Shown in pieces: positions 1 to 64,000 of a DNA stretch of 64,000 nt. The translations under genes and the position numbers were made by a program. Numbering within the stretch: position 1 is the stretch's first letter; the number at the start of each line of letters is the position of its first letter. This DNA is from a virus (Duplodnaviria > Heunggongvirae > Uroviricota > Caudoviricetes), in the IMG/VR virus record IMGVR_UViG_3300037418_000950; one strand, 5' to 3'. Under the pieces are notes generated by a model. The model ran no database searches. It had not been told where the DNA came from and worked only from the letters and a program-made list of their open reading frames with translations.

Positions 1-13
1 TGTAAGAAAGACA

Positions 14-274
14 CTACCTATCGATCTTGCGCATTACAAAATTGTCTGACTTGGGAAAGTATTTGATCAAGTAAGTTAGGGCTACACCACCAGCTTCATT
101 GAAGACTGAAATGGTTTCCCACTTGGCTACTTCTTCCTTGGACAGAGCCCCCGCCCGATAGATGGCCTTGGCTTCGCCAAGTAGGACGCCGATGGTTTCG
201 CGTAGAGGACTTTCATGACTCATTAAGTCATGAAGGTAGTCCTTATAGCCTTCAATATCGATTGTTTTAGTCAT
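14..274 (-). CDS. hypothetical small protein
   Basis: 86 aa ORF co-oriented with and abutting the downstream GIY-YIG gene; no recognisable motif. Confidence 0.35.
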   Translation of the reverse strand: MTKTIDIEGYKDYLHDLMSHESPLRETIGVLLGEAKAIYRAGALSKEEVAKWETISVFNEAGGVALTYLIKYFPKSDNFVMRKIDR

Positions 275-870
275 GCACCATTGATCTTTCGGAGAACACT
301 TTGTCGTATTTTTTCTTTTTCAGCTTCGGTGCGAGGTTTACCTTTGTTCCAAGGAGTTTTGCCGCTATTAGCGGTGCCTATACGTTTTTTTGATTCTTCT
401 GAATGAGTTTTATTTTTGAACGTTCCATTGGGGAATTTTTTTCGCAAACTTGCTGTTCGCTTGGCACTTTGCTTCTTGTAAAATTCTTTTCCATCACTGG
501 AATTTTTCCATTTTTGGAAACCAGCTTTACGGGCGTCAATACCACGTTCATACATATACTTGGCTTTTTCTGGCGACATACCTAAACCAAGACGATTGAT
601 ATATCCAAAGCCACCCTTGCCACCTGGACATAGGTTGTAGGTATCTTCTGATATGACGACTAATTCTTTTTCTTTAGCATTCATTTCGTCTTCATTATCG
701 AAGATGTGTAGAATCTCTTTGTGAAAATTTTCTATACCGTATTTTTCAATTGCTCGTGTGATAAGAATACCTGAACCCATGTAGCCATCATTCAGGTCTT
801 CTGTTTGATGTTTACCGATATAGTATTTGAAATTGATTTTATTGGTAATACGATAGATAGTGTAGTACAA
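271..870 (-). CDS. GIY-YIG homing endonuclease
   Basis: N-terminal YTIYRITNKINFKYYIGKH...GSG motif (GIY-YIG) plus basic C-terminal NUMOD-like repeats (KKRIG..SGK, KGKPRTEAEKEK). Confidence 0.8.
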   Translation of the reverse strand: MYYTIYRITNKINFKYYIGKHQTEDLNDGYMGSGILITRAIEKYGIENFHKEILHIFDNEDEMNAKEKELVVISEDTYNLCPGGKGGFGYINRLGLGMSPEKAKYMYERGIDARKAGFQKWKNSSDGKEFYKKQSAKRTASLRKKFPNGTFKNKTHSEESKKRIGTANSGKTPWNKGKPRTEAEKEKIRQSVLRKINGA

Positions 871-935
871 TGATACTCTACAGTTGTTCTAATAGGTCTT
901 ACGATATGCCTATTTAGACAACTGTAGAGCTTATG

Positions 936-1017
936 CGGAGCCCAAAGGAATCGAACCCTCAACCTTTCGGTTGGCAATCGCTTTCAAGGCGATCTGTCCC
1001 CATGGACGCTGGACTCC
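936..1017 (-). tRNA. tRNA-Ser (anticodon TGA), class II with long variable arm
   Basis: Cloverleaf read by hand on minus strand: acceptor GGAGTCC/GGGCTCC, anticodon loop CTTGAAA, variable hairpin CCAACCGAAAGGTTG, T-arm GGGTTCGATTCC. Confidence 0.7.
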
Positions 1018-1025
1018 AGCTTTGT

Positions 1026-1226
1026 TTATTTAGATATGCCTAATGCAGCGTCTATCATTTCTTGCCAGATGGATTCAAAAGTTGTGCCGCGTTCTGTAGC
1101 AGCTTCGATCATATCAGGCGTTGGATCACGCATCGCTTCAAGAACTTTGCGGGCAATCCATATAGGTTCACCCACAAATCTTGTGTCATGAATGACTTGT
1201 TGAAGACGCGCTTTCATTGGTGTCAT
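1026..1226 (-). CDS. hypothetical protein
   Basis: 66 aa ORF, 4-nt overlap with the upstream DUF433-like gene. Confidence 0.4.
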   Translation of the reverse strand: MTPMKARLQQVIHDTRFVGEPIWIARKVLEAMRDPTPDMIEAATERGTTFESIWQEMIDAALGISK

Positions 1227-1453
1227 TTGTATGTTCCGTATCGACCGATGTATCCAGGGTGTTCTTTACAGTACGTGATGGATTCTTTAATCTGTGCGTC
1301 AGATATGTGCGGAAAACATTCCCTGACTTCTTCGATACCGTGGCGTTCATAGAGCTTGGCCACGTCGTAGGGTTCGACGCGCGTCCCTTTGATGGTCGGT
1401 CTACCACCACACAACCCTGGAATTTCAACGATCATTGATTTCATCCTGGCCAC
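1223..1453 (-). CDS. DUF433-like small protein
   Basis: 76 aa; IPGLCGGRPTIKGTRV motif typical of the DUF433 family often paired with toxin-like genes. Confidence 0.5.
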   Translation of the reverse strand: MARMKSMIVEIPGLCGGRPTIKGTRVEPYDVAKLYERHGIEEVRECFPHISDAQIKESITYCKEHPGYIGRYGTYK

Positions 1454-1641
1454 GGCACAGAGAAGGTGATGTTCCCTACGTCTCCACTGCGATGCATGAT
1501 ACCCAAGTATTCCGTGTGTCCCGAATCTTGGCTTGGTTGGATCGAGAGTGTAAATTGGCCAGCGTTAGTGATCCAGACGCGATGCTTTTTGCAGAGTTCG
1601 TTTAGGTCATTCATGAAAGCCAATGCTTGTTCGTCGGTCAT
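1441..1641 (-). CDS. hypothetical protein
   Basis: 66 aa ORF overlapping the neighbours by ATGA-type junctions (operon-like). Confidence 0.4.
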   Translation of the reverse strand: MTDEQALAFMNDLNELCKKHRVWITNAGQFTLSIQPSQDSGHTEYLGIMHRSGDVGNITFSVPWPG

Positions 1642-1826
1642 TTCGCGACCGCTATTTTCATAGCTTCTGTTTCGAAGTGTTCATAGTATTGGATAGCCGC
1701 CTCTAAGCGAGTCGTATTGACTCCCCCAGCCACCCCAGGTCCCCCAAGACCAGTGTTGTGAACCTTCATAAGGTCAAGCACGGCCCGTGCAGTCTCGATT
1801 AGTAGTCGTGATTCAGGTCCGTTCAT
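1638..1826 (-). CDS. hypothetical protein
   Basis: 62 aa ORF in a tight co-oriented array. Confidence 0.35.
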   Translation of the reverse strand: MNGPESRLLIETARAVLDLMKVHNTGLGGPGVAGGVNTTRLEAAIQYYEHFETEAMKIAVAK

Positions 1827-2011
1827 TTATTCACCTCTACAAGAAACCCATTACTGACTTTAAGATATCCAGTTTCGATAAGGTCTTCGATAATGGAGTG
1901 TTCGCGCACGGTCCATTCGCCATAATAATTGAGACCATCGAACAAATTGGCATATTGGACTAGTGACTGAACGGCATCCCCAGATACACTCATGCGAATG
2001 CTACTCCCCAA
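1823..2011 (-). CDS. hypothetical protein
   Basis: 62 aa ORF with TTG start; 4-nt overlap with the downstream ORF. Confidence 0.3.
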   Translation of the reverse strand: MGSSIRMSVSGDAVQSLVQYANLFDGLNYYGEWTVREHSIIEDLIETGYLKVSNGFLVEVNK

Positions 2012-2166
2012 CCCATTTTTCCAGGTAGTTTCACGCCTGCGAGGAACGCAATGCGGGCAATGTCCTTATAGAGAACCTTCGCGGCCTCGGGAGCCTCTAC
2101 GGCTTCCCACCAAGCTTCGAAATGTTCTTCGGCGGTTCGATTGTCTCTGACCCATTCAGGCATGAC

Positions 2167-2361
2167 TCAAAATCTTTCTCCACAATGCGGGCACACTGTT
2201 GCCAGCGGCGGTTTCTCGATGCCGTAGTCTTCAGGATCAACGTTGTATTTGGATTTGATGTAATTGTAGGGATGGTCGGGATCGTCGCCGTCAAGGGCGT
2301 AACGATTGACCATCATTTGGCCACGCTTGACCCAAACGGACATTTCAAGGTCTTTGGTCAT
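2167..2361 (-). CDS. hypothetical small zinc-ribbon protein
   Basis: 64 aa ending in CPHCGERF. An unlisted 57 aa ORF (start 2163, MPEWVRDNRTAEEHFEAWWEA...) follows in the same frame. Confidence 0.4.
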   Translation of the reverse strand: MTKDLEMSVWVKRGQMMVNRYALDGDDPDHPYNYIKSKYNVDPEDYGIEKPPLATVCPHCGERF

Positions 2362-2376
2362 TCAATATTTTTCCCG

Positions 2377-2451
2377 TGGTAGCTCCAGTGGGTTTCGATC
2401 CCACTTCGCCCGCTTGAAAGGCGGAAATTCTAGCCACTAAACTATGGAGCC
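2377..2451 (-). tRNA. tRNA-Glu (anticodon TTC)
   Basis: Acceptor GGCTCCA/TGGAGCT, discriminator A, encoded CCA; anticodon stem TCCGC/GCGGG with loop CTTTCAA; T-arm GTGGGATCGAAACCCAC. Confidence 0.7.
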
Positions 2452-2475
2452 ACTATTCCGAAATACGCGGCAGAT

Positions 2476-2504
2476 ATTATAGTATAGTTAAGCGATTTTT
2501 TCAA
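2476..2504 (-). promoter_or_regulatory. sigma70-like promoter upstream of tRNA-Glu
   Basis: Minus strand TTGAAA-N17-TATAAT, about 18 nt upstream of the tRNA 5' end. Confidence 0.5.
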
Positions 2505-2727
2505 GCTCTAAATTTTCAGCTTGACACGACTCAAAGACTATGATGTTCTGAAAGGTTATATACCAACCAAGTTTGAAGACCCATGTGCGACGGGCGAACA
2601 TGGCGAGGGCCAAATCCCCCTGTGCCCTCTGAAACGCATCGTGAATGCGCGATTCGAGAGTTGACGAATAAACAAGACTGTAGCGATCCAATTAACAAGG
2701 CACCCTCGATAGTAGTTGACACTGGAG

Positions 2728-3021
2728 CTATTTAGTAGGTTTCGTAATTAGGTTCGCCAGTCGTCCCCCAATCTTGCGATTCTTGGCAATGTCTTTGATG
2801 TGATCATACTTGCCGTCATTCAGGTCGGTCTCGATTTGAGCCAAGTTGACGACACCCAATTCTTCCAAAAACTGAAAAGCATTTTGCATTCCGTACAGGA
2901 TGCCCTCGATCTTGCCTGCCGAGTAACCCGACTTGCGGCCCTGGTCGTATTGCATCTTCCCGTACTTGGCGAATAAATAGCCAATGGCGGCGAAAATTGC
3001 CGCGAACCAATAATAATTCAT
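2728..3021 (-). CDS. small membrane protein (holin-like candidate)
   Basis: 97 aa; N-terminal hydrophobic segment YYWFAAIFAAIGYLF; divergent from a cell-wall hydrolase-like gene. Confidence 0.4.
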   Translation of the reverse strand: MNYYWFAAIFAAIGYLFAKYGKMQYDQGRKSGYSAGKIEGILYGMQNAFQFLEELGVVNLAQIETDLNDGKYDHIKDIAKNRKIGGRLANLITKPTK

Positions 3022-3043
3022 TAAACCCCCAAAGGATACTCAG

Positions 3044-3499
3044 TTGACATTGCCCTGGATTACCGAAGCTCAAAAACACTTAGGTATAAAAAAAGATGGA
3101 TTGGATGATATGACTATCGTGACGGACGCGAGTTATGACCCCGCGACGCAACCTTGGTCAGGATTGTTCATGGCCTTTGTCTTCGCACAGATCGGCACAG
3201 AGCCGCCGCCGAACTTCTTGGACCCCAAGGCATGGGTAGACTTCGGAACCGCCCTAGATGAACCTGCTATGGGCTCTATCATTGTCCTCGGCCCTGGGAC
3301 ACGGGACACCCCCCATGTTGGCATCTATCTCGGGGAAGATGCCAACTACTACTTTCTACTTGGTGGAAATCAGAATGACACAGTTTGTGTCACGCAAGCG
3401 CCAAAGGGGAAGGATGATGTATTCCGCTGGCCGCCCGACTTCGTGAATGCGCTGGTGAAAGGCAGAGTGAATACTACCATAGAAAAAGCAAAACTTTAA
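3044..3499 (+). CDS. TIGR02594-like/CHAP-like putative cell-wall hydrolase
   Basis: 151 aa, TTG start preceded by AAAGGA. HVGIYLGEDANYYFLLGGNQ block resembles the phage-associated TIGR02594 (NlpC/P60-CHAP-like) family. Confidence 0.5.
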   Translation: MTLPWITEAQKHLGIKKDGLDDMTIVTDASYDPATQPWSGLFMAFVFAQIGTEPPPNFLDPKAWVDFGTALDEPAMGSIIVLGPGTRDTPHVGIYLGEDANYYFLLGGNQNDTVCVTQAPKGKDDVFRWPPDFVNALVKGRVNTTIEKAKL

Positions 3500-3707
3500 G
3501 CAAGCGGTATTAACGGTCCCGAATCGAACGGGAGTTTGACAATCGAGTTGCCTGTCTTTCCATTAGACGAATCGTTTCACTTATGATTCGGGTAGCTTTC
3601 CCGTAAGTGACACCGCTTGCCGTTCCCTAACGATCATGCATAACCGTTTCGGTACTTTAAAATACTACCATAGACAAGGCTAAAGTGCAAGCCTAAAAAG
3701 GAAGGGC

Positions 3708-3797
3708 AAGGGACGGCGGGATTCGAACCCGCGCGCAAGAACGTCACCTCAGTTTTTTCGAGCTTCCATACTCTACTTCAACCTTAGATCAGTCCCT
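3708..3797 (-). tRNA. tRNA-like element (degenerate tRNA; anticodon arm not resolvable)
   Basis: Acceptor AGGGACT/CGTCCCT (one mismatch), D-arm TCTA-AGGTTGAAG-TAGA and perfect T-arm GCGGGTTCGAATCCCGC, but no 5/7/5 anticodon arm in the intervening 39 nt; no encoded CCA. Confidence 0.35.
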
Positions 3798-3842
3798 GGT
3801 GGAAGATACCCAGCAATGCCCGCTGGCGTCCCCATAGCGACT

Positions 3843-3871
3843 AACTTAGTAATAGGTAGGCTAAGTGTCAA
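3843..3871 (-). promoter_or_regulatory. sigma70-like promoter upstream of tRNA-like element
   Basis: Minus strand TTGACA-N17-TAAGTT; leader contains hairpin CCAGCgggcattGCTGG. Confidence 0.45.
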
Positions 3872-4175
3872 GATCAAATGGTTTCCAATCTTTGAAGTAG
3901 GTCGTGCCGACGAAGTTGAATAGCTTCTGCACCCGCTTATCGTCCTCGGGGAACAGTTCCCAGAGCTTGGCCATTTTATACATGCTATAGTTAACCAACT
4001 GATAGTCAAACTCAGCCGCACTTGTCCGCCCCTCGGAAAAAATAACATCCTCGAAATCGAAGATGAATTTCTTCAAGGGACTCAAATCTTGAGTGACCCA
4101 TGCCCGACATACAGTCTCGCGTAGAGCATCAATATCACTTGGAACTAATCTAACACCAGCTTTGATCATCACCAC
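3861..4175 (-). CDS. hypothetical protein
   Basis: 104 aa ORF. Confidence 0.4.
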   Translation of the reverse strand: MVMIKAGVRLVPSDIDALRETVCRAWVTQDLSPLKKFIFDFEDVIFSEGRTSAAEFDYQLVNYSMYKMAKLWELFPEDDKRVQKLFNFVGTTYFKDWKPFDLDT

Positions 4176-4387
4176 CGCCCCCGTTGCCCTACATGTTTCC
4201 CGTGGTCGTCATAGACATGATAGAACAACATTTGTTCCCCCGCGGTTTTCTCGGTCGCAACCTGCATAGCTTCTTCAAGGGTATCGTAATCGCCTTGAAG
4301 CCAATCGTCGCCGTCGAAGGTATCAACACCCACAAGCCTGAACTTGCCCGCGGGTGCCTTGCGTGAAAAGTCTACGTCAATGGCCAT
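4169..4387 (-). CDS. hypothetical protein
   Basis: 72 aa ORF, 7-nt overlap with the downstream gene. Confidence 0.4.
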   Translation of the reverse strand: MAIDVDFSRKAPAGKFRLVGVDTFDGDDWLQGDYDTLEEAMQVATEKTAGEQMLFYHVYDDHGKHVGQRGRW

Positions 4388-4546
4388 GCTTCACCTTCCT
4401 GTTTGTTACACGCCTAAGACTATACGCCTTAGGCGTTCCTTTTCGATAGACGGGTAGCACTGCCCGCCAAGTCAGCTTGCCGCTTCCCCAATCGCGTTTC
4501 TCATAGGCCCGATAGATTTTCATTGGCCGTCTTCGTAGACATTTCA

Positions 4547-4996
4547 TTAATCCTCCACGTGGAAAGATACATGGCCAGGGTGGTTGCCGTGCTCAATGAC
4601 ATAGTCAAGTCTGTCCAGGACTTCTGCCTTGGATATCTTACGATCATTCCAGGTATTATGGTAATAATTTGGGTTAGTGAGCCAATGAGTTGTCACCATT
4701 GGTAATTCAAAGAATTTTGCGAAGGCATTAAAGCCATTATAGCGGGTCGCCTCATTTTTACCATAATAGATATCTCCAAGATACCTATTTCCTGCATCCT
4801 GACGAAAATAGAATCCTTGTTCCACGAATGGCTTATAGACTCCTGCCCAACCTGCAAGACATCCTGCTGTCAAACAACTATATTCTTCGTTCTTGCCTTC
4901 AGGATTCAAATTTCTACCCCAGGAATACATATTGATCTTTTCTTCTGGGGCGTTTGCGAAGAAGTTCCGTAATTCTATCAGGCGTGCTTTATTCAT
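4547..4996 (-). CDS. hypothetical protein
   Basis: 149 aa ORF with a preceding AGGAGG-like RBS (caggagggaactgATG). Confidence 0.45.
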   Translation of the reverse strand: MNKARLIELRNFFANAPEEKINMYSWGRNLNPEGKNEEYSCLTAGCLAGWAGVYKPFVEQGFYFRQDAGNRYLGDIYYGKNEATRYNGFNAFAKFFELPMVTTHWLTNPNYYHNTWNDRKISKAEVLDRLDYVIEHGNHPGHVSFHVED

Positions 4997-5018
4997 CAGT
5001 TCCCTCCTGCTACGATTC

Positions 5019-5423
5019 CTAAGAGATATAAAAGAGAAGAATTAAGGCAGGCATACGTGATCGTCTTCGCCATGTGTCACCTATAGAATTTGCAGTTCGG
5101 AAACTCCTCGCGCAAAATGCGCTTGGCGTCATCCCGCGACTTGGCGTCAAAAAAGCGACGGATAGTCTCCTGTTCATTGGTCGCCCAATAGAGAGACCAG
5201 CCACGGCTTCGCAAGCCCCAATAGGCCCGCCGCTATCATAGCCGCCCGAATCCAGTTTCACCTTTTGCAGGTAGAACTTATGGGGATGTTCAGGAATTGC
5301 CTGAAAATCTTCATAGGCATAAGGCAGGTCGGCACGCCCAAGCGGCGCACCATACTTACCACTGAGTTTTTCCAGTTTAGGCATGTCAACCATCCGTTGT
5401 TTGATCGCGCCAGCACCACACAA
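5019..5423 (-). CDS. hypothetical protein (frame ambiguity in 3' part)
   Basis: 134 aa. Around 5100-5230 an alternative frame reads more protein-like (ATNEQETIRRFFDAKSRDDAKRILREEFPNCKFY), suggesting a frameshift or two small genes. Confidence 0.3.
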   Translation of the reverse strand: MCGAGAIKQRMVDMPKLEKLSGKYGAPLGRADLPYAYEDFQAIPEHPHKFYLQKVKLDSGGYDSGGPIGACEAVAGLSIGRPMNRRLSVAFLTPSRGMTPSAFCARSFRTANSIGDTWRRRSRMPALILLFYIS

Positions 5424-5622
5424 ATAGGTGCGCGAATGCTAGTATCCAAGGGCAATGAAGAAGTATCTCCATGTCAACCATCCTTCAACCAGAAGATATT
5501 GACGCCTAACCACAGATACCGAATCGGAACATACAGTTCTATCCAATGCTCAATGGCGGGGAAGGAGGGGATGATGGTCAATAAGACCATCACCACCAAA
5601 AGCTCCAATTTTACGTTGTGGC

Positions 5623-5832
5623 TCATGCAACATCCCCATTCACAAAGGCATTGTAAAGGGTGATGACGAGAAACGCGCCAGCGGCAATTGCGTGACCACC
5701 GTGACCTTCAAACGCCGTGAAGAACAAATAAAGTGTCTCACCAACGATATGACCGTAGTTGCCAATCACGTGAGAAAGTTTGGTCTTAAGTGTCTGAGTT
5801 TCGATTTCGTCCGTTTTGAAGAAGTCGAACAT
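5623..5832 (-). CDS. hypothetical small protein
   Basis: 69 aa, AGGAG RBS, located directly downstream of the promoter-like element at 5894-5922. Confidence 0.4.
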   Translation of the reverse strand: MFDFFKTDEIETQTLKTKLSHVIGNYGHIVGETLYLFFTAFEGHGGHAIAAGAFLVITLYNAFVNGDVA

Positions 5833-5893
5833 GTTGGGCTCCTGTTCGTGTTCGGGTGTTTGATTTCTTACTCAGTACGTCGTCGGTGAGAAA

Positions 5894-5922
5894 TATCTAA
5901 ACTTTCATTATCAAAAAATCAA
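5894..5922 (-). promoter_or_regulatory. sigma70-like promoter (copy 1 of shared motif)
   Basis: Minus strand TTGATT-TTTTGATAATGAAAGTT-TAGATA; an 18-mer AACTTTCATTATCAAAAA is shared with the promoter at 36287-36314. Confidence 0.4.
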
Positions 5923-5984
5923 GCACCAATTCTTTAATTTTCAAAAAAAATTTTTTACCTGAAAAATTAGGAACTTAGGTAAAA

Positions 5985-6017
5985 AAAACCCCTGACCGCG
6001 AGGGTCAGGGGTTTGTT
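5985..6017. terminator. bidirectional rho-independent terminator
   Basis: AAAAAAAA-CCCCTGACC-gcga-GGGTCAGGGG-TTTGTT: 9-bp GC stem flanked by A-run and T-run, directly downstream of the minus-strand gene ending at 6038. Confidence 0.6.
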
Positions 6018-6037
6018 AGTTTGAGTTATAACGTAGC

Positions 6038-6985
6038 TTAGGCAGCCTGTTTGGCGTACTTCACCGCGAGGTCCAAAGCTTCGATCTTCTTATCCCGTCC
6101 CGCGCCATAGAACGCGGTTTCCATACGGGTATTGTCGTTGTAACCGAACACATGGTCTACGCCATAGGTTACGGCATTGAAGTTAGCCCACCACGTACCA
6201 GCCCCAAGATCGGCTCCAGGCTGTTCGTCAAGAATGCGGGTCAGCAACACCTCAGCATTGCGCGACCGTTCCTTCTGGCGAGCATTCTTACCGACAAACG
6301 GATACAGCTTTTCGAAGTATTCTGCCGTATCGTCATTGTCGGCTCTTACCTTACTGAGAAATTCGGCCTTCTCCTTGTACTCCTTCAACAGGCGACGGTT
6401 CTCAGCAATCAGCTTGTGGACTTCTTCAGGGTCAAACTCGGTGTCGTGCCGATAACGGAACATTGCCTTCTTCAATGCCTGGACCAGTGCGTTCATGCAC
6501 ACAGGACGAATCTGTGTCGGCGTAATCGCGATGCTCCAGCCGTATCGGTGCGGGTTCGAAAACAGGAAGTACGAATCGATATCGTCCAGTTTCTTACCGT
6601 GTTTGAGACGGAAGCCTTCGTTCAGTTTCGCCAGCACGAAGACATTGCGGCCTTCGTCCAACACACCGATGTTCTCAATCGACATTGAGCCTTCACGGAT
6701 GTAACGCTGGAAGAATTTCAGGGCGTCTTCGTTCTGGTGTTCATTCCAATCGTTCGGAACCGATGACAGAATGGCGTCAGTATCAGATCGGATAAGGGAA
6801 CTTCGTCCCGTATAGATATGCCGATCCTTATAGATCACCAGTTCTGGCACCTTATCCACCTTCCAATCAGCGCCTGCCTTCTTCAGCATTTGCTTCAAGG
6901 TGTCAGTGTCATCCACCGTTACCGAGAGATTTTCCCACGGCGCGGAGTTGTCACTGTAGTCGATTTCTTCACGTTCTTTGAACAT
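6038..6985 (-). CDS. DUF932 (phage/plasmid-like) protein
   Basis: 315 aa; C-terminal TWWANFNAVTYGVDHVFGYNDNT block typical of the DUF932/TIGR03299 family. Confidence 0.6.
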   Translation of the reverse strand: MFKEREEIDYSDNSAPWENLSVTVDDTDTLKQMLKKAGADWKVDKVPELVIYKDRHIYTGRSSLIRSDTDAILSSVPNDWNEHQNEDALKFFQRYIREGSMSIENIGVLDEGRNVFVLAKLNEGFRLKHGKKLDDIDSYFLFSNPHRYGWSIAITPTQIRPVCMNALVQALKKAMFRYRHDTEFDPEEVHKLIAENRRLLKEYKEKAEFLSKVRADNDDTAEYFEKLYPFVGKNARQKERSRNAEVLLTRILDEQPGADLGAGTWWANFNAVTYGVDHVFGYNDNTRMETAFYGAGRDKKIEALDLAVKYAKQAA

Positions 6986-7370
6986 GGATTTGTACCTTTG
7001 GTGTTACCTTGATGCTGTTGCGATCACCGTCACGTTTGTAGGCTTCAAGATCACCCAACTTGTCTTCCAAGAGTTTCAAGTCGAGTGCCTTGAATTGTGT
7101 GACTTCACGCAAGGCTTCAAAGCTGTTACCTTCTGCCTTGAACAACCCAAGTTTGATCATGTTATTTTTGATCTTCTCTTTGAGTTGTGCTTCCTTCTTG
7201 ATGGTCTCGGCAAAGGGACTCAGGATCGCCTGAACCACGCCATACTCGTCAATCTGTTTGACAAGCGCGTCAAGGACAACATTGCCAGTCGATTCTTGCA
7301 ACACCTCGGCAAGTTTGTTGACGACCCTGGTAGCCTCTTTTGCTGAGGTCTTTCGTTTGAGTTTGGTCAT
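6969..7370 (-). CDS. hypothetical protein
   Basis: 133 aa, charged/coiled-coil-like. Confidence 0.45.
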   Translation of the reverse strand: MTKLKRKTSAKEATRVVNKLAEVLQESTGNVVLDALVKQIDEYGVVQAILSPFAETIKKEAQLKEKIKNNMIKLGLFKAEGNSFEALREVTQFKALDLKLLEDKLGDLEAYKRDGDRNSIKVTPKVQIHVQRT

Positions 7371-7456
7371 GGAGTCTCCTTCTTCATAAGGGCTTCTTCG
7401 CCCGTTCGAAGGTGAACTTAATTTAGATTATGAAAGAATTCAAGGGGTAATTTTGA

Positions 7457-7912
7457 TTATGAGGAAATTTTGCCGTCTTTGACGTGAATGGCGTTGATGC
7501 CATTTCTCTTATACATTTCAATGACTTCCATGCGATCATCGTAGGCTTGATCGAAAAAGATGCCACCTTGTCGCTTTAGGAAGTGAATAATTTCTTCCTT
7601 GATGATGAAGTCAGGGCGCTTGTCACCCGCCGCCCGCATGTAGAGCCCGTGGTGTAGGTGCCCGAGGTCGTGCTTGCGCAACCAGTTCTCGGTATAGAGG
7701 CGGCAGTTGTCGGCCCGTGCGGTGATGATGTAGATATGGTCGCCCGCGATATAATGGATTCGGTACATGGCCTCCAGGCCCCGCCAAATCTCGTGTTCAA
7801 AGGTCTTACGGTTCCATTCATCCCATAGCTTCGGAGCTTGGTCCAATAGATAATCAAAAGGACGGGCATCCGTTAGGGTCCCGTCCAAGTCGAAGATGAT
7901 ATTTTTACTCAT
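7457..7912 (-). CDS. HAD-superfamily phosphatase (nucleotidase-like)
   Basis: 151 aa; N-terminal FDLDGTLTD motif I of HAD hydrolases. Confidence 0.6.
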   Translation of the reverse strand: MSKNIIFDLDGTLTDARPFDYLLDQAPKLWDEWNRKTFEHEIWRGLEAMYRIHYIAGDHIYIITARADNCRLYTENWLRKHDLGHLHHGLYMRAAGDKRPDFIIKEEIIHFLKRQGGIFFDQAYDDRMEVIEMYKRNGINAIHVKDGKISS

Positions 7913-8277
7913 AGTTTGATGATGTTATTCGGTATGCGGAGAATTATTGTTCGTCGGGTTGCGTAGGGTTTATGGGGGTTATCGACAATAGCGGCATCAA
8001 TCAGTTCGTCCCGCCAACTATCCTTGACTTTTTTGAACCCTACAATCGTGGTTTCGTGAACATAGATGCTAGAGCCTCGCCGCGTAACATATGCCACTTT
8101 ATCGCCAACTTGTAATTCTATATCTCGGAAGTCTTTCATGCTGCGAACTTTCTCAGAAGGATTACGTCCATCGAAGGATCGAGACATTGACGTTGCGAGT
8201 CCATGACGACGTAAAACTTGGCGCGTTTTTTGATGATAGGATTGTGGCAGGTGAGGTGATTGCGAACGAAGGCCCAA
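7909..8277 (-). CDS. hypothetical protein
   Basis: 122 aa ORF, 4-nt overlap with the HAD gene. Confidence 0.4.
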   Translation of the reverse strand: MGLRSQSPHLPQSYHQKTRQVLRRHGLATSMSRSFDGRNPSEKVRSMKDFRDIELQVGDKVAYVTRRGSSIYVHETTIVGFKKVKDSWRDELIDAAIVDNPHKPYATRRTIILRIPNNIIKL

Positions 8278-8514
8278 CAGTCTACTTGATAGGCACTGCG
8301 GAATAGGGTAAGTTCTGTCTCAGTGCAGGGGTCTTCAAATTCAAAATATTTGACTTCATACATGGTTCCCCCTGATTACATACTGATATCGACCAAGCTC
8401 CCCGAAGCTGTGATCGCCCGCACTTTCTTCTTATACAATGCCGCCGCGTTCTTCAGCGCCATTGTAATCATCTGTTGTTGGTTCGGCACGGTCTGGATTG
8501 TGAACCACGTGCCG

Positions 8515-8997
8515 CTAATGTTCTGAATTTGAATTTCGATATTCGTATAATTGTCGGTCATAATCGATAAATACTACTTCGGGATGTTCTCGGCAGTATT
8601 TAGCGATTTCAGCGAACGACATTTGCTTGAGGTCATTGAGTTCGGTTAGAGACCCATATTTCTTGTCGTCAAACTGAATATAGCCACCAAACATGCCGTT
8701 GGGTTGACGAAGATTCAATGCTTTCTGGACAACAAACGGAAGCACGCTGACCAATACGTCGTCATAAACATCGACACGCGAACCGAACCCGACTATTGTG
8801 CTATTATCAGTGCTCTGAGTGTCAACCCGAGTGAGATTGAGTGGCTTCTCAAGAACCACACAGGCCCGTCCGAGACAGCAAAAGCTTTCAACACCATTCT
8901 TGCGATAGAGAACGCCAATCGCTTGCTTGGCATCCGTCGTTTCCAAGTCGCGAAGCCAAGCTTCCTGATGTTCGTTGAATTTGTACTTGAACCCCAT
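8515..8997 (-). CDS. hypothetical protein, distant member of the 'FCCLG' paralog family
   Basis: 160 aa; FCCLGRACVV block resembles FCCLGVACD of the tandem family at 23995-25720. Confidence 0.45.
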   Translation of the reverse strand: MGFKYKFNEHQEAWLRDLETTDAKQAIGVLYRKNGVESFCCLGRACVVLEKPLNLTRVDTQSTDNSTIVGFGSRVDVYDDVLVSVLPFVVQKALNLRQPNGMFGGYIQFDDKKYGSLTELNDLKQMSFAEIAKYCREHPEVVFIDYDRQLYEYRNSNSEH

Positions 8998-8998
8998 G

Positions 8999-9244
8999 TT
9001 ACCTCCAGGCTTTCATTTTCTTCATAGTGTGGTATTCGATTCGGTCGCGAATACGTTGGCCAGCCGTCGCGTCACTGTCCCGATACAATCGATAGGCGCG
9101 ATGATAATGCCGCTTCGACCGCTGCCCCTTCATCTGATGAACCCCGCATAAAACGCGAGTGCTATAGATGCATGGTTCAAATAGGACGCGCCGTACACTG
9201 GTACTCAAAAGACCAGGGATGCGGCAGTGGACGGAAATCATCAT
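8999..9244 (-). CDS. hypothetical protein
   Basis: 81 aa basic ORF. Confidence 0.3.
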   Translation of the reverse strand: MMISVHCRIPGLLSTSVRRVLFEPCIYSTRVLCGVHQMKGQRSKRHYHRAYRLYRDSDATAGQRIRDRIEYHTMKKMKAWR

Positions 9245-9423
9245 TTACGGGCAACCATCACGACATAGGCTTCGGTGCAAGCCTTCACGGCGTCGTCCGA
9301 ATAGCCCCGCGACATGGCTTCCTTGGTCACGGCCCAGACGTTCTGAAGCTCGGGTAGAGGTACAGAATGTCCCTTCAGAGCCGCCTTGGCGATCTGATCA
9401 ATCTTGTCAGTGTTGGGAGTCAT
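9241..9423 (-). CDS. hypothetical protein
   Basis: 60 aa ORF. Confidence 0.3.
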   Translation of the reverse strand: MTPNTDKIDQIAKAALKGHSVPLPELQNVWAVTKEAMSRGYSDDAVKACTEAYVVMVARK

Positions 9424-9476
9424 GTGAGTAAGTTCCCTCGGTTGAAGTCACATGATAACAAACTTTGAGTTACTTT

Positions 9477-9854
9477 TCAAGTAAATTGTAACTCGTACTC
9501 TTTGGCTACCCTATCGAAGCCAACATGCCACTGAGACACCCCGCAGTTATCGTGAATGTCTTGTAGCCGTCGCAAAAGATCATAAATTCTAGGACGTTTC
9601 ATATAGAGGTCCTGCCCTAGAGTATTCAGAATAACGTCTTTCACTAACATCCTGTGTTCAAATGCTGGTTTATATTTTTCGTCGGGAATAACTTGCCCTA
9701 TCGCGCATTTGAGGACCGTGCCATCGTTTTTGAAACGTCGATACAAACAAAGCCCGAAAGAATCCGCCGATCTTTCGTTCTGTTTCAACAATTCTTTGGT
9801 GATGAAGTCAAAGATAACTTGGGCAGTAGCTTCGTTGAGGTTAGGTGCTTTCAT
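9477..9854 (-). CDS. hypothetical protein (paralog A of tandem pair)
   Basis: 125 aa; shares the pattern IFDFI..L..Q.ERS...C.YR...C..G...PD..Y...FEL with the adjacent gene. Confidence 0.45.
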   Translation of the reverse strand: MKAPNLNEATAQVIFDFITKELLKQNERSADSFGLCLYRRFKNDGTVLKCAIGQVIPDEKYKPAFEHRMLVKDVILNTLGQDLYMKRPRIYDLLRRLQDIHDNCGVSQWHVGFDRVAKEYELQFT

Positions 9855-9857
9855 TTC

Positions 9858-10298
9858 TCATGGTCCTTTGTATTCAAGTTCGAACTTACTCGCGACGCGT
9901 CGCCAGTGTTCTTCCCAACAGTCTATGGCGACGGCATCGTGAACTTCCTGCATTTTTTTTAGTAGTCGCAGTTTGGCGTAGTGTTTTCGGTATATTTCAA
10001 AATCGTTCCCCAAGAAGCGCGGCGCAACGTTCGCCGCCAATACGCTTATTTTTTCTATGGATGGATTATAGTTTGCATCGGGAAGGCAGCACCCCGCGGC
10101 GCATCGGAGAATTTCGCCAGTCGGTTTTTCATACCGATAGCGACACTCAAAGAAGGGTTCCATTTTTCCGTCTATGTTGACCTTCTCTATCATGACGCCC
10201 GATCTTTCTCCTTGCGTTCGAAGAAAGCCGCAGATGTAATCGAAGATCGTTTGTAGATCGGCTTCGACTAGGTTTGGGGGATTATATTCTTGTCGCAT
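9858..10298 (-). CDS. hypothetical protein (paralog B of tandem pair)
   Basis: 146 aa; paralog of 9477..9854 (IFDYICGF...ERS...RYRY...CAAGCCLPD...FELEY). Confidence 0.45.
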   Translation of the reverse strand: MRQEYNPPNLVEADLQTIFDYICGFLRTQGERSGVMIEKVNIDGKMEPFFECRYRYEKPTGEILRCAAGCCLPDANYNPSIEKISVLAANVAPRFLGNDFEIYRKHYAKLRLLKKMQEVHDAVAIDCWEEHWRRVASKFELEYKGP

Positions 10299-10597
10299 TT
10301 GAGTCCATCCATTGACATTTGAGTGAAACGGTCGGCGGATATGGGGTCGTGTTGGATGTAATAGACAGCATGATCGAGCCGCTTGATTTCCGCCAGCATC
10401 AGGCGAATGTCGTCCGACGTGAACATGCTGATGCAGTCCTCATTCCTTGCGAGGGCTTCCCAGAGTTGCAACCGCGCGGCTGAGATTTGGCCAGCGGTCG
10501 ATTGGGCCTTTGCGTTGCATCCATCGGCTTGTGCAGTCATCACACATAATCTTTCCTTCAACGCGGTTTTCATTGCCGCGAACACCCCTACGGGCAC
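10268..10597 (-). CDS. hypothetical protein (start uncertain)
   Basis: 109 aa ORF overlapping 10440..10775 in another frame; likely true start at internal Met near 10426. Confidence 0.3.
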   Translation of the reverse strand: MPVGVFAAMKTALKERLCVMTAQADGCNAKAQSTAGQISAARLQLWEALARNEDCISMFTSDDIRLMLAEIKRLDHAVYYIQHDPISADRFTQMSMDGLKCDKNIIPQT

Positions 10598-10775
10598 AGG
10601 CGGGCATTTGGCACTTGTCGGGCAGCTTGTGCCAGAGCCATTCGAACAGGGTCATGGAATCACCAAAAAGCCCCACCACACGACGACAGCGAGTAGCAGG
10701 ATATCTAAGAAGGCTAGGTATTGGAGAACGGCGTGAGTCATCGGCGTTCCCTTTCCAACAAGAAGAAGATCGCAA
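10440..10775 (-). CDS. hypothetical Cys-rich protein (start uncertain)
   Basis: C..C...C..C pattern (CQMPACARRG...CDDCTSRW) suggests a zinc ribbon; overlaps 10268..10597. Confidence 0.3.
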   Translation of the reverse strand: MRSSSCWKGNADDSRRSPIPSLLRYPATRCRRVVGLFGDSMTLFEWLWHKLPDKCQMPACARRGVRGNENRVEGKIMCDDCTSRWMQRKGPIDRWPNLSRAVATLGSPRKE

Positions 10776-10923
10776 CGATAGGCCAGAATAATAGAGAGAA
10801 GATCGCCGTGTCGGGTTTATGGGGAGGGTCTAAAACGACAGCCAACACAAAGACGCCAATCGCCAGATAGACGACATAGAAGGCCATCAGCATCAGGATC
10901 GCAGATATCATCGCGGGAACCTC

Positions 10924-11005
10924 ATGGAGCCCTGGACAGGAATCGAACCTGCATACTCCGATTACGTCGTTGACGACCGCTTAGAAGGCGGGGACGATAC
11001 CAGGG
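10924..11005 (-). tRNA. tRNA-Arg(TCT)-like, non-canonical (no D-arm)
   Basis: Perfect acceptor GCCCTGG/CCAGGGC, discriminator T, encoded CCA, T-arm GCAGGTTCGATTCCTGT, anticodon hairpin CCGC-CTTCTAA-GCGG. Only 7 nt lie between acceptor and anticodon stem, and a 23-nt extra region with a CGTC-AAC-GACG hairpin precedes the T-arm. Confidence 0.45.
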
Positions 11006-11016
11006 CGTAGTCGTAT

Positions 11017-11262
11017 TTATTTCGGCACTAAGCCTACTTCACCTGTAAGTTTGTCGAACGTCACACGGTAGGTTTGCACATTATGCTGAACCCAACCTTG
11101 TTTTACCAACTTGGCTTCACGCAACCTTCGAAATTCATCCAATGAGACTTTCAACGGCGGCAGCACGTCGTCGGTGCGTTCGGTTGGAAACAGTTTGGCG
11201 ACTGGTACAGTCGCAAGTCCAACCCCGAGCCCGAACAGAGCCCGTCGCGTTACTTGTTCCAT
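11017..11262 (-). CDS. small Tat-signal secreted protein
   Basis: Start at internal Met giving MEQVTRRALFGLGVGLATVPVA (twin-arginine motif TRRALF plus hydrophobic core); ATGA overlap with the upstream gene stop. Confidence 0.5.
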   Translation of the reverse strand: MEQVTRRALFGLGVGLATVPVAKLFPTERTDDVLPPLKVSLDEFRRLREAKLVKQGWVQHNVQTYRVTFDKLTGEVGLVPK

Positions 11263-11918
11263 CACTTTTGATCCCACTCTATGGCTTTTTCCCAATTGGG
11301 TTTGCCCACGTCCCCCGAGGGCAGCGATTCGGCCTTTACAGGTTCGACGATGACTTCACAAATCATGTCCTTAGTCAAACGCTGATTTGCTCCACACTTC
11401 GGTAATTGTTGGCATGTGTTATTTTTGTCAAGGTATGTTCCGTCCCCGCAACGCACGGTCGGCGCGCTATTGGCAGGCGTTGAATTGTGGCTGAACATGT
11501 ACGACCAGAACCAGATATCCCACCAAGACGTTGAAGGGGCTTGGTAAACTGGCGCGTGATAGTAATAGTCGTTATATTGATAACCAGGGGTTGTAGTATA
11601 CAGCGGACGCACGCGATAAAGTGGAGCCGTCTGAACGCGGGGGGCAGGCTGAACCGCTGGCGAGGGTTGGACCCTTGGGGTAGGCTGGATTCGCGGCCTT
11701 GGAGCAATTGTGGGGCTTGGGGATGCCTTGGGCATCGGACGGACCCGTAGCGAACTTCCGAACGACGACGATGGACGGGAAAAGGATGTTGACGGTCGAG
11801 AAAAAGAACGGGAACTGAATGAGCCGAAAGACCTTGCCGCCGCGTGGGCGTCGGAATACCAGAGCCCGAGGCAGCAAACCGACACAAAGACGGCCAGTGA
11901 AAAATTCAGAAGTTTCAT
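11262..11918 (-). CDS. secreted Ser/Pro-rich repeat protein
   Basis: 218 aa; Sec signal peptide MKLLNFSLAVFVSVCCLGLWYSDAHA, Ser-rich SFSRPS repeats, Pro repeats PRPRIQPTPRVQPSPAVQPAPRVQ, C-terminal 4-Cys domain. Confidence 0.55.
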   Translation of the reverse strand: MKLLNFSLAVFVSVCCLGLWYSDAHAAARSFGSFSSRSFSRPSTSFSRPSSSFGSSLRVRPMPKASPSPTIAPRPRIQPTPRVQPSPAVQPAPRVQTAPLYRVRPLYTTTPGYQYNDYYYHAPVYQAPSTSWWDIWFWSYMFSHNSTPANSAPTVRCGDGTYLDKNNTCQQLPKCGANQRLTKDMICEVIVEPVKAESLPSGDVGKPNWEKAIEWDQK

Positions 11919-12028
11919 GGTGTATGTCCCCCATTACATGCTGTAGAAGGTGGCCCTCTGTACGAGACTCGAACTCGTTTCGCGGCATGGACAGTGCCAT
12001 ATAATAACCCATATAAGAACAGAGGATT

Positions 12029-12250
12029 TTAGCGGTGTGTATCGCGATCCGTTGCAAGGTAGCGCTTCAGTGACTTGTCGTAGGTCATCGCGCTCGGAAA
12101 CTTCTCCTGATAGAGACGCAAATCAGCCGACGCTTGCGGTCTACTGATGCTGAACTTCTTCATCAAGTGTTCCCTATTTATGAACCCGAAAATGGATAGA
12201 GTTTCGGTAATCCAGTCCATGCGCGCCTTCTGGAACCAAGTGTCTTTCAT
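12029..12250 (-). CDS. hypothetical protein
   Basis: 73 aa ORF. Confidence 0.4.
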   Translation of the reverse strand: MKDTWFQKARMDWITETLSIFGFINREHLMKKFSISRPQASADLRLYQEKFPSAMTYDKSLKRYLATDRDTHR

Positions 12251-12516
12251 TGATCAATCTCAACCATGAAGTCTTCTTTGAAGACGGAAGCCCCGTATAC
12301 TTTGGCAATGAAGCGATAGGCTTCGAAGGCGAAGTCACGCATCACACTTGGCAGGTGAATAAATGACATTGCTCCAATGAAGTTTCTGGCCGTTTCACGT
12401 AATAGGCAATCACCAATCTTGCCGTCGCGTTCAAGTTGTTCCCAATCGAGAATCAGTTGCCGAATGTCACCCAGCGGCATCACTTGAACCATGTCACGAA
12501 TGTTACTCATGGGCAT
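12247..12516 (-). CDS. hypothetical protein
   Basis: 89 aa ORF, 4-nt overlaps with both neighbours. Confidence 0.4.
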   Translation of the reverse strand: MPMSNIRDMVQVMPLGDIRQLILDWEQLERDGKIGDCLLRETARNFIGAMSFIHLPSVMRDFAFEAYRFIAKVYGASVFKEDFMVEIDQ

Positions 12517-12730
12517 CCCTCATTGTCGCTAGTGCGCGCATAAAGTGATTGAAGGCTTCCACATCCACCTTTTCGTGCGGTAGCGGATAGTAGTTGGCGA
12601 AGATGGAAATGACTTTCTCGATTTCCTCTTTTTCCATCAACCCAAGCGTCGCTAGGACCGAGCCGAGAGATTCAGCAAGGTACACGCATCGCCGTTCGCT
12701 TGTAGTCAGACGGCTGTTCAAGTCGTTCAT
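12503..12730 (-). CDS. hypothetical protein
   Basis: 75 aa ORF immediately downstream of tRNA-Met. Confidence 0.4.
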   Translation of the reverse strand: MNDLNSRLTTSERRCVYLAESLGSVLATLGLMEKEEIEKVISIFANYYPLPHEKVDVEAFNHFMRALATMRDAHE

Positions 12731-12737
12731 GGTGTAA

Positions 12738-12813
12738 TGGTATCGATAGTTGGGATCGAACCAACCTTTGAGGGCTTATGAGACCCTTGCGACTACCCTG
12801 CCGCCCTACCGAC
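12738..12813 (-). tRNA. tRNA-Met (anticodon CAT; initiator/elongator/Ile-lysidine not distinguished)
   Basis: Acceptor GTCGGTA/TATCGAT, D-arm GCGG-CAGGGTAG-TCGC, anticodon arm AGGGT-CTCATAA-GCCCT, T-arm GTTGGTTCGATCCCAAC, discriminator A plus CCA. Confidence 0.7.
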
Positions 12814-12824
12814 ACATATCTCCT

Positions 12825-13172
12825 TTAATCGTCATCCCGAAGAAGATGACCGCGGCCTGCATCAATCATATCTTGCCGATAGTCGATTTTTTCGTCACGG
12901 TGTTTTTCGTACAACCAGTCCGAATAATGACCATCGGTTTCGTCATCAAGTGCCGCGGTCCTTGTTGGGAACGGCCCATGCGTGACGCCTTCCTTGTCTT
13001 CATAGAACCAACCCGAGGCGGGTTCGGCGCATGTCATCTCGGGCGGCTTGACATAATATGGCATGGGTCTATCCTTAGAACAAATGATCCACTCGATTGA
13101 ACCAGGAACGGCCCGCCCAGAACGTATAGTCTTCGTAGACGACGTTCGGGTCGAATAGCACCTGTTCGCCAA
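12825..13172 (-). CDS. hypothetical protein
   Basis: 115 aa ORF. Confidence 0.4.
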   Translation of the reverse strand: MANRCYSTRTSSTKTIRSGRAVPGSIEWIICSKDRPMPYYVKPPEMTCAEPASGWFYEDKEGVTHGPFPTRTAALDDETDGHYSDWLYEKHRDEKIDYRQDMIDAGRGHLLRDDD

Positions 13173-13692
13173 ACTGGAACGGCTTCGACGGCTTGCCTTT
13201 CAGAAGCGAATGAAATTCGCCAGCCCTATTTGGGTGCCACTCGCCAACATCAACGGACTTGTCTTTCCCAGGGAAGGGGGAGTCGTTGGTGCCGTGCAGT
13301 TGCGCCGTCTTCTGTTCGTGTGACTTGTGCAGGATGGAGTCCTGCCCATACTTCTTACCGAGATTCTTCAGGGTGCCCAGAAGATGGCCGTTGTCGTGGC
13401 CTTCCTTACCGATCACCAGCAAGGATTTTTCCTTAACGTGGCGTTCGTTTGGTTCACCCTTGTTTTCGGTATAGGCCCCGCTAACACGGACATAGCCCAG
13501 GTTGGACTTCCGAAGATCGTCCTTCAATTGGGCATGACGGTGATTGTTTTCGGCAGGGCTCAGGTCGCCCCGCGCCGCCGAAATGAGGCCGATGTTGCGA
13601 TTTTGGGTGTGGTTGAGCAATCGCGAGAACGACTGTTCAAGGAGGTATTTTGAGAACTCTGCCATTTTACTTCTTTTTAAGTGCGTTGTCAA
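13075..13692 (-). CDS. hypothetical protein (probable start MAEFSKY near 13665)
   Basis: 205 aa ORF, His/Lys-rich, no recognised motif. Confidence 0.45.
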   Translation of the reverse strand: MTTHLKRSKMAEFSKYLLEQSFSRLLNHTQNRNIGLISAARGDLSPAENNHRHAQLKDDLRKSNLGYVRVSGAYTENKGEPNERHVKEKSLLVIGKEGHDNGHLLGTLKNLGKKYGQDSILHKSHEQKTAQLHGTNDSPFPGKDKSVDVGEWHPNRAGEFHSLLKGKPSKPFQFGEQVLFDPNVVYEDYTFWAGRSWFNRVDHLF

Positions 13693-13981
13693 CAGTGTTG
13701 ATCAACATGGGTCCATAGACTGTGAGGATCGGGTTATTTTCAAACGAGAATTGAGACATGCCTTTGCCGACAGCATCGGCATAGACAAGTCTCAATTGTT
13801 TCAGCTTGGCGGAAGTCCAGTGAATTACGGCCATTTGTCTCCCTTAGACGGTTTGGTGATAAAGCGATAAGCGAAGCGAAGGAATTTCAACCATGCCCAG
13901 ATGATGAAGGCCAGAATGCCAAGCATCAGAGGGATTGAAATCCAAATCCACATCATCAATGTGTCTTCGCTAATCATCTAT

Positions 13982-14194
13982 TTATCTCCACTGTCCGTCA
14001 CGCCAAGTGTAGCCCCACTCGGCCATTGTTAGATCGGATGGATCATTGCACTTGCACGTGCCGTCGTCCCGATAGTGATCAGCATCATAGACATGGTGCG
14101 GGCAAGCCTGGATATCGGATTGCTTGATCGAACGGATAGGCACCACTTTCATGTTGCCGTGTTCGTCGAATTCAATTTTCGAAAACTGCACCAT
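13982..14194 (-). CDS. hypothetical protein
   Basis: 70 aa, Cys/His-containing (CPHHVYDADHYRDDGTCKC). Confidence 0.4.
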   Translation of the reverse strand: MVQFSKIEFDEHGNMKVVPIRSIKQSDIQACPHHVYDADHYRDDGTCKCNDPSDLTMAEWGYTWRDGQWR

Positions 14195-14195
14195 G

Positions 14196-14447
14196 TTACA
14201 CCTCTATGAAATCGAAGTAGTAGCGCGGGGAATGTTGAAACAAGAGAGAGCCCTTCTTGCCATCGGACTTGCGCACGACGGATACGAAGGGAGCCGCGAA
14301 CCCGATAACTTCAAAGTGTTCCCCAAGCTCAGTCGTATCGAACACATTGCCTTTACCGTGGTTCGTTTCAAGTTCCGCCCGCGTCTGCGGCACGGAATTG
14401 ACTCCCATTGCCAGTAACTTTCTTAACTCAGGATTGTCTGCCATCAC
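14196..14447 (-). CDS. hypothetical protein
   Basis: 83 aa ORF. Confidence 0.4.
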   Translation of the reverse strand: MMADNPELRKLLAMGVNSVPQTRAELETNHGKGNVFDTTELGEHFEVIGFAAPFVSVVRKSDGKKGSLLFQHSPRYYFDFIEV

Positions 14448-14662
14448 ATGATCCTTTCAGCCTCGGGCGGCGGGTCTTCTAACAGTAACTCAACGTGCTC
14501 GGACCATAGTCCTAACAGTTCCTTGATGACTTCTAATTTGTCAGGCGGAATACCTTCTTTGATGACGATAGCCATCATCGATGAACCGTCGTCATCAAAA
14601 AGTTCATGGGTTTTGTACCCATTTATATCCTGACCAAAAACTTGGGTATAGTCGCGTGACAT
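14444..14662 (-). CDS. hypothetical protein
   Basis: 72 aa acidic ORF, 4-nt overlap. Confidence 0.4.
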   Translation of the reverse strand: MSRDYTQVFGQDINGYKTHELFDDDGSSMMAIVIKEGIPPDKLEVIKELLGLWSEHVELLLEDPPPEAERIM

Positions 14663-14842
14663 TCCATCCTCCTTAAAAAACGTCGGTCAATATAGAGTGG
14701 TCTATCGTCTAACGTGCCGACCGTCACTCCCACCACCAGACTAGCCTTATCCCGAGCGAAGCGGACGATGTTTTACCCCAACACGGTCGGGCATCGCGCC
14801 TTATTTCTTTCACGCTATTTTTGGGGCAGCCTGCTATATTGA

Positions 14843-15025
14843 TTAGCCTTGTTCCTTCTCCACCACAGCAACACTGTCAGCAAGACCGTTGGCGATTGCA
14901 AACCGTCCTTTCTCAGTTTGCCAAATAGGGTCAGTCAACGTGAAACCAGTTTTCGTAGATTCACGCACCAACAGTTCGACCGCCAGCGCCATTTTCAACA
15001 GTAACTCACGTTCAGCGTTTGTCAT
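14843..15025 (-). CDS. hypothetical protein
   Basis: 60 aa ORF. Confidence 0.3.
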   Translation of the reverse strand: MTNAERELLLKMALAVELLVRESTKTGFTLTDPIWQTEKGRFAIANGLADSVAVVEKEQG

Positions 15026-15190
15026 TTACAATGCCTGTTCACCATTTATGCCATCTTCCGTCAGGAAGCTTAATCGCGAAGGATGCTTCTCCTTTGTGAG
15101 ATAAGATATATTTCAGTGCTTCTTCGAGCGTTTCCGTCTCATGAATTTTTATTCCTCCTTGCCCTTGGGTCGCCCAAATTTCGTACATGG

Positions 15191-15661
15191 TTACAATGCC
15201 TGTTCATGCGGTTTGCCATCGCCATAAGCATATGTCTTCGGGAACGAAAACATCAACCTAATGGCCGCTTCAAATTCTAAGTCTAACACCACGGCGGAAG
15301 CCTTGGTGTGGTTGCGAATATGGGCTTCGCCCCGATGATTGCCATCCAAAATATACCCGTCGCGACTGACCAGTATGGGCTTGGCCAGTTGTTCAGCGGA
15401 CATGTGGATGACCTTATTCCAAGAGACCCGCTGGTGAAAGTGGAGGTTCTTGGGGTCTAGGCTCGTCAGTTGGTATGACCATCCCTGTGCCGTCACGAAG
15501 TCGAAAAACTCAGGATAATCCGCTTCGTCAATCTGCGGCATGGCAGGACGGGGGACATAGAAGGGTAGGAACTCACCGCCCTTGTAATGTTTGCCGTCGA
15601 GCCCGATTTCCCCGCCCGTGTGCGCGCGGGGGTCAAGGGGATGGTCATACCAATCGTACAT
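15191..15661 (-). CDS. ParB-like nuclease (ParB-N/Srx) domain protein
   Basis: 156 aa; GYILDGNHRGEAH matches the ParB N-terminal/sulfiredoxin-fold catalytic motif. Confidence 0.5.
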   Translation of the reverse strand: MYDWYDHPLDPRAHTGGEIGLDGKHYKGGEFLPFYVPRPAMPQIDEADYPEFFDFVTAQGWSYQLTSLDPKNLHFHQRVSWNKVIHMSAEQLAKPILVSRDGYILDGNHRGEAHIRNHTKASAVVLDLEFEAAIRLMFSFPKTYAYGDGKPHEQAL

Positions 15662-15804
15662 GTTCAGTTGCCTTCCTTCTTCACGCTAGGAATGGGGGTT
15701 CCAAGCCCCCATGCCGAGGTAATTGCCTGCCCAGCGAGTGCATAGGGCGCGAACAGAGTCAGCCAAAAGCTGAACATGATAGTCTCCTTTCTTTACCCGT
15801 CTAG

Positions 15805-16191
15805 TTAGGCGGCCTTCGCCGCGTTGCGTTGATTCCAGAGTTTAGCTAAGAGGTCGTCACGAGATTCGCAAGGCTCGCACACAAGCTGGACGAGAATTTC
15901 CTTGAAGTTCGGTCCCCAAATCTTTCTGGCCACGTCATGGTCAAAGATCAGAGTGTCGGCAGACGGAATCTCCTCAACCACTTCGAAGCTATAGGCGCGA
16001 CCATCGGTATCGACGCGCTTTTCCTCAGCCACGTAGGTCAAGTGGTGAGCCACGATCACGTCGGTGACGCCGTAGGCTTCGCGGATGATCGCCTTGAACA
16101 CTTCACGGCTTTGGGCGTTGCGGTCGTTCTCATACGAACCTTCAAGTTTCAGGCCATTCGGAGAAAAGTCTTTGTCCTGGATATGTGTCAT
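15805..16191 (-). CDS. hypothetical protein
   Basis: 128 aa ORF. Confidence 0.45.
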   Translation of the reverse strand: MTHIQDKDFSPNGLKLEGSYENDRNAQSREVFKAIIREAYGVTDVIVAHHLTYVAEEKRVDTDGRAYSFEVVEEIPSADTLIFDHDVARKIWGPNFKEILVQLVCEPCESRDDLLAKLWNQRNAAKAA

Positions 16192-16292
16192 TGGGTGAGT
16201 TCCCTTAGATGTGTCTAATTTCGATACCCATTAACTTAGTATACCCAAAACTTTTGTCAAGGAAAAATTGGCAAAAATAAAAGCCTCTGAAA

Positions 16293-16745
16293 TCAGAGGC
16301 TTATGGACTTTCTCCAGCGCATGTAACGGACGTATAGACCAACTTCGCGACCAAAGGCGTCTATCTCCCATGGGTAATCAAAGTAGTCCATCTTATCCAG
16401 AACCACTTCTTCACGTTTCCAGCGGGGCAGGGAGCGCAAAGTTTCGTCGGTCAAGTCCCCCACAATGAACTGTTTCATATGGGTCATTTCATGGGCCAGC
16501 GACTTCAAGGTCTCGCGCGTCTTGAACTTGTTGGATAGGGTGATCAGAAACTCTTTCGGTTTAACTGGACGATCCAACCATTCAATATACCCTTTGTCGT
16601 AACCCGTGTCGGCTAACTTGATCTTGAGTGTAACATGCTTTGATTGGCGTTCAGTAAGTAATAGCTTAGTATAAAATTTGGCAGCGTCTCGTAGTTCTTG
16701 TGTTGGAACTTTAGGTTGCCCTGGATTCCTTATTATTATCTTCAT
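16293..16745 (-). CDS. HExxH motif protein (putative metallopeptidase-like domain)
   Basis: 150 aa; LAHEMTHMKQ ... DYFDYPWEIDAFGREVG; shares HExxH...PWEIDA with 28961..29998. Confidence 0.45.
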   Translation of the reverse strand: MKIIIRNPGQPKVPTQELRDAAKFYTKLLLTERQSKHVTLKIKLADTGYDKGYIEWLDRPVKPKEFLITLSNKFKTRETLKSLAHEMTHMKQFIVGDLTDETLRSLPRWKREEVVLDKMDYFDYPWEIDAFGREVGLYVRYMRWRKSISL

Positions 16746-17398
16746 CTATTCTCTATAAAAACCCTTCTTACTTGGTCGATATACTCTGAAATGTCCTTTT
16801 CATAGTAATAACAAGTCATATCCTCAGTCGAGAATACTATGACAATCTTGCTAATGTTCAGATGATAAGTGTCATTCGTCATCCAGCCGTAGGTCGCGGC
16901 TTGGATGAAATAGTGAAGTATCCAATCTTCACGTTTCCATTTTTTGGTCGTCTTGAGGTCCAGAATGGTCGGCACGCCGTTCCAGCATACGATCCCGTCT
17001 GCCCGCCCCGCCGTTCGGAGCTTTCCGCTGTAGAGCGGAAATTCAGCCCCATACACTTTTTGGATGCATGGTTCGATTTTCCGCTTGACAGATTCAAAAC
17101 GCATTTTTTCGATAGGGTGTGCCTGACTGTAGTCTTCGTTGAGAAGATACCTTTCAAGCACGTCATGGAGTTTGGAGCCGAAGCGGGAAGCCCGTTCGGT
17201 TTCTAAATCAGCCTTGATATGGCCGATACGGTCGCGCCATTCTTCCAAGTGAGACTTGTCCACAGCTTGACCAATGACAGTCGTGACGCTTGGAAAGTCT
17301 CCCTCAGGTGTCTTATAAACTCGGCCAATGTCATCATAGTAAGAGTCGAGTTCACAGCGCGATAATAGGTCCAGTGATAGCATTATACCAAAACTCAA
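16742..17398 (-). CDS. PD-(D/E)xK family exonuclease (YqaJ/Cas4-like)
   Basis: 218 aa; RADGIVCWNGVPTILDLKTTKK matches the D...(D/E)xK nuclease core. Confidence 0.6.
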   Translation of the reverse strand: MSFGIMLSLDLLSRCELDSYYDDIGRVYKTPEGDFPSVTTVIGQAVDKSHLEEWRDRIGHIKADLETERASRFGSKLHDVLERYLLNEDYSQAHPIEKMRFESVKRKIEPCIQKVYGAEFPLYSGKLRTAGRADGIVCWNGVPTILDLKTTKKWKREDWILHYFIQAATYGWMTNDTYHLNISKIVIVFSTEDMTCYYYEKDISEYIDQVRRVFIENR

Positions 17399-17434
17399 AG
17401 AAAATTTGAATCATAATAGGCGTTAGAAAGTAGA

Positions 17435-18184
17435 TCACGCGATAACCCCCTCTATGATTCCATCTTCTTCTAATTTGTTTTTGGTAATGATGTAGGATTT
17501 CACGAAGGCGCTTCGAACAATGTCTTCCTCTTGGAATTCGATAAATTCGAAGCAATTCATTCGACGGATAATCTTCATGAAGTCGGCAAGGCCCGAAACT
17601 TCCTTGCGACGATTGAGGTCCGTCTGTTTAACGTCACCAGCAAAGACGATTTTGCAGTTGGTGCCAATTCGGGTGATAATAGAGTGCAACTCATGAGCCG
17701 TCATGTTCTGACATTCATCCACCAAGACGATGGCGTTGTTGATGGTGATGCCGCGGATGAAGGTCGTGGTCATGAATTCGACGATACCCTTCTGTTTCAG
17801 AAGTGTGTACGCGTCGCCCCGCCCTAACAGTTCGGCCATGATCGGCATGTAGGGGATTTCGTAGTATTGGTTCTTGCCCTTGAGGTCTCCAGGCATGTGC
17901 CCGACTTCGCGGGTCTGCACATTGGAGCGGACAATGACTAATTTTTTGAAAGGGGAATTATACGAGAAAATCTCACGTAAGGCAAGATAGGAAGCGATAA
18001 AGCTTTTGCCTGTGCCAGCGAGACCATGAAGAAACAGGTGTTTCTTATTGAAGGTATTGAAAGCAATCTCTTGATTGCTTGTTAATGGCGAAATATGTTG
18101 AAGGTCAAAATTAAGTTTGTTGTCAAGAGCATATTGTTTCTTTTGTTCACGAAGTTGTTTTCTTTGTTTTGCTCTACTTACCAT
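17435..18184 (-). CDS. phoH: PhoH-like ATPase
   Basis: 249 aa; Walker A GLAGTGKS, LVDECQN, KIVFAGDVKQTDL blocks typical of PhoH. Confidence 0.85.
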   Translation of the reverse strand: MVSRAKQRKQLREQKKQYALDNKLNFDLQHISPLTSNQEIAFNTFNKKHLFLHGLAGTGKSFIASYLALREIFSYNSPFKKLVIVRSNVQTREVGHMPGDLKGKNQYYEIPYMPIMAELLGRGDAYTLLKQKGIVEFMTTTFIRGITINNAIVLVDECQNMTAHELHSIITRIGTNCKIVFAGDVKQTDLNRRKEVSGLADFMKIIRRMNCFEFIEFQEEDIVRSAFVKSYIITKNKLEEDGIIEGVIA

Positions 18185-18220
18185 AATTGGCTTCCTTGAT
18201 ATTAGGACTTCATAGCAAAC

Positions 18221-18454
18221 TTAGTTGATATCTATTTTCGCTCCTCTGTTTCGCTTTTTGACTTGTTTCAAAAGGTCTTTGAACCCGTCGTCCGTCTTGA
18301 ACGATGACCCATGCATTGAGACGATGTTGAGCGCATGAACGCCCTGTTCGTGCTCAGGATGCTCTTTGAGATATTCTTGTAGACTGGTGTAGGACGTGAA
18401 AAATTCTTCCCACTCCTCACCAGTCGCTTTGTCGATTAGAACGTAGGTCGGCAT
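18221..18454 (-). CDS. hypothetical protein
   Basis: 77 aa ORF. Confidence 0.4.
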   Translation of the reverse strand: MPTYVLIDKATGEEWEEFFTSYTSLQEYLKEHPEHEQGVHALNIVSMHGSSFKTDDGFKDLLKQVKKRNRGAKIDIN

Positions 18455-18745
18455 TTAGGCTTTTCTAATTGTCAGATAATATTCGGCACCAGGATCGAAC
18501 TTGTTGTAGCAGTCGGGATTGGTGATGCTCATTTGCAGTTGGCCGCTTGGCGTCCACTTCGACCACGACTTATTTTCTTCACACTCGGCGGTCACAGCTT
18601 CGAACGCGACACGGATGTAAGGCGCATCCTCGGGAGTTGGCCGTTTGTCATACTGTGTGCTGACAGTTTGATTATAATCCTTATCAAAAATATGGATATA
18701 ATCGCATCGGAATTTGGCGGTTACGGTATCAGTCATAATATTCAT
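18455..18745 (-). CDS. hypothetical protein
   Basis: 96 aa ORF, directly abutting the downstream gene. Confidence 0.4.
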   Translation of the reverse strand: MNIMTDTVTAKFRCDYIHIFDKDYNQTVSTQYDKRPTPEDAPYIRVAFEAVTAECEENKSWSKWTPSGQLQMSITNPDCYNKFDPGAEYYLTIRKA

Positions 18746-18898
18746 CCTCGTGATCTACGTCTTCGACTTGGACGTATCGGTTATCGCGTGACGCACTTTT
18801 CGCTTTCTTGCGGTTACGTCGTTCGCGTTCTCTTTGTTCGCGTTCCCAATCCATATCGTCGGGTTCATCCCAACGGTACTTTTGTTTTCCTGAACGGC

Positions 18899-19504
18899 TC
18901 ATAGCGTTTCTTCTTTAGGTGCCTTCTTTTTACGTGATCGCTTGGGTTTCTCTTGCTTGGGCGGCAAGGAGTTCAAGACACTTTCAATGGTCTTATCGGT
19001 GACCCTGAATTCGTCAGGGTTCACCGTTTCCCCTACTTTCCCAATAGTCGTTTCTTCCACTTTTTGAATTTGTGGGAGAAACGTAACGTCGGGAAGTAAA
19101 TCGGGGAACGCCTCCTTTATCACATCGTATTCGAGGTTTGGATAAGGGAGGGATTTCTTGATTGCGGCTTCGATGACGCGCACGTCCCCAGGACACAGCA
19201 TTTCCAGAAGCTGAATGAACAGGTGCTCGCGCTTGGGGGGCGTCAGATTGGGGTTGCCGCCTTCGATAAACAAATACAGGCGACGCGCTTCGGCCAACAG
19301 AATGGTTTCTTGTTGCCCAACCTTATCGGGATGAAATGGGGGTAGGTCTGGACCTACAAGCCATTTGATTCCAGGATGAAGTGCATATTGTAACACAATT
19401 CGCAGGGCGTGGGTATCCTCTTGACGAAGAAATTTGACCCTTTCGTCCCTATTTTTTATTCCAGAGGCTTTCTCCAGAATTTCACTTATTCCAAGTTGAT
19501 ACAT
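18899..19504 (-). CDS. hypothetical protein
   Basis: 201 aa ORF, Lys-rich C-terminus. Confidence 0.45.
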   Translation of the reverse strand: MYQLGISEILEKASGIKNRDERVKFLRQEDTHALRIVLQYALHPGIKWLVGPDLPPFHPDKVGQQETILLAEARRLYLFIEGGNPNLTPPKREHLFIQLLEMLCPGDVRVIEAAIKKSLPYPNLEYDVIKEAFPDLLPDVTFLPQIQKVEETTIGKVGETVNPDEFRVTDKTIESVLNSLPPKQEKPKRSRKKKAPKEETL

Positions 19505-19724
19505 TAATTCTCTCTATATCGTATCTTAATTCCCAAAATAGTCGCAAGATTTTTTGAATCTCCCACCATCCACCGTCTTTGCAATTGTGATATACACAAC
19601 GGCACCCACCATTGGTGTGCATTCCTTGAGCCTTACCTTTGAGATAACAGGAAGCCATCTGAGCATCCTTTTATCTCATTCATCGCAGTATCGAATTGTT
19701 CAAGTCGTTCTTGTATGATTGTAT

Positions 19725-20000
19725 TCATTTGTTCTTATTCCAATCAATAGCTAACTGTAAATTGTAACAATATCGTTTACCTTCGAATTCTACAACGAAT
19801 TTAGGCATAAACGTTTTCATATCAACAGTCTGTGCCACGATAACAGATTTAGTATGAGGTTTGAACATGCGCGGAAGAACAGGGTGATTGATATCAGTAA
19901 TCAGTTCAACGTCACCAAGGTCTTCTAAATCGGTTGGGTCAACGGCCGTTATTGATGTTCCGTCTTCATTAAATGCTATAACTGGTTTGGGTATTTTCAT
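19725..20000 (-). CDS. hypothetical protein
   Basis: 91 aa ORF. Confidence 0.4.
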   Translation of the reverse strand: MKIPKPVIAFNEDGTSITAVDPTDLEDLGDVELITDINHPVLPRMFKPHTKSVIVAQTVDMKTFMPKFVVEFEGKRYCYNLQLAIDWNKNK

Positions 20001-20003
20001 TCT

Positions 20004-20843
20004 TTAGAAATCCTGAACAGTATCGATAAATTCTCTCAAATTCTTATCGAAAAAATAATTGAATAACTTTGCCTTTGTCTTCTTGGGGCGGTCCTCAAAT
20101 GTTTGAATAATGGGTAATTCAATCTTTTGCGGAATGCACTGTAGATCGATCAGTGTTCGGTTTCGTTCAAAGTTGCGTTTAAGCACTGAGGGATACTGAC
20201 TTGGGCAAGTGTCGGTAAGGTATTTAATACGCGCCGTACCGAGTGTTCCTTGCCGCTTCCCCAACACAAGGCAATCATCTGGAGACGCAATATTAGGTAT
20301 TCCATCAGACTTGTCCCCTTCGATGATGTGTTGTTTGAGGTAGGTGGTAGGGTCTGGATTGGAGACAAATTTCTTACCAACAGGGGAGAATTGCTTGATC
20401 CTCTTTTGCTTGTCGTGCAGTTGCACGAAATCGGTGTCGCCCGACAGGATCAGAATTTTTTGATCAGAATTGAGTTTGATCAAGGTAGCAATCACGTCGT
20501 CGGCTTCGGCGTTCTCAACATCGATGACCGTGTAGGGAAAGAACTCTTTCAGTTCGCCCTTGACAGTTTCAAAGGATGCAAAGGCTTGATCCCAATCGAT
20601 CTTGGAGTTGGCCCGTTCCTTCTTGCGGTTCGCTTTGTAGTAGGGGAACACTTCCTTACGCCAGTTCTTTCGACTATCGCAGCATATAACCACTTCCCCC
20701 CAATCCCGAAATAACTTGCGGCTATAACCGCGTAGACTTCTCAGGATGCTATATCGAATGGTTTCATCGTTTATCGGCACCTTCGTCTTTTCCATTCGGA
20801 ACAAGTTAGAGAAAGTGATTTGGTTCAAGTCAACAAGTATCAC
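20004..20843 (-). CDS. 5'-3' exonuclease / RNase H (T4 rnh-like flap endonuclease)
   Basis: 279 aa; AEADDVIATL, LILSGDTDFVQL, DGIPNI motifs and overall colinearity with T4 RNase H. Confidence 0.8.
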   Translation of the reverse strand: MILVDLNQITFSNLFRMEKTKVPINDETIRYSILRSLRGYSRKLFRDWGEVVICCDSRKNWRKEVFPYYKANRKKERANSKIDWDQAFASFETVKGELKEFFPYTVIDVENAEADDVIATLIKLNSDQKILILSGDTDFVQLHDKQKRIKQFSPVGKKFVSNPDPTTYLKQHIIEGDKSDGIPNIASPDDCLVLGKRQGTLGTARIKYLTDTCPSQYPSVLKRNFERNRTLIDLQCIPQKIELPIIQTFEDRPKKTKAKLFNYFFDKNLREFIDTVQDF

Positions 20844-20844
20844 A

Positions 20845-21207
20845 TTATGCTTTCGTTTGAGTGCTCGTAAAATTGAAATGTACCTTGGTATTCACATATA
20901 CCCCGTCCGCTGATTCAGAAAAAATGTAGTTGGTAAGATCGTGCAAGAAATGTGCTTGTTCGTAATGACGACTGACCAGCGCCTTGGTGGCCTCAATCAG
21001 AAGTCCTATGTCTTTTTTATTGGGTGTCATATCAACACCGCTTCGCTGCAAATCCTCAATAATAAATTCAATGATATCGGTGCTAACATTATCTATAAGG
21101 TCCTGAGTAAGTGAATCAGCTATGGCTTGCTTTTGAACCTTGGTCCGTTTCGGCCCTTTCTTTCGCTTGAGCTTGGGAAAGAGGATAACGTTATCTTTAT
21201 CGGTCAT
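20845..21207 (-). CDS. hypothetical protein
   Basis: 120 aa ORF. Confidence 0.45.
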   Translation of the reverse strand: MTDKDNVILFPKLKRKKGPKRTKVQKQAIADSLTQDLIDNVSTDIIEFIIEDLQRSGVDMTPNKKDIGLLIEATKALVSRHYEQAHFLHDLTNYIFSESADGVYVNTKVHFNFTSTQTKA

Positions 21208-22247
21208 TTATTTGCCCTAAGTATCAGCACGTCGGCAGATATGCGCCCGTTCGCTGGAGTTGCCTTAGTCTTGAGGGCCTGAATGTCTTTCAACACCCTT
21301 ACCTTCGTTGTATTTAGCAAATCGGCAAGCGTTTCAGGCTTGCGGATGACCTTGGTGAAGGATTTAGCGGGATCGAAGCCTATGACCGTGGTACCTTTGA
21401 CAGACAGCTTTTCGGCCGTCTCCAGGTAGGTGATGCGCCGCGTCTTGACATTGAACAACCAGACGGACTGTGCCCCGATGATTTGCGACGGTGCGACCGA
21501 GGTCAACCGAAGCTCGGGATCGGACTCCTTGAAGCGCACCTTGGCCGTTAGTTGCTCGGCACTCTTGAGCTTCTTCTTGCGTGGCTTGCGGAGTTTGGTT
21601 TCCTTGCGGCTATTCTTGATGTAGGTTTCACAGTCGCGGATGATTGCCCCGACAAACTCGGTGTAAGCCTTGATTTGTTTTTTGGAGAGGTTGTCATAGG
21701 TGCCGATTTCACGTTGAAGATCGGCATAGTAATCGACGGCGGATCGAACTTGGGATCGATTGGCCTGAGTCTCGGTCAGATACTTGTAGAAATCATGAGG
21801 GGGTAGCTTGTAGTTGGACCGATAGAAATCGTCCAGGAAGCCTTCCAAATCCGCCAGCACCACATTCTCGGGCGGCGACTTGACCGTATCCTTGGTGGTT
21901 TCGGCCCAAACTTGACCCCCAATCAGTTCCTCAAGACGGGCATCTAAGTACCACACCACATCGGGCGGCAAGACAACACCGCCCATGTACATGCGGGCAA
22001 TGGCACACATGGTCATGCTGATCTGATTGTCTTTGAGGGATTTGATGGTGCTTACGGCTTGAGGATATTTCTTCTCAGCGTAGGCTTCGATGGCATCGCG
22101 AAGTTTCGGGACTTCGCCGTTCTCATGATACCAGTATAGGGCATGAGCTAAATTAGCCCTATCGGTGATAAAACTTGAGCCCTGCGATGCGGGCTCGTCA
22201 TTCTTGAACTTAAATTGATGGATTGCTTTTCGTGTCAGTCTTTGCAT
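21204..22247 (-). CDS. hypothetical protein (replication-module associated)
   Basis: 347 aa ORF with no recognised motif; position between RNase H and the tRNA/HNH region. Confidence 0.5.
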   Translation of the reverse strand: MQRLTRKAIHQFKFKNDEPASQGSSFITDRANLAHALYWYHENGEVPKLRDAIEAYAEKKYPQAVSTIKSLKDNQISMTMCAIARMYMGGVVLPPDVVWYLDARLEELIGGQVWAETTKDTVKSPPENVVLADLEGFLDDFYRSNYKLPPHDFYKYLTETQANRSQVRSAVDYYADLQREIGTYDNLSKKQIKAYTEFVGAIIRDCETYIKNSRKETKLRKPRKKKLKSAEQLTAKVRFKESDPELRLTSVAPSQIIGAQSVWLFNVKTRRITYLETAEKLSVKGTTVIGFDPAKSFTKVIRKPETLADLLNTTKVRVLKDIQALKTKATPANGRISADVLILRANK

Positions 22248-22460
22248 TCTTTATTCGGCCGATGGTGATGTTCTGTTCAATTCTGATATCCTTATTATGA
22301 AACCACCAGAATTCGCGTGTCTCACGCACAAAACATCCCCAGAGCGTATCGGAGTCAAATGAGTAGTCAGCCATGAAATACGCTTCGGCTTTACCTTTGG
22401 GAGTGTCTAATGTAATGGGAGGTTCTAAACGTAGTATCGTGGGAGTAGTTCTTAAAAGTT

Positions 22461-22536
22461 TGGTGGAATGCGACGGGAGTCGAACCCGCAATGTCGGTTT
22501 GCAAAACCGAAGTGTTCCCAATTACACCACGCCCCC
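22461..22536 (-). tRNA. tRNA-Ala (anticodon TGC)
   Basis: D-arm GTGT-AATTGGGA-ACAC, anticodon arm TCGGT-TTTGCAA-ACCGA, T-arm GCGGGTTCGACTCCCGT, G3:U70 wobble, CCA encoded; acceptor stem has one mismatch. Confidence 0.6.
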
Positions 22537-22568
22537 ATTTTACAAATGTTTGCGAATAGATTGTTAAG

Positions 22569-22653
22569 CTCGAAGGGTAGGGCTCGAACCTACGACGGGA
22601 TTTCTCCTACGGATTAACAATCCGTTGCCTGCTACCAACTCGGCTACCTCCGA
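22569..22653 (-). tRNA. tRNA-Asn(GTT)-like with long variable arm, embedded in an extended stem
   Basis: Acceptor TCGGAGG/CCTTCGA, anticodon arm ACGGA-TTGTTAA-TCCGT, 16-nt variable region with GGA-GAAA-TCC hairpin, T-arm GTAGGTTCGAGCCCTAC. Flanks GATTGTTAAGC/GCTTAACAATC extend the acceptor helix to 18 bp. Confidence 0.45.
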
Positions 22654-22682
22654 GCTTAACAATCTGATTTGCGAAAGTATTT

Positions 22683-22711
22683 AGTATACCATATTACAGT
22701 ACAATAATCAA
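22683..22711 (-). promoter_or_regulatory. sigma70-like promoter upstream of the tRNA-Asn-like/tRNA-Ala pair
   Basis: Minus strand TTGATT-N17-TATACT; the -35 overlaps the HNH gene stop codon. Confidence 0.45.
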
Positions 22712-23145
22712 GGTAGTTGTTTCCATGCGGAACCACAACGAATATCAAGAACAGTACCTTTCGTAACCTTATATTTTTCGGATAATTCTGCGGCAGACAA
22801 AGAACTATATTTTATGGCATATGCGTCGTCATAAGAGAGTATCCTTTTTTTAAATCGACCTTTGGATACACAATCCTTCACATTATCTAAATGTGTTCCG
22901 AGGAATAAATGCTTGGGGTTTACACATAGAGGATTATCACATTCATGGCATACCAACAACTTTCCAGGTTCAATCCCATAATGTAGAACGTATGAAAATC
23001 TATGCACTCGGTAGTGTTTATTCTGAACGGTCCAAATTTCCCCGTAATCCCGCCCGTTCGTTCCACCTAACCAATTCCAACACTCATTCTCACCACGTTT
23101 ATCAACTCGTGACCAAAATCGTGTGATATATTTTTCTTCAATCAT
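22708..23145 (-). CDS. HNH homing endonuclease
   Basis: 145 aa; ECWNWLGG...GYG...HR..Y.......VCHECDNPLCVNPKHLFLGT matches the HNH_3 family. Confidence 0.8.
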   Translation of the reverse strand: MIEEKYITRFWSRVDKRGENECWNWLGGTNGRDYGEIWTVQNKHYRVHRFSYVLHYGIEPGKLLVCHECDNPLCVNPKHLFLGTHLDNVKDCVSKGRFKKRILSYDDAYAIKYSSLSAAELSEKYKVTKGTVLDIRCGSAWKQLP

Positions 23146-23159
23146 GAAATAAAAAATCC

Positions 23160-23786
23160 TTAAATAATACTCAAATTATCGACCCATTCTTGTTTCAGGT
23201 CTTTTCCCCCAAATGCGTTCAAATCAATTGCATTACCTGTAATACCCTTGACGCCATGAGGCGCAGGGCCGACACCGTCGCCCGTGTATTGCCAGAGCCA
23301 ATAGGTATGCCAGCCCACGGGAAGGGTCGCCTTAGGCCCATATTGGGGCATCCACAGCCTATGTGAGGCCAGGAATGGATCGGCGGTTTTGCCAAGTTTT
23401 TCTTTCAACAGACTGCCGCCATAGAGCTTCGGCTTCTGGCCTGTCTTGTCGCGCACCAATTGCAGGAATTGCTTGGCTTGCGCGAGACTCATGGTGCCCT
23501 TGGTGTTTTCTTCGAAGTCCAGGGCTAAGAGTGTCGTGCCATCGGGATCGGCATAGTCGAGAAAATAATTGACTTGCGCTTCGACAGGTCCCGAATGACA
23601 AAAATGATAAGCACCCCACAATAGACCGTTATCCAAGGCCCATTGACGGCGTGCTTTGTAAGTCGCGTCTTTGTAGTAGGTGCCTTCAGTAGCCTTGTGA
23701 ATGATGCCTCGAATGCCAGCATCATAAACGGCCTTCATGTCGGTGACTTGATTGTGGTGAGATAGATCGGTAACGAGAGGTATCAT
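23160..23786 (-). CDS. GH25 muramidase (endolysin)
   Basis: 208 aa; DLSHHNQ...GIRGIIHKATEGTYYKD N-terminal signature of glycoside hydrolase family 25 lysozymes. Confidence 0.8.
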   Translation of the reverse strand: MIPLVTDLSHHNQVTDMKAVYDAGIRGIIHKATEGTYYKDATYKARRQWALDNGLLWGAYHFCHSGPVEAQVNYFLDYADPDGTTLLALDFEENTKGTMSLAQAKQFLQLVRDKTGQKPKLYGGSLLKEKLGKTADPFLASHRLWMPQYGPKATLPVGWHTYWLWQYTGDGVGPAPHGVKGITGNAIDLNAFGGKDLKQEWVDNLSII

Positions 23787-23816
23787 AGGCGGTTCCTTAG
23801 TAGGTTTACCGCCTAT

Positions 23817-24002
23817 TTAGTCAATATTTTCAAATTCCACTATGCCATTGCTTTTTACTTGCAACAAACATCGGCGAACCGCTGCCCTAATAACACCAGT
23901 TCTGGTACTATTGAGAGACTTTGCAACTTTGTCTATTTCCGCGATCATTTCATTAGATAACCAAAGAGGAATTTGAGACATTCCTTCGCGCTTTTTAGGC
24001 AT
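23817..24002 (-). CDS. ribbon-helix-helix (CopG/Arc-like) DNA-binding protein
   Basis: 61 aa; IPLWLSNEMIAEIDKVAK...RTGVIRAAVRRCL fits an RHH beta-strand plus two helices. Confidence 0.5.
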   Translation of the reverse strand: MPKKREGMSQIPLWLSNEMIAEIDKVAKSLNSTRTGVIRAAVRRCLLQVKSNGIVEFENID

Positions 24003-24411
24003 CGTTGATCAGCCCCTCAGGTTCGGTTTCGATGATATCAGCTATTTCGTTGAAGTCCGTGCCGCTATCGTTGACCGAGGTCAGAGCAACCGTTGGATAG
24101 GGACCATAGTATCCGCAGTTGGTTCGGAGCCCGAGCCAATCCCTGACTTCATCGGGAAGGATATTGCTAATCTGGTTACGCGTGCTATCGGGGTCTTCGC
24201 CGTCTTCAAGTTCGCGATACACAAAATATTCGCCTTCCCATTGGACGAACTTCGGCGCATCACCTGATTTCATCCAAAGGTCACAGGCGACTCCGAGACA
24301 ACAGAATCCATCTTCATAACGAAGTTGACTCGTTGCCTGTTTGTAGTCCCCCGACCGCAAGGCATCGATCCAGAGCTTGCGGTGTTCCTTCTGTTGTTCC
24401 TTAGTCCACAT
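23995..24411 (-). CDS. 'FCCLG' family small acidic protein, paralog 1
   Basis: 138 aa; W..EQQ..HR.LWI.ALRSG.Y.Q...LR...GFCCLGVACD...SGD...DWLGL...NDSG..F..IADIIE.EP..LI shared by four tandem genes. Confidence 0.55.
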   Translation of the reverse strand: MWTKEQQKEHRKLWIDALRSGDYKQATSQLRYEDGFCCLGVACDLWMKSGDAPKFVQWEGEYFVYRELEDGEDPDSTRNQISNILPDEVRDWLGLRTNCGYYGPYPTVALTSVNDSGTDFNEIADIIETEPEGLINDA

Positions 24412-24862
24412 TGCGAATCAACTTTTTCGGTTCATCTTCAATAATATCGGCGATCTGTTTGAAGGTTTTGCCGCTGTCATTCAGGCCAGAAAGGGAATCG
24501 GAAGTATAAAACTTACCGTCAATCTTCTCACAGTTCCAATGGCTTTCTTCCACGGGTCTAAAATGCGTGCCAGAATCATCTTGAAGTCCAAGCCAATCCT
24601 TGACAGGCGCAGGAAGCACGGTCGCTATAAGACCTTCATCACCGCGCTTGTAACGGAAGAATTTATTGGTTTCCCATTTCGTTGTCTTTGAAGCATCGCC
24701 CGACTTGAGATACACGTCACAGGCAACCCCGAGACAACAGAAGCCGACATTGTCTCGCAAACATCCCATAGTTTGTTCGTATTCACCCGAACGAAGGGCT
24801 TTAACCCACATGCGGCGATGTAGAGCTTGTTCCTCAGGCGTCCACTTCTTGGTCATCTGCAA
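24401..24862 (-). CDS. 'FCCLG' family small acidic protein, paralog 2
   Basis: 153 aa; same conserved blocks; overlaps paralog 1 by 11 nt. Confidence 0.55.
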   Translation of the reverse strand: MQMTKKWTPEEQALHRRMWVKALRSGEYEQTMGCLRDNVGFCCLGVACDVYLKSGDASKTTKWETNKFFRYKRGDEGLIATVLPAPVKDWLGLQDDSGTHFRPVEESHWNCEKIDGKFYTSDSLSGLNDSGKTFKQIADIIEDEPKKLIRNVD

Positions 24863-25310
24863 TCAATCCTTTAGGTTCTTTCTCAACAATGTCGGCAATC
24901 TGGTTGAAAGTTTTCTTGCTGTGATCATTTTCGGAAATCAAAGTCGATCTTTTGCGATTAGTAAAGAACTCACCACAATTCGTTTTCAAACCAAGCCAGT
25001 CTGAGACTGGTTGTGGAAGCGATCCCGAAACGTAATAATCGTGATAATATCCTTCTTCACTTTTTACTTTTGTCCTAAACTGAAAACCGTGATCATGATC
25101 GAGACCAAGCCACTTCGCGACCTTGGGAGCATCCCCCGATTTCAGATAGACGTCACAGGCAACCCCGAGACAACAGAATTCAGGTTGGTCATCAAGATCA
25201 CTTAACTTTCGGAGCGCGCCCCTCGCCTGACTATAGTCGCCCGACCGTAGAGCTTTAATCCAAAGTTCTCTATGTGCCTTCTGTTCCTCAGGAGTCCATT
25301 TCTTGCTCAT
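24834..25310 (-). CDS. 'FCCLG' family small acidic protein, paralog 3
   Basis: 158 aa; same conserved blocks; overlaps paralog 2 by 29 nt. Confidence 0.55.
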   Translation of the reverse strand: MSKKWTPEEQKAHRELWIKALRSGDYSQARGALRKLSDLDDQPEFCCLGVACDVYLKSGDAPKVAKWLGLDHDHGFQFRTKVKSEEGYYHDYYVSGSLPQPVSDWLGLKTNCGEFFTNRKRSTLISENDHSKKTFNQIADIVEKEPKGLIADDQEVDA

Positions 25311-25720
25311 ATCAACAACCCCTCAGGTTCGGATTCAATAATGTCAGCAATCTTCTTGAACGGCATACCGCAGTCATTGTTGCTTACGAGACTGGTATTT
25401 TCATAATGGCCATTGCATGTTTTCAATCCCAACCAATCCATAACTGGTTGAGGCAATTCAACGTCGTCCGAATAAGGATCGCTATATTTTGGTTCGGCAA
25501 ATGCAAAAGAGTTGTCTTGCAACCAGTTCATATACTCAGGCGCATCCCCCGACTTGAGATACAAATCACAGGCGACTCCGAGGCAACAATAGCTAAATCC
25601 CTTATCGTCGGCGTTCGTAGATCGTAAGGTGCATTTGGTTTGCTTGTACTTGCGCGACCGTAGAGCTTCGATCCAGGCGCGACGATGCTCGGCCTGTTGT
25701 TCAGGTGTCCACTTACTCAT
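25307..25720 (-). CDS. 'FCCLG' family small acidic protein, paralog 4
   Basis: Start taken at internal Met (MSKWTPEQQAEHRRAWIEALRS...) by family alignment; ATGA overlap with paralog 3. Confidence 0.5.
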   Translation of the reverse strand: MSKWTPEQQAEHRRAWIEALRSRKYKQTKCTLRSTNADDKGFSYCCLGVACDLYLKSGDAPEYMNWLQDNSFAFAEPKYSDPYSDDVELPQPVMDWLGLKTCNGHYENTSLVSNNDCGMPFKKIADIIESEPEGLLI

Positions 25721-25812
25721 GATATACCTTTTGAGAGAAAAATATGAGCATCCCCCGACCACGAATGCCCCCATGCCACACGCGAATAGATTTGTGGCCA
25801 TCCACCAGATCG

Positions 25813-25828
25813 GATCAATACGTTGATC
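25813..25828. promoter_or_regulatory. perfect 16-bp palindrome in leader of the paralog operon (candidate operator)
   Basis: GATCAATACGTTGATC between the consensus promoter and the first paralog. Confidence 0.35.
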
Positions 25829-25884
25829 CTATTTGATACCAAGGGGGATTACTGACACTCCCCGCGATTGGTTCAATGTTGCGA

Positions 25885-25914
25885 ATTATAGTTTAATTTT
25901 AGGTAGTTTGTCAA
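25885..25914 (-). promoter_or_regulatory. consensus sigma70 promoter driving the paralog operon
   Basis: Minus strand TTGACA-N18-TATAAT (both hexamers perfect). Confidence 0.55.
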
Positions 25915-25921
25915 CTACTTT

Positions 25922-27049
25922 TTAAGCTTCATACGAAAATGCCTTGAATTGTCGTTTGATTTCTAATTCTTCATGAGCAAACGATTTCAAAAACGCTTCC
26001 CAATGTCTTTTCTTGGTATTCCAGTTATTGAATAGGTCAACATAGGACTTCTGAGACATGAGTTGCGACGTGTAGAAACTCTCTTGTTCATTCTGAGCTT
26101 TGGCGACATTGATTGCCACGTCCAGGGCGTTGTAGAACTGTTGGGCGTGCTTCTGGATTTCTTCGTGCCAAGAATACATCAGCGTCCAGTTGGCCGCGGT
26201 CTCAGGTAGGGCGGCGAAGTCGGGATGCACACACAGACAACCCGCACTCATGGCTTCAATCAGAGCAATACAGCTTGTTTCAGGCCAGATGCTTGGATAG
26301 GCAAAGATGTGGGCATTCTGGAGTGCCTTGCGCACTTCCTCATTCGGTTTGAAGCCATGGTAGGTCACGCCTTCACAATCCTTGGCGGCTTCAATTGCCA
26401 TTTTACTTTCAACGTCGGTTTCGTCCCGTTCGCCCCAACCATAGATCGCAAAGGACGAATACACATCCAAGTGAATCTCAGGATGTTTCTCACGAAGCTT
26501 CTTGAAGACGGGAATGAGTATCTTGAGACCGCGGTGCGGCGTCGTATGATAGATCAAGTTGATTTGCGTCTTGGGTTTGTCCACCAGCGGGATCGGGTCA
26601 ATCGAATTTTGGATGACCGCCGTGCGTGACCAGGGAATGGTCGGATAAAGATTGAGAAATTGATTGCGTTGCCAGTGTGAGACAAAGACCAGCCGATGGA
26701 AGCGTGACCAGCCGCCATTGCGATCCACGGCATTGGCCGCCTCGGGATCATTGGCAAGGTCATGGAGATAGAGAACGCGATGCTTATCATCTTTCAAGTC
26801 GCGGACGCGCGACGGGATGATCTGATACTTGTCAAGTAGATCAGACGGAAGATCACGATAGAGTTGTTCCATCATGCGTTCGGTGCCGCCAAACGAGTTG
26901 ACGTTGGTCTCGTTACGTTCGAAACCTGTCTTTTGGTCAGGGCGATCCTTGGCTTCTTCCCCAACGACGTTGATTGATTTCAAATCAGCAATCATTTGTT
27001 CGGCAACTTCTTTGCCAGTAAGTTCGTCTTCGGTTAGTTCATTGCTCAT
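25922..27049 (-). CDS. GT-B fold glycosyltransferase (group 1/GT4-like)
   Basis: 375 aa; C-terminal ETSCIALIEAMSAGCLCV resembles the E-x7-E motif of GT4 retaining glycosyltransferases. Confidence 0.65.
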   Translation of the reverse strand: MSNELTEDELTGKEVAEQMIADLKSINVVGEEAKDRPDQKTGFERNETNVNSFGGTERMMEQLYRDLPSDLLDKYQIIPSRVRDLKDDKHRVLYLHDLANDPEAANAVDRNGGWSRFHRLVFVSHWQRNQFLNLYPTIPWSRTAVIQNSIDPIPLVDKPKTQINLIYHTTPHRGLKILIPVFKKLREKHPEIHLDVYSSFAIYGWGERDETDVESKMAIEAAKDCEGVTYHGFKPNEEVRKALQNAHIFAYPSIWPETSCIALIEAMSAGCLCVHPDFAALPETAANWTLMYSWHEEIQKHAQQFYNALDVAINVAKAQNEQESFYTSQLMSQKSYVDLFNNWNTKKRHWEAFLKSFAHEELEIKRQFKAFSYEA

Positions 27050-27302
27050 AGCGTTCCTTGTCGAGTAGTTCAGTTAGTTCATCAAGACTGCCAATAACCA
27101 GTCCGTCGATTTCAACGACAGGCAACAATCTCAATGATGGATATTTTTCGAGTAGTTCAGTCTTGTGATCATCGATTAGAGCTTCTTCATAATCAATGTT
27201 TCTGGATAGCAGAAATAATTTGGCCTTCTCACATCGGCCGCAATCAGGTCGCGTATAAAGCCTAATGTTCTTTTTGGGGAATAGGGGTACCACGTTGTCC
27301 AT
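27039..27302 (-). CDS. glutaredoxin/NrdH-like redoxin
   Basis: 87 aa; LYTRPDCGRCEKAK (CxxC active site at the N-terminus of a thioredoxin fold). Confidence 0.6.
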   Translation of the reverse strand: MDNVVPLFPKKNIRLYTRPDCGRCEKAKLFLLSRNIDYEEALIDDHKTELLEKYPSLRLLPVVEIDGLVIGSLDELTELLDKERYEQ

Positions 27303-27493
27303 TAGAGACCTTCCTGTAAAAATTGCTTGCGGTAAGGAAGATTGACGCGATAGTCTTCAAGCAACTGTTCGGCCTCGGTTTGGGTCAAGCGAAACTTGAC
27401 ACACAAATTTTCGCGCTTCGTCCAATCATCGGCAGACGGATCGAGGCGAAGGTTATCAAGGTAGTCAAATACTTTCTCTTTATCGTAGGTCAT
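27302..27493 (-). CDS. hypothetical protein
   Basis: 63 aa ORF, 1-nt junction with the redoxin gene. Confidence 0.4.
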   Translation of the reverse strand: MTYDKEKVFDYLDNLRLDPSADDWTKRENLCVKFRLTQTEAEQLLEDYRVNLPYRKQFLQEGL

Positions 27494-27497
27494 GGAA

Positions 27498-27770
27498 TTA
27501 TGCCTTTCTACGCTTCCTCTTGAAGCGTTCGTGTTGTTTCAATGCCGTCTCGGCTTGACTAATTACGTCGGCTTTAAAAGTTGCCTCAAAACAGAATGAG
27601 GGATTGCCATCGCCAACTCCCCGAATGGCGAACCAACGTTTCTCTTTTTCGTCGGAAAAAATTCGGACCCTATATCTCGCGGGGTCCCCGAACTTATCAG
27701 TTCCAAGATCGACCAAAACGGTCGTGACGTGCTTTAGTGGGTATTCACTATCATTTTCAATTAATTTCAA
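27498..27770 (-). CDS. hypothetical protein
   Basis: 90 aa ORF. Confidence 0.4.
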   Translation of the reverse strand: MKLIENDSEYPLKHVTTVLVDLGTDKFGDPARYRVRIFSDEKEKRWFAIRGVGDGNPSFCFEATFKADVISQAETALKQHERFKRKRRKA

Positions 27771-27771
27771 A

Positions 27772-28053
27772 TTATTCCCCGTCGTCTTGTCGTGCCTTTC
27801 GTTCCTGTATTGTCAGAGTGGATTCTTCCCCATGAAATACATGACGCGGGTTGCGGCACATCCAACAACCACATCGTTTCGGAGTCGTAGCGAAAATTTT
27901 TGTTCGATAATTGAGAATTTCGGGATCGATCTTGCGCTTGTCGCCCAGACTGACGACAAAGTAGTCTTTAACTTTCTTACAAATCGTTTGGAACTTTGCC
28001 CGACGTTCCCCCCGTTTCTTGTTCTTCGTCGGAAAGTCTCTCGGATAATCCAT
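27772..28053 (-). CDS. hypothetical protein
   Basis: 93 aa, basic, CGCWMC. Confidence 0.35.
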   Translation of the reverse strand: MDYPRDFPTKNKKRGERRAKFQTICKKVKDYFVVSLGDKRKIDPEILNYRTKIFATTPKRCGCWMCRNPRHVFHGEESTLTIQERKARQDDGE

Positions 28054-28429
28054 TCGAATCTCCTTTCGCCCATTTGAGTGCGGCTTGTTTTTCTTCGTTT
28101 GTGTAGTGAATGGCGTGCGCCAATACCTTCATTTGCCCTTTATTCAAGGCTTGAGGTGTAAGGCCCGAGGCCAGCATCTTATCTCGAAACCAGTCGGTCC
28201 AATGTTGCGAGGTATGTTCCAAGGCAACCTGGATACGGTCAAACTCACTATCCTCTAACGGGCTGTCTATACCCTCAGGCCCGTGGTAGTAGAGATAACA
28301 CGCGTAGATATATAGACGTTCGGATTCGGCGCGTCGGGCAGCAATGGCGGCATCGCGCTCGGGGTCGTGTCTGGTGTATCCTTTGCCGTCTTCGGATGGA
28401 TACCATTGCCCTACGATTTTCTCAGTCAC
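27977..28429 (-). CDS. hypothetical protein
   Basis: 150 aa ORF; overlaps 27772..28053 in another frame, so one of the two may be mis-called. Confidence 0.4.
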   Translation of the reverse strand: MTEKIVGQWYPSEDGKGYTRHDPERDAAIAARRAESERLYIYACYLYYHGPEGIDSPLEDSEFDRIQVALEHTSQHWTDWFRDKMLASGLTPQALNKGQMKVLAHAIHYTNEEKQAALKWAKGDSNGLSERLSDEEQETGGTSGKVPNDL

Positions 28430-28635
28430 CAGCTATCATAGTCCGAAATGTTTTCCTTGGTTCCGCAGTGGCAACACTTGACGATAACTGCGATTGCTAT
28501 GCCTGTAGTTCGCAGATGAATATTCAGGGCGAGGCCGCCGCGATACTTCTTCTTACCTTTATGCATACATTTAGAATGTTTTTGTTCGAACGCTTCAAAC
28601 GCGGCTTGTTCGGATTGAGTGAATTTGAGATTCAT
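28426..28635 (-). CDS. small zinc-finger protein
   Basis: 69 aa; CCHCGTKENISDYDSW. Confidence 0.4.
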   Translation of the reverse strand: MNLKFTQSEQAAFEAFEQKHSKCMHKGKKKYRGGLALNIHLRTTGIAIAVIVKCCHCGTKENISDYDSW

Positions 28636-28916
28636 CAGGTTTTCTCGAAATAGATGTGCCCGCCCTTGACAATCCAGGTAGGTCCGAATTTTTTGAGATA
28701 GCGGTGCGTCTTCGCGCGGCCCAATTCCTCGGTCAAGGCACTAATTTTGGTGGGTCTATAGCTGACTTTTTTGGACTTGGCCTTTTGCTTGGCAGCGGCC
28801 CTATCGGGCATCAGAGCCCTTAGACATTTGTGTGAGTTCTTATCAATAAAATCGAACATCACATAAGTATAATTATGAGGGTAGTCAAAATCCCCCTTAG
28901 GTCTTCCGTGTTTCAA
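28635..28916 (-). CDS. hypothetical protein
   Basis: 93 aa basic ORF. Confidence 0.4.
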   Translation of the reverse strand: MKHGRPKGDFDYPHNYTYVMFDFIDKNSHKCLRALMPDRAAAKQKAKSKKVSYRPTKISALTEELGRAKTHRYLKKFGPTWIVKGGHIYFEKT

Positions 28917-28928
28917 ATATACTCCGAG

Positions 28929-28950
28929 TAAGTAACCGAGGGGGAAATCC
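28929..28950. other. GC-rich stem-loop between two genes
   Basis: CCGAGGGGG-AAAT-CCCCCTCGG (9-bp stem) between the gene ending at 28961 and the gene starting at 28916. Confidence 0.4.
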
Positions 28951-28960
28951 CCCTCGGGTA

Positions 28961-29998
28961 TTAATGTACAGTGGCAGGTTTCTCCGCCCCGATAAGCTCT
29001 TTGAGGTGTTCAACCAAGGTCTGGCGAGCAGTGTCGCCGTTGAACTTGGTGACCTTGCCATCCTCGCGGCTTTCACCCAGAATGAACTTGGCATCCCCTG
29101 CATCGATCATGGCCAAAAGCTTCTCAGCATCAGCCGCAGTCAAAGGCTTGGGTTTCCCATCGCCACCGATACGAACGACTTGCCCATTTTTGTGTTGGGC
29201 AATGGCAATAGGTTGCAATCCTATCGACTGTAAAATATCGGCCATTATATCACGTTTCTTAACCTCTTGTCGAGGGGTTGGCCGATTCGGCAACCGCCCC
29301 GATGCGATTAATTCATCCGTAACACGTTTGGCGACTTCACGGGCGTCGATTTCCCAAGGCAGATTCTCGTAGACTTTCTGATCTTCGTCCGACTTCGGGA
29401 AATTGACCTTGGGGTCAATCGCCATGCGGTTGCCGTCCCAATAGCATACTTTCTTTCCGTCGTGGGTGTTCAGTTCGTCTTCCTTGACAACATATCGCCC
29501 ATCGATAGATTGTCGCAGGTGTTGCAGTTCGTGAACAACCGCTTCAACCGTTTCAATATCGGCTTCGTCGGCCGCCGCCCGAACGTCTTCCGTTGAATTG
29601 ACTTCGAAGTTGTTCAGGTAGAACTTTGCGATGTTGTCGGCATCAACATTTATTACAGTATGTTGCACGCCGTCATGCTTGAACGTGAGGTTGGACCCCA
29701 TCGCGCCGTCCTGAACGAACGTGAAATGCACGTTTTCAAAGTCCTTAGCCTCGTCCAGGCCAAGCTTGGAAAGAATGGCTTCGTACACACCTTCGTACTT
29801 GGCCAGTTTCTTCTTTAAGTCCTTGACACTTGACGCGAGGGCAGCTTTTCTCTTTTGACATTTCGGGCAGTTACAAGTATCCGCCCATTTGTTTAAGGCT
29901 TCGTCCCCAATGAGTTCACGAACTTTCTCGGGGTTAAGAAGGTCCCTCAATACTTCGTCGTCTAAGAGACTCAGTATCTTGGTTTTTACGTCAGACAT
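28961..29998 (-). CDS. HExxH motif protein with N-terminal zinc ribbon
   Basis: 345 aa; CNCPKCQKRK, VHELQHLRQ, NLPWEIDAREVAKR; shares HExxH...PWEIDA with 16293..16745. Confidence 0.45.
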   Translation of the reverse strand: MSDVKTKILSLLDDEVLRDLLNPEKVRELIGDEALNKWADTCNCPKCQKRKAALASSVKDLKKKLAKYEGVYEAILSKLGLDEAKDFENVHFTFVQDGAMGSNLTFKHDGVQHTVINVDADNIAKFYLNNFEVNSTEDVRAAADEADIETVEAVVHELQHLRQSIDGRYVVKEDELNTHDGKKVCYWDGNRMAIDPKVNFPKSDEDQKVYENLPWEIDAREVAKRVTDELIASGRLPNRPTPRQEVKKRDIMADILQSIGLQPIAIAQHKNGQVVRIGGDGKPKPLTAADAEKLLAMIDAGDAKFILGESREDGKVTKFNGDTARQTLVEHLKELIGAEKPATVH

Positions 29999-30164
29999 AC
30001 CTTACCTATCCTTTCCGTGGCCAAAGTGGCGAGGTAGACTTAGGCAGGTTTTGGTAAAAATCAAGACACAAATTATTTCTTTACTCGTGCCCGTCGAGCC
30101 TTGCGTTTGGCACTGCCGACCTTGCGGCGGCCCTTACGCGGGCGGTTTTTAGCGGGGTGTGGCA

Positions 30165-30464
30165 TCAGATATCATCCCAATCATCGTTGCCCATCTTTGA
30201 AGAAACTTTCTTTTTACGCGAAGATGTACTACCAACACAGAGGTTTTCGTCATGGTACTTGATCGGGTCGGCACTCATTTCTATCAAGCTTTCTTCCGCC
30301 ATCTGAATGGTAGTCTCAATAGTGGCTATCTGTTGCTTCCATGCGGCGATATTTTTTAGAACCTGGACAGCCGCAGACTTGACGCGTTCTTTCTTACTCT
30401 CCAACGCGTCACGTTGTTCCTTGGCTATCTGTGCCTTCGCTTGTTCCACTACATCGTCTATCAT
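30165..30464 (-). CDS. hypothetical coiled-coil protein
   Basis: 99 aa, heptad-like charged sequence. Confidence 0.4.
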   Translation of the reverse strand: MIDDVVEQAKAQIAKEQRDALESKKERVKSAAVQVLKNIAAWKQQIATIETTIQMAEESLIEMSADPIKYHDENLCVGSTSSRKKKVSSKMGNDDWDDI

Positions 30465-30891
30465 TGTTGCTCCAAATTACACTCATATCAGCTTCGCGGT
30501 AGTAGGGTCCTTTGAGAATCTTGCCGTCTTCACGTTTGACGACTTCGCCGTTGGGACCGATCTTGGACATGTTGCTGTCATTGACAGCCCTAAAGGCTAC
30601 GTCAGCGTTGATCCCCAGGGCACAGTCGGTGCCGTAGGTCACAACTTTTAGATCGGCCGATTCTTTGGCGATCTTCTCAAGATCAAATTCGACTTCGATT
30701 GGTTCAAGTTCGACTGTAATTATCGCCTTGCAACCTTGCTCGTGAAAATAGTTGCCGTGAATCTCAAACCCAAGTTCGTAAAGAAGCTCTTTGCATTCTT
30801 CGAAAATCAGTTTCGCCCTAAGTAAGCGAGTCTCAGGGTCTCTTAAATCTGGTGTCTCAGGATCAGGGGTGCCACCAAACCTCTTATGCAT
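30409..30891 (-). CDS. MazG-like nucleotide pyrophosphohydrolase (all-alpha NTP-PPase), tentative
   Basis: 160 aa; RLLRAKLIFEECKELLYEL helix pair resembles the MazG/HisE catalytic core. Confidence 0.4.
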   Translation of the reverse strand: MHKRFGGTPDPETPDLRDPETRLLRAKLIFEECKELLYELGFEIHGNYFHEQGCKAIITVELEPIEVEFDLEKIAKESADLKVVTYGTDCALGINADVAFRAVNDSNMSKIGPNGEVVKREDGKILKGPYYREADMSVIWSNNDRRCSGTSEGTDSQGTT

Positions 30892-30964
30892 TGCTTTAAT
30901 CAGATCGTAGTTGGTAAGGGAGTTGCCCCCCTTACCATTGCATTCACACTTACAAGTTATTTCG

Positions 30965-31525
30965 TTATTCCCTAAATGCTATAGCGTTCCTTACGTTCAT
31001 CGAAACGACAGCAACGCGATTGTTATAGTTGCCAGACTTGACGACACATCGGCCGTTGCCACAGGGGCCAACAATTAGCCCGACGTGGTGGGGCCAGACA
31101 ACCACGGCCCCTTGATGTGGAGTGGACGGACGGCCCCAACGCGCCCAATTACGGGCGAGGTTGTAGGCAGAGTTCCCAACTCCCTTGATTTGACGCATGT
31201 ACCAACCACACCAAGCCCTCGGGCGCCCGTCTGCATAACGCCGCCGATGACTATAGTTGGCCCGAGCATAGCCGCGATGATAAACCCGCCTTTGACTATA
31301 ACGCGTCCGAGCATAATGTCTGGTGCCATAATAACGCCGTACATTGTGCCGATTGTAGCTATAGTGTCGGTAGGTTTTCTTCGCGTGCCGTGCTCGTTCG
31401 TAACTCTGATACGTTACTGGAGTTTGATAATAACTATCGCCGTGATTGGAGCGGATTGGTCTGGCGTCTGCCATTGACGGCACCCCCATGACCATTCCGA
31501 CAAGCATTGCCAATAGTATTCGCAT
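30965..31525 (-). CDS. secreted CHAP-domain peptidoglycan hydrolase
   Basis: Start at MRILLAMLVGMVMGVPSMA (signal peptide); Arg/Tyr-rich linker; C-terminal AWCGWY...HHVGLIVG (Cys/His of a CHAP amidase/peptidase). Confidence 0.55.
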   Translation of the reverse strand: MRILLAMLVGMVMGVPSMADARPIRSNHGDSYYQTPVTYQSYERARHAKKTYRHYSYNRHNVRRYYGTRHYARTRYSQRRVYHRGYARANYSHRRRYADGRPRAWCGWYMRQIKGVGNSAYNLARNWARWGRPSTPHQGAVVVWPHHVGLIVGPCGNGRCVVKSGNYNNRVAVVSMNVRNAIAFRE

Positions 31526-31538
31526 ACCAGTTGTTCCC

Positions 31539-32438
31539 TCAGTTGTTGGACTTAGGTGTGGAAGTATCATTCAGTTGGATGAACGGAATCGCCCCCTGAC
31601 CAGTCATACGTGGAAGTTCCCCGTTCCAACGTTCGATGCTCTTATATTGCACCAATTCAGGTGTCAACGATTTGGACAGGATTTCGTTGGCCTTGGCTTG
31701 CGCCGTTGCAACAGCAAGAATGGATCGAGCTTTGCCCTCAGCTTCCGCCACTGTTTTATCAGCTTCCGCCTTGGCTTGCGCGACTTCGTTCTGGACCCGT
31801 TCGGCTTCCTGAGTTGCCCGAATCTTGTTATTTAAGGAGGTAATCACTTCCTTGGGCAAACGAATTGTACCGATCCAGTAAATTTTCTCAACATTGATGC
31901 CAATCGGCCCCACTTCGTCTCGGACAGTTTTTATCACCGAAGCCATAAGCTCGGCTTTGCCCGCCCCGTAAATGTCATCAATCTTCATTTGTGAGGCGCG
32001 TTCGGTGAGGGCATCCCTGACCATGTTGCGCAGATACACATCGGTAATTTCGGTAATACCGCGCCGATATTTCTGGAAAATCCCTGTGACCTTGCCAGCA
32101 TCGATATGGTAGGAAATACCAATGTCGGCATTGACACTCATGCCCTCGGTCGATTGAAACGTAAACGATTCGTCCTGACCAGAACCCTCGGATGGTTCGT
32201 GCGTCCAGGTATAGTTTTGAGTGAAGGTTGGGAATAGATAGACTTGTTCATTCCAACCGACCCAATAACGTCCAGTTGGAAGTTCAACTGAATCGACACC
32301 CTTGTAGGTGCCTAACAAGTATACTTTCACACCAACCATTCCAGGTGGAACCGTGGTGAGAAACGAGAAATAGCCAATAGCCGCCATAACAGCGACCAAG
32401 GCGACCAAGAATAGGCCACCAGTTGCTTTCATAATCAA
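31539..32438 (-). CDS. SPFH/band-7 (stomatin/prohibitin-like) membrane protein
   Basis: 299 aa; N-terminal TM helix, SPFH core, C-terminal Ala/Glu coiled coil (AQAKAEADKTVAEAEGKARS). Confidence 0.7.
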   Translation of the reverse strand: MIMKATGGLFLVALVAVMAAIGYFSFLTTVPPGMVGVKVYLLGTYKGVDSVELPTGRYWVGWNEQVYLFPTFTQNYTWTHEPSEGSGQDESFTFQSTEGMSVNADIGISYHIDAGKVTGIFQKYRRGITEITDVYLRNMVRDALTERASQMKIDDIYGAGKAELMASVIKTVRDEVGPIGINVEKIYWIGTIRLPKEVITSLNNKIRATQEAERVQNEVAQAKAEADKTVAEAEGKARSILAVATAQAKANEILSKSLTPELVQYKSIERWNGELPRMTGQGAIPFIQLNDTSTPKSNN

Positions 32439-32459
32439 AACTCCAATATGTAAGGAAGA

Positions 32460-32654
32460 TTAGTCTTCATCCCCGACGATGAATGGCAGGCATAATTTAT
32501 AGACGCACCACACCATTGTACACGCCAGGATGATTCCAAGCCCAAACCCGATGAACACCAACACGGTCGAGGTACTTGAAACAAGTGAAGGGACAAGGGT
32601 CCCGATAAACAAAAACGATATCAGTGCTATTAAGGTGTATAAAATCTCATTCAT
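32460..32654 (-). CDS. small membrane protein
   Basis: 64 aa, two hydrophobic helices. Confidence 0.4.
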   Translation of the reverse strand: MNEILYTLIALISFLFIGTLVPSLVSSTSTVLVFIGFGLGIILACTMVWCVYKLCLPFIVGDED

Positions 32655-33070
32655 GACTCATCCTCTAAATCGCTATCACAAGCTTGGTTGGCGGCACGAC
32701 GACAAGCATCATTTTTCAGGAGCATCAGCCCACACTTGACGCAATAGCACCAATGCAGGAACCGTCCCGTGAACTTATGATGACTTCGTTTGAGTTGTTT
32801 TAGTTTATGTTTCTTAGAAATTGGATCACATTATAAATGATGATGATAATGAGATAGAGAGTGAATGCGGCGATGCCCGCGATGACCAGTTCGGCTGTGA
32901 GAGATGCCAACATTTGAAGGAAGATCGAGAGATAGAGGATCATTCACTTTCTCCTATCATTGATAAGAGAATGGCAAATGACAGAAGCATTTTATCGCCA
33001 GGAGACGGCGCGAAAAACGCGCCAATGCACAGAATCAATACTAAAAAATACATAATCTCCCCCGAGATTT

Positions 33071-33146
33071 TGGTGCGGATTGCGCGGAGTCGAACCCGCA
33101 ACTTCGGGATGGAAGCCCGATATTTTACCTTTGAAACTAAACCCGC
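33071..33146 (-). tRNA. tRNA-Gly (anticodon TCC)
   Basis: Acceptor GCGGGTT/AATCCGC plus A plus CCA, D-arm GTTT-CAAAGGTA-AAAT, anticodon arm TCGGG-CTTCCAT-CCCGA, T-loop TTCGACT; T-stem 3' side has a 1-nt irregularity. Confidence 0.6.
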
Positions 33147-33153
33147 ATATTGA

Positions 33154-33246
33154 TGGTAGGCGTCCAGGGAATTGAACCCTGCCGTGAACGGTAATCTGCC
33201 GCCAAGGGGTTATAAATCCCTCCCGCACGTACCAGTGCTGACGCCC
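33154..33246 (-). tRNA. 93-nt tRNA-like gene with two anticodon-like hairpins
   Basis: Acceptor GGGCGTC/GACGCCT, discriminator A plus CCA, perfect T-arm CAGGGTTCAATTCCCTG, D-arm GCAC-TGGTAC-GTGC. One hairpin (AGGG-TTTATAA-CCCT) gives anticodon TAT and a second (GGCGG-CAGATTA-CCGTT) gives GAT. Confidence 0.4.
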
Positions 33247-33464
33247 TAATCGTGAGTATTCGCGTATCGTTGGAGCATTTCCAGAAACGATTGATTATTT
33301 AGCGAACCGTTCCAGATATTCTGGCAAGTAAATTCAGCGGCGTCCTGGAATATTTTGATGATTGGACGATTAGGATACTTGCGCATTAAAACGTAAAGAA
33401 CGTCTCGAAATTCGGCAACCTGAGACATTTCACCTTCAGATAATTGACGCATATTATACCTCAT
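33246..33464 (-). CDS. hypothetical protein
   Basis: 72 aa ORF ending where the 93-nt tRNA-like gene begins. Confidence 0.35.
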   Translation of the reverse strand: MRYNMRQLSEGEMSQVAEFRDVLYVLMRKYPNRPIIKIFQDAAEFTCQNIWNGSLNNQSFLEMLQRYANTHD

Positions 33465-33483
33465 ACTTACTCAGAAGTCAATT

Positions 33484-33852
33484 TCATTTGACACCCTGAA
33501 CAATAACTTTGTCATCTAATTGAATGTAGTAGTCGCCAGCATAGTCCTGACAAACGACCGCGGCCTTTACCTCGGGATGATCGGTTTTCTTGAAGACCTT
33601 CAACACAATGCCATATCCTGACAACCAGAGCCCCTTACCGTAACAGTCGGCAATGCGGTTGCCTGTAATAGCAATGTCTTCGCCATGATCCTTCATGAAG
33701 CGAATCAAGGCATCGGGCGACGTATCGATGCCCACTACGGGAAGGATTTCGGTCTTCCATTCCGATGCTTGCGATACATTAATCAAGGCTGAGAATGCCA
33801 AGGCGGCAAGGACGGCGACGGCAGCATAAAGACAGACACTAATTTTTGTCAT
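33484..33852 (-). CDS. secreted/lipoprotein-like small protein
   Basis: 122 aa; signal peptide MTKISVCLYAAVAVLAALAFSALINVSQA. Confidence 0.45.
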   Translation of the reverse strand: MTKISVCLYAAVAVLAALAFSALINVSQASEWKTEILPVVGIDTSPDALIRFMKDHGEDIAITGNRIADCYGKGLWLSGYGIVLKVFKKTDHPEVKAAVVCQDYAGDYYIQLDDKVIVQGVK

Positions 33853-34141
33853 GTTGATCGATCAACTCCAAGAGGGTTTGGCGATACACGTCATAGGCGT
33901 TGCAATTACCATGATTCGTGTATTCGCAGACACCCCAAATCTGTAACAAGAAATCAAGAGTTTTTTCGCGGATAAAGGATGTTTTGCCGATTGCTATTTC
34001 TTCGAATAGCTCGCTGCGTTCGAAAAAGAGGCAGCGAGCATCCGACTGCGCTGCCTTTTCTTCCTCTATCTCAAACCGCGTCTTCACGCTGGTTCGACGG
34101 TTTTGACTTTCTTTCGGGGGAGAATCTTGAATTCCCCACAA
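33839..34141 (-). CDS. hypothetical protein
   Basis: 100 aa ORF. Confidence 0.4.
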   Translation of the reverse strand: MWGIQDSPPKESQNRRTSVKTRFEIEEEKAAQSDARCLFFERSELFEEIAIGKTSFIREKTLDFLLQIWGVCEYTNHGNCNAYDVYRQTLLELIDQHDKN

Positions 34142-34554
34142 CCTTCTTCGACGCGCCCTTCAGCTAGAGCTTCAAGTTTCTTGATGGCTTCTCGTTTTTC
34201 CTTACTTGGGTCACCCATGAAACCAAATGAAACCCAATGAGCTTGATCTACAGTGATACCCATTAAGGCAGCAAATGCCGTTTCTTCGTCGGTATGACCT
34301 TTATAAGAAAACAGTTTGCGTTTGTAGGTTTCTCCAAATGGATCGACTTTAGTAATGACAGTTGCTTTGAACCCTGCCCGCTTGAACGACGGGATATCCA
34401 TGGCATGACCGATAGCGCATTTTCCCTTGCTTTCGTCGTCGTCTTCGTAATAGTCGTAATATATCCCGTAACTACCCTGATTATAGGCCCCCTTTGGAAG
34501 CGCTTTGAGATAGTCAACAAGCGTGTTGATACGTTTCACGTTCGGTTTGGTCAT
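34084..34554 (-). CDS. hypothetical protein (paralog of 34568..34960)
   Basis: Start at internal Met: MTKPNVKRINTLVDYLKALPKGAYNQGSYG aligned to MSKPNVKRLTILVDYLKTLPDGVYNQASWG. Confidence 0.45.
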   Translation of the reverse strand: MTKPNVKRINTLVDYLKALPKGAYNQGSYGIYYDYYEDDDESKGKCAIGHAMDIPSFKRAGFKATVITKVDPFGETYKRKLFSYKGHTDEETAFAALMGITVDQAHWVSFGFMGDPSKEKREAIKKLEALAEGRVEEGCGEFKILPRKKVKTVEPA

Positions 34555-34567
34555 GGTATTTTCCCCC

Positions 34568-34960
34568 TTAGGCAGCGACCTTTGACTTTGGAATGATTTT
34601 GTAGGTTTCTTTCTTTTCATCAAATAATACTCGGCCATCAATGATGGCTTCAACGCGCTTGATGAAATGAGTTGGTTTACTTGCTTCAAGTTGCTTCTCG
34701 GTATAGCCCTGAATGGACAACCATTCTGCTATACCACTAGAAAGTCCGAAGAACTTGGCTGCCGCTTCACTATAATATGTATTTTTATATTTGCCGTCTT
34801 CATATCCCAGCTTGTTAAATTCTGGAATATCGAAGGAATGGGCCAATCCACATTTACTTTCGGAAAATGAGCCCCAGGAAGCTTGGTTATAAACTCCATC
34901 GGGTAAGGTCTTGAGATAGTCAACAAGGATGGTGAGACGCTTCACATTTGGCTTGGACAT
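34568..34960 (-). CDS. hypothetical protein (paralog of 34084..34554)
   Basis: 130 aa; tandem duplicate. Confidence 0.45.
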   Translation of the reverse strand: MSKPNVKRLTILVDYLKTLPDGVYNQASWGSFSESKCGLAHSFDIPEFNKLGYEDGKYKNTYYSEAAAKFFGLSSGIAEWLSIQGYTEKQLEASKPTHFIKRVEAIIDGRVLFDEKKETYKIIPKSKVAA

Positions 34961-35325
34961 TATATTTCTCCTGAAAGAACTTCATCGATGTGTCTGATGG
35001 TTTCAAATTTGTCTTCCGCGTCCTTATTCGCGAACGTACCGAATATGTGATCGAATTGGGATCGGTCTATGCAAAAGAACTTTTGAGCCACTCTACAAGG
35101 GGACGAATCTCCTTGATACTCAGGCCAAATCATATTCCCTCGGCAGTCACCTATTAATCCTTCATTTTGAAGGGAAGGGCATTGGGTCGCCCAACCCAAT
35201 GCACAAGCCTTGACTACATGGCTCTTGATTTCATCGAAGAACCCGTACCCACGTTGCCAATATTTGTCCGCGGGCACTTCATCCCGTAGGAAGTTGCGCA
35301 GGATCGTCAGTCGCCGTTCGTCCAT
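34960..35325 (-). CDS. hypothetical protein
   Basis: 121 aa ORF. Confidence 0.4.
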   Translation of the reverse strand: MDERRLTILRNFLRDEVPADKYWQRGYGFFDEIKSHVVKACALGWATQCPSLQNEGLIGDCRGNMIWPEYQGDSSPCRVAQKFFCIDRSQFDHIFGTFANKDAEDKFETIRHIDEVLSGEI

Positions 35326-35983
35326 CGAACACCTTTCGTTCTACAATCAGATCGGGGATTCGCTTCAAGGCGTCCGCGTAGAAACTGGACGCACCACTAA
35401 GCTCTTTCGGTTCGCCGCCCGTCCAGGCAACCCGAGTAGCTTCGCGATAGAAGTCTTTCATGAAGGCATAGTTGAGGAGGGTAATCGTGGGGTCCCACAC
35501 TCGCCACAGACTACCTTTCTGAAACTTAATATACCCCAGAATAGCTTTGGGGTCAATAGTACCAGCTACAGCACAGGTACCTAGTGTGGCCAAAGAGTCC
35601 TCATAGGTAAAGCTACCCGAGTATTCCAAATCGGGGGCGAGCCTACGGAACTTGTTAGTCCGTCGCCAGATATCTTTGGTATCCAGAATTTTGATTTTGT
35701 TTTGAGCGCGATCCACCTGTTCGATGGCGTCTTCATCGGCCATGATCAGATTGTCGAAACGGTCGGTGTCCACCGCAATGACGACAGGATTATTGTCATC
35801 GTCCTTGCCATTCGTGCCCCATGCAAAGTACGGCGCGTAACTATCCGAGAGATAGACACGGTTGCGGTCGGACTGAACGGTATGGGCAAAGTTGCCCTTG
35901 TGCTTGCTGAACCTGCGAGGTAGGAGTCCATGCTTCAAGATGGACTCCAGGTACTTGCCAGAGGTGCCGTGAAAGAGTTGCAT
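35279..35983 (-). CDS. hypothetical protein (start at MQLFHGTSGKY)
   Basis: About 234 aa; FHGTS, YLSDSY, EYSGSF blocks; no confident family. Confidence 0.4.
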   Translation of the reverse strand: MQLFHGTSGKYLESILKHGLLPRRFSKHKGNFAHTVQSDRNRVYLSDSYAPYFAWGTNGKDDDNNPVVIAVDTDRFDNLIMADEDAIEQVDRAQNKIKILDTKDIWRRTNKFRRLAPDLEYSGSFTYEDSLATLGTCAVAGTIDPKAILGYIKFQKGSLWRVWDPTITLLNYAFMKDFYREATRVAWTGGEPKELSGASSFYADALKRIPDLIVERKVFDGRTATDDPAQLPTG

Positions 35984-35984
35984 G

Positions 35985-36260
35985 TTACTTCTTGTCCTTT
36001 CCGAACAGAAAATCCAGTGCGTGTGCGCCGCCTGCATGAAGCATGTAACCACAACCTTTTTCTTCAAGGTTGGTGACGTGATTGCATTCCTCACACTTGC
36101 CCTTCGTGTACAGAAGGTCTTCGTCAACAATCGTTTGGCGAGCCCCGCACTTTTCACAGGTAAATTTCTGAAAGAAGTGACAGTTGTTGTTGAGTAGGTC
36201 TAGGCACTCAGCAACAATTTGTTCAAACGGTTTGTCGCCAGGGGTGATATCAGCCATCAT
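35985..36260 (-). CDS. small zinc-ribbon protein
   Basis: 91 aa; CEKCG...CEECN; strong RBS AGGAGAATACATG; downstream of the promoter at 36287-36314. Confidence 0.45.
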   Translation of the reverse strand: MMADITPGDKPFEQIVAECLDLLNNNCHFFQKFTCEKCGARQTIVDEDLLYTKGKCEECNHVTNLEEKGCGYMLHAGGAHALDFLFGKDKK

Positions 36261-36286
36261 GTATTCTCCTTTGATTACTCAGACGT

Positions 36287-36314
36287 AATGTAACTTTCAT
36301 TATCAAAAAGTCAA
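36287..36314 (-). promoter_or_regulatory. sigma70-like promoter (copy 2 of shared motif)
   Basis: Minus strand TTGACT-TTTTGATAATGAAAGT-TACATT; shares the 18-mer AACTTTCATTATCAAAAA with 5894-5922. Confidence 0.45.
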
Positions 36315-36392
36315 GTCTGTTACAAAGGTGAAACAATTCAAAACCTTATTCATCTAAATAGTGTGGTTGCAACCTTTTTCCTTAGGACTCCG

Positions 36393-37409
36393 ATGCTTAC
36401 TCTGAACAATAAAATGATCAACAAAGACAAGCTCTATGTCATAGCTTGTGTCTCCAATCCTGAACGCTACAAACGCCGTTGGGAGCTTTTCCAACAATTC
36501 CAACGCCACATGCACGACGTTGAGGCCAACCTTATCACCGTCGAAATTGCCTATGGAGCCCGTTACCCTCAGGTCATCGAAGGTAAGTATAGCTTCTGTG
36601 ATACCAAGACCTTGCTTTTCCGTTCCGAGGAAGAACTTTGGCACAAGGAAAATATGATCAATCTCGGCATCCAATTCCTAACCCAAATCGATCCCGATTG
36701 GGATGGTGTCTGTTGGATTGACGCCGACGTTCATTTCCAACGCCACGACATTATCGAGGAAACGGCCCATCAACTCCAGCATTACGATGTCGTGCAGATG
36801 TTCAGCCACGCCATCGATTTGGACCCCAACTATCGGCCCATTCGCAATAATAACGGCTTTGTGTACTCGTGGTTTCAAAACAATTTTGAGCCGCCGCGGG
36901 GTGCGGGCCATGGCGGATACTATGGGGCGGCGAAGGGGGAATTCTGGCACCCTGGATATGCCTGGGCGGCGCGGCGCAGCGCCTTGGACCAAATCCAGCT
37001 TCTGGACAAGGCCATCCTAGGGGCGGGTGATCATCATATGGCACTCGGACTCATTGGGCAAGCCAAACGTTCGTTACCCTATGGAGTGTCGAAGGGTTAC
37101 CGTGATATGGTCATGCAATGGGAGGAACAGGCGTCGGTGTTGAAACAGAACATTGGCTACGTGCCAGGAACCTTGACGCACTATTGGCATGGGTCAAAGT
37201 CGAAACGGAAGTACATCGAACGTTGGAAGATCATTACCGACAATCAGTATGATCCTGTGAAGGATTTGTCGCGCGAGCCCTCAGGTATCTATCGCCTGAA
37301 CATGAACCATGGCGCGCGGTCGATTAAACTGCGCAATCAAATTCGGGCATACTTTCAACAACGCAACGAAGACTGCATCTATACCGAAAACGAAGTCTAC
37401 AAGATTTAA
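36393..37409 (+). CDS. GT-A-like glycosyltransferase (DxD), tentative
   Basis: One of three plus-strand genes called. Start at ATG with AGGA RBS (MLTLNNKMINKDKLYVIACVSNP...); WIDADVHF DxD-type motif; about 339 aa. Confidence 0.45.
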   Translation: MLTLNNKMINKDKLYVIACVSNPERYKRRWELFQQFQRHMHDVEANLITVEIAYGARYPQVIEGKYSFCDTKTLLFRSEEELWHKENMINLGIQFLTQIDPDWDGVCWIDADVHFQRHDIIEETAHQLQHYDVVQMFSHAIDLDPNYRPIRNNNGFVYSWFQNNFEPPRGAGHGGYYGAAKGEFWHPGYAWAARRSALDQIQLLDKAILGAGDHHMALGLIGQAKRSLPYGVSKGYRDMVMQWEEQASVLKQNIGYVPGTLTHYWHGSKSKRKYIERWKIITDNQYDPVKDLSREPSGIYRLNMNHGARSIKLRNQIRAYFQQRNEDCIYTENEVYKI

Positions 37410-37816
37410 GCCTTGTTGAGCTTCAGATGTTTCGAGTGAATCTTGCAGCCAATGAAGTTGTTATAGAACTTATCAGGATGATATAGCACTTCGCGATTGA
37501 TTTGCTCCTTCGCTTCAAGTAGCGCCATTTCCCCTTTAGTACGACATAGATGTAGGATTTCTCTCTTGAAATCGCCACGCGAAGAAGCTTGTAAGTCAGC
37601 CAAAAGAACACTGTTAGAACCAAAATATTGCTTCCAATCAGATTCAGACGTGACGGACTTTCGTCGTGTTTTTCCTTTGACTTTGACTTTTTTCGTTGAA
37701 TAGAAGTTTTTCTTGCCAACGTACTGCCTGCCAGTTTTGAGGTTGGTTATAATGTATACAAAACCAACTACATTGGGCGGCACGTCATCCAATTCACTTC
37801 CGATATAAATCCACAT
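37406..37816 (-). CDS. GIY-YIG domain endonuclease (small)
   Basis: 136 aa; VVGFVYIITNLKTGRQYVGKK matches GIY-...-YIG. Confidence 0.6.
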   Translation of the reverse strand: MWIYIGSELDDVPPNVVGFVYIITNLKTGRQYVGKKNFYSTKKVKVKGKTRRKSVTSESDWKQYFGSNSVLLADLQASSRGDFKREILHLCRTKGEMALLEAKEQINREVLYHPDKFYNNFIGCKIHSKHLKLNKA

Positions 37817-37859
37817 AAAAAATAGTCCTTAAATTTCTCTAAGGACTATTTATCTGTTT

Positions 37860-38150
37860 TCAATCGTCGTAATATTCGTCGGGCATCCCGCCGTTTTCGT
37901 CTAAGTCGAAGTCGGGATTGTCTTCTCCATCGTAGTCTTCCATCTGATTGGTCAGTGGATGCAGCGCATTATAAGCTGTCTCAAAAATTTCATCATCAGC
38001 AAAACAAGTCTTTAATGAATCGCAATTAAAGCCTTCGAAAATCTCAATCAGCTCCTCATAGATATCTTGTCTGGTGTCATCCTCGGGTACCTTATCCAAA
38101 AGGCAGCCGATGATTTCTGTCATAACGCGCGAACCATTGTTCCAACTCAT
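37860..38150 (-). CDS. hypothetical acidic protein
   Basis: 96 aa; highly acidic C-terminus. Confidence 0.4.
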   Translation of the reverse strand: MSWNNGSRVMTEIIGCLLDKVPEDDTRQDIYEELIEIFEGFNCDSLKTCFADDEIFETAYNALHPLTNQMEDYDGEDNPDFDLDENGGMPDEYYDD

Positions 38151-38286
38151 AACTCATTCCCCCGATGATACTCGATACAAAAAATAACCAAGTGCGATAA
38201 CAAAAGCTAAGACACACAGACTTGGCACTGGTGATACGCTTACAAGGTGCATGAGGTTTCTCCCCCGTGGTTTATTTTCCCCCTAT

Positions 38287-38622
38287 TTATCTGCGACCTG
38301 GATCGGGAACGTCGTCCTGCATTTCTTGATCGGTCATCCAACGGCCTTGATCATAGTGCCAGTGGCGACGGTCATAGAGATTGAGGATTAACGTCAACCC
38401 AAGCAATTGAAGCTCTAACTTTGGTCCCGCGTGATCCTGATAGAGCCAATAATTAAAATTGATACCGATAATCGGGAAACAACCTCCCCAGAGACCCTTA
38501 TCAAATTGGATAGAGAATGCCTTGTTTTTGGTGATCAGTTCATCCCAATAGAAAATTGAATCTGACCAACTGTTTTTTTCTTTCTTCAAAGGCCATTCAA
38601 GTCCGAAACTGAAATTGATCAT
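38287..38622 (-). CDS. hypothetical aromatic-rich protein
   Basis: Start at internal Met (MINFSFGLEWPLKK...) placed by the ATGA junction with the DUF488 gene. Confidence 0.35.
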   Translation of the reverse strand: MINFSFGLEWPLKKEKNSWSDSIFYWDELITKNKAFSIQFDKGLWGGCFPIIGINFNYWLYQDHAGPKLELQLLGLTLILNLYDRRHWHYDQGRWMTDQEMQDDVPDPGRR

Positions 38623-39173
38623 AGCAATTGTCCTTGTGTCGGTGGGTAAGTCAGTTCGGTGCCGTTGACGAGCGCGAACGAAGTCAGCTTGCGCGGCTTG
38701 GCGTTGCTTTTCGAGAATATCTCGATCACGGGCACGTCGCGGATCACCAGCGCATCCGAGACCAACGACCGATGGCATCGCCACGGCACGGCTTCGGCAC
38801 ACATGATCGCCACGTTATTCCTCTGACCCAACTTGATCAGTTCGGTAAGGCCAGATTGAAATTCGGGTGTCTGCATGTAGTCCGCGTAGGCGCGGAACCC
38901 GCCGTTACGCCAGCCTGTGTTGGGGGAGTTGTCGCAGCAACGCCGTTTCCGATGCCCGCCAAGGCGTGGCAAATGCGTATATCGTATTCCGAGCGAAGGC
39001 AAGGTAAACTGTAGGGCGTCTTTGTTGTATTGCGGGCAGTAACGGGAACTTGGCGCACTGCGAATGTCCGCCAGCAAGTTTATATCGTAGGCTTGCAGCA
39101 TTTCTACAAAGGTTCCGAACGGATGGTTCGAATGCCCGATTGTAAAAATGGTTCCCGTCTCGTACTCCATCAT
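38619..39173 (-). CDS. DUF488 family protein
   Basis: 184 aa; IFTIGHSNHPFGTFVEMLQAYDINLLADIRSAPSS matches the DUF488 N-terminal signature. Confidence 0.6.
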   Translation of the reverse strand: MMEYETGTIFTIGHSNHPFGTFVEMLQAYDINLLADIRSAPSSRYCPQYNKDALQFTLPSLGIRYTHLPRLGGHRKRRCCDNSPNTGWRNGGFRAYADYMQTPEFQSGLTELIKLGQRNNVAIMCAEAVPWRCHRSLVSDALVIRDVPVIEIFSKSNAKPRKLTSFALVNGTELTYPPTQGQLL

Positions 39174-39182
39174 GTCACCCTG

Positions 39183-41417
39183 TTAGATGAAGCAAGAAGC
39201 TTCACCACGTTCGTTGACGCCGACACATGCCGCGGCTCCAGTCGTATCGATATCGGTGAACTTCTTTTCTGTAAGTTCGTTGATCCAATCGATATCAACC
39301 ATGGTCTGTTGTATCTTGAACCATTTGTGAAGTAAAGATACATCCTTCAGGCAATACTCAGCTTGTTTTAGGTCAGAATCAAAATAGTTATTAGCAAAGT
39401 TTTTGAATCGTCTAACCCAATCTAACTTCAGGGCATTTTCGGCGTCTACGACTTCCAAGTTTTCTCCGATGCCCGCCGCTGTGTTACAGGCCAGCCACAG
39501 GTTGTCGAAAATCTTGTTGGCATCCACAATCAATCCAGAGGCGAAAATCGCCCCCGAGCCATAGAGCTTGACAATGTCTTCGGCAACGCGGACCTTGGTG
39601 TTCGGAGCCTGGAAATAATCCTTGTCGCCCGTGTCGGCAATGAAGGAAATGCCCGCAAAGTACCGACGATTCTTGAACACGTAGTCCTGGACGGCATCCC
39701 AATCATCAACCGAAATGGTATTCGAGACGTTGTGTCGAACGGTTTTATTGACACAAAGGTCAACGTCGGTGCCAGATTCAACCCAATTCTGTTGCGCCAG
39801 CTTGACCAACTCCAGGTGCTTGACACCCTTGATTTCATCCTTGAACAAGGCGCTTGGATTGGATACCACGGGGAAGGAAATCACATAGTCATTCTTGCTC
39901 GATGACCATGCCGACTCCTCAATCATCCATGGGTTATTCTTGAGCATAAGCTGTGCCACCTCATTATCCTTGGAGATTTGGATATTGCGGATGTACATCG
40001 GCGCGTGCTCGGGATGGATACCCGATGGTGTCTTGAGAAGCACCGAGGCGTTGCCCGATGGCTTGACACAAGTCGTTCGCGCCGCGGGGTTGATCCCGAT
40101 TAGGGCGGCGATACGTTTGTTGGTCGCCAGGACTTTCTTGGCTCCCTTGCGTAGCACCGTTTCATCGAACAAGACTTGCGGGTTGGCCATCCAACCCGTG
40201 ATTGAGACCCCAATCAAGGATTCGCGTTCGAAGATTGCCTTCGACGTTGGGGGCAGGAAGGTGAAATTGGTATAGCCCGCTTGCAAGGTGCAGAGGATCG
40301 CCGCCGCCTCACAGAGTTGAAAGAAGTTGGCCGCTGTATCGCATTGCGAGCCATTGATTTCCGACAGGTTGCATCCCTGCCAACCTGTGATGCCATCCAA
40401 TTGTGGGAACATGCCGATTTCGACACAGGGATTGAAACAGGTTTCCAGATCGTCGGAAAAGATGAACCCAGGTTCGCCAAACTGGCGGGTACGGGCAAAC
40501 AGTTCGGCAAATTGTTCCTTAGTGATTTGATCACGCACAAGAATGGCGCTATTGTTGGAACGTGCCCGTTGCGGATTTGTAATTAGCCAATTGCCTGTCT
40601 TTGCATTCATCATGTCTTCGTCGTCCACCGAAAACAGACAGATGGTTGCCGACCGACGCACGCCGCCTGAAATGACGGCATCCATGGCGTGCATAACAAT
40701 ATCGTAGACTTGGATCGGCGTCAGCTTGGCGGGCGACTCACCCTTCTTCTTGGGAAGCGTGATGCCTTGCAGAATGTATTCGATGCGGTCCAGCGCCATA
40801 CGCAACGGATCGGGACCAGGGGCTTTGAAGCCACCGCTGATTTTGGCACCCTTGGGGCGAATTTGGCTTAGATCGAAGTAGACGCGATGGCCGCGATATT
40901 CGGGGAACTTCGGGCTTTCTTCGAAATAGGATGCCAGCAAGGCATCAAGAGCATTGGCCCAACCCTCAATCGAGTCTTCAACGACGTGGACCTTGGGAGC
41001 CTTGGTGCGTTGGATAATAGCGGGGAGCTTGGCGACGTGGTGCTTCTGAACTGAGAACCCTGCTCCGCAACCACACAGGGCAATGTAGAATATTTCACCA
41101 AAGAATTCGGGACGGTCGGCGTAGGAAGACGTACAGTTATACATCTTCATCGGGTGCTTGAGGATTTGTTCACCGCCGAATTGGAGCGCCCGTTGCGCGC
41201 CCAAGACACCCTTGGATTTGTAGATGGTGGTAGCGAAATAAATAGCTTCCTCCAGTTCAGGAGAAAGCTTGTCCTTATAGTAATCCCGATGCATCGCCAT
41301 GACGCGATCTACGGCTTCTTCCCATGTTTCATATCGTTCTAATTCGTCGTTATATCTCGAATATCCTTCATAAAACTTACTTTGCGAGAGCATTTCTCGC
41401 GAATCCTTAAACAGCAA
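39183..41417 (-). CDS. nrdJ: class II (adenosylcobalamin-dependent) ribonucleotide reductase, monomeric type
   Basis: 744 aa single polypeptide; NPCVEI active-site Cys motif. Confidence 0.75.
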   Translation of the reverse strand: MLFKDSREMLSQSKFYEGYSRYNDELERYETWEEAVDRVMAMHRDYYKDKLSPELEEAIYFATTIYKSKGVLGAQRALQFGGEQILKHPMKMYNCTSSYADRPEFFGEIFYIALCGCGAGFSVQKHHVAKLPAIIQRTKAPKVHVVEDSIEGWANALDALLASYFEESPKFPEYRGHRVYFDLSQIRPKGAKISGGFKAPGPDPLRMALDRIEYILQGITLPKKKGESPAKLTPIQVYDIVMHAMDAVISGGVRRSATICLFSVDDEDMMNAKTGNWLITNPQRARSNNSAILVRDQITKEQFAELFARTRQFGEPGFIFSDDLETCFNPCVEIGMFPQLDGITGWQGCNLSEINGSQCDTAANFFQLCEAAAILCTLQAGYTNFTFLPPTSKAIFERESLIGVSITGWMANPQVLFDETVLRKGAKKVLATNKRIAALIGINPAARTTCVKPSGNASVLLKTPSGIHPEHAPMYIRNIQISKDNEVAQLMLKNNPWMIEESAWSSSKNDYVISFPVVSNPSALFKDEIKGVKHLELVKLAQQNWVESGTDVDLCVNKTVRHNVSNTISVDDWDAVQDYVFKNRRYFAGISFIADTGDKDYFQAPNTKVRVAEDIVKLYGSGAIFASGLIVDANKIFDNLWLACNTAAGIGENLEVVDAENALKLDWVRRFKNFANNYFDSDLKQAEYCLKDVSLLHKWFKIQQTMVDIDWINELTEKKFTDIDTTGAAACVGVNERGEASCFI

Positions 41418-41973
41418 CCTTATTTCCTTTTTTTAGTGTAGTCTTTTTGTTCATCCAATTATATAATCTTCCAGAAACAAATCCGTCTGGTCTTTCTATA
41501 GCTCTTACATTGATGGTTCCGTTATTCCACCATTTAGTTTTACTTACTCCAATTGATACAGCTTTCTTCCATTCGTCATTTAATGACCCTCGCTTATTTC
41601 CCATTTGACCTTGAGAAATGCGCGCCCTATGAATTTCACTTTTTGGTTTTCTATATTTGGACGTATCTTTAATTTTCCACCGTTTGCCTAAAGCGGGTTT
41701 CTCAGGTGGTAACGCACCTCCAGGTGCTATATTCCAACCAATTTTATCTCTTGGTCGAAATAACAATTCTGCCGCTAAACAATCGTTTTCTGACCCTTCA
41801 TACACGATATTAAGTTTTATATCGTCGTATTTTGCAATTGCAGATTTGATAATAGGGTTCACACGACTCTGCGCATGTTCAGTTAAACGTCTATCAGTGT
41901 TAGCGCTTATACCGACGTATCCTTCGCTCCAAATACTTGTATGAAAACTTCGTCTAATCCAATAGACAAACAA
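41407..41973 (-). CDS. GIY-YIG homing endonuclease
   Basis: 188 aa; VYWIRRSF...GYVGIS N-terminal GIY-YIG, basic C-terminal DNA-binding region; overlaps the nrdJ start by 11 nt. Confidence 0.65.
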   Translation of the reverse strand: MFVYWIRRSFHTSIWSEGYVGISANTDRRLTEHAQSRVNPIIKSAIAKYDDIKLNIVYEGSENDCLAAELLFRPRDKIGWNIAPGGALPPEKPALGKRWKIKDTSKYRKPKSEIHRARISQGQMGNKRGSLNDEWKKAVSIGVSKTKWWNNGTINVRAIERPDGFVSGRLYNWMNKKTTLKKGNKVAV

Positions 41974-41992
41974 TTAAGTCTCCGTAGTGTTT

Positions 41993-42565
41993 TTATTCTT
42001 GGGTCACTTCATTCTCCATCACCCATTCAAATATTTCGTCGATATTTTCTTTATCAGTGCCGTCCAATACCTGAAACATGATGAAGTGTTTTTGAAGTTT
42101 AGCGAAGGCGCGAGCATCGATTATTTTAGCTTCGTCTAAGCTTTGATTGCGCCCGTTGGGATCGTATTCCTTTACGCGCGTGAGATAGAAGATTTCGTTG
42201 TCGAACTGCATGAACGTCTGATCAAAAAAACGACGCACCAGATCGGTATATTCAGGGGTGAATATACTGAGGTCTTTCAGCTTGTCGATATAGTGATCAA
42301 AGTAGATGGAGCTTAGGAGTAACGGCGAATCCGTCACCACATAAGATACCTTATTTAGGAGCCGAAATTGACGACGGAATTGTTCGCTGAAAACGTGTAT
42401 CTGATTTTCCAGGAGCTTCTGAGTGCCTTCCCAAGTCGCTTCCTTGGCATACTCGGTGACAAGTTCGCAGGAGATTTTCTGTTGCTTGAGACGACTAAAA
42501 AGGCCCGTGGCGACTGTTGATTTCCCAACACCAGGGCCTCCCATAAGATTAATTATTTTCGTCAA
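41993..42565 (-). CDS. P-loop (deoxy)nucleotide kinase, tentative
   Basis: 190 aa; Walker A LMGGPGVGKST at the N-terminus; sits within the nucleotide-metabolism gene cluster. Confidence 0.5.
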   Translation of the reverse strand: MTKIINLMGGPGVGKSTVATGLFSRLKQQKISCELVTEYAKEATWEGTQKLLENQIHVFSEQFRRQFRLLNKVSYVVTDSPLLLSSIYFDHYIDKLKDLSIFTPEYTDLVRRFFDQTFMQFDNEIFYLTRVKEYDPNGRNQSLDEAKIIDARAFAKLQKHFIMFQVLDGTDKENIDEIFEWVMENEVTQE

Positions 42566-42839
42566 ATGGTTCGTACCTTTCTTCGAAAAGATGTTTCTTG
42601 TTGAACCAGAATTCGTCAGGACCGCCCTTGATCAGATAGTCGCCCGTCGAAGCTTCCATCACGCCTTCAAGAGTTTGAATTTTAAGTGTTATATTACACA
42701 TAATATCTGCTACTGCGAGTGTGACCTTTTTATTAGGATCAAGTTCATCAAGCCATGTAAAAAAATCTTTGGCAGCTTGCCCTTTGAATTGTGGGATTTG
42801 TTTGGCTTCGACGGGAATAGGCTTTTTGACGTACTTCAT
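42549..42839 (-). CDS. hypothetical protein
   Basis: 96 aa ORF. Confidence 0.4.
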   Translation of the reverse strand: MKYVKKPIPVEAKQIPQFKGQAAKDFFTWLDELDPNKKVTLAVADIMCNITLKIQTLEGVMEASTGDYLIKGGPDEFWFNKKHLFEERYEPFDENN

Positions 42840-43159
42840 TCGATAACCTCATGACCAATGTCTGGACCCCAATCAATTTCGTTTTTGGCTTCGTCGATTG
42901 TTTGCAGGTGCTTGCGAATGTAGCGCATGAACAGCATGGCGCGATCCTTGGCCAGGAAAACCCCGTCGCCCGTGTCGTCAATCGGCACAGGAAACTCAAA
43001 GCCGTCTTCGGTTGCATACCAGAGTTCTTTGGCGCGGTAGAATTTGAAGAAGACTTGCTTGTCATTCTTCACCATATCGATAAGTTTCATCATACTTTCC
43101 AAAAAGGTACTTGAGCTTCTTTGAACATACTCAAAGCGGTTTCTATGTTGTCTTTCCAC
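42836..43159 (-). CDS. hypothetical protein
   Basis: 107 aa ORF. Confidence 0.4.
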   Translation of the reverse strand: MERQHRNRFEYVQRSSSTFLESMMKLIDMVKNDKQVFFKFYRAKELWYATEDGFEFPVPIDDTGDGVFLAKDRAMLFMRYIRKHLQTIDEAKNEIDWGPDIGHEVIE

Positions 43160-43515
43160 TTGGCGTAGAATTCTTCAGGCACGGAGTTGGGAATGATGAC
43201 TTCCTTGATACCCGCCTGAATGATTTGAACCGCACATCGTTCGCAAGGATACATCGTGCAATAGAGACGATACCCGCGCACAGGTTCGTGTGCCGCGAGG
43301 ATGGCATTTATTTCAGCATGGATGGTGTACTTGAGTTTGGTTTCGCGATCATGGACGGTTGAATCGTTCATGCCGCGCGGGTACCCATTGTATCCCGTCG
43401 AAGCGATGGTATTGTCTGGACGAACGATTACGCAACCGACTTTCGAACTTGGGTCCTTGGACCAAGTTGCAATCAAGGCCGCCACATCAAGAAAGCGTCT
43501 ATCCCAATTGGTCAT
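43090..43515 (-). CDS. dCMP deaminase
   Basis: 141 aa; HAEINAI and PCERCA zinc-binding motifs of the cytidine/deoxycytidylate deaminase family. Confidence 0.85.
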   Translation of the reverse strand: MTNWDRRFLDVAALIATWSKDPSSKVGCVIVRPDNTIASTGYNGYPRGMNDSTVHDRETKLKYTIHAEINAILAAHEPVRGYRLYCTMYPCERCAVQIIQAGIKEVIIPNSVPEEFYAKWKDNIETALSMFKEAQVPFWKV

Positions 43516-43674
43516 ATCAATATTGATTGAACACCCCGTTTAATCGTTCATCTTGGTACTGCGCCCGAATTTCTTTTTCATTGGCTTTGTACTGTTCGTA
43601 TGTAATTTCACCGTTGTCCAACATTTCGTCCAGACGGGCCATTTCCTTGTCAAACCAGTCATCGAGATTCATTG

Positions 43675-43926
43675 TTACCACCGCATCCAACTTTTCAACC
43701 AGTCGAGTTTAATTCGAATACGCCCATACCAAGTGGTGTCATCGGGCTTTTCGGATGGAATAAATCCCGAGTCCATGCCAGCATGTTCGAAGTTCTTGAG
43801 CCAATCCTGTTCCCGCGACAGGCGGGCGTCGAATTCCTCGGGTGTCTCACCCCAACCAAGCTCCTTCCACCGCTTCATCTGTTCAGGTGTGAGTTTGACG
43901 GGTTTGTCTTTATCGTCGGGTGTCAT
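43675..43926 (-). CDS. hypothetical protein
   Basis: 83 aa ORF. Confidence 0.35.
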   Translation of the reverse strand: MTPDDKDKPVKLTPEQMKRWKELGWGETPEEFDARLSREQDWLKNFEHAGMDSGFIPSEKPDDTTWYGRIRIKLDWLKSWMRW

Positions 43927-44572
43927 TTATATCTTCCCAAATTGTTGCGGCTTGTTTCAGAGGATCGTTTGCTTTCCAAATCGCTGAACCGATGACGATT
44001 TGATCAGCGCCTTTCTGAAACGCTTCATAAGGGTTCATGGTGTACGCATGACTGTCATCCGACTGAGAAGTGAAACGGATGCCAGGAACAATCTTTTTCA
44101 ATCTTCGCGGAAGCGTCATATGTAAACAGCTTGGGGCGACGACCGCTGCATTGAAGCCGCGGCAGTCAGCAAATTCATCGCCGCCAAATTCAGCCCAATG
44201 ACGTTCGGCATCTTTAACGTCACCGTTGCTACTCAGATGCACGACGGCGACCAATTCTGTGAAATGGGAAAGTTTGTCTACGTCCTGTTTGGACAGTGCG
44301 TCATAACGAACCGTGATGTACTTAAAGGCTCGGTCTTCGGTCAAATGTAAAATGGTGTTCCGAACCGTGCTTGGAACATCCCACAGTTTCAAGTCAAGGA
44401 AGATATCCTTGTGCATTGCCCGAATGTATTTCACCACGGCCCAAAAGTATTGTGATGAATAGAGCATATGCCCAAGTTTATATACGTCGGTAAACGGGTC
44501 CATGGCTTCCACCATCTTGATCGCTTCCCGTTCGCTTGTGGTGTCAATCGCAATGATCATTTTGTCATTCAT
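43910..44572 (-). CDS. orotidine-5'-phosphate decarboxylase (PyrF) homolog
   Basis: 220 aa; IIAIDT, DVYKLGH, DIFLDLKLWDVPSTV, KIVPGIRF, DQIVIGSAI align block-for-block with E. coli PyrF (VVVALD, CRLKVGK, DIFLDLKFHDIPNT, LVTPGIR, DYMVIGRPV). Confidence 0.65.
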   Translation of the reverse strand: MNDKMIIAIDTTSEREAIKMVEAMDPFTDVYKLGHMLYSSQYFWAVVKYIRAMHKDIFLDLKLWDVPSTVRNTILHLTEDRAFKYITVRYDALSKQDVDKLSHFTELVAVVHLSSNGDVKDAERHWAEFGGDEFADCRGFNAAVVAPSCLHMTLPRRLKKIVPGIRFTSQSDDSHAYTMNPYEAFQKGADQIVIGSAIWKANDPLKQAATIWEDINDTRR

Positions 44573-44862
44573 TTTGGCAGACTCGGAGTTGCGGTGAAGG
44601 TCGTCTCAACATGAGCATGAAGAAAGTCGTCCATCACCAACGGTACGGTCACGTACACGTCGAGGACAAACTTGTGGGCATCCACTTCCTTGACGGTATT
44701 GTTAGTACCGTCGCAGATGGTCTTCCACTTCACATCAAAATAGGGAGCGTATTTGTCGGCAAGCTCTTTGACAACTTTGTCAACTTGAGACTTGACCTGT
44801 TGCTGTAGTATAGCAGATTCCAGCTTAAAAACAATCGAAATCAGGCCATCGGTTGTGCTCAT
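44569..44862 (-). CDS. hypothetical protein
   Basis: 97 aa ORF. Confidence 0.4.
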   Translation of the reverse strand: MSTTDGLISIVFKLESAILQQQVKSQVDKVVKELADKYAPYFDVKWKTICDGTNNTVKEVDAHKFVLDVYVTVPLVMDDFLHAHVETTFTATPSLPK

Positions 44863-45566
44863 TCTATTTTATCCATATAAAACATAGTTCCATCATCTAA
44901 CATCCGTTTGATTACTCGTCTATGCACCCCTAACAGACGGCTTGCTTCTCGGAAAGACCGATATACCACAGTTCCATCAGTAATCTTTTTACTAAAAGGA
45001 TTCGCTTCGATCATTGTGTCTATATTGACTACAGCTTTTCGATTTTGACTAATAAGTTGTAGGCTTTCCTTAGTATGTTTCTTACCATACATACCATTAT
45101 TTTCTGGGTCACACTGTCCCCGTTGGCGTCGCGTGGCCACCATTTTGTCCGTTTGCTCTTTGGATTTTCGCTTCTTCCAATGAACAGACTTTTCGCCAGA
45201 CACATTTTCGATCATAGCTTTCCTATGAATCTGATATAGGCGCGAACTATATCGATTAGGATGTAATTCGCTTTTGGCCATTGAGAAAAAAGCATAAGTC
45301 ATCTTATAAATGTGCCGTTGGTCTATGCACATCTTGGGTAATAACAGATGACAAATATAATGTTCTCGTGGAGTTAGGAGAACCAAATTTCTCTTGTCGT
45401 TGCTCCCCCCAAGAGATTTTGGTATAACGTGGTGTCTTTCATAAACTCCACCGTCGCCTTTCTGACGATCCTGTCTTTGAGCGTAATCGATGATAGCGAA
45501 ATACCAAGTATAATACTTACCTTGCTTAAACACAGACAATTTTCCTTTTTGTCTGTATTTAGGCAT
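44859..45566 (-). CDS. HNH homing endonuclease
   Basis: 235 aa; ERHHVIPKSLGGSNDKRNLVLLTPREHYICH core plus basic C-terminal region. Confidence 0.7.
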   Translation of the reverse strand: MPKYRQKGKLSVFKQGKYYTWYFAIIDYAQRQDRQKGDGGVYERHHVIPKSLGGSNDKRNLVLLTPREHYICHLLLPKMCIDQRHIYKMTYAFFSMAKSELHPNRYSSRLYQIHRKAMIENVSGEKSVHWKKRKSKEQTDKMVATRRQRGQCDPENNGMYGKKHTKESLQLISQNRKAVVNIDTMIEANPFSKKITDGTVVYRSFREASRLLGVHRRVIKRMLDDGTMFYMDKIE

Positions 45567-45589
45567 TAGTAGAACTTGACGGCCCTATC

Positions 45590-46204
45590 TCACGAGTTCA
45601 GTTTGTCCAACAACACTTGGGCTTTCTTCGGCAGCGTGAAATCGGCAACCTTCACGTCATGGTCGAAGACTGCGATGCTATCGCTTGCTCGCGCCTGTAG
45701 ATAGCGATTGGCAGGAACGGTATTCTGTTCGTTCAAGCGCCAGACATAGGCAGAAATAGCGGCATACCATTTGCCGTCTTCTTCGATAGTGACAGCCCAA
45801 ATTTCATGGGCGGCGAGGCCAGCAAAAGCTTCGGCATCGGCACAGACGCGCGTGTCTTGCTTCTCAAGTTTATAGGTATATTTCAATTCAGTTTCTCCAT
45901 TTTGGATTGTAGCAATAAATTCAGGACTTGGGGGAGCCATAGGTGAACCCCCATCCATTGATGTGGTGTCTTCCCATTTATAAGTAGCAGGTTCAGCAAG
46001 AGATACAGGTTCAAACTCGCCTGTGCCACCAGATGTTACTGTTGGGAAAACAGTTTTTTCCCCAGCGACATTAGTCATGGTGATACCATCAGGTGTCACT
46101 TCAACCGACCCTGATTCAGGATGTGTTAAAGTGATTTTAGGAGGTGTATGATCAATTTCTATAGATGGTTTGGTCGTATCGATTACTCGTTTGTCGTCAG
46201 TCAT
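45590..46204 (-). CDS. hypothetical protein
   Basis: Start at MTDDKRVID (internal Met) to avoid a 119-nt overlap with thyX. Confidence 0.45.
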   Translation of the reverse strand: MTDDKRVIDTTKPSIEIDHTPPKITLTHPESGSVEVTPDGITMTNVAGEKTVFPTVTSGGTGEFEPVSLAEPATYKWEDTTSMDGGSPMAPPSPEFIATIQNGETELKYTYKLEKQDTRVCADAEAFAGLAAHEIWAVTIEEDGKWYAAISAYVWRLNEQNTVPANRYLQARASDSIAVFDHDVKVADFTLPKKAQVLLDKLNS

Positions 46205-46922
46205 AGCATTCCTCCAAAATAACTTCGAACATTTCTTGATAACGAATTGATAACTTCTCGATATCCAACCCCCTGAAAAACGAGAATTGGTCTTGGATGA
46301 TTCTCCAACATTCATGAGCTATTTCGCGATGCTCCTTTTGGGTTCCAGGATGACAACGCACCAGACAATAATGAAACCATGATCGCAGGGAGCCTTTCAT
46401 ATACATAGTGCTCGGGGTCAACCCCTCGGGTAAGACGGCACGGGCTTGTTCTTTGGCAATATCGAGTGAGATAGCCTCTTTGTAGATCGCGGCCGCTTTA
46501 TCGTAAACTTGCCATTGCATCCTATTCCAACGATCTTCTAAAAATTGATCCTTGGTAGGTATAGAGTTTTGTCGATTGTGTTTATCTTGCAGGCGACATT
46601 CGCGAACCTGCATGTTATCATCGCAGACTTCGACTTCGGCATAGCGTTGGCTGAACTCTTGGAATGAGAAGGATCGGTGCCGCAGAATCTGGCGACCGAT
46701 ATCGCGCGTTGTTTTTATCTCCATAGTCAAGTCCACCATTTCAAAGGGTGAGACGTGTGACTTCTTTAGGAGATACTGAATAAGCTTTTCAGATGTTTCG
46801 AAATTTGTCTGATTGACAGGGTTAGAAACGCGCGCCGTGTAAGAGATAAGTTCTTCGGTTGTCTGCGGATCATCATCAGTATAGGTAAACGGTTCAGTCT
46901 TACTTCTTAGGATAACTTTCAA
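46197..46922 (-). CDS. thyX: flavin-dependent thymidylate synthase
   Basis: 241 aa; RHRSFSFQEFSQRY ThyX signature (RHR...S.R.Y). Confidence 0.85.
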   Translation of the reverse strand: MKVILRSKTEPFTYTDDDPQTTEELISYTARVSNPVNQTNFETSEKLIQYLLKKSHVSPFEMVDLTMEIKTTRDIGRQILRHRSFSFQEFSQRYAEVEVCDDNMQVRECRLQDKHNRQNSIPTKDQFLEDRWNRMQWQVYDKAAAIYKEAISLDIAKEQARAVLPEGLTPSTMYMKGSLRSWFHYCLVRCHPGTQKEHREIAHECWRIIQDQFSFFRGLDIEKLSIRYQEMFEVILEECYD

Positions 46923-47130
46923 GTTGTTTTCTCATTTCTTCAATCAATAAAACTTGCATCATAATCAAATCAGACCATAGGTTTTCTTTGTAATTTTTGG
47001 CGAACCATTTGGCGCACGAGATAAGATCACCGTTGAACTCGGTATGAAGACGAATTTCAATCGGAATATGTTTCGGTTTGGGTTCGGTGGGAGGTGCAGG
47101 GGTTTTCCATATCCAATCAAGCATTGTCAC
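46900..47130 (-). CDS. hypothetical protein
   Basis: 76 aa ORF. Confidence 0.35.
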   Translation of the reverse strand: MTMLDWIWKTPAPPTEPKPKHIPIEIRLHTEFNGDLISCAKWFAKNYKENLWSDLIMMQVLLIEEMRKQLESYPKK

Positions 47131-48136
47131 GTCTCCAGCTATTTAGTTTGAGATTGGCGTAGTGTCCGTCAAATGTATTTTCATCAATGAGGGCATTGAT
47201 CCAGGACGCGTTTTCGCCGCCAAGAATGCCGTCATTGATATCCTTGAATTCCCAATCAGGGGGCCAGATAACGACCTTCCAACCGTACTGAATAGCCTTG
47301 GCTACGTTCAGAACGATTTCATGATTGCGGGGTTCGTTGTCGAAAATGATAACGCCGTTCTCACGCGAACAGCCGAGACTGTTCAGGACCGACAGAACGT
47401 CGGACCCACATGCTGCCATAGCGTTATCGATGAACATGGAATCGAAGGGACCTTCGAACACGTAGTAACGACGGTTGAAGTCCACTTTGTCAACATTATA
47501 CGCTTTTGGTTGGCTTTCGTCAAGTATAATACTAAGATACCTGATTTCGTCTTTTTCTAACAGCGCCCTACCTTGAAACCCGAATAGGTCACCGTTGCGG
47601 TTGAAAAACGGGATAACGATCTTGGGTACCGCATGGGCATTAGACTTGAGCTTGTCGGGTAGGAAACTATTCACATAGGCTCGATAATCGTCACAGAAGA
47701 ATAGCTGTGCGATGCGAGCTTCGGGGAGTTTACGACCCAATAGGTAGCGGTGCGCCATGTGTGTCTTGGGTAGGTCCGAGACGCGCTTGAGGGCTTTCAG
47801 GCCATCGGCAACGTCTACCTTCTTGACTTGGGGGATGTAGGTATTGGCGGGGATGTGACCGCGTTCGGCAATGCTTTCCTTGACCATATCATAGTAGATG
47901 GTCGGTTCCAATTCCTGGAGAAGCTTTTCGAAACGTCGGGATGCGCCGCAATTGTGGCAGTGGAATATGTAATTGCCATTGTATTGGTAGATATAACCTC
48001 GCGCTTTCGATTTGGACTTTTCAGAGTCGCCGCATAGGGGGCATCTGCAATTAAATAGATTAGACGACTTCTGCGTAAAATTTTCTAAGCGATTAGATAA
48101 CAATATTATATATTTATGTTGTAACCAAAGGTCCAT
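47117..48136 (-). CDS. DNA primase (zinc-finger plus TOPRIM; T4 gp61/DnaG-like)
   Basis: 339 aa; CRCPLCGDSEKS...FHCHNCG zinc ribbon; VFEGPFDSMF TOPRIM acidic motif. Confidence 0.8.
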   Translation of the reverse strand: MDLWLQHKYIILLSNRLENFTQKSSNLFNCRCPLCGDSEKSKSKARGYIYQYNGNYIFHCHNCGASRRFEKLLQELEPTIYYDMVKESIAERGHIPANTYIPQVKKVDVADGLKALKRVSDLPKTHMAHRYLLGRKLPEARIAQLFFCDDYRAYVNSFLPDKLKSNAHAVPKIVIPFFNRNGDLFGFQGRALLEKDEIRYLSIILDESQPKAYNVDKVDFNRRYYVFEGPFDSMFIDNAMAACGSDVLSVLNSLGCSRENGVIIFDNEPRNHEIVLNVAKAIQYGWKVVIWPPDWEFKDINDGILGGENASWINALIDENTFDGHYANLKLNSWRRDNA

Positions 48137-48185
48137 AAAAAACTCAGTATAAATAGTGGTGTCACAACAAAACGGGCACCGCTTA

Positions 48186-48767
48186 ATGTATTACATTTAT
48201 AAAATTACAAATACAATAACCAATAAAGCATATATTGGCTTTACACATGATCCCAAAGAAAGATGGTCAAATCACCGAACAGATTATAAACGAATAAATC
48301 GACCATTATACAATTCTATGAAAAAACATGGGCGCGATGTTTTTACATTTGAAATTATCTATGAACATGAAGATAGGCGTCATACACTTGTTGAAATGGA
48401 GCCTTATTACATTGAGCTATATGATTCATACAACAATGGATATAACTGTAACAGAGGAGGATTAGATACTAATACAGACGAAATGCGCCGTAATACGTCA
48501 AATCGAATGAAAACAAACAATCCAATGAAAATTCTTCGGACAAATAAAGGATCATTTAAGAAAGGAGAAAGTCGCGGACCAGATTCAGAAATCACTCGCG
48601 AAAAAAAGCGAGTAACAAAATTAGGAACCAACAATCCTAATTTTGGGAACCCAAATGCAGGCGCACATCTTAAAATCAAGCGTGCATGTTCCAAGTGCGG
48701 AACTATTACCACACCTGGAAATCTAAAAAGATGGCATGAAGAAAATTGCCAACATCGTAAATTATGA
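48186..48767 (+). CDS. GIY-YIG homing endonuclease
   Basis: MYYIYKITNTITNKAYIGFT GIY-YIG, Asn/Lys-rich NUMOD-like C-terminus; the ORF track extends it to a GTG at 48156. Confidence 0.8.
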   Translation: MYYIYKITNTITNKAYIGFTHDPKERWSNHRTDYKRINRPLYNSMKKHGRDVFTFEIIYEHEDRRHTLVEMEPYYIELYDSYNNGYNCNRGGLDTNTDEMRRNTSNRMKTNNPMKILRTNKGSFKKGESRGPDSEITREKKRVTKLGTNNPNFGNPNAGAHLKIKRACSKCGTITTPGNLKRWHEENCQHRKL

Positions 48768-48802
48768 AGGTATTATAGCTCAAAATGGTAAAAAAGTAAA
48801 TC

Positions 48803-48985
48803 TTAAAAATCAGGTTTTAGGTCCACGGCGTTGACTTCGGAATCTTCCGAGTTCGCGCAAACGCGTCCTAACGAGATTATCTTGAGCTTCAAACGTTCTT
48901 TGGCTTTCTTAAAACGATTGTACTGATCTTGAAGTTTGGGATTTTCAGATGGTAGTTCATCAATCAGTTTGTCGAGCTTTTGCAT
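48803..48985 (-). CDS. hypothetical protein
   Basis: 60 aa ORF. Confidence 0.35.
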   Translation of the reverse strand: MQKLDKLIDELPSENPKLQDQYNRFKKAKERLKLKIISLGRVCANSEDSEVNAVDLKPDF

Positions 48986-49305
48986 TACTTCTTTCCGTTT
49001 TGTAGAAGAATCAACTGTAACGTGTTGATCTTTTCCGTTAACGCCGTCATCGTTTTGGTAGAAGTCTCTAACATATCGTAAGTCATATCGTCGTTACGTG
49101 AGACTATCTTTCGCCATTCCTCTTGTTGCGTCTTGATAACTTCCGCAACCTTATCTGCATACACGTCCATTCGCTTGTCCATAACCTTGATGCGCCATAA
49201 TGTAAAAGCAATTGCCATACAAGCTACGATCCATCCGCCAGCTTCGGCGGGATTGTCCAGCCCGAAATACTTTAGGAGCGCAATGGCATCAGCGATGTAA
49301 TCCAT
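48985..49305 (-). CDS. hypothetical membrane protein
   Basis: 106 aa; hydrophobic segment GGWIVACMAIAFTLW. Confidence 0.4.
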   Translation of the reverse strand: MDYIADAIALLKYFGLDNPAEAGGWIVACMAIAFTLWRIKVMDKRMDVYADKVAEVIKTQQEEWRKIVSRNDDMTYDMLETSTKTMTALTEKINTLQLILLQNGKK

Positions 49306-49541
49306 TTCCTTTTCTTCTTCTTTCCGCTTCTGCGGAGTCCTATATCGAGGCCCGCAATATTACCTTGACCCACATTATTTACAGGGACGGCACCACCGCC
49401 TCCCATACCAACATCTTCCGCGAGTTTCATAGCTTCCTTAAGTGTCGAAGTTCTCGCAACGACTCGGGCATACTTGATTGGACCTTGTTCATAGGTCTTA
49501 AAGACTGCGAAGCCTTCATCAAGTTCTACAACGTGCTTCAT
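49272..49541 (-). CDS. hypothetical protein
   Basis: 89 aa ORF; poly-Lys tail may be read-through. Confidence 0.3.
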   Translation of the reverse strand: MKHVVELDEGFAVFKTYEQGPIKYARVVARTSTLKEAMKLAEDVGMGGGGAVPVNNVGQGNIAGLDIGLRRSGKKKKRKWITSLMPLRS

Positions 49542-49939
49542 AGCGCCCGTAATCTTTCTGTTATAGTAATATCCAGCGAATAATCGTCTGTATAATACAA
49601 GGTATTTGCCGTCCCGATGTTAACAAAGGTCTCGGGTAGGATATTAAGCAGAATGAGAAATGGTTTGACCAATGTGAATTGGTCCTTCAGTTTCAAGAAT
49701 ATTATTCGGGGTGTATGCACTGGCCCGAATACATTGTTGAGAACGATAATATGATTGAGTATCAGCCGTTCTCGTAACTCGCCTGTTTGTTCATAACGAG
49801 TGAATAGCTTCTTGATATACTTGATCCTGTTCAGATCGGTATAGAATTCTTCATCATCAACATAGTGTCGTCGGTCATAATGGGATGCACAATAGAGAAG
49901 GAAATTGTCATCAGTCAAAAGTTCACTACAAGCTTGCAT
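49538..49939 (-). CDS. hypothetical protein
   Basis: 133 aa ORF. Confidence 0.4.
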   Translation of the reverse strand: MQACSELLTDDNFLLYCASHYDRRHYVDDEEFYTDLNRIKYIKKLFTRYEQTGELRERLILNHIIVLNNVFGPVHTPRIIFLKLKDQFTLVKPFLILLNILPETFVNIGTANTLYYTDDYSLDITITERLRAL

Positions 49940-50292
49940 TAAAAGTCCGAAAGGATAGCCCTCTTAATGCCCGTCGTGCAGACCACATAAATGTAGCCAT
50001 CATCAACCCACATTTGTCCGACGCTAAGGCCATTGGCCGAATTGCTTGCTGGTGTCGAATGGGATGACAGCAAGACAGTATTCGATGACACAATGGTAGC
50101 CTGAATGGTGTTGGATGTGATGGTATTCGACGTGATGTTCGCCGTGAGTTGGGCGACCGTCGCGTGTTTGGTGATAAAAGGTTCGGTTGCGCCGTTAGCG
50201 GTATTGGCGCTGAGAATCATCAGCGCGTCTACGGCCTTGGGAGCCGTACACGCCTGATAAGCTGAAACCTTCTGTGCAGTATTTGCAGCCAT
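49939..50292 (-). CDS. hypothetical Thr/Ser/Asn-rich protein (structural-like)
   Basis: 117 aa; low-complexity T/S/N-rich with ITSNTITSNTI. Confidence 0.4.
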   Translation of the reverse strand: MAANTAQKVSAYQACTAPKAVDALMILSANTANGATEPFITKHATVAQLTANITSNTITSNTIQATIVSSNTVLLSSHSTPASNSANGLSVGQMWVDDGYIYVVCTTGIKRAILSDF

Positions 50293-50307
50293 GATTTAAT
50301 CCTAGCC

Positions 50308-51162
50308 TTAGCTATTTGGCAGAATTGAATCGTCGCTACCGTCTGATGTGGGTTCGCCCGCAACGAGAACTTCGTAGTGAACGCGACCCGCGCGCCCGCC
50401 TGTGCCCACTGTGCGCTTTACCCAACCTGTATGAGGTATGCCCTTGCGTTGGTGATTACCAAACGTCACGGCCATTGTCAGACCCGTACCCGAGCCGTTC
50501 GCACCGTCTGCACCAATCATCGATGTGATGTTGGTTGGAACTACCGAGTAGCTACCAGGATCAACAATTGATAGGGTATCAACACCCATTGTAAGCGTCG
50601 CTTGCGCGCCGTTGGCCGAAGCGTTGGCGACTGTGACGTTCTTAAGATCACAGTTGGCCAGAGTAGGATTGGTTGTGAAGACACCATTGGTCGTCAAGGC
50701 CAGCGAGGCAATCGAGGTGTTCGACGCGCCCGTGGTGACCGTAAAGACGGCGTTAGTCGTCATCGTGCCATTATTGACGGTAACCGTATCGTTGTTGGCG
50801 TAACCTGTGCCCAGATGACCCGCCAAAATCGTCACCGTGCGAACACGCGTTGTGGTAACTTGAAACTTTGCGGGTGACGAGAATGTAGCGCCCGCGGCGT
50901 TGGCTGTGATTTGATCGCCTGGAACGTAAGAACCACCTGAACCGTGGTTATTAGCGGCAACCGCCGACGCAAGAATAGACCCAACCGCAATTTCGGTATC
51001 ATCTACTGCATAGACACCAACCGTTTGACCTGTGAAGAAGGCATCTGCCGTTGTGTTACCGTATGCTGCGTTACGATTTGCCGTATTTGGGGTTTTGTTC
51101 AACTGTGCGCTAATGGAAATAGGCGCTCCATTAGCGTCGTCAGTCATTGTCCATAATGGCAT
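50308..51162 (-). CDS. hypothetical Thr/Ala/Asn/Gly-rich beta-rich protein (virion/fibre-like)
   Basis: 284 aa; composition typical of Ig-like or fibre domains. Confidence 0.45.
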   Translation of the reverse strand: MPLWTMTDDANGAPISISAQLNKTPNTANRNAAYGNTTADAFFTGQTVGVYAVDDTEIAVGSILASAVAANNHGSGGSYVPGDQITANAAGATFSSPAKFQVTTTRVRTVTILAGHLGTGYANNDTVTVNNGTMTTNAVFTVTTGASNTSIASLALTTNGVFTTNPTLANCDLKNVTVANASANGAQATLTMGVDTLSIVDPGSYSVVPTNITSMIGADGANGSGTGLTMAVTFGNHQRKGIPHTGWVKRTVGTGGRAGRVHYEVLVAGEPTSDGSDDSILPNS

Positions 51163-51228
51163 TCGTTAGTATCCTTTTTTATTATTATTGGGGACGTTGC
51201 CCGTAGTCTTTTTAGTATTTAGTAGCAA

Positions 51229-51726
51229 TCAACCGTCAGTGTCATTCATGTATTTTTTGACTTTTCTGACAGCCTTCTTACCCACAACTTTGGCTTTCTT
51301 CATAGTCTTAGCGCCAGCCCATTCTTGAAGAAGCTCGATAACGTCGTCTTCTTCATAAGTTTCCATCATGTAATCGACGAATTCGAGAAATCGTTCTTCG
51401 GTCATGTAGATTTCGGTCGGATCGAAGTCTTCCTTGGTGAAACTCTTTTCAACGCGGTCTTTGAGACCTTTATGGAGCTTCTTGACGCGGTCTATAAGAT
51501 TGTGGTGGACAGACTTAGGTTTCGAACCCGTCATGCCCGCGATCATCTTCTTACCAGCTTTGTGTGCAGCACGCTTTTCTCTGTGCTTCATGGCGCGGTC
51601 ATAGCCCGCGAGTGAGGCATAGCCACCAATGGTGGCAGCGACCGTCGCATGAACGTCGGGGTCGGCTGCCAAGCTGGCAAGGTGATGTAAATGCCCAATG
51701 TCTTCCTTCAATATTCTCTTTTTCAA
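51229..51726 (-). CDS. hypothetical protein
   Basis: 165 aa Lys-rich ORF. Confidence 0.4.
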   Translation of the reverse strand: MKKRILKEDIGHLHHLASLAADPDVHATVAATIGGYASLAGYDRAMKHREKRAAHKAGKKMIAGMTGSKPKSVHHNLIDRVKKLHKGLKDRVEKSFTKEDFDPTEIYMTEERFLEFVDYMMETYEEDDVIELLQEWAGAKTMKKAKVVGKKAVRKVKKYMNDTDG

Positions 51727-51741
51727 TTTACTATCCTTTCC

Positions 51742-52815
51742 TTAGTCAGCACGATATTTTTTTAGTCTGTTAAATCCGTTGTGATAACGGGGTTTGGTTT
51801 TGTCATTCATGACACCATTCTTACGATTTTGAGCCTTAACCCGACCTTCTTCACGGCGTTTGGCGACTTTCAAATCCACATCACGGTCATAAACTTGACC
51901 CTGATACTTAGTGGTTTTATCGAGATAGCTATTGAGGGTCTTCTTCGACAGTTCGTTGAGTGGTTGAACGTCTTCCCTATGGTACTTTTTGTAATTACTG
52001 TATTTGCCGCCAAGACGCATTTCTGCGTTATTTATTCCATTGACGCGATTGTTCCAAACGCGGCTATTGGGTTTTGCGCCGCCTTCGCTTCTGTTGGCCT
52101 TGACCGCATAGGAGTTGAGGGTTTTCTTTGACAGTTCCGCCAAGAATTGATCGGCTTCCTCTACCGAATGTTCATAGATCAAGTCGAGGTAGAAATCCTG
52201 AAACTGTTCTTCGGTCAAATTATTTATCGCAGTGGCAAGGTCTTCTTTGTTGAGAAACTTGTCAGTTGCGCGGCGGATGCCTTTATTGCGCCGATCATAC
52301 TTGCGCGCATGGAATTTCGAGAGTGACAATTGCTTCTTGCGATACTCTTTACTGTTGCCTTTGTCTTGGGAACGATTGAATGAATCATCCGACGCATGAT
52401 ACTCAGCATCGCGACTGTCCATCGCCTTAATGAGGTAGGACTTCAAAGTTCCCTTCGACAATTCCGTCAGTGTTTCTTCCTTGACGACCTTGCCTTTTAT
52501 ATTACCATCCTTGGCAACCAGATTGCCGTCGCCATCGAGTGCCTTGGAACGATTGCGAAGGAAGCCTTTGCGACGTAGACGGCGATTTCTTTCAGTAAGA
52601 GTGTCTTCATTCACTTTCGACGCAAGGCGAGTCAAATGTTGATGAAACATACGTCCAGTTGAACCTGGAGCCGACTTGTCTTTGCGATACTTATGCTTCT
52701 TAGCATAGGTCAAAAGCGCTTCAACATCGCTGGAATGTAGAGTATGAAAATCCTTACCTTTGGTTTTTGTAGCCTTCAGGATTTCATTGGCTGTGTGTGC
52801 ATCTAATTTTGCCAT
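51742..52815 (-). CDS. hypothetical Lys-rich protein with internal repeats
   Basis: 357 aa; three copies of ELSK(K/G)TL(N/K)SY. Confidence 0.45.
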   Translation of the reverse strand: MAKLDAHTANEILKATKTKGKDFHTLHSSDVEALLTYAKKHKYRKDKSAPGSTGRMFHQHLTRLASKVNEDTLTERNRRLRRKGFLRNRSKALDGDGNLVAKDGNIKGKVVKEETLTELSKGTLKSYLIKAMDSRDAEYHASDDSFNRSQDKGNSKEYRKKQLSLSKFHARKYDRRNKGIRRATDKFLNKEDLATAINNLTEEQFQDFYLDLIYEHSVEEADQFLAELSKKTLNSYAVKANRSEGGAKPNSRVWNNRVNGINNAEMRLGGKYSNYKKYHREDVQPLNELSKKTLNSYLDKTTKYQGQVYDRDVDLKVAKRREEGRVKAQNRKNGVMNDKTKPRYHNGFNRLKKYRAD

Positions 52816-53744
52816 TATTTCTTTCTCTTGAGTAGGGAAGTGATACGGGTCAGTAAACCTGCCTTAGGACTTGGTTTCGGTCCAACATCAGGATTGATAT
52901 CGTTGCGTCTCGGAAGATGCAGATTGGGTCCACCTGGACTTGATCGAACGTCATGGGTTTTCGGTGCATGAATCGGTGTGGCCTGGACAGGCGGCGCGGT
53001 ATATACGGCCTTAAGCTTGGTCAGGGCATCAATCAGTTCAGCTTGACTCTTGGTGGCGTTGACCTTGTACTTGGCCTTCACTTCCTTGGTGATCTTGCGG
53101 CGTAGGGCCATCTGTTGCTGGCGTTGCTCATGGGCGCGCCCCGTGGCGGTCAAGGTCTTGGCAGCGGCGGATTTCGGATTGAGCCCCAGGGTGCGGATGA
53201 TCTTCTTGGCCGTTGGATGATCGAGCTTGGTCTTGCCGTGCAGCACTTCTCCGAGCTTCTTCGACGCCTCGCTTTTGTTGGAATACACATCAGGGCGTCG
53301 CGAGGCCAATTCGGCACGCGCTTGTGCCCCGAGCGCATCGGTGCGACGGGCTAAACGACCTAATGATTTATTGGAGGTTTGTTTGGTGATGCGGTATTGC
53401 TTGGCTTCCGTCACCAAGTCTTCGTCAAGCTCTAGGGCTCGGCCGCCAGAGATGAAGGAGTTGACGCGCGCAAACGCCCATTGTTGCGCAGTCACCTCGG
53501 GTCGATTGGTGTTGACGCCTGAATCAAAATAGTCATCGATCCCACGTTCAAAGACTTCAAACAGAAGATCGAACGGAAGATCGGACGATGTAGATTTGTT
53601 GTGAAGGGATTGAGCTACAGATTCTGCGAATCTTTTCGGATCAGGGTCTCGCGGATTAAAATCAACAAACGGATTCTTTCCGCGTTTTCCAACGCCTTTA
53701 ACAGATATAGGCTCAAGTTTCTTTTTCTTCTTTTTTTGTTCCAT
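52815..53744 (-). CDS. hypothetical basic protein
   Basis: 309 aa ORF, abutting the upstream gene. Confidence 0.45.
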   Translation of the reverse strand: MEQKKKKKKLEPISVKGVGKRGKNPFVDFNPRDPDPKRFAESVAQSLHNKSTSSDLPFDLLFEVFERGIDDYFDSGVNTNRPEVTAQQWAFARVNSFISGGRALELDEDLVTEAKQYRITKQTSNKSLGRLARRTDALGAQARAELASRRPDVYSNKSEASKKLGEVLHGKTKLDHPTAKKIIRTLGLNPKSAAAKTLTATGRAHEQRQQQMALRRKITKEVKAKYKVNATKSQAELIDALTKLKAVYTAPPVQATPIHAPKTHDVRSSPGGPNLHLPRRNDINPDVGPKPSPKAGLLTRITSLLKRKK

Positions 53745-53796
53745 TACAGGTTTCCCGTGGGCTAACTGATAACATGGAACTATTTAGTATTTTCGG

Positions 53797-54435
53797 TTAC
53801 TTAGGTATCCAGATGGTATCGGCGGCCGATTGTTCCACGTCTTTGTAACCAATTTCTTCCATAAACTTACGAATGGGATCGGTTTTACCACATTCGACGA
53901 CGATGACTGGACGACAACGGTCAATCGTCTCCTTGGCTCCAATCAGCACATCGAATTCGACGCGTTCAACGTCCAGTTGGAGAAGATCAACGATTGGAAA
54001 ATTGAATGAGTCGAGCTTGATCATCGGCACCGTTCCTTCGATGCCTGATAGGACATTGAACATGCCGCGATTGGTATGACTGCCTACGTCCATGGCCACC
54101 AACTTGGCTTCCGAGCCAAGGGCGCAATTCATCTTGAAGACGTTCATGCATTGAGTGTTCATGACCAGACAATGAAAGTTCAAAATGTCGGGTTCAAAGA
54201 CATAGACGTGATCAAACAGCTTGGAATACAGGCGAGCATAGAGCCCCATATTGCCGCCCGCCGTGATGACAACGCGGCGTTGCTTCACATGTTCGAAATA
54301 CTTGTGTTTGTGAGAGAATAACCAATCGTCTCTTGGACCATCCCATGAACCTGTATCTTCCTTGACCCATGTCCAGTCAATTTCATTATCTACGTTCTCA
54401 TGGCGTACATAGAGACGATCACTAAAATCAGTCAT
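53797..54435 (-). CDS. FkbM-family SAM-dependent methyltransferase
   Basis: 212 aa; VVITAGGNMGLYA (SAM-binding Gly-rich loop) and LQLDVERVEFDVLIGAKETIDRCRPVIVVE (FkbM hallmark). Confidence 0.6.
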   Translation of the reverse strand: MTDFSDRLYVRHENVDNEIDWTWVKEDTGSWDGPRDDWLFSHKHKYFEHVKQRRVVITAGGNMGLYARLYSKLFDHVYVFEPDILNFHCLVMNTQCMNVFKMNCALGSEAKLVAMDVGSHTNRGMFNVLSGIEGTVPMIKLDSFNFPIVDLLQLDVERVEFDVLIGAKETIDRCRPVIVVECGKTDPIRKFMEEIGYKDVEQSAADTIWIPK

Positions 54436-55468
54436 TCTTCCTCAATTTCTTTATGGTTGTCATTGTTTTTTGTTCAGGCACGCGATGCATGGTGTCCGTC
54501 ATATACTTACCGAAATGAGTAGAGAAATGATTGGATACCAACTTACGTTGATAGGTGTCCTTAGTCGGGTCTTTGTGGAATTTCTTACCCGCAAGTGCAT
54601 CCTGAAATTTCTTGGCGACTTTGCGCTTTTCATCCGCACTCAGATTGTCGGCGGCAAACTTGGCGATGCCATGAAAATGACTGGAGTCCTTGACTTCGCC
54701 AACCTTGGGGCGAACCCCAACCAGATTGGTTAGAATCTTGGGTATGTCGGTGATTGGTTCGTTGGTGGCGGCGCGGGTATAGACGGGATGCCCCAGGTGC
54801 GTATCCTTGGTTGGAACGTGCTTCTTGCGAAGGCCGTCGCGCATGTTGAAGGAGTGTTTCTCAACGTTGTCCTGAAACTCATACTTGCGCCCCGTCTTCA
54901 CGTATCCAGGTCCGTAACCCTTGGCCGCGGTCAGGGAGTGAATAAGAAGATGACGACCAGCGTTCGGCAAACCGTAACCAAGGTCTCTTGGATGACTGGT
55001 ATCAGACCAGCGAGCAAATTCGGTCGGTTCGCCGTTCTCGAATTTCTTGAAAGCAAAATGAACGTCGTGGTGTTGGTTGGTTTTGAGGTTTTTGATGGTC
55101 GCCGTGTACTTCGACGGTTTCTTATCGACATTGACGACCTTCCAATCCCCAAGTTCACCCTTCAGGTGCTTGTCCAGATGCGATTTGGTATTGTCAGGTA
55201 CCATGACGTTCAGATTATCGAGCCTTGGACTGATCTTCTTGAGGGCCTTGTCTTGCATTCCATCGTTGAAGAAATGCCCCGTGGCACCTGGAAACGCTGA
55301 ACGCGTCGCCAGTGCCTTGGAGCCTTTGCCATAGATTCTATTCTTGGCCTTCGCGTCGAGGTCCACCAGGAATTGTAGGAACTCCTTCGACTTGGCCTTG
55401 CGTTTGTCCGTGCCTATCGGACTCGCCTTGATCTTCTTTTCGGTTAGGAATTTCTTGAAATCTGACAT
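54428..55468 (-). CDS. hypothetical basic protein
   Basis: 346 aa ORF; its 5' end overlaps the 3' end of 55338..56483 by 131 nt. Confidence 0.4.
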   Translation of the reverse strand: MSDFKKFLTEKKIKASPIGTDKRKAKSKEFLQFLVDLDAKAKNRIYGKGSKALATRSAFPGATGHFFNDGMQDKALKKISPRLDNLNVMVPDNTKSHLDKHLKGELGDWKVVNVDKKPSKYTATIKNLKTNQHHDVHFAFKKFENGEPTEFARWSDTSHPRDLGYGLPNAGRHLLIHSLTAAKGYGPGYVKTGRKYEFQDNVEKHSFNMRDGLRKKHVPTKDTHLGHPVYTRAATNEPITDIPKILTNLVGVRPKVGEVKDSSHFHGIAKFAADNLSADEKRKVAKKFQDALAGKKFHKDPTKDTYQRKLVSNHFSTHFGKYMTDTMHRVPEQKTMTTIKKLRKND

Positions 55469-56483
55469 TCGTTAGTATTTTCTTGTCCAGGGTGATATTT
55501 ACCGCGCCTTCGCTGCGACTGCCAGCCCGTCCATTAACTTCGATATTGGCTGGACCAAATTTGAAACAACATCTGTTTGGTTTCTTATTTAGGGGAATTG
55601 GTTCGGTGAGCATCGAGAGATAATTGTCGATATCGGTCACATAGTCGTAAATTTTGACGGTCGGATCAGCGGCTGCATTAATTGTCGCGTCCACAATGAC
55701 GGTCGGGAGATATGTGTCGGTATTTGGCTTCGGGATATTCGTCACGGTTCTGAACAAATCCTTACCATGATCATCGGCCATGATTTGATACATAGTTCCC
55801 CAATATTCGTCAGCCATATCGACGTTGCTGCCCGATGCTGCCTTGCGGAGCGTCACATAGAAGTCCTGGACCGCTTGCGGATCGGGATGGATGATTTCAC
55901 CGCGACCGATCTTGCGAATGGTTGACCGTTGCGGCTTGTTGAGACTGAGAACTTCCTTGCCGAAAATCGGTTGCAACAAGTCTTGGTTCTGTTCGATGAT
56001 GACTTCGGCGTCGTCCATCTTGTCATCGATCAACATTTCAATTTTGTGGGGTAAGTTACTGTTTTGGTCATAAACCTCGCGATAGACGGTATCGAGGTTT
56101 TCGGCAAACTTGAGGAAGGGCGGGGCATAGACCTTGACGCGTCTGCTACTTGCCCCGTACTTGAGAGATATTCCGAACCAACTGTCATCGAATTTCAGAA
56201 GCACGTCGGCAGGCGACTCCAAGCCCGTTATTTCTTTGACGCCTTTGGCTTGCTTGTTACCGATGTGTAGGGCTTCGCGAATAACTCCAAGAGGCTTGAC
56301 GTAATCAACGATGACATTCGCAATGACTTTAGAGTCGAACCATATCTTGAATTTTTGTTCGTCGGATAAATCGTAATTAGTGATTTCCTGTTTCTTATAT
56401 TCCCACGCACACATGAGGTTGATATTCTCGGTGACGAATTCTTCACATAGATATCCTCGGTTCGCGATTGTATTTCCGCGCAT
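55338..56483 (-). CDS. hypothetical protein
   Basis: 381 aa ORF; C-terminal 40 aa is low-complexity (QGESDRHGQTQGQVEG), consistent with out-of-frame extension. Confidence 0.4.
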   Translation of the reverse strand: MRGNTIANRGYLCEEFVTENINLMCAWEYKKQEITNYDLSDEQKFKIWFDSKVIANVIVDYVKPLGVIREALHIGNKQAKGVKEITGLESPADVLLKFDDSWFGISLKYGASSRRVKVYAPPFLKFAENLDTVYREVYDQNSNLPHKIEMLIDDKMDDAEVIIEQNQDLLQPIFGKEVLSLNKPQRSTIRKIGRGEIIHPDPQAVQDFYVTLRKAASGSNVDMADEYWGTMYQIMADDHGKDLFRTVTNIPKPNTDTYLPTVIVDATINAAADPTVKIYDYVTDIDNYLSMLTEPIPLNKKPNRCCFKFGPANIEVNGRAGSRSEGAVNITLDKKILTNVRFQEIPNRKEDQGESDRHGQTQGQVEGVPTIPGGPRREGQE

Positions 56484-56520
56484 TAATTCTCCAATAAAAA
56501 AGGGGGCAAAACCCCCTTGA

Positions 56521-56934
56521 TTATGCAGCTAATGCTACTTCTTTAATCCATATAGGCGTTTTGCGTTTTGTCCAATGGTGCGTGCTGCCATAGGCTCTTG
56601 AATACCAGTTTCGAAATGTTGTCGGGGTATCTAATTGCACACACGATTCGGGAATTATATCACAATCGATTGGTGTCATATAGTTCAATTCATGCATTTT
56701 AGGGTGGTAACAGTCTAATTTTCCTCGCAAATTTTCAACTACATGAGGTTTGTGGAAACGATACAGGTGTTCGTCAAATATCGTCTCAATATAATCGACT
56801 ACCCAATCGTAATTGATACGCGATTCATAGGCCCATTTCTCCCAATATTCGTCCAATAATGGACAATCCTTGATATGCATATCGCATAACCATCGTGCCG
56901 ACTGTTGAGGTGAATATGAGAGAAAGTAGATCAT
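56521..56934 (-). CDS. hypothetical protein
   Basis: 137 aa, Trp/Tyr/His-rich. Confidence 0.4.
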   Translation of the reverse strand: MIYFLSYSPQQSARWLCDMHIKDCPLLDEYWEKWAYESRINYDWVVDYIETIFDEHLYRFHKPHVVENLRGKLDCYHPKMHELNYMTPIDCDIIPESCVQLDTPTTFRNWYSRAYGSTHHWTKRKTPIWIKEVALAA

Positions 56935-57170
56935 TTGGGTTCCTTTTTGATTACTTCATCAAACGATACATCGGGAGTGAAATTTAACGTGATGTATGGA
57001 ATAGGTTCCGCTGGTATTATCGTCATATCGACATGGATCGTTTCCGTTTTGTCATCAATATCCAACACATATCCAACAAGTTTGGTATGATATGAATCAG
57101 GGTTGTTTTTCCATTGTTCCAATTCTGCGATTTTGGAATCAATGATATCCTGAAATACTTTACGTCTCAT
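56931..57170 (-). CDS. hypothetical protein (start trimmed)
   Basis: Start moved to MRRKVFQD to limit overlap with the methyltransferase gene. Confidence 0.3.
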   Translation of the reverse strand: MRRKVFQDIIDSKIAELEQWKNNPDSYHTKLVGYVLDIDDKTETIHVDMTIIPAEPIPYITLNFTPDVSFDEVIKKEPK

Positions 57171-57708
57171 AGTAATACCAGATTTGCGGGAAGTCGTAGG
57201 ATTGTTGCCAGATGTACCACGCATGATTGGCGCTCGGAGACGCGCGGGCGGGTTCGAACCATGTGATGCGTTTGGTTAGGATTAGCTTACCTGAGAAGCT
57301 AAGAAGGCCATGGTTCTCGGTGAAGATATCGCGCCGCGTCTTGGCAGAATCAAAATCGACGGGTAGCAACATAGCAATAAACCCCTCGGGATTGCCGCTG
57401 AGAAGTTTCAGACTGTGACGTATGAATTTCTCGGCGTCCTTCCCAAAGGGTGGATTTGTTATGATGGAGTTGCAGCCTTTCGGCATTTTGTTAGTGAGTA
57501 GGAAGTCAACGCCAGTCTCACCGTAGTCGGTCACCAAGTCTGAGCTATAGTTGGCAACGAGTGTCTTGGAGATATTACCCGAAGCACAGGCAGGTTCCCA
57601 GAAGACGACGTGATCGGGGATGTGAGGTTGCAAGGCAAGGGAGACCCATGGCGGTGTTTCGTATAGATTCCGTTCCTTGCGAACGTAACCGCTATTCCGT
57701 TGACTCAT
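57160..57708 (-). CDS. N6-adenine DNA methyltransferase (orphan)
   Basis: 182 aa; IITNPPFG catalytic motif IV. Confidence 0.65.
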   Translation of the reverse strand: MSQRNSGYVRKERNLYETPPWVSLALQPHIPDHVVFWEPACASGNISKTLVANYSSDLVTDYGETGVDFLLTNKMPKGCNSIITNPPFGKDAEKFIRHSLKLLSGNPEGFIAMLLPVDFDSAKTRRDIFTENHGLLSFSGKLILTKRITWFEPARASPSANHAWYIWQQSYDFPQIWYYYET

Positions 57709-58067
57709 GCAGGACGGATTTCCTGAAAGTCAACTGCCATTGGTCTCATTACGGCGCGAATGTGCAGCCATTCCTTATCATCTTCCCTGATATACACATC
57801 ATAGTAAAGTTCATTATTATCTACGATTTCTGGGGTATTATTCCATTCATCACAAACTTGCAGTATCTTATATCCATCTGCAACAAGATTGTTAAGATAA
57901 GGGAACATCGAAACCATTACACCTGTACGAGTTTCTTCGTCATTAAATTCACACCAATAGTGACTTACAACTTGCTCAATATGGGTTTTTAGATTGTCAA
58001 TTACTTGTCGATCCATTCTGATCCTTCGCATATACAAAGAAACGCGGCGTTTCTCCCCCAAAACCAC
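57705..58067 (-). CDS. hypothetical protein
   Basis: 120 aa ORF. Confidence 0.4.
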   Translation of the reverse strand: MVLGEKRRVSLYMRRIRMDRQVIDNLKTHIEQVVSHYWCEFNDEETRTGVMVSMFPYLNNLVADGYKILQVCDEWNNTPEIVDNNELYYDVYIREDDKEWLHIRAVMRPMAVDFQEIRPA

Positions 58068-58221
58068 AGCCGCCGTTCAAGCTCGCCGCGAGTTTTTTCG
58101 CGTCTTCTTTTGATTTAGTTACTTGTATGATTAAGTTGGTTGCGTTTTCGACAACCTTGGTTCCGTCGTATTTATACTTCTTCACATCCACCACCATTCG
58201 AAAAATACTATCACGGGCCAA
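57997..58221 (-). CDS. hypothetical protein
   Basis: 74 aa ORF. Confidence 0.3.
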   Translation of the reverse strand: MARDSIFRMVVDVKKYKYDGTKVVENATNLIIQVTKSKEDAKKLAASLNGGCGFGGETPRFFVYAKDQNGSTSN

Positions 58222-58451
58222 TTCTTACCTGGACGCACATAACCATTGATAGCCCACGTATAGGCATCATACCAACGATAGCGTTTGTCCTTTTGCCAAT
58301 ACCACGGTTTGCACGCCCTCAACCAATCCTTGCGGTATCGGTGTCGCCATTCCAACCAACGACCATAGGCTTCCCAATAGGCTTCCATTTCGCCTGGAAA
58401 ATAGAAGTCATAATCGTCGATATCGGGTTGTGGTATTTCTAATTCTGACAT
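58182..58451 (-). CDS. hypothetical Trp-rich protein
   Basis: 89 aa with many Trp/Tyr/Arg (WEAYGRWLEWRHRYRKDWL). Confidence 0.35.
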   Translation of the reverse strand: MSELEIPQPDIDDYDFYFPGEMEAYWEAYGRWLEWRHRYRKDWLRACKPWYWQKDKRYRWYDAYTWAINGYVRPGKNWPVIVFFEWWWM

Positions 58452-58461
58452 AGGTCATCCA

Positions 58462-59712
58462 TTAGTAGAAGTCTTTGAACACGTCATTTTCACTATCTCG
58501 TTTTCCAAATTCGGTGTTGTCCATTAGCGGTTTGTCTTGGGTCGTCACACCCTCAACAGGGTCTTCAAGATCGTAGAGGCGCATCTTTGGTCTATCGAGC
58601 CCCACCACGAATTTGTTCATGTACGACACGTCGCCATCACGGTTCTTCAATTGCTTGAAGTAGATGTGATCCAGATTTTCATCCTTCCCAGGCATCATGG
58701 CTACGAGCAAGTCGCAGGTGTGCGGCAAACCCATCGACTCCGATGTGTTTTCCATTTCGATATCGGAGTTCTTGAAACCTTCACGGTTGACCTGAGTGGC
58801 CGTCACAATCGGACACACATGTTCAACCCCCAGGCCGCGCAATTCTTCAGCAATGGCCTTGACGTAGGTGTACGAATTGACCGTGCCGCCCATCTTGAGG
58901 CGGGATGACAGACAAATGTTGATGTAGTCGATATAGATTATGTCAGGAATGAACTTCTTCTTGAGCTTCAATTCCTGGAGTAGATAGCGAAAGTGATTGA
59001 CGCCAGCCGATGCGGTTGGGTATTCGCGGATGATCAGCTTACCCGCCGTCTTGGCGCGGATGCGGCTAACCTTTTCCTTATACATCCCTTTCGGATAACC
59101 ACGAAGTTCCTTGATTGGAATATCAAGCAAGTTGGCATCGATACGCATACCGATTTTCTCGGCTGCCATTTCCATGGTGATGTAGAGGACGTTGTACCCC
59201 TGTTCCAACTGGAACGCCGCCTCATTGGCCATGAGACGTGACTTGCCGCCGCCCGTGGGGGCAATGAAACAAATCAGCGACTTGGTAGGAGCCCCGCCAT
59301 CGGTGATGGTGTTGAGGGTCTTAAGGCTCCAGGGGACCCGCTTTTCTTTTTGATTGTAGAAGTCGTAACGCGCTTCGGCGTCTTCTAAGTAATCGTGACC
59401 AACGCGGCTATCAAACGTGACCGACAGGGCGTCCTCAAAAATTTGAGTAATCGCGCCGCGGTCAAGATCAGACTTACCCCCTCGGATTTCAATAGCCTTG
59501 GACAACGCATTGTCGAGGGCCTGTGACTTACACCAGTCTTCGGTCTTATCGACCAACCATTGTTCGTTCGTTTCTTCCTCGGACTTGATATCAAGTATCA
59601 GTTCCTTGGTGTCGCGAAAGACGTTTTCGTTGATGCCCGTTGTGTTCTGTAACTCAACCAGTAGAGCTTCTTTGGTAGGGAAGGTGTTATACTTCCCCAC
59701 AAAGGCAGACAT
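58462..59712 (-). CDS. replicative DNA helicase (DnaB/T4 gp41-like)
   Basis: 416 aa; Walker A FIAPTGGGKS in a RecA-like C-terminal domain, DnaB-like architecture. Confidence 0.8.
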   Translation of the reverse strand: MSAFVGKYNTFPTKEALLVELQNTTGINENVFRDTKELILDIKSEEETNEQWLVDKTEDWCKSQALDNALSKAIEIRGGKSDLDRGAITQIFEDALSVTFDSRVGHDYLEDAEARYDFYNQKEKRVPWSLKTLNTITDGGAPTKSLICFIAPTGGGKSRLMANEAAFQLEQGYNVLYITMEMAAEKIGMRIDANLLDIPIKELRGYPKGMYKEKVSRIRAKTAGKLIIREYPTASAGVNHFRYLLQELKLKKKFIPDIIYIDYINICLSSRLKMGGTVNSYTYVKAIAEELRGLGVEHVCPIVTATQVNREGFKNSDIEMENTSESMGLPHTCDLLVAMMPGKDENLDHIYFKQLKNRDGDVSYMNKFVVGLDRPKMRLYDLEDPVEGVTTQDKPLMDNTEFGKRDSENDVFKDFY

Positions 59713-59831
59713 TAGATCGAAGGTGAGACGGTAGTGTTTGGTTTGAAAGTATTCCGATTTGACGAAGGGTAGGACTTTTCTCGCATATGGTTCATTGTAT
59801 AGAAGATGACTTAGAACGATGAGAGAAGTGT

Positions 59832-60014
59832 CTATTCTTTAACTCCAAAGTATTGTAGGAACTCGGTATCGGTCATGGTTTCCAATTGTTCAAGTTCGGT
59901 TTCGAGGTGGGTCTTGTATATCTCGCGAACCTCCGCTACCGAATATCCAGCGGACTCGGTAGCGGGGACGACGCGAAACGAACTATTGCTATGGTATTTG
60001 AAGGAATATTTCAT
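59832..60014 (-). CDS. hypothetical protein
   Basis: 60 aa ORF. Confidence 0.3.
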   Translation of the reverse strand: MKYSFKYHSNSSFRVVPATESAGYSVAEVREIYKTHLETELEQLETMTDTEFLQYFGVKE

Positions 60015-60247
60015 GTATTCCCAGCATAATAATGATCGAATGATTTTCCTGAAAAACGAATAAACACTATGTTGTTAGTGTTGGACTGAGACACTTCACA
60101 TATCCAATCATTGCCTTGCCAACGTTCTATCACTTTCACCAACCTATCGATATCAGTCTTCGTCAACTTCACTCTCTGTATCGAGTTCTCCATCATTTCT
60201 TCCATCGTTTTTACCATAGCAGAATTCCTTCTTGGCGGCTTCATCAA
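60011..60247 (-). CDS. hypothetical protein
   Basis: 78 aa ORF. Confidence 0.35.
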   Translation of the reverse strand: MMKPPRRNSAMVKTMEEMMENSIQRVKLTKTDIDRLVKVIERWQGNDWICEVSQSNTNNIVFIRFSGKSFDHYYAGNT

Positions 60248-61226
60248 CCAGGGTCAGGAGTTCAGGCGTGAAGTATTGTTCGGGGTGATTGCGGATTTCC
60301 GCCCCCTTGACTTTTACTCCACCAGGAAGCTCATAGCTGATGTTGTTGAGTTTGGTAATTATACCATGTTTTACGGCTAAATCCAAGAGACCGTAGTATC
60401 TATCGAGACCCGACGCATAGGATAGTTTCAAAACGACAACTGCATTCTCTTTGGTCAGGCGCGACTTATTCATCTTGACTTTGAGAAGGTTGCCGACGAC
60501 TTCGGTGCCGATCTTATCTTTCGACTTCGACAGGAAGATAATCGAGCTTGCCGCATACTTGAGACCCGAGCCGCCGCCCATTTCCTGCATCGGCACGTAG
60601 GAACCGATAACGTCGTAGACGTGGTTAGTCACCAACAGGGGCAGATTGGCCTTGGCAAGTCTCAAGGTCAGAACGCGAAACGCCGCCTTCAACACCTGAG
60701 ATTTGGTCATGTCGCGGGTTTCTTTGCCTTCCGCCGTATCGTCAACTTCTTTGGTTGTGGACAGCATTCCCAACGAGTCCAGGACGCACAAGGTTGGGGG
60801 GCGTTTTTTGACGGGAAGCTTTTCGTAATTGGATACGATCTTGAGGGCTAGGGTTCGGAACTCTTGGATGGTGCCAGGGGCCACAATCATGAAGCGCTTG
60901 GTGTCGATACCGCGTTCCTCAAGCATGTCCTTGGTGATGGCCGCTTCGGTATCGAAGTAGATTACGCGGGCGTCGGGATTAGACTCCAAATGATACTTAC
61001 AAATACCAAGGGCAATAAATGTCTTACCCGTTGCTTCTTCGCCAGCTATGGCTGTGATCTTATTACTGGCCAATCCCTTGAATATCGATCCTGAAATAAT
61101 TGCATTGAGTAGGTAACAACCTGTATCAATATAACCTGCAATTTCAGCGGCACTTTCTCCCTTGGACGCGATGCTTGCATATTGTGAACCTAGTTCTGTT
61201 GCTAGGTCTTCTAAGAAATTACTCAT
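60153..61226 (-). CDS. RecA-family recombinase (UvsX-like)
   Basis: Start at MSNFLEDL with AAGGAG RBS; Walker A AIAGEEATGKT; RecA-fold blocks LCVLDSLG, LLVTNHVYD. Confidence 0.75.
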   Translation of the reverse strand: MSNFLEDLATELGSQYASIASKGESAAEIAGYIDTGCYLLNAIISGSIFKGLASNKITAIAGEEATGKTFIALGICKYHLESNPDARVIYFDTEAAITKDMLEERGIDTKRFMIVAPGTIQEFRTLALKIVSNYEKLPVKKRPPTLCVLDSLGMLSTTKEVDDTAEGKETRDMTKSQVLKAAFRVLTLRLAKANLPLLVTNHVYDVIGSYVPMQEMGGGSGLKYAASSIIFLSKSKDKIGTEVVGNLLKVKMNKSRLTKENAVVVLKLSYASGLDRYYGLLDLAVKHGIITKLNNISYELPGGVKVKGAEIRNHPEQYFTPELLTLVDEAAKKEFCYGKNDGRNDGELDTESEVDED

Positions 61227-61521
61227 TCTTCTCCTTATCTTGGTGGTGCATGTGATTAAATTTAGTTTGGATTTGTTGAGGTAGCCCGTAGATGCCAATA
61301 TCGGCTTTCACAAACATGTACGTTGCAATCTTGTAAAGGTCTTCCAACTCACGACACAGTTGCTCGCGATTGGAACCATCCTCAGGCTTGTCGGGATTGT
61401 AAGATTCATAGCCATGACGCATGATTTTCATTCCGATTTGCACAACTTCTGCCGCTTCTTCACAAAGCTTCGCCAACCGTTCGTCTTCGGCGGGTGTTAG
61501 TTGATTAAAATGATCGGTCAT
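61219..61521 (-). CDS. MazG-like nucleotide pyrophosphohydrolase
   Basis: 100 aa; ERLAKLCEEAAEVVQ (EExxE-type helix) typical of small MazG/NTP-PPase proteins. Confidence 0.5.
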   Translation of the reverse strand: MTDHFNQLTPAEDERLAKLCEEAAEVVQIGMKIMRHGYESYNPDKPEDGSNREQLCRELEDLYKIATYMFVKADIGIYGLPQQIQTKFNHMHHQDKEKNE

Positions 61522-61919
61522 TTGAGCATTTCATCGATCTTGGCTTGGATTTCCGCAATCTTCTTATCGCGGTCAGGCCAGTGAATATCCTTGTCGGGGT
61601 TCTGGGCCAAATTGGATAGCAATGAAGAAAACAAGCTATGCATTCTCGCCAAGTCTGTTTTCAGTGCGTCGGCTGCCTTCACTTGCTTGTCGGCATAATC
61701 TTTCACTTCCTCAATTTTTTCAGGGTCCGTAAACGAGAACCCAAAATCATTCTTATCGTCCATTCTTTCGATTACCTTTCGTGCGTTGAGTTCTTTCTTC
61801 CATTCTTCGGTACTTGTAAAACTCATTGGGTCTATACGTTTATTGGAGGGAGTTATCCAACTTGTATGTTCGTATGCGCCAAATTTATAATTATTGATTC
61901 TTAGTAAGCTAGTGTCCAA
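61518..61919 (-). CDS. hypothetical protein
   Basis: 133 aa ORF, ATGA overlap with neighbours. Confidence 0.4.
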   Translation of the reverse strand: MDTSLLRINNYKFGAYEHTSWITPSNKRIDPMSFTSTEEWKKELNARKVIERMDDKNDFGFSFTDPEKIEEVKDYADKQVKAADALKTDLARMHSLFSSLLSNLAQNPDKDIHWPDRDKKIAEIQAKIDEMLK

Positions 61920-64000
61920 TCAGAAAAAATCCTCTATTGAGTGTTGTTTCTGAGTTCCCCAACCTGCCACATCAAGCAAGGATTTCATTGGATTCAGAAA
62001 CGTGGTTTCAAACATGTCATGGCGATCCACATAAGGGTCGATTGCCAATTCTTCGGGGAAGGCTCCATCGGGAGCCCCAATAACTTCTTGTTTCAATGGA
62101 TTGAATTTCATCAAATGAAGATACTTTATTTTATCACCATTATGGAATTTTCGATACTTCGAAGTTAGGTTTTTGTCCGCTAAAAATTTATTGTAGAGGA
62201 TCGCAGCCTTCACCGCCTTGGGAGCCTTGGGCTTCCAATTGAAATTCGGCAGTTCGTATTTGGTGTAATCCTTGACCGAAGTCGGCCGCCCTATCTCAAA
62301 CAACGATAAGGTCATATATTCTTCGCGGAAGTCGGCAATTAATTTCTGGACCGCCGCTTCCCCTTCCGAGAACATCAATTCCAAGCCTTGCTTGATCTTC
62401 TTGCGACATACCTCGGGGGTGTTGGATCGAACAGGTTCCAAGCCCGTGATCTTGAGTTTAGGCGTCTTGAAGCGCACGCCCTCTTGATCCCATACCCAAG
62501 CCGCATAGTTCTTCTTCTTGCGCCAGAGAGCCTTTTCAATGATGCTTTCCCGCTTCATGTGGAGGGCATTCTTGTAAGCGTTTAGATCGCCTGTAAACTC
62601 CACAAACGACGCCTTGATCACGTTGGCCAATTCACCAGCGCAGAATTTGTCAAGGGCGTTGATGATTTCAGTTCTATCTGTCAAACCAGATGAAAGAACG
62701 AAATTTCCCAATTTAATATAAACGCTATCAGTATCAGAAGCGATGATATAATCAGTATCAGTATGAAATTTGGCATTGAGGAATTTGTTGATCCGTTCGG
62801 CAATAAATTTGATTACAGCCTGACCCGTGTAAGTGACAGCACGAGCATTGTCGATATTGTAAAACTTGAAGAAAGGGTTCGCAACGGCACCATAACAGGA
62901 GTTGAGTTGGATTTTCTTGCCGTATTGATAGTTATCATATTTGGTAATTTGTTCTTTGAGGGATTCGTCTTTGGTTCGTTCATACTCACGTTCCAACTGC
63001 AACATCTTGTCTTTGTAGGACTTGCGAAGGGCAAACTGTTCCTCAATCACGTCGGCCAGAAAACCACGAATGGAATTATCATAGAGGGCACCGTTGCCCG
63101 CCAACCCGTAGTTCTTTTCCTTTAGCGTCTTGGCATTGTAGCGCCCCGCCAAAATGTCTTCGTCGTCCAACTCCAGGACGCCACGCAAGGTCTCGGGTGA
63201 GATATTCCAGCCGATCATGATGTGGGGATACAGCGACGTTAAGTCGAAGGAGACAACCCAATCGAACATGCCGATTTGCGGGTCTTTGACGAACGCACCC
63301 TTTAACTCTTGGCGCTCGGCCTTCTTCGGCAAAGGCATCACGATATTCTTGGGCATCAGTTTGTTGAGACAGATGCATTCCCAAAGGAGCACGGACGATA
63401 GGGCGTCTTCGTAGTTCACCTTGGCGTCGTAGGCGACGACAATCGAGCGCTCGATATACTTGAGTTTCTTTTCGAGATTATGAACCAGTCGCGTGTCGTG
63501 GATGTTGTATTCGATATACAGTTGGGGGTTCTGTTCCCAGAGTTCATCGAGGTTGCGATATTGCGACGTATCTACCTTGGTTTCTTCAAGCTCATAGTAA
63601 CAGATGTTATTCAGCGAATAGCTATCGCGTTGACCGATGGCGAACTTCTTGTAGACGCGCATGTAGTCGAGATTGGCGATGCCTTCAATGATCCAATCGA
63701 CATAGGTTTTATACTCGCCGCCGACGAACTCTTTGTGCTCGCGACGACGGATGCGCTTCCATGGCGACAGACACAGGGCCGTATCCCATCCAAACAATTC
63801 ATCGATGCGAAGGATAATCATTGGGATGTCGAAGGTGTCGATATTCCAACCCGTGATAATATCAAGATCGAGCTTTTCCCAAAGTCGCATGAACTTTTGG
63901 AGCATATCCTTTTCGTCATCACAGAGGAAAAAGACGACGTTGGGATCAGTGTTATTGAAGTCTTTCCAAGATAGGACATACGTCTTATCTCCCTTTTGAA
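61920..64000 (-). CDS. family B DNA polymerase (partial; N-terminus beyond window edge)
   Basis: ExoII-like GWNIDTFDIPMI, motif B KIQLNSCYGAVAN, motif C IIASDTDSVYIKL; reading frame stays open to the window end. Confidence 0.85.
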   Translation of the reverse strand, partial: QKGDKTYVLSWKDFNNTDPNVVFFLCDDEKDMLQKFMRLWEKLDLDIITGWNIDTFDIPMIILRIDELFGWDTALCLSPWKRIRRREHKEFVGGEYKTYVDWIIEGIANLDYMRVYKKFAIGQRDSYSLNNICYYELEETKVDTSQYRNLDELWEQNPQLYIEYNIHDTRLVHNLEKKLKYIERSIVVAYDAKVNYEDALSSVLLWECICLNKLMPKNIVMPLPKKAERQELKGAFVKDPQIGMFDWVVSFDLTSLYPHIMIGWNISPETLRGVLELDDEDILAGRYNAKTLKEKNYGLAGNGALYDNSIRGFLADVIEEQFALRKSYKDKMLQLEREYERTKDESLKEQITKYDNYQYGKKIQLNSCYGAVANPFFKFYNIDNARAVTYTGQAVIKFIAERINKFLNAKFHTDTDYIIASDTDSVYIKLGNFVLSSGLTDRTEIINALDKFCAGELANVIKASFVEFTGDLNAYKNALHMKRESIIEKALWRKKKNYAAWVWDQEGVRFKTPKLKITGLEPVRSNTPEVCRKKIKQGLELMFSEGEAAVQKLIADFREEYMTLSLFEIGRPTSVKDYTKYELPNFNWKPKAPKAVKAAILYNKFLADKNLTSKYRKFHNGDKIKYLHLMKFNPLKQEVIGAPDGAFPEELAIDPYVDRHDMFETTFLNPMKSLLDVAGWGTQKQHSIEDFF

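What the first reader, a model, noticed from the sequence alone, without database searches (positions are those of the whole stretch)
10924..11005. D-arm-less tRNA-Arg(TCT)-like gene with encoded CCA
The minus-strand RNA has a perfect 7-bp acceptor stem, discriminator plus CCA, a canonical T-arm and an Arg-type anticodon hairpin (CTTCTAA loop, compare E. coli tRNA-Arg UCU). Only 7 nt separate the acceptor from the anticodon stem, so there is no D-arm. An extra 23 nt carrying a CGTC-AAC-GACG hairpin sits where the variable loop should be. This is not a normal bacterial or phage tRNA. It could be a permuted or armless tRNA, a decoy for tRNA-targeting defence nucleases or anticodon nucleases, or a pseudogene.
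Basis: seen in the sequence. Interest (0 to 1): 0.55.

Follow-up and report, generated by a model that had tools for sequence, protein, structure and literature searches.

The report
Rearranged phage arginine tRNA gene
This is a phage gene for an arginine tRNA whose D-arm is assembled in an unusual order, and it belongs to a large, mostly unannotated, phage-only class of arginine and isoleucine tRNAs that do not follow the standard cloverleaf.

Summary
The element is real, but it lies at 11006..10925 on the minus strand, one base off the reported range. It has a 7-bp acceptor stem, U73-CCA, a GUUCGAU T-arm and a CUUCUAA (anticodon UCU) hairpin, and it has no D hairpin. ARAGORN misses it. Rfam's tRNA model gives 29.7 bits against a threshold of 29, with the D-arm deleted.

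It is not a pseudogene. About 190 distinct relatives occur in phage contigs and isolates, including Kuravirus, where it is the annotated "tRNA-Arg(TCT)", and Streptomyces BE phages. Almost none occur in bacterial genomes.

GACG instead pairs with the CGUC that follows U8-A9-U10, forming a helix (P2) that encloses the anticodon arm. P2 is followed by a conserved D-loop-like strand, UAAUYGGAGUAU.

All members carry Arg (UCU/CCU/UCG/ACG), Ile (UAU/GAU) or CAU anticodons. The base after GG is A in 106/107 Arg members and U in 66/67 Ile/CAU members. This matches the ArgRS A20 and IleRS U20 identity rules.

Best reading: a functional AGA/AGG-decoding tRNA-Arg of a rearranged, phage-specific tRNA architecture. 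I found no published description of this architecture. Expression, charging and 3D fold are untested.

The parts
10925..11006 (-). Whole gene: 82-nt noncanonical tRNA-Arg(UCU), G1 at 11006 and A76 of the encoded CCA at 10925
   Evidence: Sequence. RF00005 29.7 bits over 10928-11006. Family model R1 94.7 bits over 10925-11006.
11000..11006 (-). Acceptor stem 5' strand, GCCCUGG
   Evidence: Pairs with 10929-10935. All 7 pairs show both-sided changes across the family, with 99.5% of cells paired.
10997..10999 (-). Connector U8-A9-U10, invariant in the family
   Evidence: Invariant in 69/69 S1 sequences, although it was not part of the search pattern used for that set.
10993..10996 (-). P2 helix 5' strand, CGUC; proposed equivalent of the D-stem 3' strand (positions 22-25)
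   Evidence: Pairs with 10965-10968. Pair 12-41: UA32/AU10/GC9/CG1, none unpaired. Pair 13-40: CG42/UA6/GC4, none unpaired. In an all-against-all mutual-information scan these pairs rank 4th and 9th.
10976..10992 (-). Anticodon arm: stem CCCGC/GCGGU (first pair is a C.U mismatch), loop CUUCUAA, anticodon UCU at 10985-10983
   Evidence: Four Watson-Crick pairs with compensatory changes. U33, C35 and A37 are invariant.
10969..10975 (-). Conserved 3'-strand bulge CGUCAAC (family consensus C-R-U-Y-A-A-N).
   Evidence: C32, U34, A36 and A37 are invariant. Pairing with 10965-10968 is rejected at family level.
10965..10968 (-). P2 helix 3' strand, GACG; proposed equivalent of the D-stem 5' strand (positions 10-13)
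   Evidence: Covaries with 10993-10996. The same helix is paired in 87/87 sequences of the sister subfamily.
10953..10964 (-). D-loop-like strand UAAUCGGAGUAU, with GG at 10959-10958 and an A20-like base at 10957
   Evidence: Conserved even when it is not part of the search pattern. The base after GG tracks anticodon class: A in 106/107 Arg members, U in 66/67 Ile/CAU members. Canonical phage tRNAs give the same pattern as a control.
10936..10952 (-). T-arm GCAGG-UUCGAUU-CCUGU
   Evidence: 98.8% of cells paired, with 3 pairs showing both-sided changes. Aligned to the RF00005 T-arm.
10925..10935 (-). Acceptor stem 3' strand CCAGGGC, discriminator U (10928), encoded CCA (10927-10925)
   Evidence: Sequence. 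CCA is encoded in 71/107 Arg members.

Best explanation
The locus encodes a functional tRNA-Arg (anticodon UCU, reading AGA/AGG) belonging to a phage-specific class of tRNAs with a rearranged core.

[quoted passage not shown] The D-arm is not a hairpin. After U8-A9-U10 comes one strand of a short helix (P2), then the anticodon arm and a conserved bulge, then the other P2 strand. That strand is followed by a single-stranded D-loop-like segment (A-A-U-Y-G-G-A-G-U-A) that runs directly into the T-stem.

I infer that P2 stacks on the anticodon stem as the D-stem does in a normal tRNA. I infer that the GG contacts the T-loop as G18-G19 do, and that the following A serves as the ArgRS determinant A20. 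On this reading the host ArgRS charges the RNA and it supplies AGA/AGG decoding for phage mRNAs.

Shown here: the secondary structure by covariation, restriction of the class to phages, restriction to Arg and Ile(+CAU) anticodons, and co-variation of identity positions.

Inferred: transcription, end processing, charging, ribosomal decoding and the 3D arrangement.
For: Structure:
- In 52 relatives, 94.6% of cells pair and the covariation score is 0.763 against 0.187 for shuffles (0/500 reach it). The P2 pairs 12-41 and 13-40 are never unpaired and show 4 and 3 pair types.
- An unbiased mutual-information scan ranks these pairs among the acceptor and anticodon-stem pairs.
- P2 is paired in 87/87 sequences of an independently retrieved sister subfamily.

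Identity:
- Among 174 distinct members the only anticodons are UCU, CCU, UCG, ACG, UAU, GAU and CAU.
- The base after GG is A in 106/107 Arg members and U in 66/67 Ile/CAU members.
- The discriminator is A in 62/62 Ile members and G/A (plus a minority of U) in Arg members.
- These match the bacterial identity sets in PMC9976931: Arg is A20, C35, U/G36, A/G/U73; Ile is A73, U20 and others.
- Canonical tRNAs in the same phage loci show GG-A in 85/100 Arg tRNAs and rarely in other isotypes.

Context:
- Members sit inside phage tRNA arrays. In 33 of 36 arrays with at least 10 tRNAs, no canonical Arg(tct) was called in the stretch held, and canonical Arg(acg) is common there.
- In the 38-kb tRNA region of Streptomyces phage Yaboi, the annotated tRNAs cover all 20 amino acids but include no Arg(tct) or Arg(cct). 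Model R1 finds a UCU and a CCU member there.
- L128 carries two members, UCG and UCU, 300 nt apart.
- In Kuravirus TH42 the only tRNA-like hit in the whole genome is the family member. The Kuravirus literature reports a single tRNA-Arg(TCT), with AGA making up 20% of Arg codons against 3.6% in E. coli (PMC9965538).

Window:
- It is a T4-like lytic phage carrying other tRNAs on the same strand.
- AGA plus AGG make up 16.5% of its Arg codons.
Against: - There are no expression, processing, aminoacylation or decoding data for any member.
- RNAalifold does not predict P2.
- The window copy has U73, the minority discriminator among Arg members (10/107).
- A sub-branch has leader and trailer extending the acceptor stem by 12-15 bp and has no CCA. 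One such copy sits 13 nt from a canonical tRNA-Arg(tct). This fits an ordinary decoder less easily.
- Retrieval patterns fixed parts of the D-loop-like and T-loop sequence, so same-fold members of other isotypes could have been missed. This is only partly offset by the covariance-model searches.
- The proposed 3D equivalence to a D-arm is an inference from sequence.
Confidence: 0.72

Rival explanations
1. It is a tRNA-like decoy or sponge rather than a decoder. The RNA would display a tRNA-Arg(UCU) anticodon arm and elbow to bind or absorb a host factor, such as an anticodon nuclease, another tRNA-targeting defence, or a modification enzyme. It would not be used on the ribosome.
For: - The core is noncanonical, and standard tRNA finders reject it.
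- Seven of 77 S1 members have a 19-22 bp closing helix and no CCA. One of them lies beside a canonical tRNA-Arg(tct).
- A few phages carry both a canonical Arg(tct) and a UCU member (L063, L120).
- Phage tRNAs are known to counter tRNA-targeting defences (title and abstract of PMC10264068, listed).
Against: - A decoy does not need synthetase identity elements. Yet the discriminator and the base after GG switch together with the anticodon class in 172/174 sequences.
- The anticodons span several Arg and Ile isoacceptors, including two in one phage.
- CCA is encoded in 71/107 Arg members.
- In most large arrays no canonical Arg(tct) was called alongside the member.
Confidence: 0.12
2. One reading: a D-armless tRNA with a 7-nt connector and a local CGUC-AAC-GACG hairpin in an enlarged variable region.
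For: The hairpin can be drawn in the window sequence, and its energy is close to that of the P2 fold, -25.9 against -26.6 kcal/mol. The RF00005 alignment also places these nucleotides in a variable-region insertion.
Against: Across 52 relatives, pairs 33-41 and 35-39 of that hairpin are unpaired in 36/52 sequences and show no consistent compensation. The competing P2 pairs are never broken. The upstream arm of the hairpin belongs to a conserved C-R-U-Y-A-A-N motif that does not track the downstream strand.
Confidence: 0.04
3. It is a degenerate tRNA pseudogene or a chance tRNA-like sequence.
For: The Rfam score is marginal (29.7 against 29), there is no ARAGORN call, and the discriminator is U73.
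Against: There are about 190 distinct relatives of fixed length (82, 80-81 or 79 nt). They have compensatory changes in all helices and invariant loop positions, and they occur in unrelated phages of Streptomyces, E. coli and uncultured hosts.
Confidence: 0.02
4. It is a tRNA-like processing signal. RNase P and RNase Z/E would cleave at it to separate mRNAs, and the excised RNA would have no further role.
For: It is wedged between two ORFs on the same strand, 10 nt after a stop codon and 13 nt before a start codon. The long-stem variants look like processing helices.
Against: A cleavage signal does not require an invariant anticodon loop, restriction to Arg and Ile anticodons, or co-varying identity nucleotides. 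Most members sit in tRNA arrays rather than between mRNAs.
Confidence: 0.05

Closest known systems
Canonical bacterial and phage tRNA-Arg(UCU), such as E. coli argU, and the canonical Arg(tct) genes in L063 and L124
   Same: 7-bp acceptor stem, discriminator plus CCA, 5-bp T-stem with a GUUCGA loop, C-U-U-C-U-A-A anticodon loop, and a G-G-A motif of the D-loop type. It probably reads the same codons and probably uses the same synthetase.
   Different: There is no D hairpin. One strand of the D-stem-like helix lies 5' of the anticodon arm. The other strand, together with the D-loop-like sequence, lies 3' of it, where the variable loop should be. RF00005 gives 29.7 bits for the window copy and 29-36 for relatives, against 46-73 bits for canonical neighbours.
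The 'single tRNA-Arg(TCT)' annotated in Kuravirus-like coliphages (phiEco32 group; PMC9965538)
   Same: Same family. In Kuravirus TH42 the only tRNA-model hit in the genome is a member that scores 98.2 bits with the family model. The gene is therefore already annotated as tRNA-Arg in those phages.
   Different: The Kuravirus and Bas93 copies have the acceptor stem extended by 12-15 bp of leader-trailer pairing and end in G-C-U-A rather than N-CCA. The window copy has a plain 7-bp stem and an encoded CCA. None of the papers I read mentions the unusual fold.
D-armless metazoan mitochondrial tRNAs, such as mt-tRNA-Ser(AGY/UCU)
   Same: There is no D hairpin between the acceptor and anticodon stems, and the anticodon-side helix is longer than 5 bp.
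   Different: The mitochondrial tRNAs have a short D-replacement loop, often a reduced T-arm, and no G18-G19 elbow contact. This class keeps a full T-arm and a D-loop-like GG strand, is 79-82 nt long, and is found in phages. ARAGORN's mitochondrial modes do not call it.
Permuted tRNA genes of Cyanidioschyzon merolae
   Same: The order of tRNA segments along the gene differs from the cloverleaf order.
   Different: Those genes are circular permutations in which the 3' half precedes the 5' half. They are repaired by splicing through a circular intermediate, so the mature tRNA is canonical. Here both acceptor strands sit at the gene termini, and the rearrangement is internal and would persist in the mature RNA.
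YrlA (bacterial and phage Y RNA with a tRNA-like domain)
   Same: A noncanonical tRNA-like RNA encoded by phages. Ro-like protein genes lie a few kb away in the Streptomyces phages.
   Different: From my own knowledge of the YrlA literature: YrlA has no free CCA end, its ends emerge from the anticodon-stem side as a Ro-binding helix, and it has no anticodon loop. Tested here: the window RNA has an acceptor end with CCA and an invariant anticodon loop, and no Rfam family other than tRNA matches it.

Membership tests
tRNA (Rfam RF00005, canonical cloverleaf) | 7-bp acceptor stem closing the molecule, followed by a discriminator (and CCA) | tested here: met
   GCCCUGG/CCAGGGC, then U73 and CCA. 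The stem covaries across the family.
tRNA (Rfam RF00005, canonical cloverleaf) | T-arm: 5-bp stem with a 7-nt loop carrying the UUCGA consensus | tested here: met
   GCAGG-UUCGAUU-CCUGU aligns to the model's T-arm.
tRNA (Rfam RF00005, canonical cloverleaf) | Anticodon arm with a 7-nt loop, U33 and a purine at position 37 | tested here: met
   Loop C-U-U-C-U-A-A. The stem covaries.
tRNA (Rfam RF00005, canonical cloverleaf) | D-arm hairpin (stem 10-13/22-25 enclosing the D-loop) between position 9 and the anticodon stem | tested here: not met
   cmscan replaces 15 model positions with 4 nt. Only 8 nt separate the acceptor stem from the anticodon stem.
tRNA (Rfam RF00005, canonical cloverleaf) | Score at or above the curated gathering threshold (29 bits), and a call by standard tRNA finders | tested here: inconclusive
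   29.7 bits in a local E-value scan, but not reported in the whole-window gathering scan. ARAGORN makes no call. About 9 of 20 relatives pass, at 29-36 bits.
Bacterial tRNA-Arg identity set (PMC9976931, Table 1) | C35 and U/G36 in the anticodon | tested here: met
   Anticodon UCU. C35 is invariant in Arg members.
Bacterial tRNA-Arg identity set (PMC9976931, Table 1) | A20 in the D-loop | tested here: inconclusive
   An A follows GG in the D-loop-like strand (10957). This holds in 106/107 Arg members, against U in 66/67 Ile/CAU members. Whether it occupies the position-20 pocket in 3D cannot be tested with these tools.
Bacterial tRNA-Arg identity set (PMC9976931, Table 1) | Discriminator A/G73 (U73 is also listed) | tested here: met
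   The window has U73. Family Arg members have G in 55, A in 41, U in 10 and C in 1.
Bacterial tRNA-Arg identity set (PMC9976931, Table 1) | Arginylation by ArgRS | not testable with these tools
   Requires an in vitro charging assay or an acid-gel or periodate assay on RNA from infected cells.
Rearranged phage tRNA class, subfamily S1 (defined here; model R1) | Layout: acceptor stem, UAU, P2 strand, anticodon arm, C-R-U-Y-A-A-N bulge, P2 strand, UAAnYGGAGUAU, T-arm, acceptor stem. Length 81-82 nt. | tested here: met
   94.7 bits, full-length match at 10925-11006. All motifs are present.
D-armless mitochondrial-type tRNA | A short unpaired D-replacement connector with no helix formed by it; detectable by mitochondrial tRNA models | tested here: not met
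   Four of the connector nucleotides form the covarying P2 helix. ARAGORN -mt and -mtmam find nothing.
Circularly permuted tRNA gene | The 3' half is encoded upstream of the 5' half, with acceptor strands internal to the gene | tested here: not met
   The acceptor 5' and 3' strands are at the two ends of the gene, with CCA at the 3' end.
tmRNA / YrlA / other curated tRNA-like RNAs | A match to the corresponding Rfam or ARAGORN model | tested here: not met
   ARAGORN finds no tmRNA. cmscan at E-value up to 10 reports only RF00005; one lower-scoring overlapping match to a family of the same clan was left out.

The most novel reading that the evidence does not exclude
Phages carry a natural tRNA fold with different chain connectivity from the cloverleaf. 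The D-stem 5' strand and the D-loop have moved to the 3' side of the anticodon arm. The fold nevertheless rebuilds an L-shape, is charged by host ArgRS or IleRS, and decodes on bacterial ribosomes. It has spread horizontally among unrelated phages, is restricted to Arg and Ile (rare-codon) tRNAs, and may help them escape host factors that recognise the canonical tRNA core. It has gone undescribed because tRNA finders miss it or mislabel it.
Probability: 0.45. Interest if true: 0.9.

Novelty: new variant of a known kind. Interest (0 to 1): 0.78.

Why it matters
[quoted passage not shown] If members of this class are charged and used in translation, they would be natural non-cloverleaf tRNAs working with bacterial synthetases, EF-Tu and ribosomes.

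That would show which core connections a tRNA can change while remaining functional. It would also offer a ready-made noncanonical scaffold for tRNA engineering. It raises the question of why phages keep this fold specifically for the Arg (AGA/AGG, CGN) and Ile (AUA, AUY) decoders.

There is a practical side too. ARAGORN misses 170 of 174 members. Curated genomes leave them unannotated or mislabel them: tRNA-Val(aac) in Yaboi, a tRNA-Leu feature over the match in EGole, and no annotation in most Streptomyces BE phages. Phage tRNA inventories and codon-compensation analyses are therefore systematically incomplete for these codons.

Tried and rejected
Tested on 52 relatives and rejected.
- **Forced cloverleaf.** ARAGORN at a relaxed threshold (-ps80) uses the CUUCUAA hairpin as the D-arm and CAACGAC as the anticodon loop, giving 'Arg(acg)'. 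Yaboi's annotation of its member as Val(aac) puts the anticodon in the same conserved bulge. I rejected this reading. Its anticodon stem would be built from invariant bases with an invariant C32.A44 mismatch (column counts). Its 'anticodon' would fall on the covarying P2 strand and so change isotype at random.
- **Thermodynamic prediction.** The single-sequence MFE fold gives an unrelated fold. RNAalifold recovers only the acceptor, anticodon and T helices. Neither helps with P2.
- **Window relatives.** Megablast of 24 kb of the window against phage records found no match. An exact 24-mer from the window's T-arm and acceptor found nothing in IMG/VR.
- **Bacterial genomes.** The scan gave 11 pattern hits, of which only 4 are real members by the covariance model. 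All 4 are on short MAG contigs.
- **Conserved protein partner.** I looked within ±3 kb of 167 loci. The only clusters shared across both subfamilies that could be labelled were HNH-type endonuclease genes. No dedicated synthetase, ligase or nuclease was found. The window's flanking ORFs have no Pfam or PHROG match.
- **Literature.** Nine full-text searches for a prior description of the fold found none. Reading a 2020 review of noncanonical tRNAs also found none. The phiEco32 genome paper could not be retrieved.
- **YrlA/Ro, tmRNA, attP fragment, permuted gene.** Considered and set aside on anatomy (see the membership rows).

Full report
**1. The observation**

Read on the minus strand, window 11006..10925 is GCCCUGG-UAU-CGUC-CCCGC-CUUCUAA-GCGGU-CGUCAAC-GACG-UAAUCGGAGUAU-GCAGG-UUCGAUU-CCUGU-CCAGGGC-U-CCA.

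The acceptor stem, U73-CCA, the T-arm and the CUUCUAA hairpin are all as described. ARAGORN lists seven tRNAs in the window but not this one. Its intron and mitochondrial modes also find nothing.

Rfam's tRNA model does not report the element in the whole-window gathering scan. A local scan gives 29.7 bits against a threshold of 29. In that alignment 15 D-arm positions are replaced by 4 nt and 20 nt are inserted in the variable region.

**2. It is one of many**

A sensitive blastn of 1.3 kb around the element matched only the ~80 nt of the element itself. The hits were Streptomyces phages (Yaboi, Francob, Genie2 and others) and E. coli phages (Bas93, Bas94, Kuravirus TH42), at 80-89% identity with unrelated flanks.

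Three degenerate-pattern scans of IMG/VR recovered about 70 distinct full-length relatives, which I call subfamily S1. The same pattern gave only 11 hits in one genome per species for 185,579 bacterial and archaeal species. Only 4 of those 11 are real by the family covariance model, and all 4 lie on short MAG contigs.

The window itself is a lytic T4-like phage. It encodes ribonucleotide reductase, a DnaB-like helicase, UvsX and a gp43-type polymerase that is 40% identical to cyanophage polymerases.

**3. Structure**

I tested a structure on an alignment of 52 distinct S1 sequences. It has four helices: acceptor 1-7/72-78, P2 11-14/39-42, anticodon stem 15-19/27-31 and T-stem 55-59/67-71.
- 94.6% of cells pair. 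The covariation score is 0.763 against 0.187 for shuffles (0/500 reach it) and at most 0.157 for slid registers.
- Within P2, 11-42 is an invariant C-G.
- Pair 12-41 is UA32/AU10/GC9/CG1 and pair 13-40 is CG42/UA6/GC4. Neither has an unpaired case.
- Pair 14-39 is Watson-Crick in a minority of sequences, including the window. Otherwise it is A.C or C.A, and it still co-varies.
- An all-against-all mutual-information scan, made without any structure input, ranks 12-41 fourth and 13-40 ninth among all column pairs.

In the window both folds can be drawn because CGUC occurs twice, and their energies are about equal at -26.6 and -25.9 kcal/mol. Only the comparative data decide between them. RNAalifold predicts neither helix, so P2 rests on covariation and not on thermodynamics.

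**4. The strand after P2 looks like a D-loop**

Columns 43-54 read U-A-A-n-Y-G-G-A-G-U-A-U. This strand stays conserved when the search pattern does not include it. Among the roughly 80 genuine hits of a 5'-half pattern, only three vary in this strand, and all three keep the GG.

From my own knowledge, A-R-Y-Y-G-G-A-U-A is the D-loop of E. coli and T4 tRNA-Arg.

Geometry leads to the model I propose. The P2 end that carries the anticodon stem corresponds to the 10-25 end of a D-stem. The 5' P2 strand therefore runs as positions 22-25 do, and the 3' P2 strand as positions 10-13 do. The 3' strand is followed by the D-loop (14-21), as in a normal tRNA, except that the chain then enters the T-stem instead of returning to form 22-25.

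In effect, the segment 10-21 has been moved from before the anticodon arm to after it. This is an inference, as no 3D tool for RNA was available.

**5. A sister subfamily and the isotype rule**

The family model R1 scores S1 members at 85-98 bits and canonical tRNAs at 33 bits or less. It also found intermediate hits at 42-77 bits with the same layout.

I call this subfamily S2. A 79-nt variant group also exists.

In 87 S2 sequences of 80 nt, the three P2 pairs are each paired in 87/87 sequences and show 4, 3 and 2 pair types.

Across 174 parsed members, the anticodons are only Arg (UCU, CCU, UCG, ACG), Ile (UAU, GAU) and CAU:
- The base after GG is A in 106/107 Arg members and U in 66/67 Ile/CAU members.
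- The discriminator is A in all 62 Ile members and all 5 CAU members.
- In Arg members the discriminator is G in 55, A in 41, U in 10 and C in 1.

These are the bacterial identity sets tabulated in PMC9976931. For Arg: A20, C35, U/G36, A/G/U73. For Ile: A73, U20 and others.

As an internal control I used 1,281 canonical tRNAs called in the same loci. GG-A appears in 85/100 Arg tRNAs and is rare in every other isotype. Ile tRNAs have GG-U in 52/65.

This correlation is the strongest argument for two points. First, the GG-N motif acts as G18-G19-N20. Second, the RNAs are substrates of ArgRS and IleRS.

**6. Genomic role**

Members usually lie inside phage tRNA arrays.
- Of 36 loci with at least 10 tRNAs, 33 have no canonical Arg(tct) called, and Arg(acg) is common there. 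In two of the three exceptions the member carries UCG or CCU instead of UCU.
- In the 38-kb tRNA region of Yaboi, the annotated tRNAs cover all 20 amino acids, including Arg(tcg) and Arg(acg), but not Arg(tct) or Arg(cct). The model finds a UCU member (mis-annotated as tRNA-Val(aac)) and unannotated CCU and GAU members.
- L128 carries UCG and UCU members 300 nt apart.
- In Kuravirus TH42, ARAGORN finds no tRNA at all. Rfam finds exactly one hit, and it is the family member. The 'single tRNA-Arg(TCT)' described for Kuravirus-like phages is therefore this gene. That literature reports AGA as 20% of Arg codons against 3.6% in E. coli K-12 (PMC9965538).
- In the window, AGA and AGG are 9.5% and 7.0% of Arg codons. 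No other Arg tRNA was found in the 64 kb.

**7. What does not fit**

Seven of 77 S1 members have 12-15 extra base pairs of leader-trailer pairing that continue the acceptor stem. They end in G-C-U/A-A instead of N-CCA. This group includes Bas93, and TH42 is similar with two mismatches. One such copy (L063) lies 13 nt from a canonical tRNA-Arg(tct). These helices may be processing helices, or this branch may have another role. I could not decide between the two.

I also have no tested explanation for why the fold exists or why it is limited to Arg and Ile. Single-base anticodon shifts (UCU to UAU, and UAU to CAU or GAU) would link the isotypes by descent, but that is speculation.

HNH endonuclease genes lie within 3 kb in 34 of 167 loci of both subfamilies. 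This may help explain the horizontal spread of the family.

**8. Comparison with what is known, and novelty**

The RNA works like a tRNA-Arg, and it meets every tRNA criterion I could test except the D hairpin. It is not a mitochondrial-type armless tRNA, a circularly permuted gene, a YrlA or a tmRNA (see the membership rows).

The gene is already annotated as tRNA-Arg in Kuraviruses. Elsewhere it is mislabelled or left unannotated:
- ARAGORN misses 170 of 174 members.
- About half of a 20-locus sample passes Rfam, at 29-36 bits.
- S2 members are unannotated in most of the Streptomyces phage records listed.

Nine full-text searches and a 2020 review of noncanonical tRNAs gave no description of this architecture. 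A 2024 abstract states that all known bacterial tRNAs are cloverleaves. The library is incomplete, so a prior description cannot be excluded.

**9. Verdict**

It is a conserved, probably functional tRNA-Arg(UCU) of a widespread phage-specific class with a rearranged D-arm. Confidence is 0.72 that it is a charged, decoding tRNA. Confidence in the specific 3D model is lower, about one in two.

Noticed in passing
window 22568-22653 (-): tRNA-Asn(gtt) is 86 nt long and has a 12-nt insertion in the variable region in the Rfam alignment. This is unusual for an Asn tRNA.
   Followed up: no
window 935-1017, 11951-12025, 12738-12813 (-): Three tRNAs called by ARAGORN (Ser tga, Asp gtc, Met cat) do not reach the RF00005 gathering score in the whole-window scan. 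Several of this phage's tRNAs are therefore divergent.
   Followed up: no
L143 (Yaboi NC_048730): 29005-29084 and 12543-12622; record 91004-91083 and 74542-74621: Two unannotated intergenic members of the same architecture, with anticodons CCU (Arg) and GAU (Ile). The GAU copy starts 10 nt after a nucleotidyltransferase gene. The annotated tRNA-Val(aac) at record 86686-86764 is actually the UCU member.
   Followed up: partly
L003 (Bas93) 1480-1590; L144 (TH42) 19246-19327; L007, L010, L031, L041, L063, L129: A sub-branch in which leader and trailer extend the acceptor stem to 19-22 bp and the 3' end reads G-C-U/A-A instead of N-CCA. In L063 a canonical tRNA-Arg(tct) lies 13 nt away.
   Followed up: partly
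L208 869-1125 (-): Three isoleucine tRNA genes lie in a row: S1-type Ile(UAU), S2-type Ile(GAU) and a canonical Ile(GAU).
   Followed up: no
L128 3788-3868 and 4087-4167 (+): Two S1 members with different Arg anticodons (UCG and UCU) lie 300 nt apart on one 170-kb phage contig.
   Followed up: partly
Within ±3 kb of members in 34 of 167 loci (e.g. L208 ORF, L183 ORF; Bas93_0084 in L003 1034-1483): HNH-type (homing) endonuclease genes, some with N-terminal HTH repeats, recur next to members of both subfamilies. This could explain how near-identical tRNA genes occur in unrelated phages.
   Followed up: partly
L002 (Francob) 1-162; L143 (Yaboi) 18557-20182: Ro-like RNA-binding protein genes lie a few kb from the noncanonical tRNAs in Streptomyces phages. 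No link between them was established.
   Followed up: no
window 11262-11918 (-): An ORF of 218 aa with a hydrophobic N-terminus and a long Ser/Pro/Arg-rich repeat region (SFSRPS..., PRVQP...). It has no Pfam or PHROG match and overlaps the ORF just upstream of the tRNA gene.
   Followed up: no

What the first reader, a model, noticed from the sequence alone, without database searches (positions are those of the whole stretch)
22559..22664. tRNA-Asn(GTT)-like with class-II-length variable arm, enclosed in an 18-bp extended acceptor helix
The core (22569-22653) folds with anticodon loop TTGTTAA (GTT), but it carries a 16-nt variable region with its own hairpin, which is unusual for Asn. The flanking 11-mers GATTGTTAAGC and GCTTAACAATC are perfectly complementary, extending the acceptor stem from 7 to 18 bp with no CCA encoded. 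A TTGATT-N17-TATACT promoter lies 10 nt upstream. This could be a precursor-processing helix of the RNase III/RNase P type, or it could mark the element as a distinct structured RNA rather than a decoding tRNA.
Basis: seen in the sequence. Interest (0 to 1): 0.55.

Follow-up and report, generated by a model that had tools for sequence, protein, structure and literature searches.

The report
Helix-enclosed long-arm phage tRNA-Asn
This is a real phage tRNA gene for asparagine of an unusual, phage-only type with an extra arm, and its precursor is locked in a long stem that recurs, with compensating base changes, in unrelated phages, which points to a special maturation route.

Summary
ARAGORN and Rfam call a tRNA-Asn(GUU) at 22653..22569 with a 15-nt hairpin variable region, no CCA, and 12 (not 11) perfectly paired flanking bases, which gives a 19-bp helix.

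It is not a one-off. At least 89 distinct loci, essentially all phage or metagenome and including the annotated tRNA-Asn of phiKZ, carry the same long-variable-arm tRNA-Asn. All stems covary, U1-A72 is in 79/82 and G73 in 82/82.

The leader-trailer helix is absent from most members and from the closest relatives. A sister strain (99.9% identical downstream) has an ordinary 76-nt CCA-encoding tRNA-Asn in the same slot. The helix does recur at five other CCA-less members, with extensions of 12-17 bp. In those, 12 of 14 pairs show double changes and G-U outnumbers A-C 9:1. No helix occurs at 782 other tRNAs.

Best reading: a decoding tRNA whose precursor stem blocks RNase P and exonucleases, so it needs a double-strand-specific cut (RNase III type) and then CCA addition. 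The tRNA family and the conserved helix are shown. The enzyme is inferred.

I found no description of either feature in the searchable literature. I rate it a new variant of a known kind, interest about 0.6.

The parts
22570..22653 (-). tRNA-Asn(GUU) body, nucleotides 1-72. The acceptor is UCGGAGG/CCUUCGA. The D stem has 3 bp with an enlarged D loop. The anticodon arm is ACGGA-UUGUUAA-UCCGU. The T arm is GUAGG-UUCGAGC-CCUAC.
   Evidence: ARAGORN; Rfam tRNA at 55.1 bits; family alignment and covariation.
22616..22618 (-). Anticodon GUU.
   Evidence: ARAGORN reports the anticodon at gene position 36; sequence.
22594..22608 (-). 15-nt variable region AGGAGAAAUCCCGUC with a 3-bp stem and GAAA loop (class-II-type extra arm).
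   Evidence: Sequence. The V-arm pairs covary across 48 family members: AU 17, GC 17, CG 13 at the third pair.
22654..22665 (-). 5' arm of the leader-trailer helix (AGAUUGUUAAGC). Nine of its bases equal anticodon-arm nucleotides 30-38.
22558..22569 (-). 3' arm of the helix (GCUUAACAAUCU), starting with the discriminator G73 and C74. No CCA follows.
22683..22711 (-). Sigma-70-like promoter TTGATT-17-TATACT with an extended -10 TG. It is conserved in relatives L104 and L106.
22668..22675 (-). Upstream copy of the 8-bp direct repeat TTCGCAAA, 2 nt outside the 5' arm.
22549..22556 (-). Downstream copy of the 8-bp direct repeat TTCGCAAA, 1 nt outside the 3' arm.
22537..22677 (-). 141-bp block that differs from sister strain L104. 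L104 has 95 bp here, holding an ordinary 76-nt CCA-encoding tRNA-Asn.
   Evidence: Alignment A2; flank identities of 1780/1782 downstream and 224/233 upstream.
22465..22536 (-). tRNA-Ala(UGC), 32 nt downstream. It is probably co-transcribed.
22708..23145 (-). HNH_3 homing-endonuclease-like ORF directly upstream. Its 3' end overlaps the -35 box.
   Evidence: PHROGs; Pfam PF13392.

Best explanation
The element is a genuine, decoding phage tRNA-Asn gene. It belongs to a phage-restricted family in which an Asn tRNA (GUU, G73, U1-A72) has acquired class-II architecture: a hairpin variable arm, a 3-bp D stem and an enlarged D loop.

This copy belongs to a CCA-less sub-lineage of that family. In the sub-lineage the 5' leader and 3' trailer pair for at least 12 bp in direct continuation of the acceptor stem, including G73:C-1.

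The gene is transcribed from the conserved promoter at 22711..22683, together with tRNA-Ala. The primary transcript therefore carries the tRNA at the tip of a 19-bp helix, about 24 bp if the T stem is counted as coaxially stacked.

That helix hides the RNase P site and the 3' end from the usual single-strand-dependent enzymes. Maturation then most likely starts with a double-strand-specific endonuclease of the RNase III type, as in rRNA processing stems. Trimming follows, and the host CCA-adding enzyme adds CCA (or C75-A76 onto G73-C74).

What is shown:
- tRNA family membership
- restriction of the family to phages
- the helix, its recurrence and its compensatory evolution
- the allelic replacement of an ordinary tRNA-Asn

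What is inferred:
- that the helix is a processing or stability stem
- the identity of the nuclease
- charging with Asn
For: tRNA calls: ARAGORN and Rfam.

Family:
- blastn finds 80-82% homologues annotated tRNA-Asn in phiKZ-like phages and in Pseudomonas phage Y1-MI.
- Pattern scans give 16 of 18, about 59, and 27 further loci in IMG/VR and JGI metagenomes.
- 115 long tRNA-Asn calls collapse to 89 distinct loci.
- Among 82 copies, U1-A72 is in 79, G73 in 82, and CCA is encoded in 43.
- 18 of 23 consensus pairs, including the V arm, have double compensatory changes.
- A scan of 185,579 species genomes gave only one true copy, on a MAG contig rich in tRNAs.

Helix:
- Extension cores are 12, 12, 12, 14, 15 and 17 bp in window, L011, L136, L127/L132, L125 and L116.
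- 6 of 50 CCA-less class-II Asn loci carry it, against 0 of 290 other CCA-less tRNAs (Fisher 7.7e-6).
- Gapless alignment of the arms: 12 of 14 extension pairs have changes on both sides. 91.7% of cells are paired, against 32-47% when the partners are slid. 0 of 500 shuffles reach the observed value.
- Within the helices G-U outnumbers A-C by 9 to 1 (p = 0.011), as expected for selection on the tRNA-sense RNA rather than on DNA.
- In L132 the arms fill the 20-nt and 13-nt spacers to the neighbouring tRNAs.
- In the helix-bearing phages the other tRNAs encode CCA: L125 23/23, L011 17/18, L132 3/3, window 4 of 6.

Literature: acceptor-stem extension is an RNase P antideterminant, with a 2-bp extension giving about 10-fold lower kcat/Km (PMC10731613).

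Promoter: it is conserved in L104 and L106.
Against: - Only 6 of 50 CCA-less family members have the helix, so it is not needed to mature a CCA-less class-II tRNA-Asn.
- The nearest relatives (L104, L106, L108) have ordinary tRNA-Asn genes without it.
- No cleavage data exist, and no RNase III gene was seen in the held sequence.
- The six helix cases were picked because they have the helix, so the covariation statistics describe conservation within that set and are not an unbiased test.
- The window copy is perfectly paired, so on its own it cannot tell RNA selection from a recent DNA event.
- It also carries an 8-bp flanking direct repeat that the RNA model does not explain.
- L125 has G73-A74, which does not fit a neat 'cut after C74' version of the model.
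Confidence: 0.5

Rival explanations
1. The helix is a DNA-level by-product with no RNA function. Either the inverted repeat marks the ends of a swapped-in or transposed tRNA cassette (12-bp terminal inverted repeats plus an 8-bp target-site-like duplication). Or it arose by template switching seeded on the acceptor-stem inverted repeat, which copied one flank onto the other.
For: - The tRNA with its arms sits in a 141-bp block that replaces an ordinary tRNA-Asn in a sister strain that is 99.9% identical downstream.
- An exact TTCGCAAA direct repeat lies 1-2 nt outside both arms.
- The window helix is perfect, which suggests it is young.
- Homing-endonuclease genes adjoin the tRNA in the window, phiKZ, L010 and L011.
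- In phiKZ the class-II tRNA-Asn plus an HNH gene is a 774-bp insertion that splits a canonical tRNA-Asn gene.
Against: - The arm sequence occurs nowhere else in the window or in IMG/VR, so there is no repeat family.
- The arms of the six loci are partly alike but differ through compensatory double changes at 12 of 14 pairs, with a 9:1 excess of sense-strand G-U. That is not what transposase-recognised ends or neutral decay give.
- None of 782 other tRNA genes shows such a repeat, although all have the same 7-bp seed.
- In L132 there is no room for element ends or duplications.
- None of the other five loci shows a flanking direct repeat.
Confidence: 0.2
2. The helix-enclosed form is not matured into a decoding tRNA. 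It acts instead as a stable tRNA-like RNA with a sequestered 3' end, for example as a decoy for a host nuclease or sensor that recognises tRNA-Asn, or as a regulator.
For: - No CCA is encoded and the 3' end is buried, in genomes where nearly all other tRNAs encode CCA.
- Phage tRNA variants that neutralise tRNA-targeting defences are documented (PMC10264068; PMC11464382).
- In the window, the leader arm copies 9 nt of the anticodon arm, and the trailer is complementary to the anticodon loop.
Against: - The tRNA body is under the same constraints as the CCA-encoding family members. The acceptor stem covaries, and U1-A72 and G73 are kept. That is unnecessary for an RNA that is never charged.
- It replaces the only tRNA-Asn of the sister strain at the same promoter.
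- The match to the anticodon arm is unique to the window.
Confidence: 0.12
3. The flanking complementarity is a chance match next to an ordinary tRNA gene.
For: None beyond the fact that most family members lack it.
Against: - It is 12 perfect pairs in exact register with the acceptor stem.
- The maximum extension among 782 other tRNAs is 5 bp.
- It recurs at five homologous loci.
Confidence: 0.01

Closest known systems
Bacterial class II tRNAs (tRNA-Ser, tRNA-Leu, tRNA-Tyr, tRNA-Sec)
   Same: A hairpin variable arm of 13-21 nt, a 3-bp D stem with G13/A22-type closure, and extra D-loop nucleotides. All of these covary or are conserved in the family.
   Different: - The anticodon and acceptor identity are those of Asn (GUU, G73, U1-A72).
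- The D-loop core AGUUGGUAG and the T arm resemble canonical phage tRNA-Asn genes rather than the tRNA-Tyr or tRNA-Ser of the same arrays. This suggests an Asn tRNA that gained an arm.
- As far as I know, no cellular class II tRNA-Asn exists. The genome scan found none.
Non-canonical V-arm tRNAs: allo-tRNAs (Mukai et al. 2017, PMC5389517) and nematode nev-tRNAs (cited there; details from my own knowledge)
   Same: A long V arm combined with an anticodon that is not Leu, Ser or Tyr. The V arm plus G73 are the SerRS elements named in PMC5389517.
   Different: - Allo-tRNAs have 8/4 or 9/3 acceptor/T branches and Sec-like D arms. This family is a normal 7/5.
- This family keeps U1-A72 and is found in phage tRNA arrays.
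rRNA processing stems cleaved by RNase III (bacterial rrn operons; established knowledge)
   Same: Leader and trailer pair into a long helix that encloses the mature RNA. The helix sequence evolves by compensatory change, and the helix must be cut before final end trimming.
   Different: - It encloses a single tRNA and is only 12-17 bp beyond the acceptor stem.
- No cleavage has been shown.
- As far as I know this has not been described for a tRNA gene.
CCA-less phage tRNA precursors (T4 tRNA-Pro/Ser, which need 3' trimming and CCA addition before RNase P; from my own knowledge)
   Same: A phage tRNA without an encoded CCA, in a host and phage setting where CCA is otherwise encoded. It depends on the host CCA-adding enzyme.
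   Different: The T4 precursors have no long leader-trailer helix.
Pre-tRNAs with short acceptor extensions (G-2G-1 pairing with RCC; PMC10731613)
   Same: The leader pairs with the 3' end and extends the acceptor stem, which slows RNase P.
   Different: The extension there is 2-3 bp and involves the CCA. Here it is at least 12 bp and replaces the CCA.
Free-standing homing endonuclease genes in phage tRNA clusters (e.g. T4 SegB; from my own knowledge)
   Same: HNH or DUF559 endonuclease genes adjoin the tRNA. The sister strains differ by a conversion-like tract that ends at the tRNA-Asn/tRNA-Ala junction.
   Different: - Both haplotypes carry the HNH gene.
- The endonucleases next to different family members are unrelated.
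- No cleavage site is known.

Membership tests
tRNA (Rfam RF00005) | Cloverleaf with a 7-bp acceptor stem and D, anticodon and T arms, scoring above the curated threshold. | tested here: met
   55.1 bits against a gathering score of 29, full model 1-71. ARAGORN calls tRNA-Asn.
tRNA (Rfam RF00005) | Stems supported by covariation among homologues. | tested here: met
   18 of 23 consensus pairs show double compensatory changes in 48 homologues.
Bacterial tRNA-Asn | Anticodon G34 U35 U36. | tested here: met
   GUU sits in a 7-nt loop in all 82 copies.
Bacterial tRNA-Asn | Discriminator G73 and first pair U1-A72. The latter is the GatCAB determinant (PMC2811023). | tested here: met
   G73 in 82/82 and U1-A72 in 79/82. 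The window has both. The paper is cited.
Bacterial tRNA-Asn | Class I architecture: a 4-5-nt variable loop and a 4-bp D stem. | tested here: not met
   The variable region is a 15-nt hairpin and the D stem has 3 bp. Canonical copies in the same contigs have 72-74 nt up to the discriminator.
Bacterial tRNA-Asn | Aminoacylation with Asn, either directly or through Asp and GatCAB. | not testable with these tools
   This needs charging assays. GatCAB is reported to reject extra D-loop bases (PMC2811023), so the indirect route is uncertain.
Class II tRNA | Variable arm with its own base-paired stem, plus D-arm adaptations. | tested here: met
   The V-arm pairs covary, and the 3-bp D stem is invariant or covarying (GC 35, CG 12 at pair 10-27).
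Class II tRNA | Specificity for Leu, Ser, Tyr or Sec. | tested here: not met
   The anticodon is GUU in all members.
RNase III-type processing stem | Leader and trailer form a continuous duplex of about two helical turns around the mature RNA. | tested here: met
   A 19-bp continuous helix, plus a 5-bp T stem that stacks on the acceptor in the tRNA fold. The extension is at least 12 bp in all six loci.
RNase III-type processing stem | Pairing conserved through compensatory change. | tested here: met
   12 of 14 extension pairs show double changes, and 0 of 500 shuffles reach the observed value. G-U outnumbers A-C 9:1. Caveat: the loci were chosen because they have a helix.
RNase III-type processing stem | Cleavage by RNase III in vivo or in vitro. 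| not testable with these tools
   No transcript-end data are available.
MITE / small transposable element | Terminal inverted repeats. | tested here: met
   A 12-bp perfect inverted repeat.
MITE / small transposable element | Target-site duplication directly abutting the repeats. | tested here: inconclusive
   An 8-bp exact direct repeat is present but offset by 2 nt and 1 nt. It is absent at the other five loci.
MITE / small transposable element | Multiple copies sharing the same ends. | tested here: not met
   No further copy in the 64-kb window or in IMG/VR.
Bacterial Y RNA-like (YrlA) tRNA mimics | A tRNA-like module joined to a long stem formed by the 5' and 3' ends, matching the curated model. 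| tested here: not met
   No YrlA hit in the window at the gathering threshold. Here the stem extends the acceptor arm, and a complete anticodon arm is present.

The most novel reading that the evidence does not exclude
In a sub-lineage of phage class-II tRNA-Asn genes, both mature ends are set by a single staggered double-strand cut at the centre of a roughly 24-bp coaxial helix: 12-bp leader-trailer stem, 7-bp acceptor stem and 5-bp T stem. The cut would leave 5'-pU1 and a ...G73-C74 3' end with a 2-nt overhang. The CCA-adding enzyme then completes that end. This would be an RNase P-independent route of tRNA maturation in a bacterial system.

A second, independent novel reading: the added V arm plus G73 redirects charging (Ser, or unamidated Asp), so that the phage deliberately recodes Asn codons.
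Probability: 0.12. Interest if true: 0.8.

Novelty: new variant of a known kind. Interest (0 to 1): 0.62.

Why it matters
Two things come out of this finding.

First, phages from soil, freshwater and marine metagenomes, and the well-studied phiKZ group, share a tRNA-Asn with class-II architecture. Cellular genomes appear to lack this combination, and I could not find it described. It is an accessible test case for three questions:
- what a variable arm does to synthetase, GatCAB and nuclease recognition
- why phages carry their own tRNAs
- whether such tRNAs evade tRNA-targeting defences

Second, a subset of these genes has replaced the encoded CCA with a conserved leader-trailer helix of at least 12 bp. 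By published RNase P kinetics that helix should block the universal 5' maturation enzyme. If a double-strand-specific nuclease releases the tRNA, it would be an unreported maturation route and a possible point of phage control over tRNA supply.

The natural pair of near-identical phage haplotypes (ordinary tRNA-Asn versus helix-enclosed class-II tRNA-Asn) is a ready-made comparison.

Tried and rejected
1. Origin from tRNA-Tyr by anticodon shift. I suspected this from the CCCGAG...AGGG D arm. But the 21 distinct tRNA-Tyr sequences found across these loci (several in the same arrays) are heterogeneous and unlike the family, whereas the D-loop core and T arm match canonical phage tRNA-Asn.

2. 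Integron attC-like sites. The arms contain GTTAAGC/GCTTAAC, which fit GTTRRRY/RYYYAAC. The order is inverted relative to attC, and the other five loci lack the motif.

3. Repeated mobile element. The arm sequence has no other copy in the window or in IMG/VR.

4. Window flanks as relics of a split canonical tRNA-Asn, as in phiKZ. Only GCAAAT...TGTTA resembles it, no D-arm remnant lies upstream, and the sister strain shows that the slot held an intact canonical gene.

5. Group I intron in the phiKZ split gene. Rfam gave no intron hit at E<=1, and neither possible insert boundary ends in G.

6. A specific link to one homing endonuclease. The window HNH and PHIKZ296 share only the HNH_3 motif, and the L011 neighbour is DUF559.

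7. Phage-encoded CCA-adding enzyme or RNase III. Simple motif scans of the window and loci found none. This is weak negative evidence.

8. Close relatives in INPHARED or IMG/VR. None exist. Relatives came only through the protein index.

9. Literature. Nine full-text searches found no description of a long-variable-arm tRNA-Asn or of helix-enclosed phage tRNAs.

10. A last scan for more helix-type copies added only L110, which is cut at the locus end.

Full report
**Observation**

The feature lies on the minus strand. Read 5'->3', the region is:

GATTGTTAAGC | TCGGAGG TA GCCGAGTTGGTAGCAGGC A ACGGA TTGTTAA TCCGT AGGAGAAATCCCGTC GTAGG TTCGAGC CCTAC CCTTCGA | GCTTAACAATC

- ARAGORN calls tRNA-Asn(gtt) at 22568-22653.
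- Rfam's tRNA model scores 55.1 bits against a threshold of 29.
- The variable region is 15 nt, with a GGA/UCC stem and a GAAA loop.
- No CCA is encoded.
- The complementarity is 12 bp (22654-22665 with 22558-22569). It begins with the discriminator G73 paired to C-1, so the acceptor helix is 19 bp.
- The fold is far more stable than shuffles (-47.1 kcal/mol, z = -6.4). A longer fold adds a few interrupted pairs.
- The promoter-like TTGATT-17-TATACT with an extended -10 TG is at 22711..22683.
- The same arrangement is present in four other independent public assemblies.

**What the tRNA is**

A blastn search of phage genomes found 80-82% matches annotated 'tRNA-Asn' in phiKZ and about 20 relatives, and in Pseudomonas phage vB_PF_Y1-MI. 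These genes also have a long variable arm and G73.

Pattern scans recovered many more copies:
- 16 of 18 IMG/VR hits
- 59 metagenome hits
- 27 further IMG/VR loci

In total there are 115 long tRNA-Asn calls and 89 distinct loci, nearly always inside phage tRNA arrays.

Across 82 copies, U1-A72 is present in 79, G73 in 82, and CCA is encoded in 43. In a 48-sequence alignment, 18 of 23 consensus pairs show double compensatory changes. These include the V-arm stem and a 3-bp D stem.

The D-loop core (AGUUGGUAG) and the T arm resemble canonical phage tRNA-Asn genes rather than the tRNA-Tyr or tRNA-Ser of the same arrays. I therefore read the family as an Asn tRNA that acquired class-II architecture.

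A scan of one genome per 185,579 bacterial and archaeal species found a single true copy, on a tRNA-rich MAG contig. The family is effectively phage-restricted.

U1-A72 is the determinant that bacterial GatCAB uses for tRNA-Asn and tRNA-Gln (PMC2811023). G73 plus GUU complete the Asn-like identity set, as I know it for E. coli. Charging itself is untested. Two cautions apply:
- A V arm plus G73 are also the elements SerRS uses (PMC5389517).
- GatCAB is reported to reject extra D-loop bases.

**Local context**

All genes here are on the minus strand. The order is endolysin, an HNH_3 endonuclease ORF (22708-23145), the promoter, tRNA-Asn, tRNA-Ala, and a 347-aa ORF.

No close relative exists in INPHARED or IMG/VR. 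The protein index gave relatives of the 347-aa ORF.

- Contig L104 is 1780/1782 identical downstream and 224/233 identical in the HNH 3' end. In exactly this slot it has an ordinary 76-nt, CCA-encoding tRNA-Asn with no inverted repeat, 8 nt before tRNA-Ala.
- The 82% relative L106 also has an ordinary tRNA-Asn. It has the same promoter (TTGACA-17-TATACT, with TATACTAAATA shared) but no HNH gene.
- More distant relatives have either a canonical tRNA-Asn (L108) or a V-arm tRNA-Asn with a 4-bp D stem (L109).

So the class-II tRNA and its arms form a 141-bp block that replaces a 95-bp block. The breakpoint is at the tRNA-Asn/tRNA-Ala junction, and a more divergent tract runs into the HNH gene. This pattern looks like co-conversion. 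The promoter is conserved across these relatives and is probably real.

**The helix**

Most family members have no leader-trailer pairing.

The helix does recur at five other loci:
- L011: 13 pairs, including G-U pairs
- L136: 12 perfect pairs
- L127/L132: 14 pairs
- L125: 8 pairs, one mismatch, then 4-6 pairs
- L116: 3 pairs, one mismatch, then 13 pairs in gapless register; about 17 in the gapped fold

It is always in register with the acceptor stem. G73 is always paired to C-1 (U-1 in L127). The gene is always CCA-less.

The counts:
- A contiguous extension of at least 7 bp occurs in 5 of 89 distinct class-II Asn loci, plus L116. It occurs in 0 of 782 distinct other tRNAs, where the maximum is 5 bp.
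- Restricted to CCA-less genes, the comparison is 6/50 against 0/290 (Fisher 7.7e-6).
- In these phages the other tRNA genes encode CCA: L125 23/23, L011 17/18, L132 3/3, window 4 of 6 as scored (5 of 6 if tRNA-Ala is read with a bulged A).

A gapless alignment of the arms shows that they are partly homologous, with a consensus near AGUGUGUUUUGC/GCAAAACACACU. They differ through compensatory changes:
- 12 of 14 extension pairs have changes on both sides.
- 91.7% of cells are paired, against 32-47% when the partners are slid.
- 0 of 500 shuffles reach the observed value.

Inside the helices G-U pairs outnumber A-C mismatches by 9 to 1 (p = 0.011). That asymmetry is expected if the tRNA-sense RNA is what is selected. 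In L132 the arms occupy the entire spacers to the flanking tRNAs.

Caveat: these loci were picked because they have a helix. The statistics therefore show conservation within the set and are not an unbiased discovery test.

**Mechanism**

Published kinetics and cryo-EM work show that even a 2-bp extension of the acceptor stem lowers RNase P kcat/Km about 10-fold, because the extension must be unwound (PMC10731613). A 12-bp extension that also buries the 3' trailer should block both RNase P and 3' exonucleases.

I therefore infer that maturation begins with a double-strand-specific cut of the RNase III type, as in rRNA processing stems. Trimming and CCA addition would follow.

The geometry fits. 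The extension is never shorter than 12 bp. Together with the 7-bp acceptor and the 5-bp T stem, which stack coaxially in tRNA, it gives about 24 bp. This places the -1/+1 junction at the centre. Five of six trailers start G73-C74, which a 2-nt-staggered cut would leave ready for C75-A76 addition. L125 (G73-A74) does not fit that refinement.

These steps are inference. No nuclease was tested, and no RNase III gene was found in the held sequence.

**Rivals**

1. DNA-level by-product: cassette ends or template switching. In its favour are the allelic block, the perfect window repeat, and an exact 8-bp direct repeat TTCGCAAA just outside both arms. Against it:
   - there is no other copy of the arms
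   - compensatory evolution and the G-U bias
   - specificity to this one tRNA type
   - the tight spacing in L132

2. A non-decoding tRNA-like decoy. This is possible, but it fits poorly with retained acceptor covariation and Asn identity elements, and with the fact that the gene replaces the sister strain's only local tRNA-Asn.

3. Chance. It is excluded by the counts.

**Unexplained**

- Nine bases of the window's 5' arm (GAUUGUUAA) equal anticodon-arm nucleotides 30-38. The trailer is therefore complementary to the whole anticodon loop and contains the Asn codon AAC. I estimate a chance probability of about 2e-3 (post hoc), and the other five loci lack this match.
- The flanking direct repeat is also unexplained.
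- The function of the V arm is unknown.

**Comparison and novelty**

The element is a member of the tRNA family and has Asn identity elements. It fails the class I architecture that defines known tRNA-Asn, and it fails the Leu/Ser/Tyr/Sec specificity that defines known class II tRNAs.

The closest analogues are:
- allo-tRNAs and nev-tRNAs, for a V arm combined with a non-class-II anticodon
- rRNA processing stems, for the helix
- T4 CCA-less precursors, for the dependence on CCA addition

Nine literature searches found no description of either feature. That library is incomplete, so the absence is provisional. I rate the finding a new variant of a known kind.

**Side finding**

In phiKZ a canonical tRNA-Asn gene is split exactly between nucleotides 37 and 38. 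The insert is 774 bp and carries the class-II tRNA-Asn, a hairpin and the HNH gene PHIKZ296. Joining the two halves restores a perfect 76-nt tRNA-Asn.

Noticed in passing
L002 (phiKZ NC_004629) 782-820 and 1595-1631, minus strand: A canonical tRNA-Asn gene is split between nucleotides 37 and 38 by a 774-bp insert. The insert holds the annotated (class-II) tRNA-Asn, a hairpin and the HNH_3 gene PHIKZ296. Joining the halves gives a perfect 76-nt tRNA-Asn with CCA. The insert does not end in G, and Rfam finds no intron. T2P (L003) keeps a decayed 5' half.
   Followed up: partly
window 22537-22677 versus L104 234-328: Two haplotypes of the same phage differ here: an ordinary 76-nt tRNA-Asn versus the helix-enclosed class-II tRNA-Asn. 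The downstream 1782 bp differ at 2 positions. The upstream 233 bp (the HNH 3' end) differ at 9. This resembles a gene-conversion tract ending at the tRNA-Asn/tRNA-Ala junction.
   Followed up: partly
window 22656-22664 and 22616-22624 (minus): The 9-mer GATTGTTAA in the 5' arm is identical to anticodon-arm nucleotides 30-38. The trailer is therefore complementary to the entire anticodon loop and contains the Asn codon AAC. This is not seen at the other helix-bearing loci.
   Followed up: partly
window 22668-22675 and 22549-22556 (minus): An exact 8-bp direct repeat TTCGCAAA lies 2 nt and 1 nt outside the inverted-repeat arms. It looks like a target-site duplication, but no other copy of the element was found.
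   Followed up: partly
window 22465-22536 (minus): The acceptor stem of tRNA-Ala(UGC) needs a bulged A (or a G4xA69 mismatch) to give G3-U70, A73 and CCA. The same sequence is kept in relatives L104 and L106.
   Followed up: no
L013 7990-8290: Three tandem Asn-type genes: a class-II tRNA-Asn (8002-8087), a class-II-like copy whose acceptor ends do not pair and which ARAGORN does not call (about 8096-8180), and an 82-nt tRNA-Asn with a small UUCG variable hairpin (8188-8269).
   Followed up: no
L109 1749-1831: A 46%-identity relative of the window phage has, in the same slot, an 83-nt tRNA-Asn with the GGAGAAAUCC variable hairpin but a normal 4-bp D stem (like L006a). It may be an intermediate form. 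A weak HNH-like ORF overlaps it on the other strand.
   Followed up: no
L001 (OR500437.1) 729-3058: The GenBank record annotates all tRNAs of this array on the strand opposite to the one ARAGORN calls.
   Followed up: no
window 23995-25801 (minus): Three adjacent paralogous ORFs (phrog_18067 / Pfam DUF8296) lie upstream of the endolysin. Distant relatives L022-L026 lack the whole block of paralogues, endolysin, HNH and tRNAs between the glycosyltransferase and the 347-aa ORF.
   Followed up: no
window 935-1017 (minus): tRNA-Ser(UGA) is the only other tRNA in the window without an encoded CCA. It has no leader-trailer helix.
   Followed up: no
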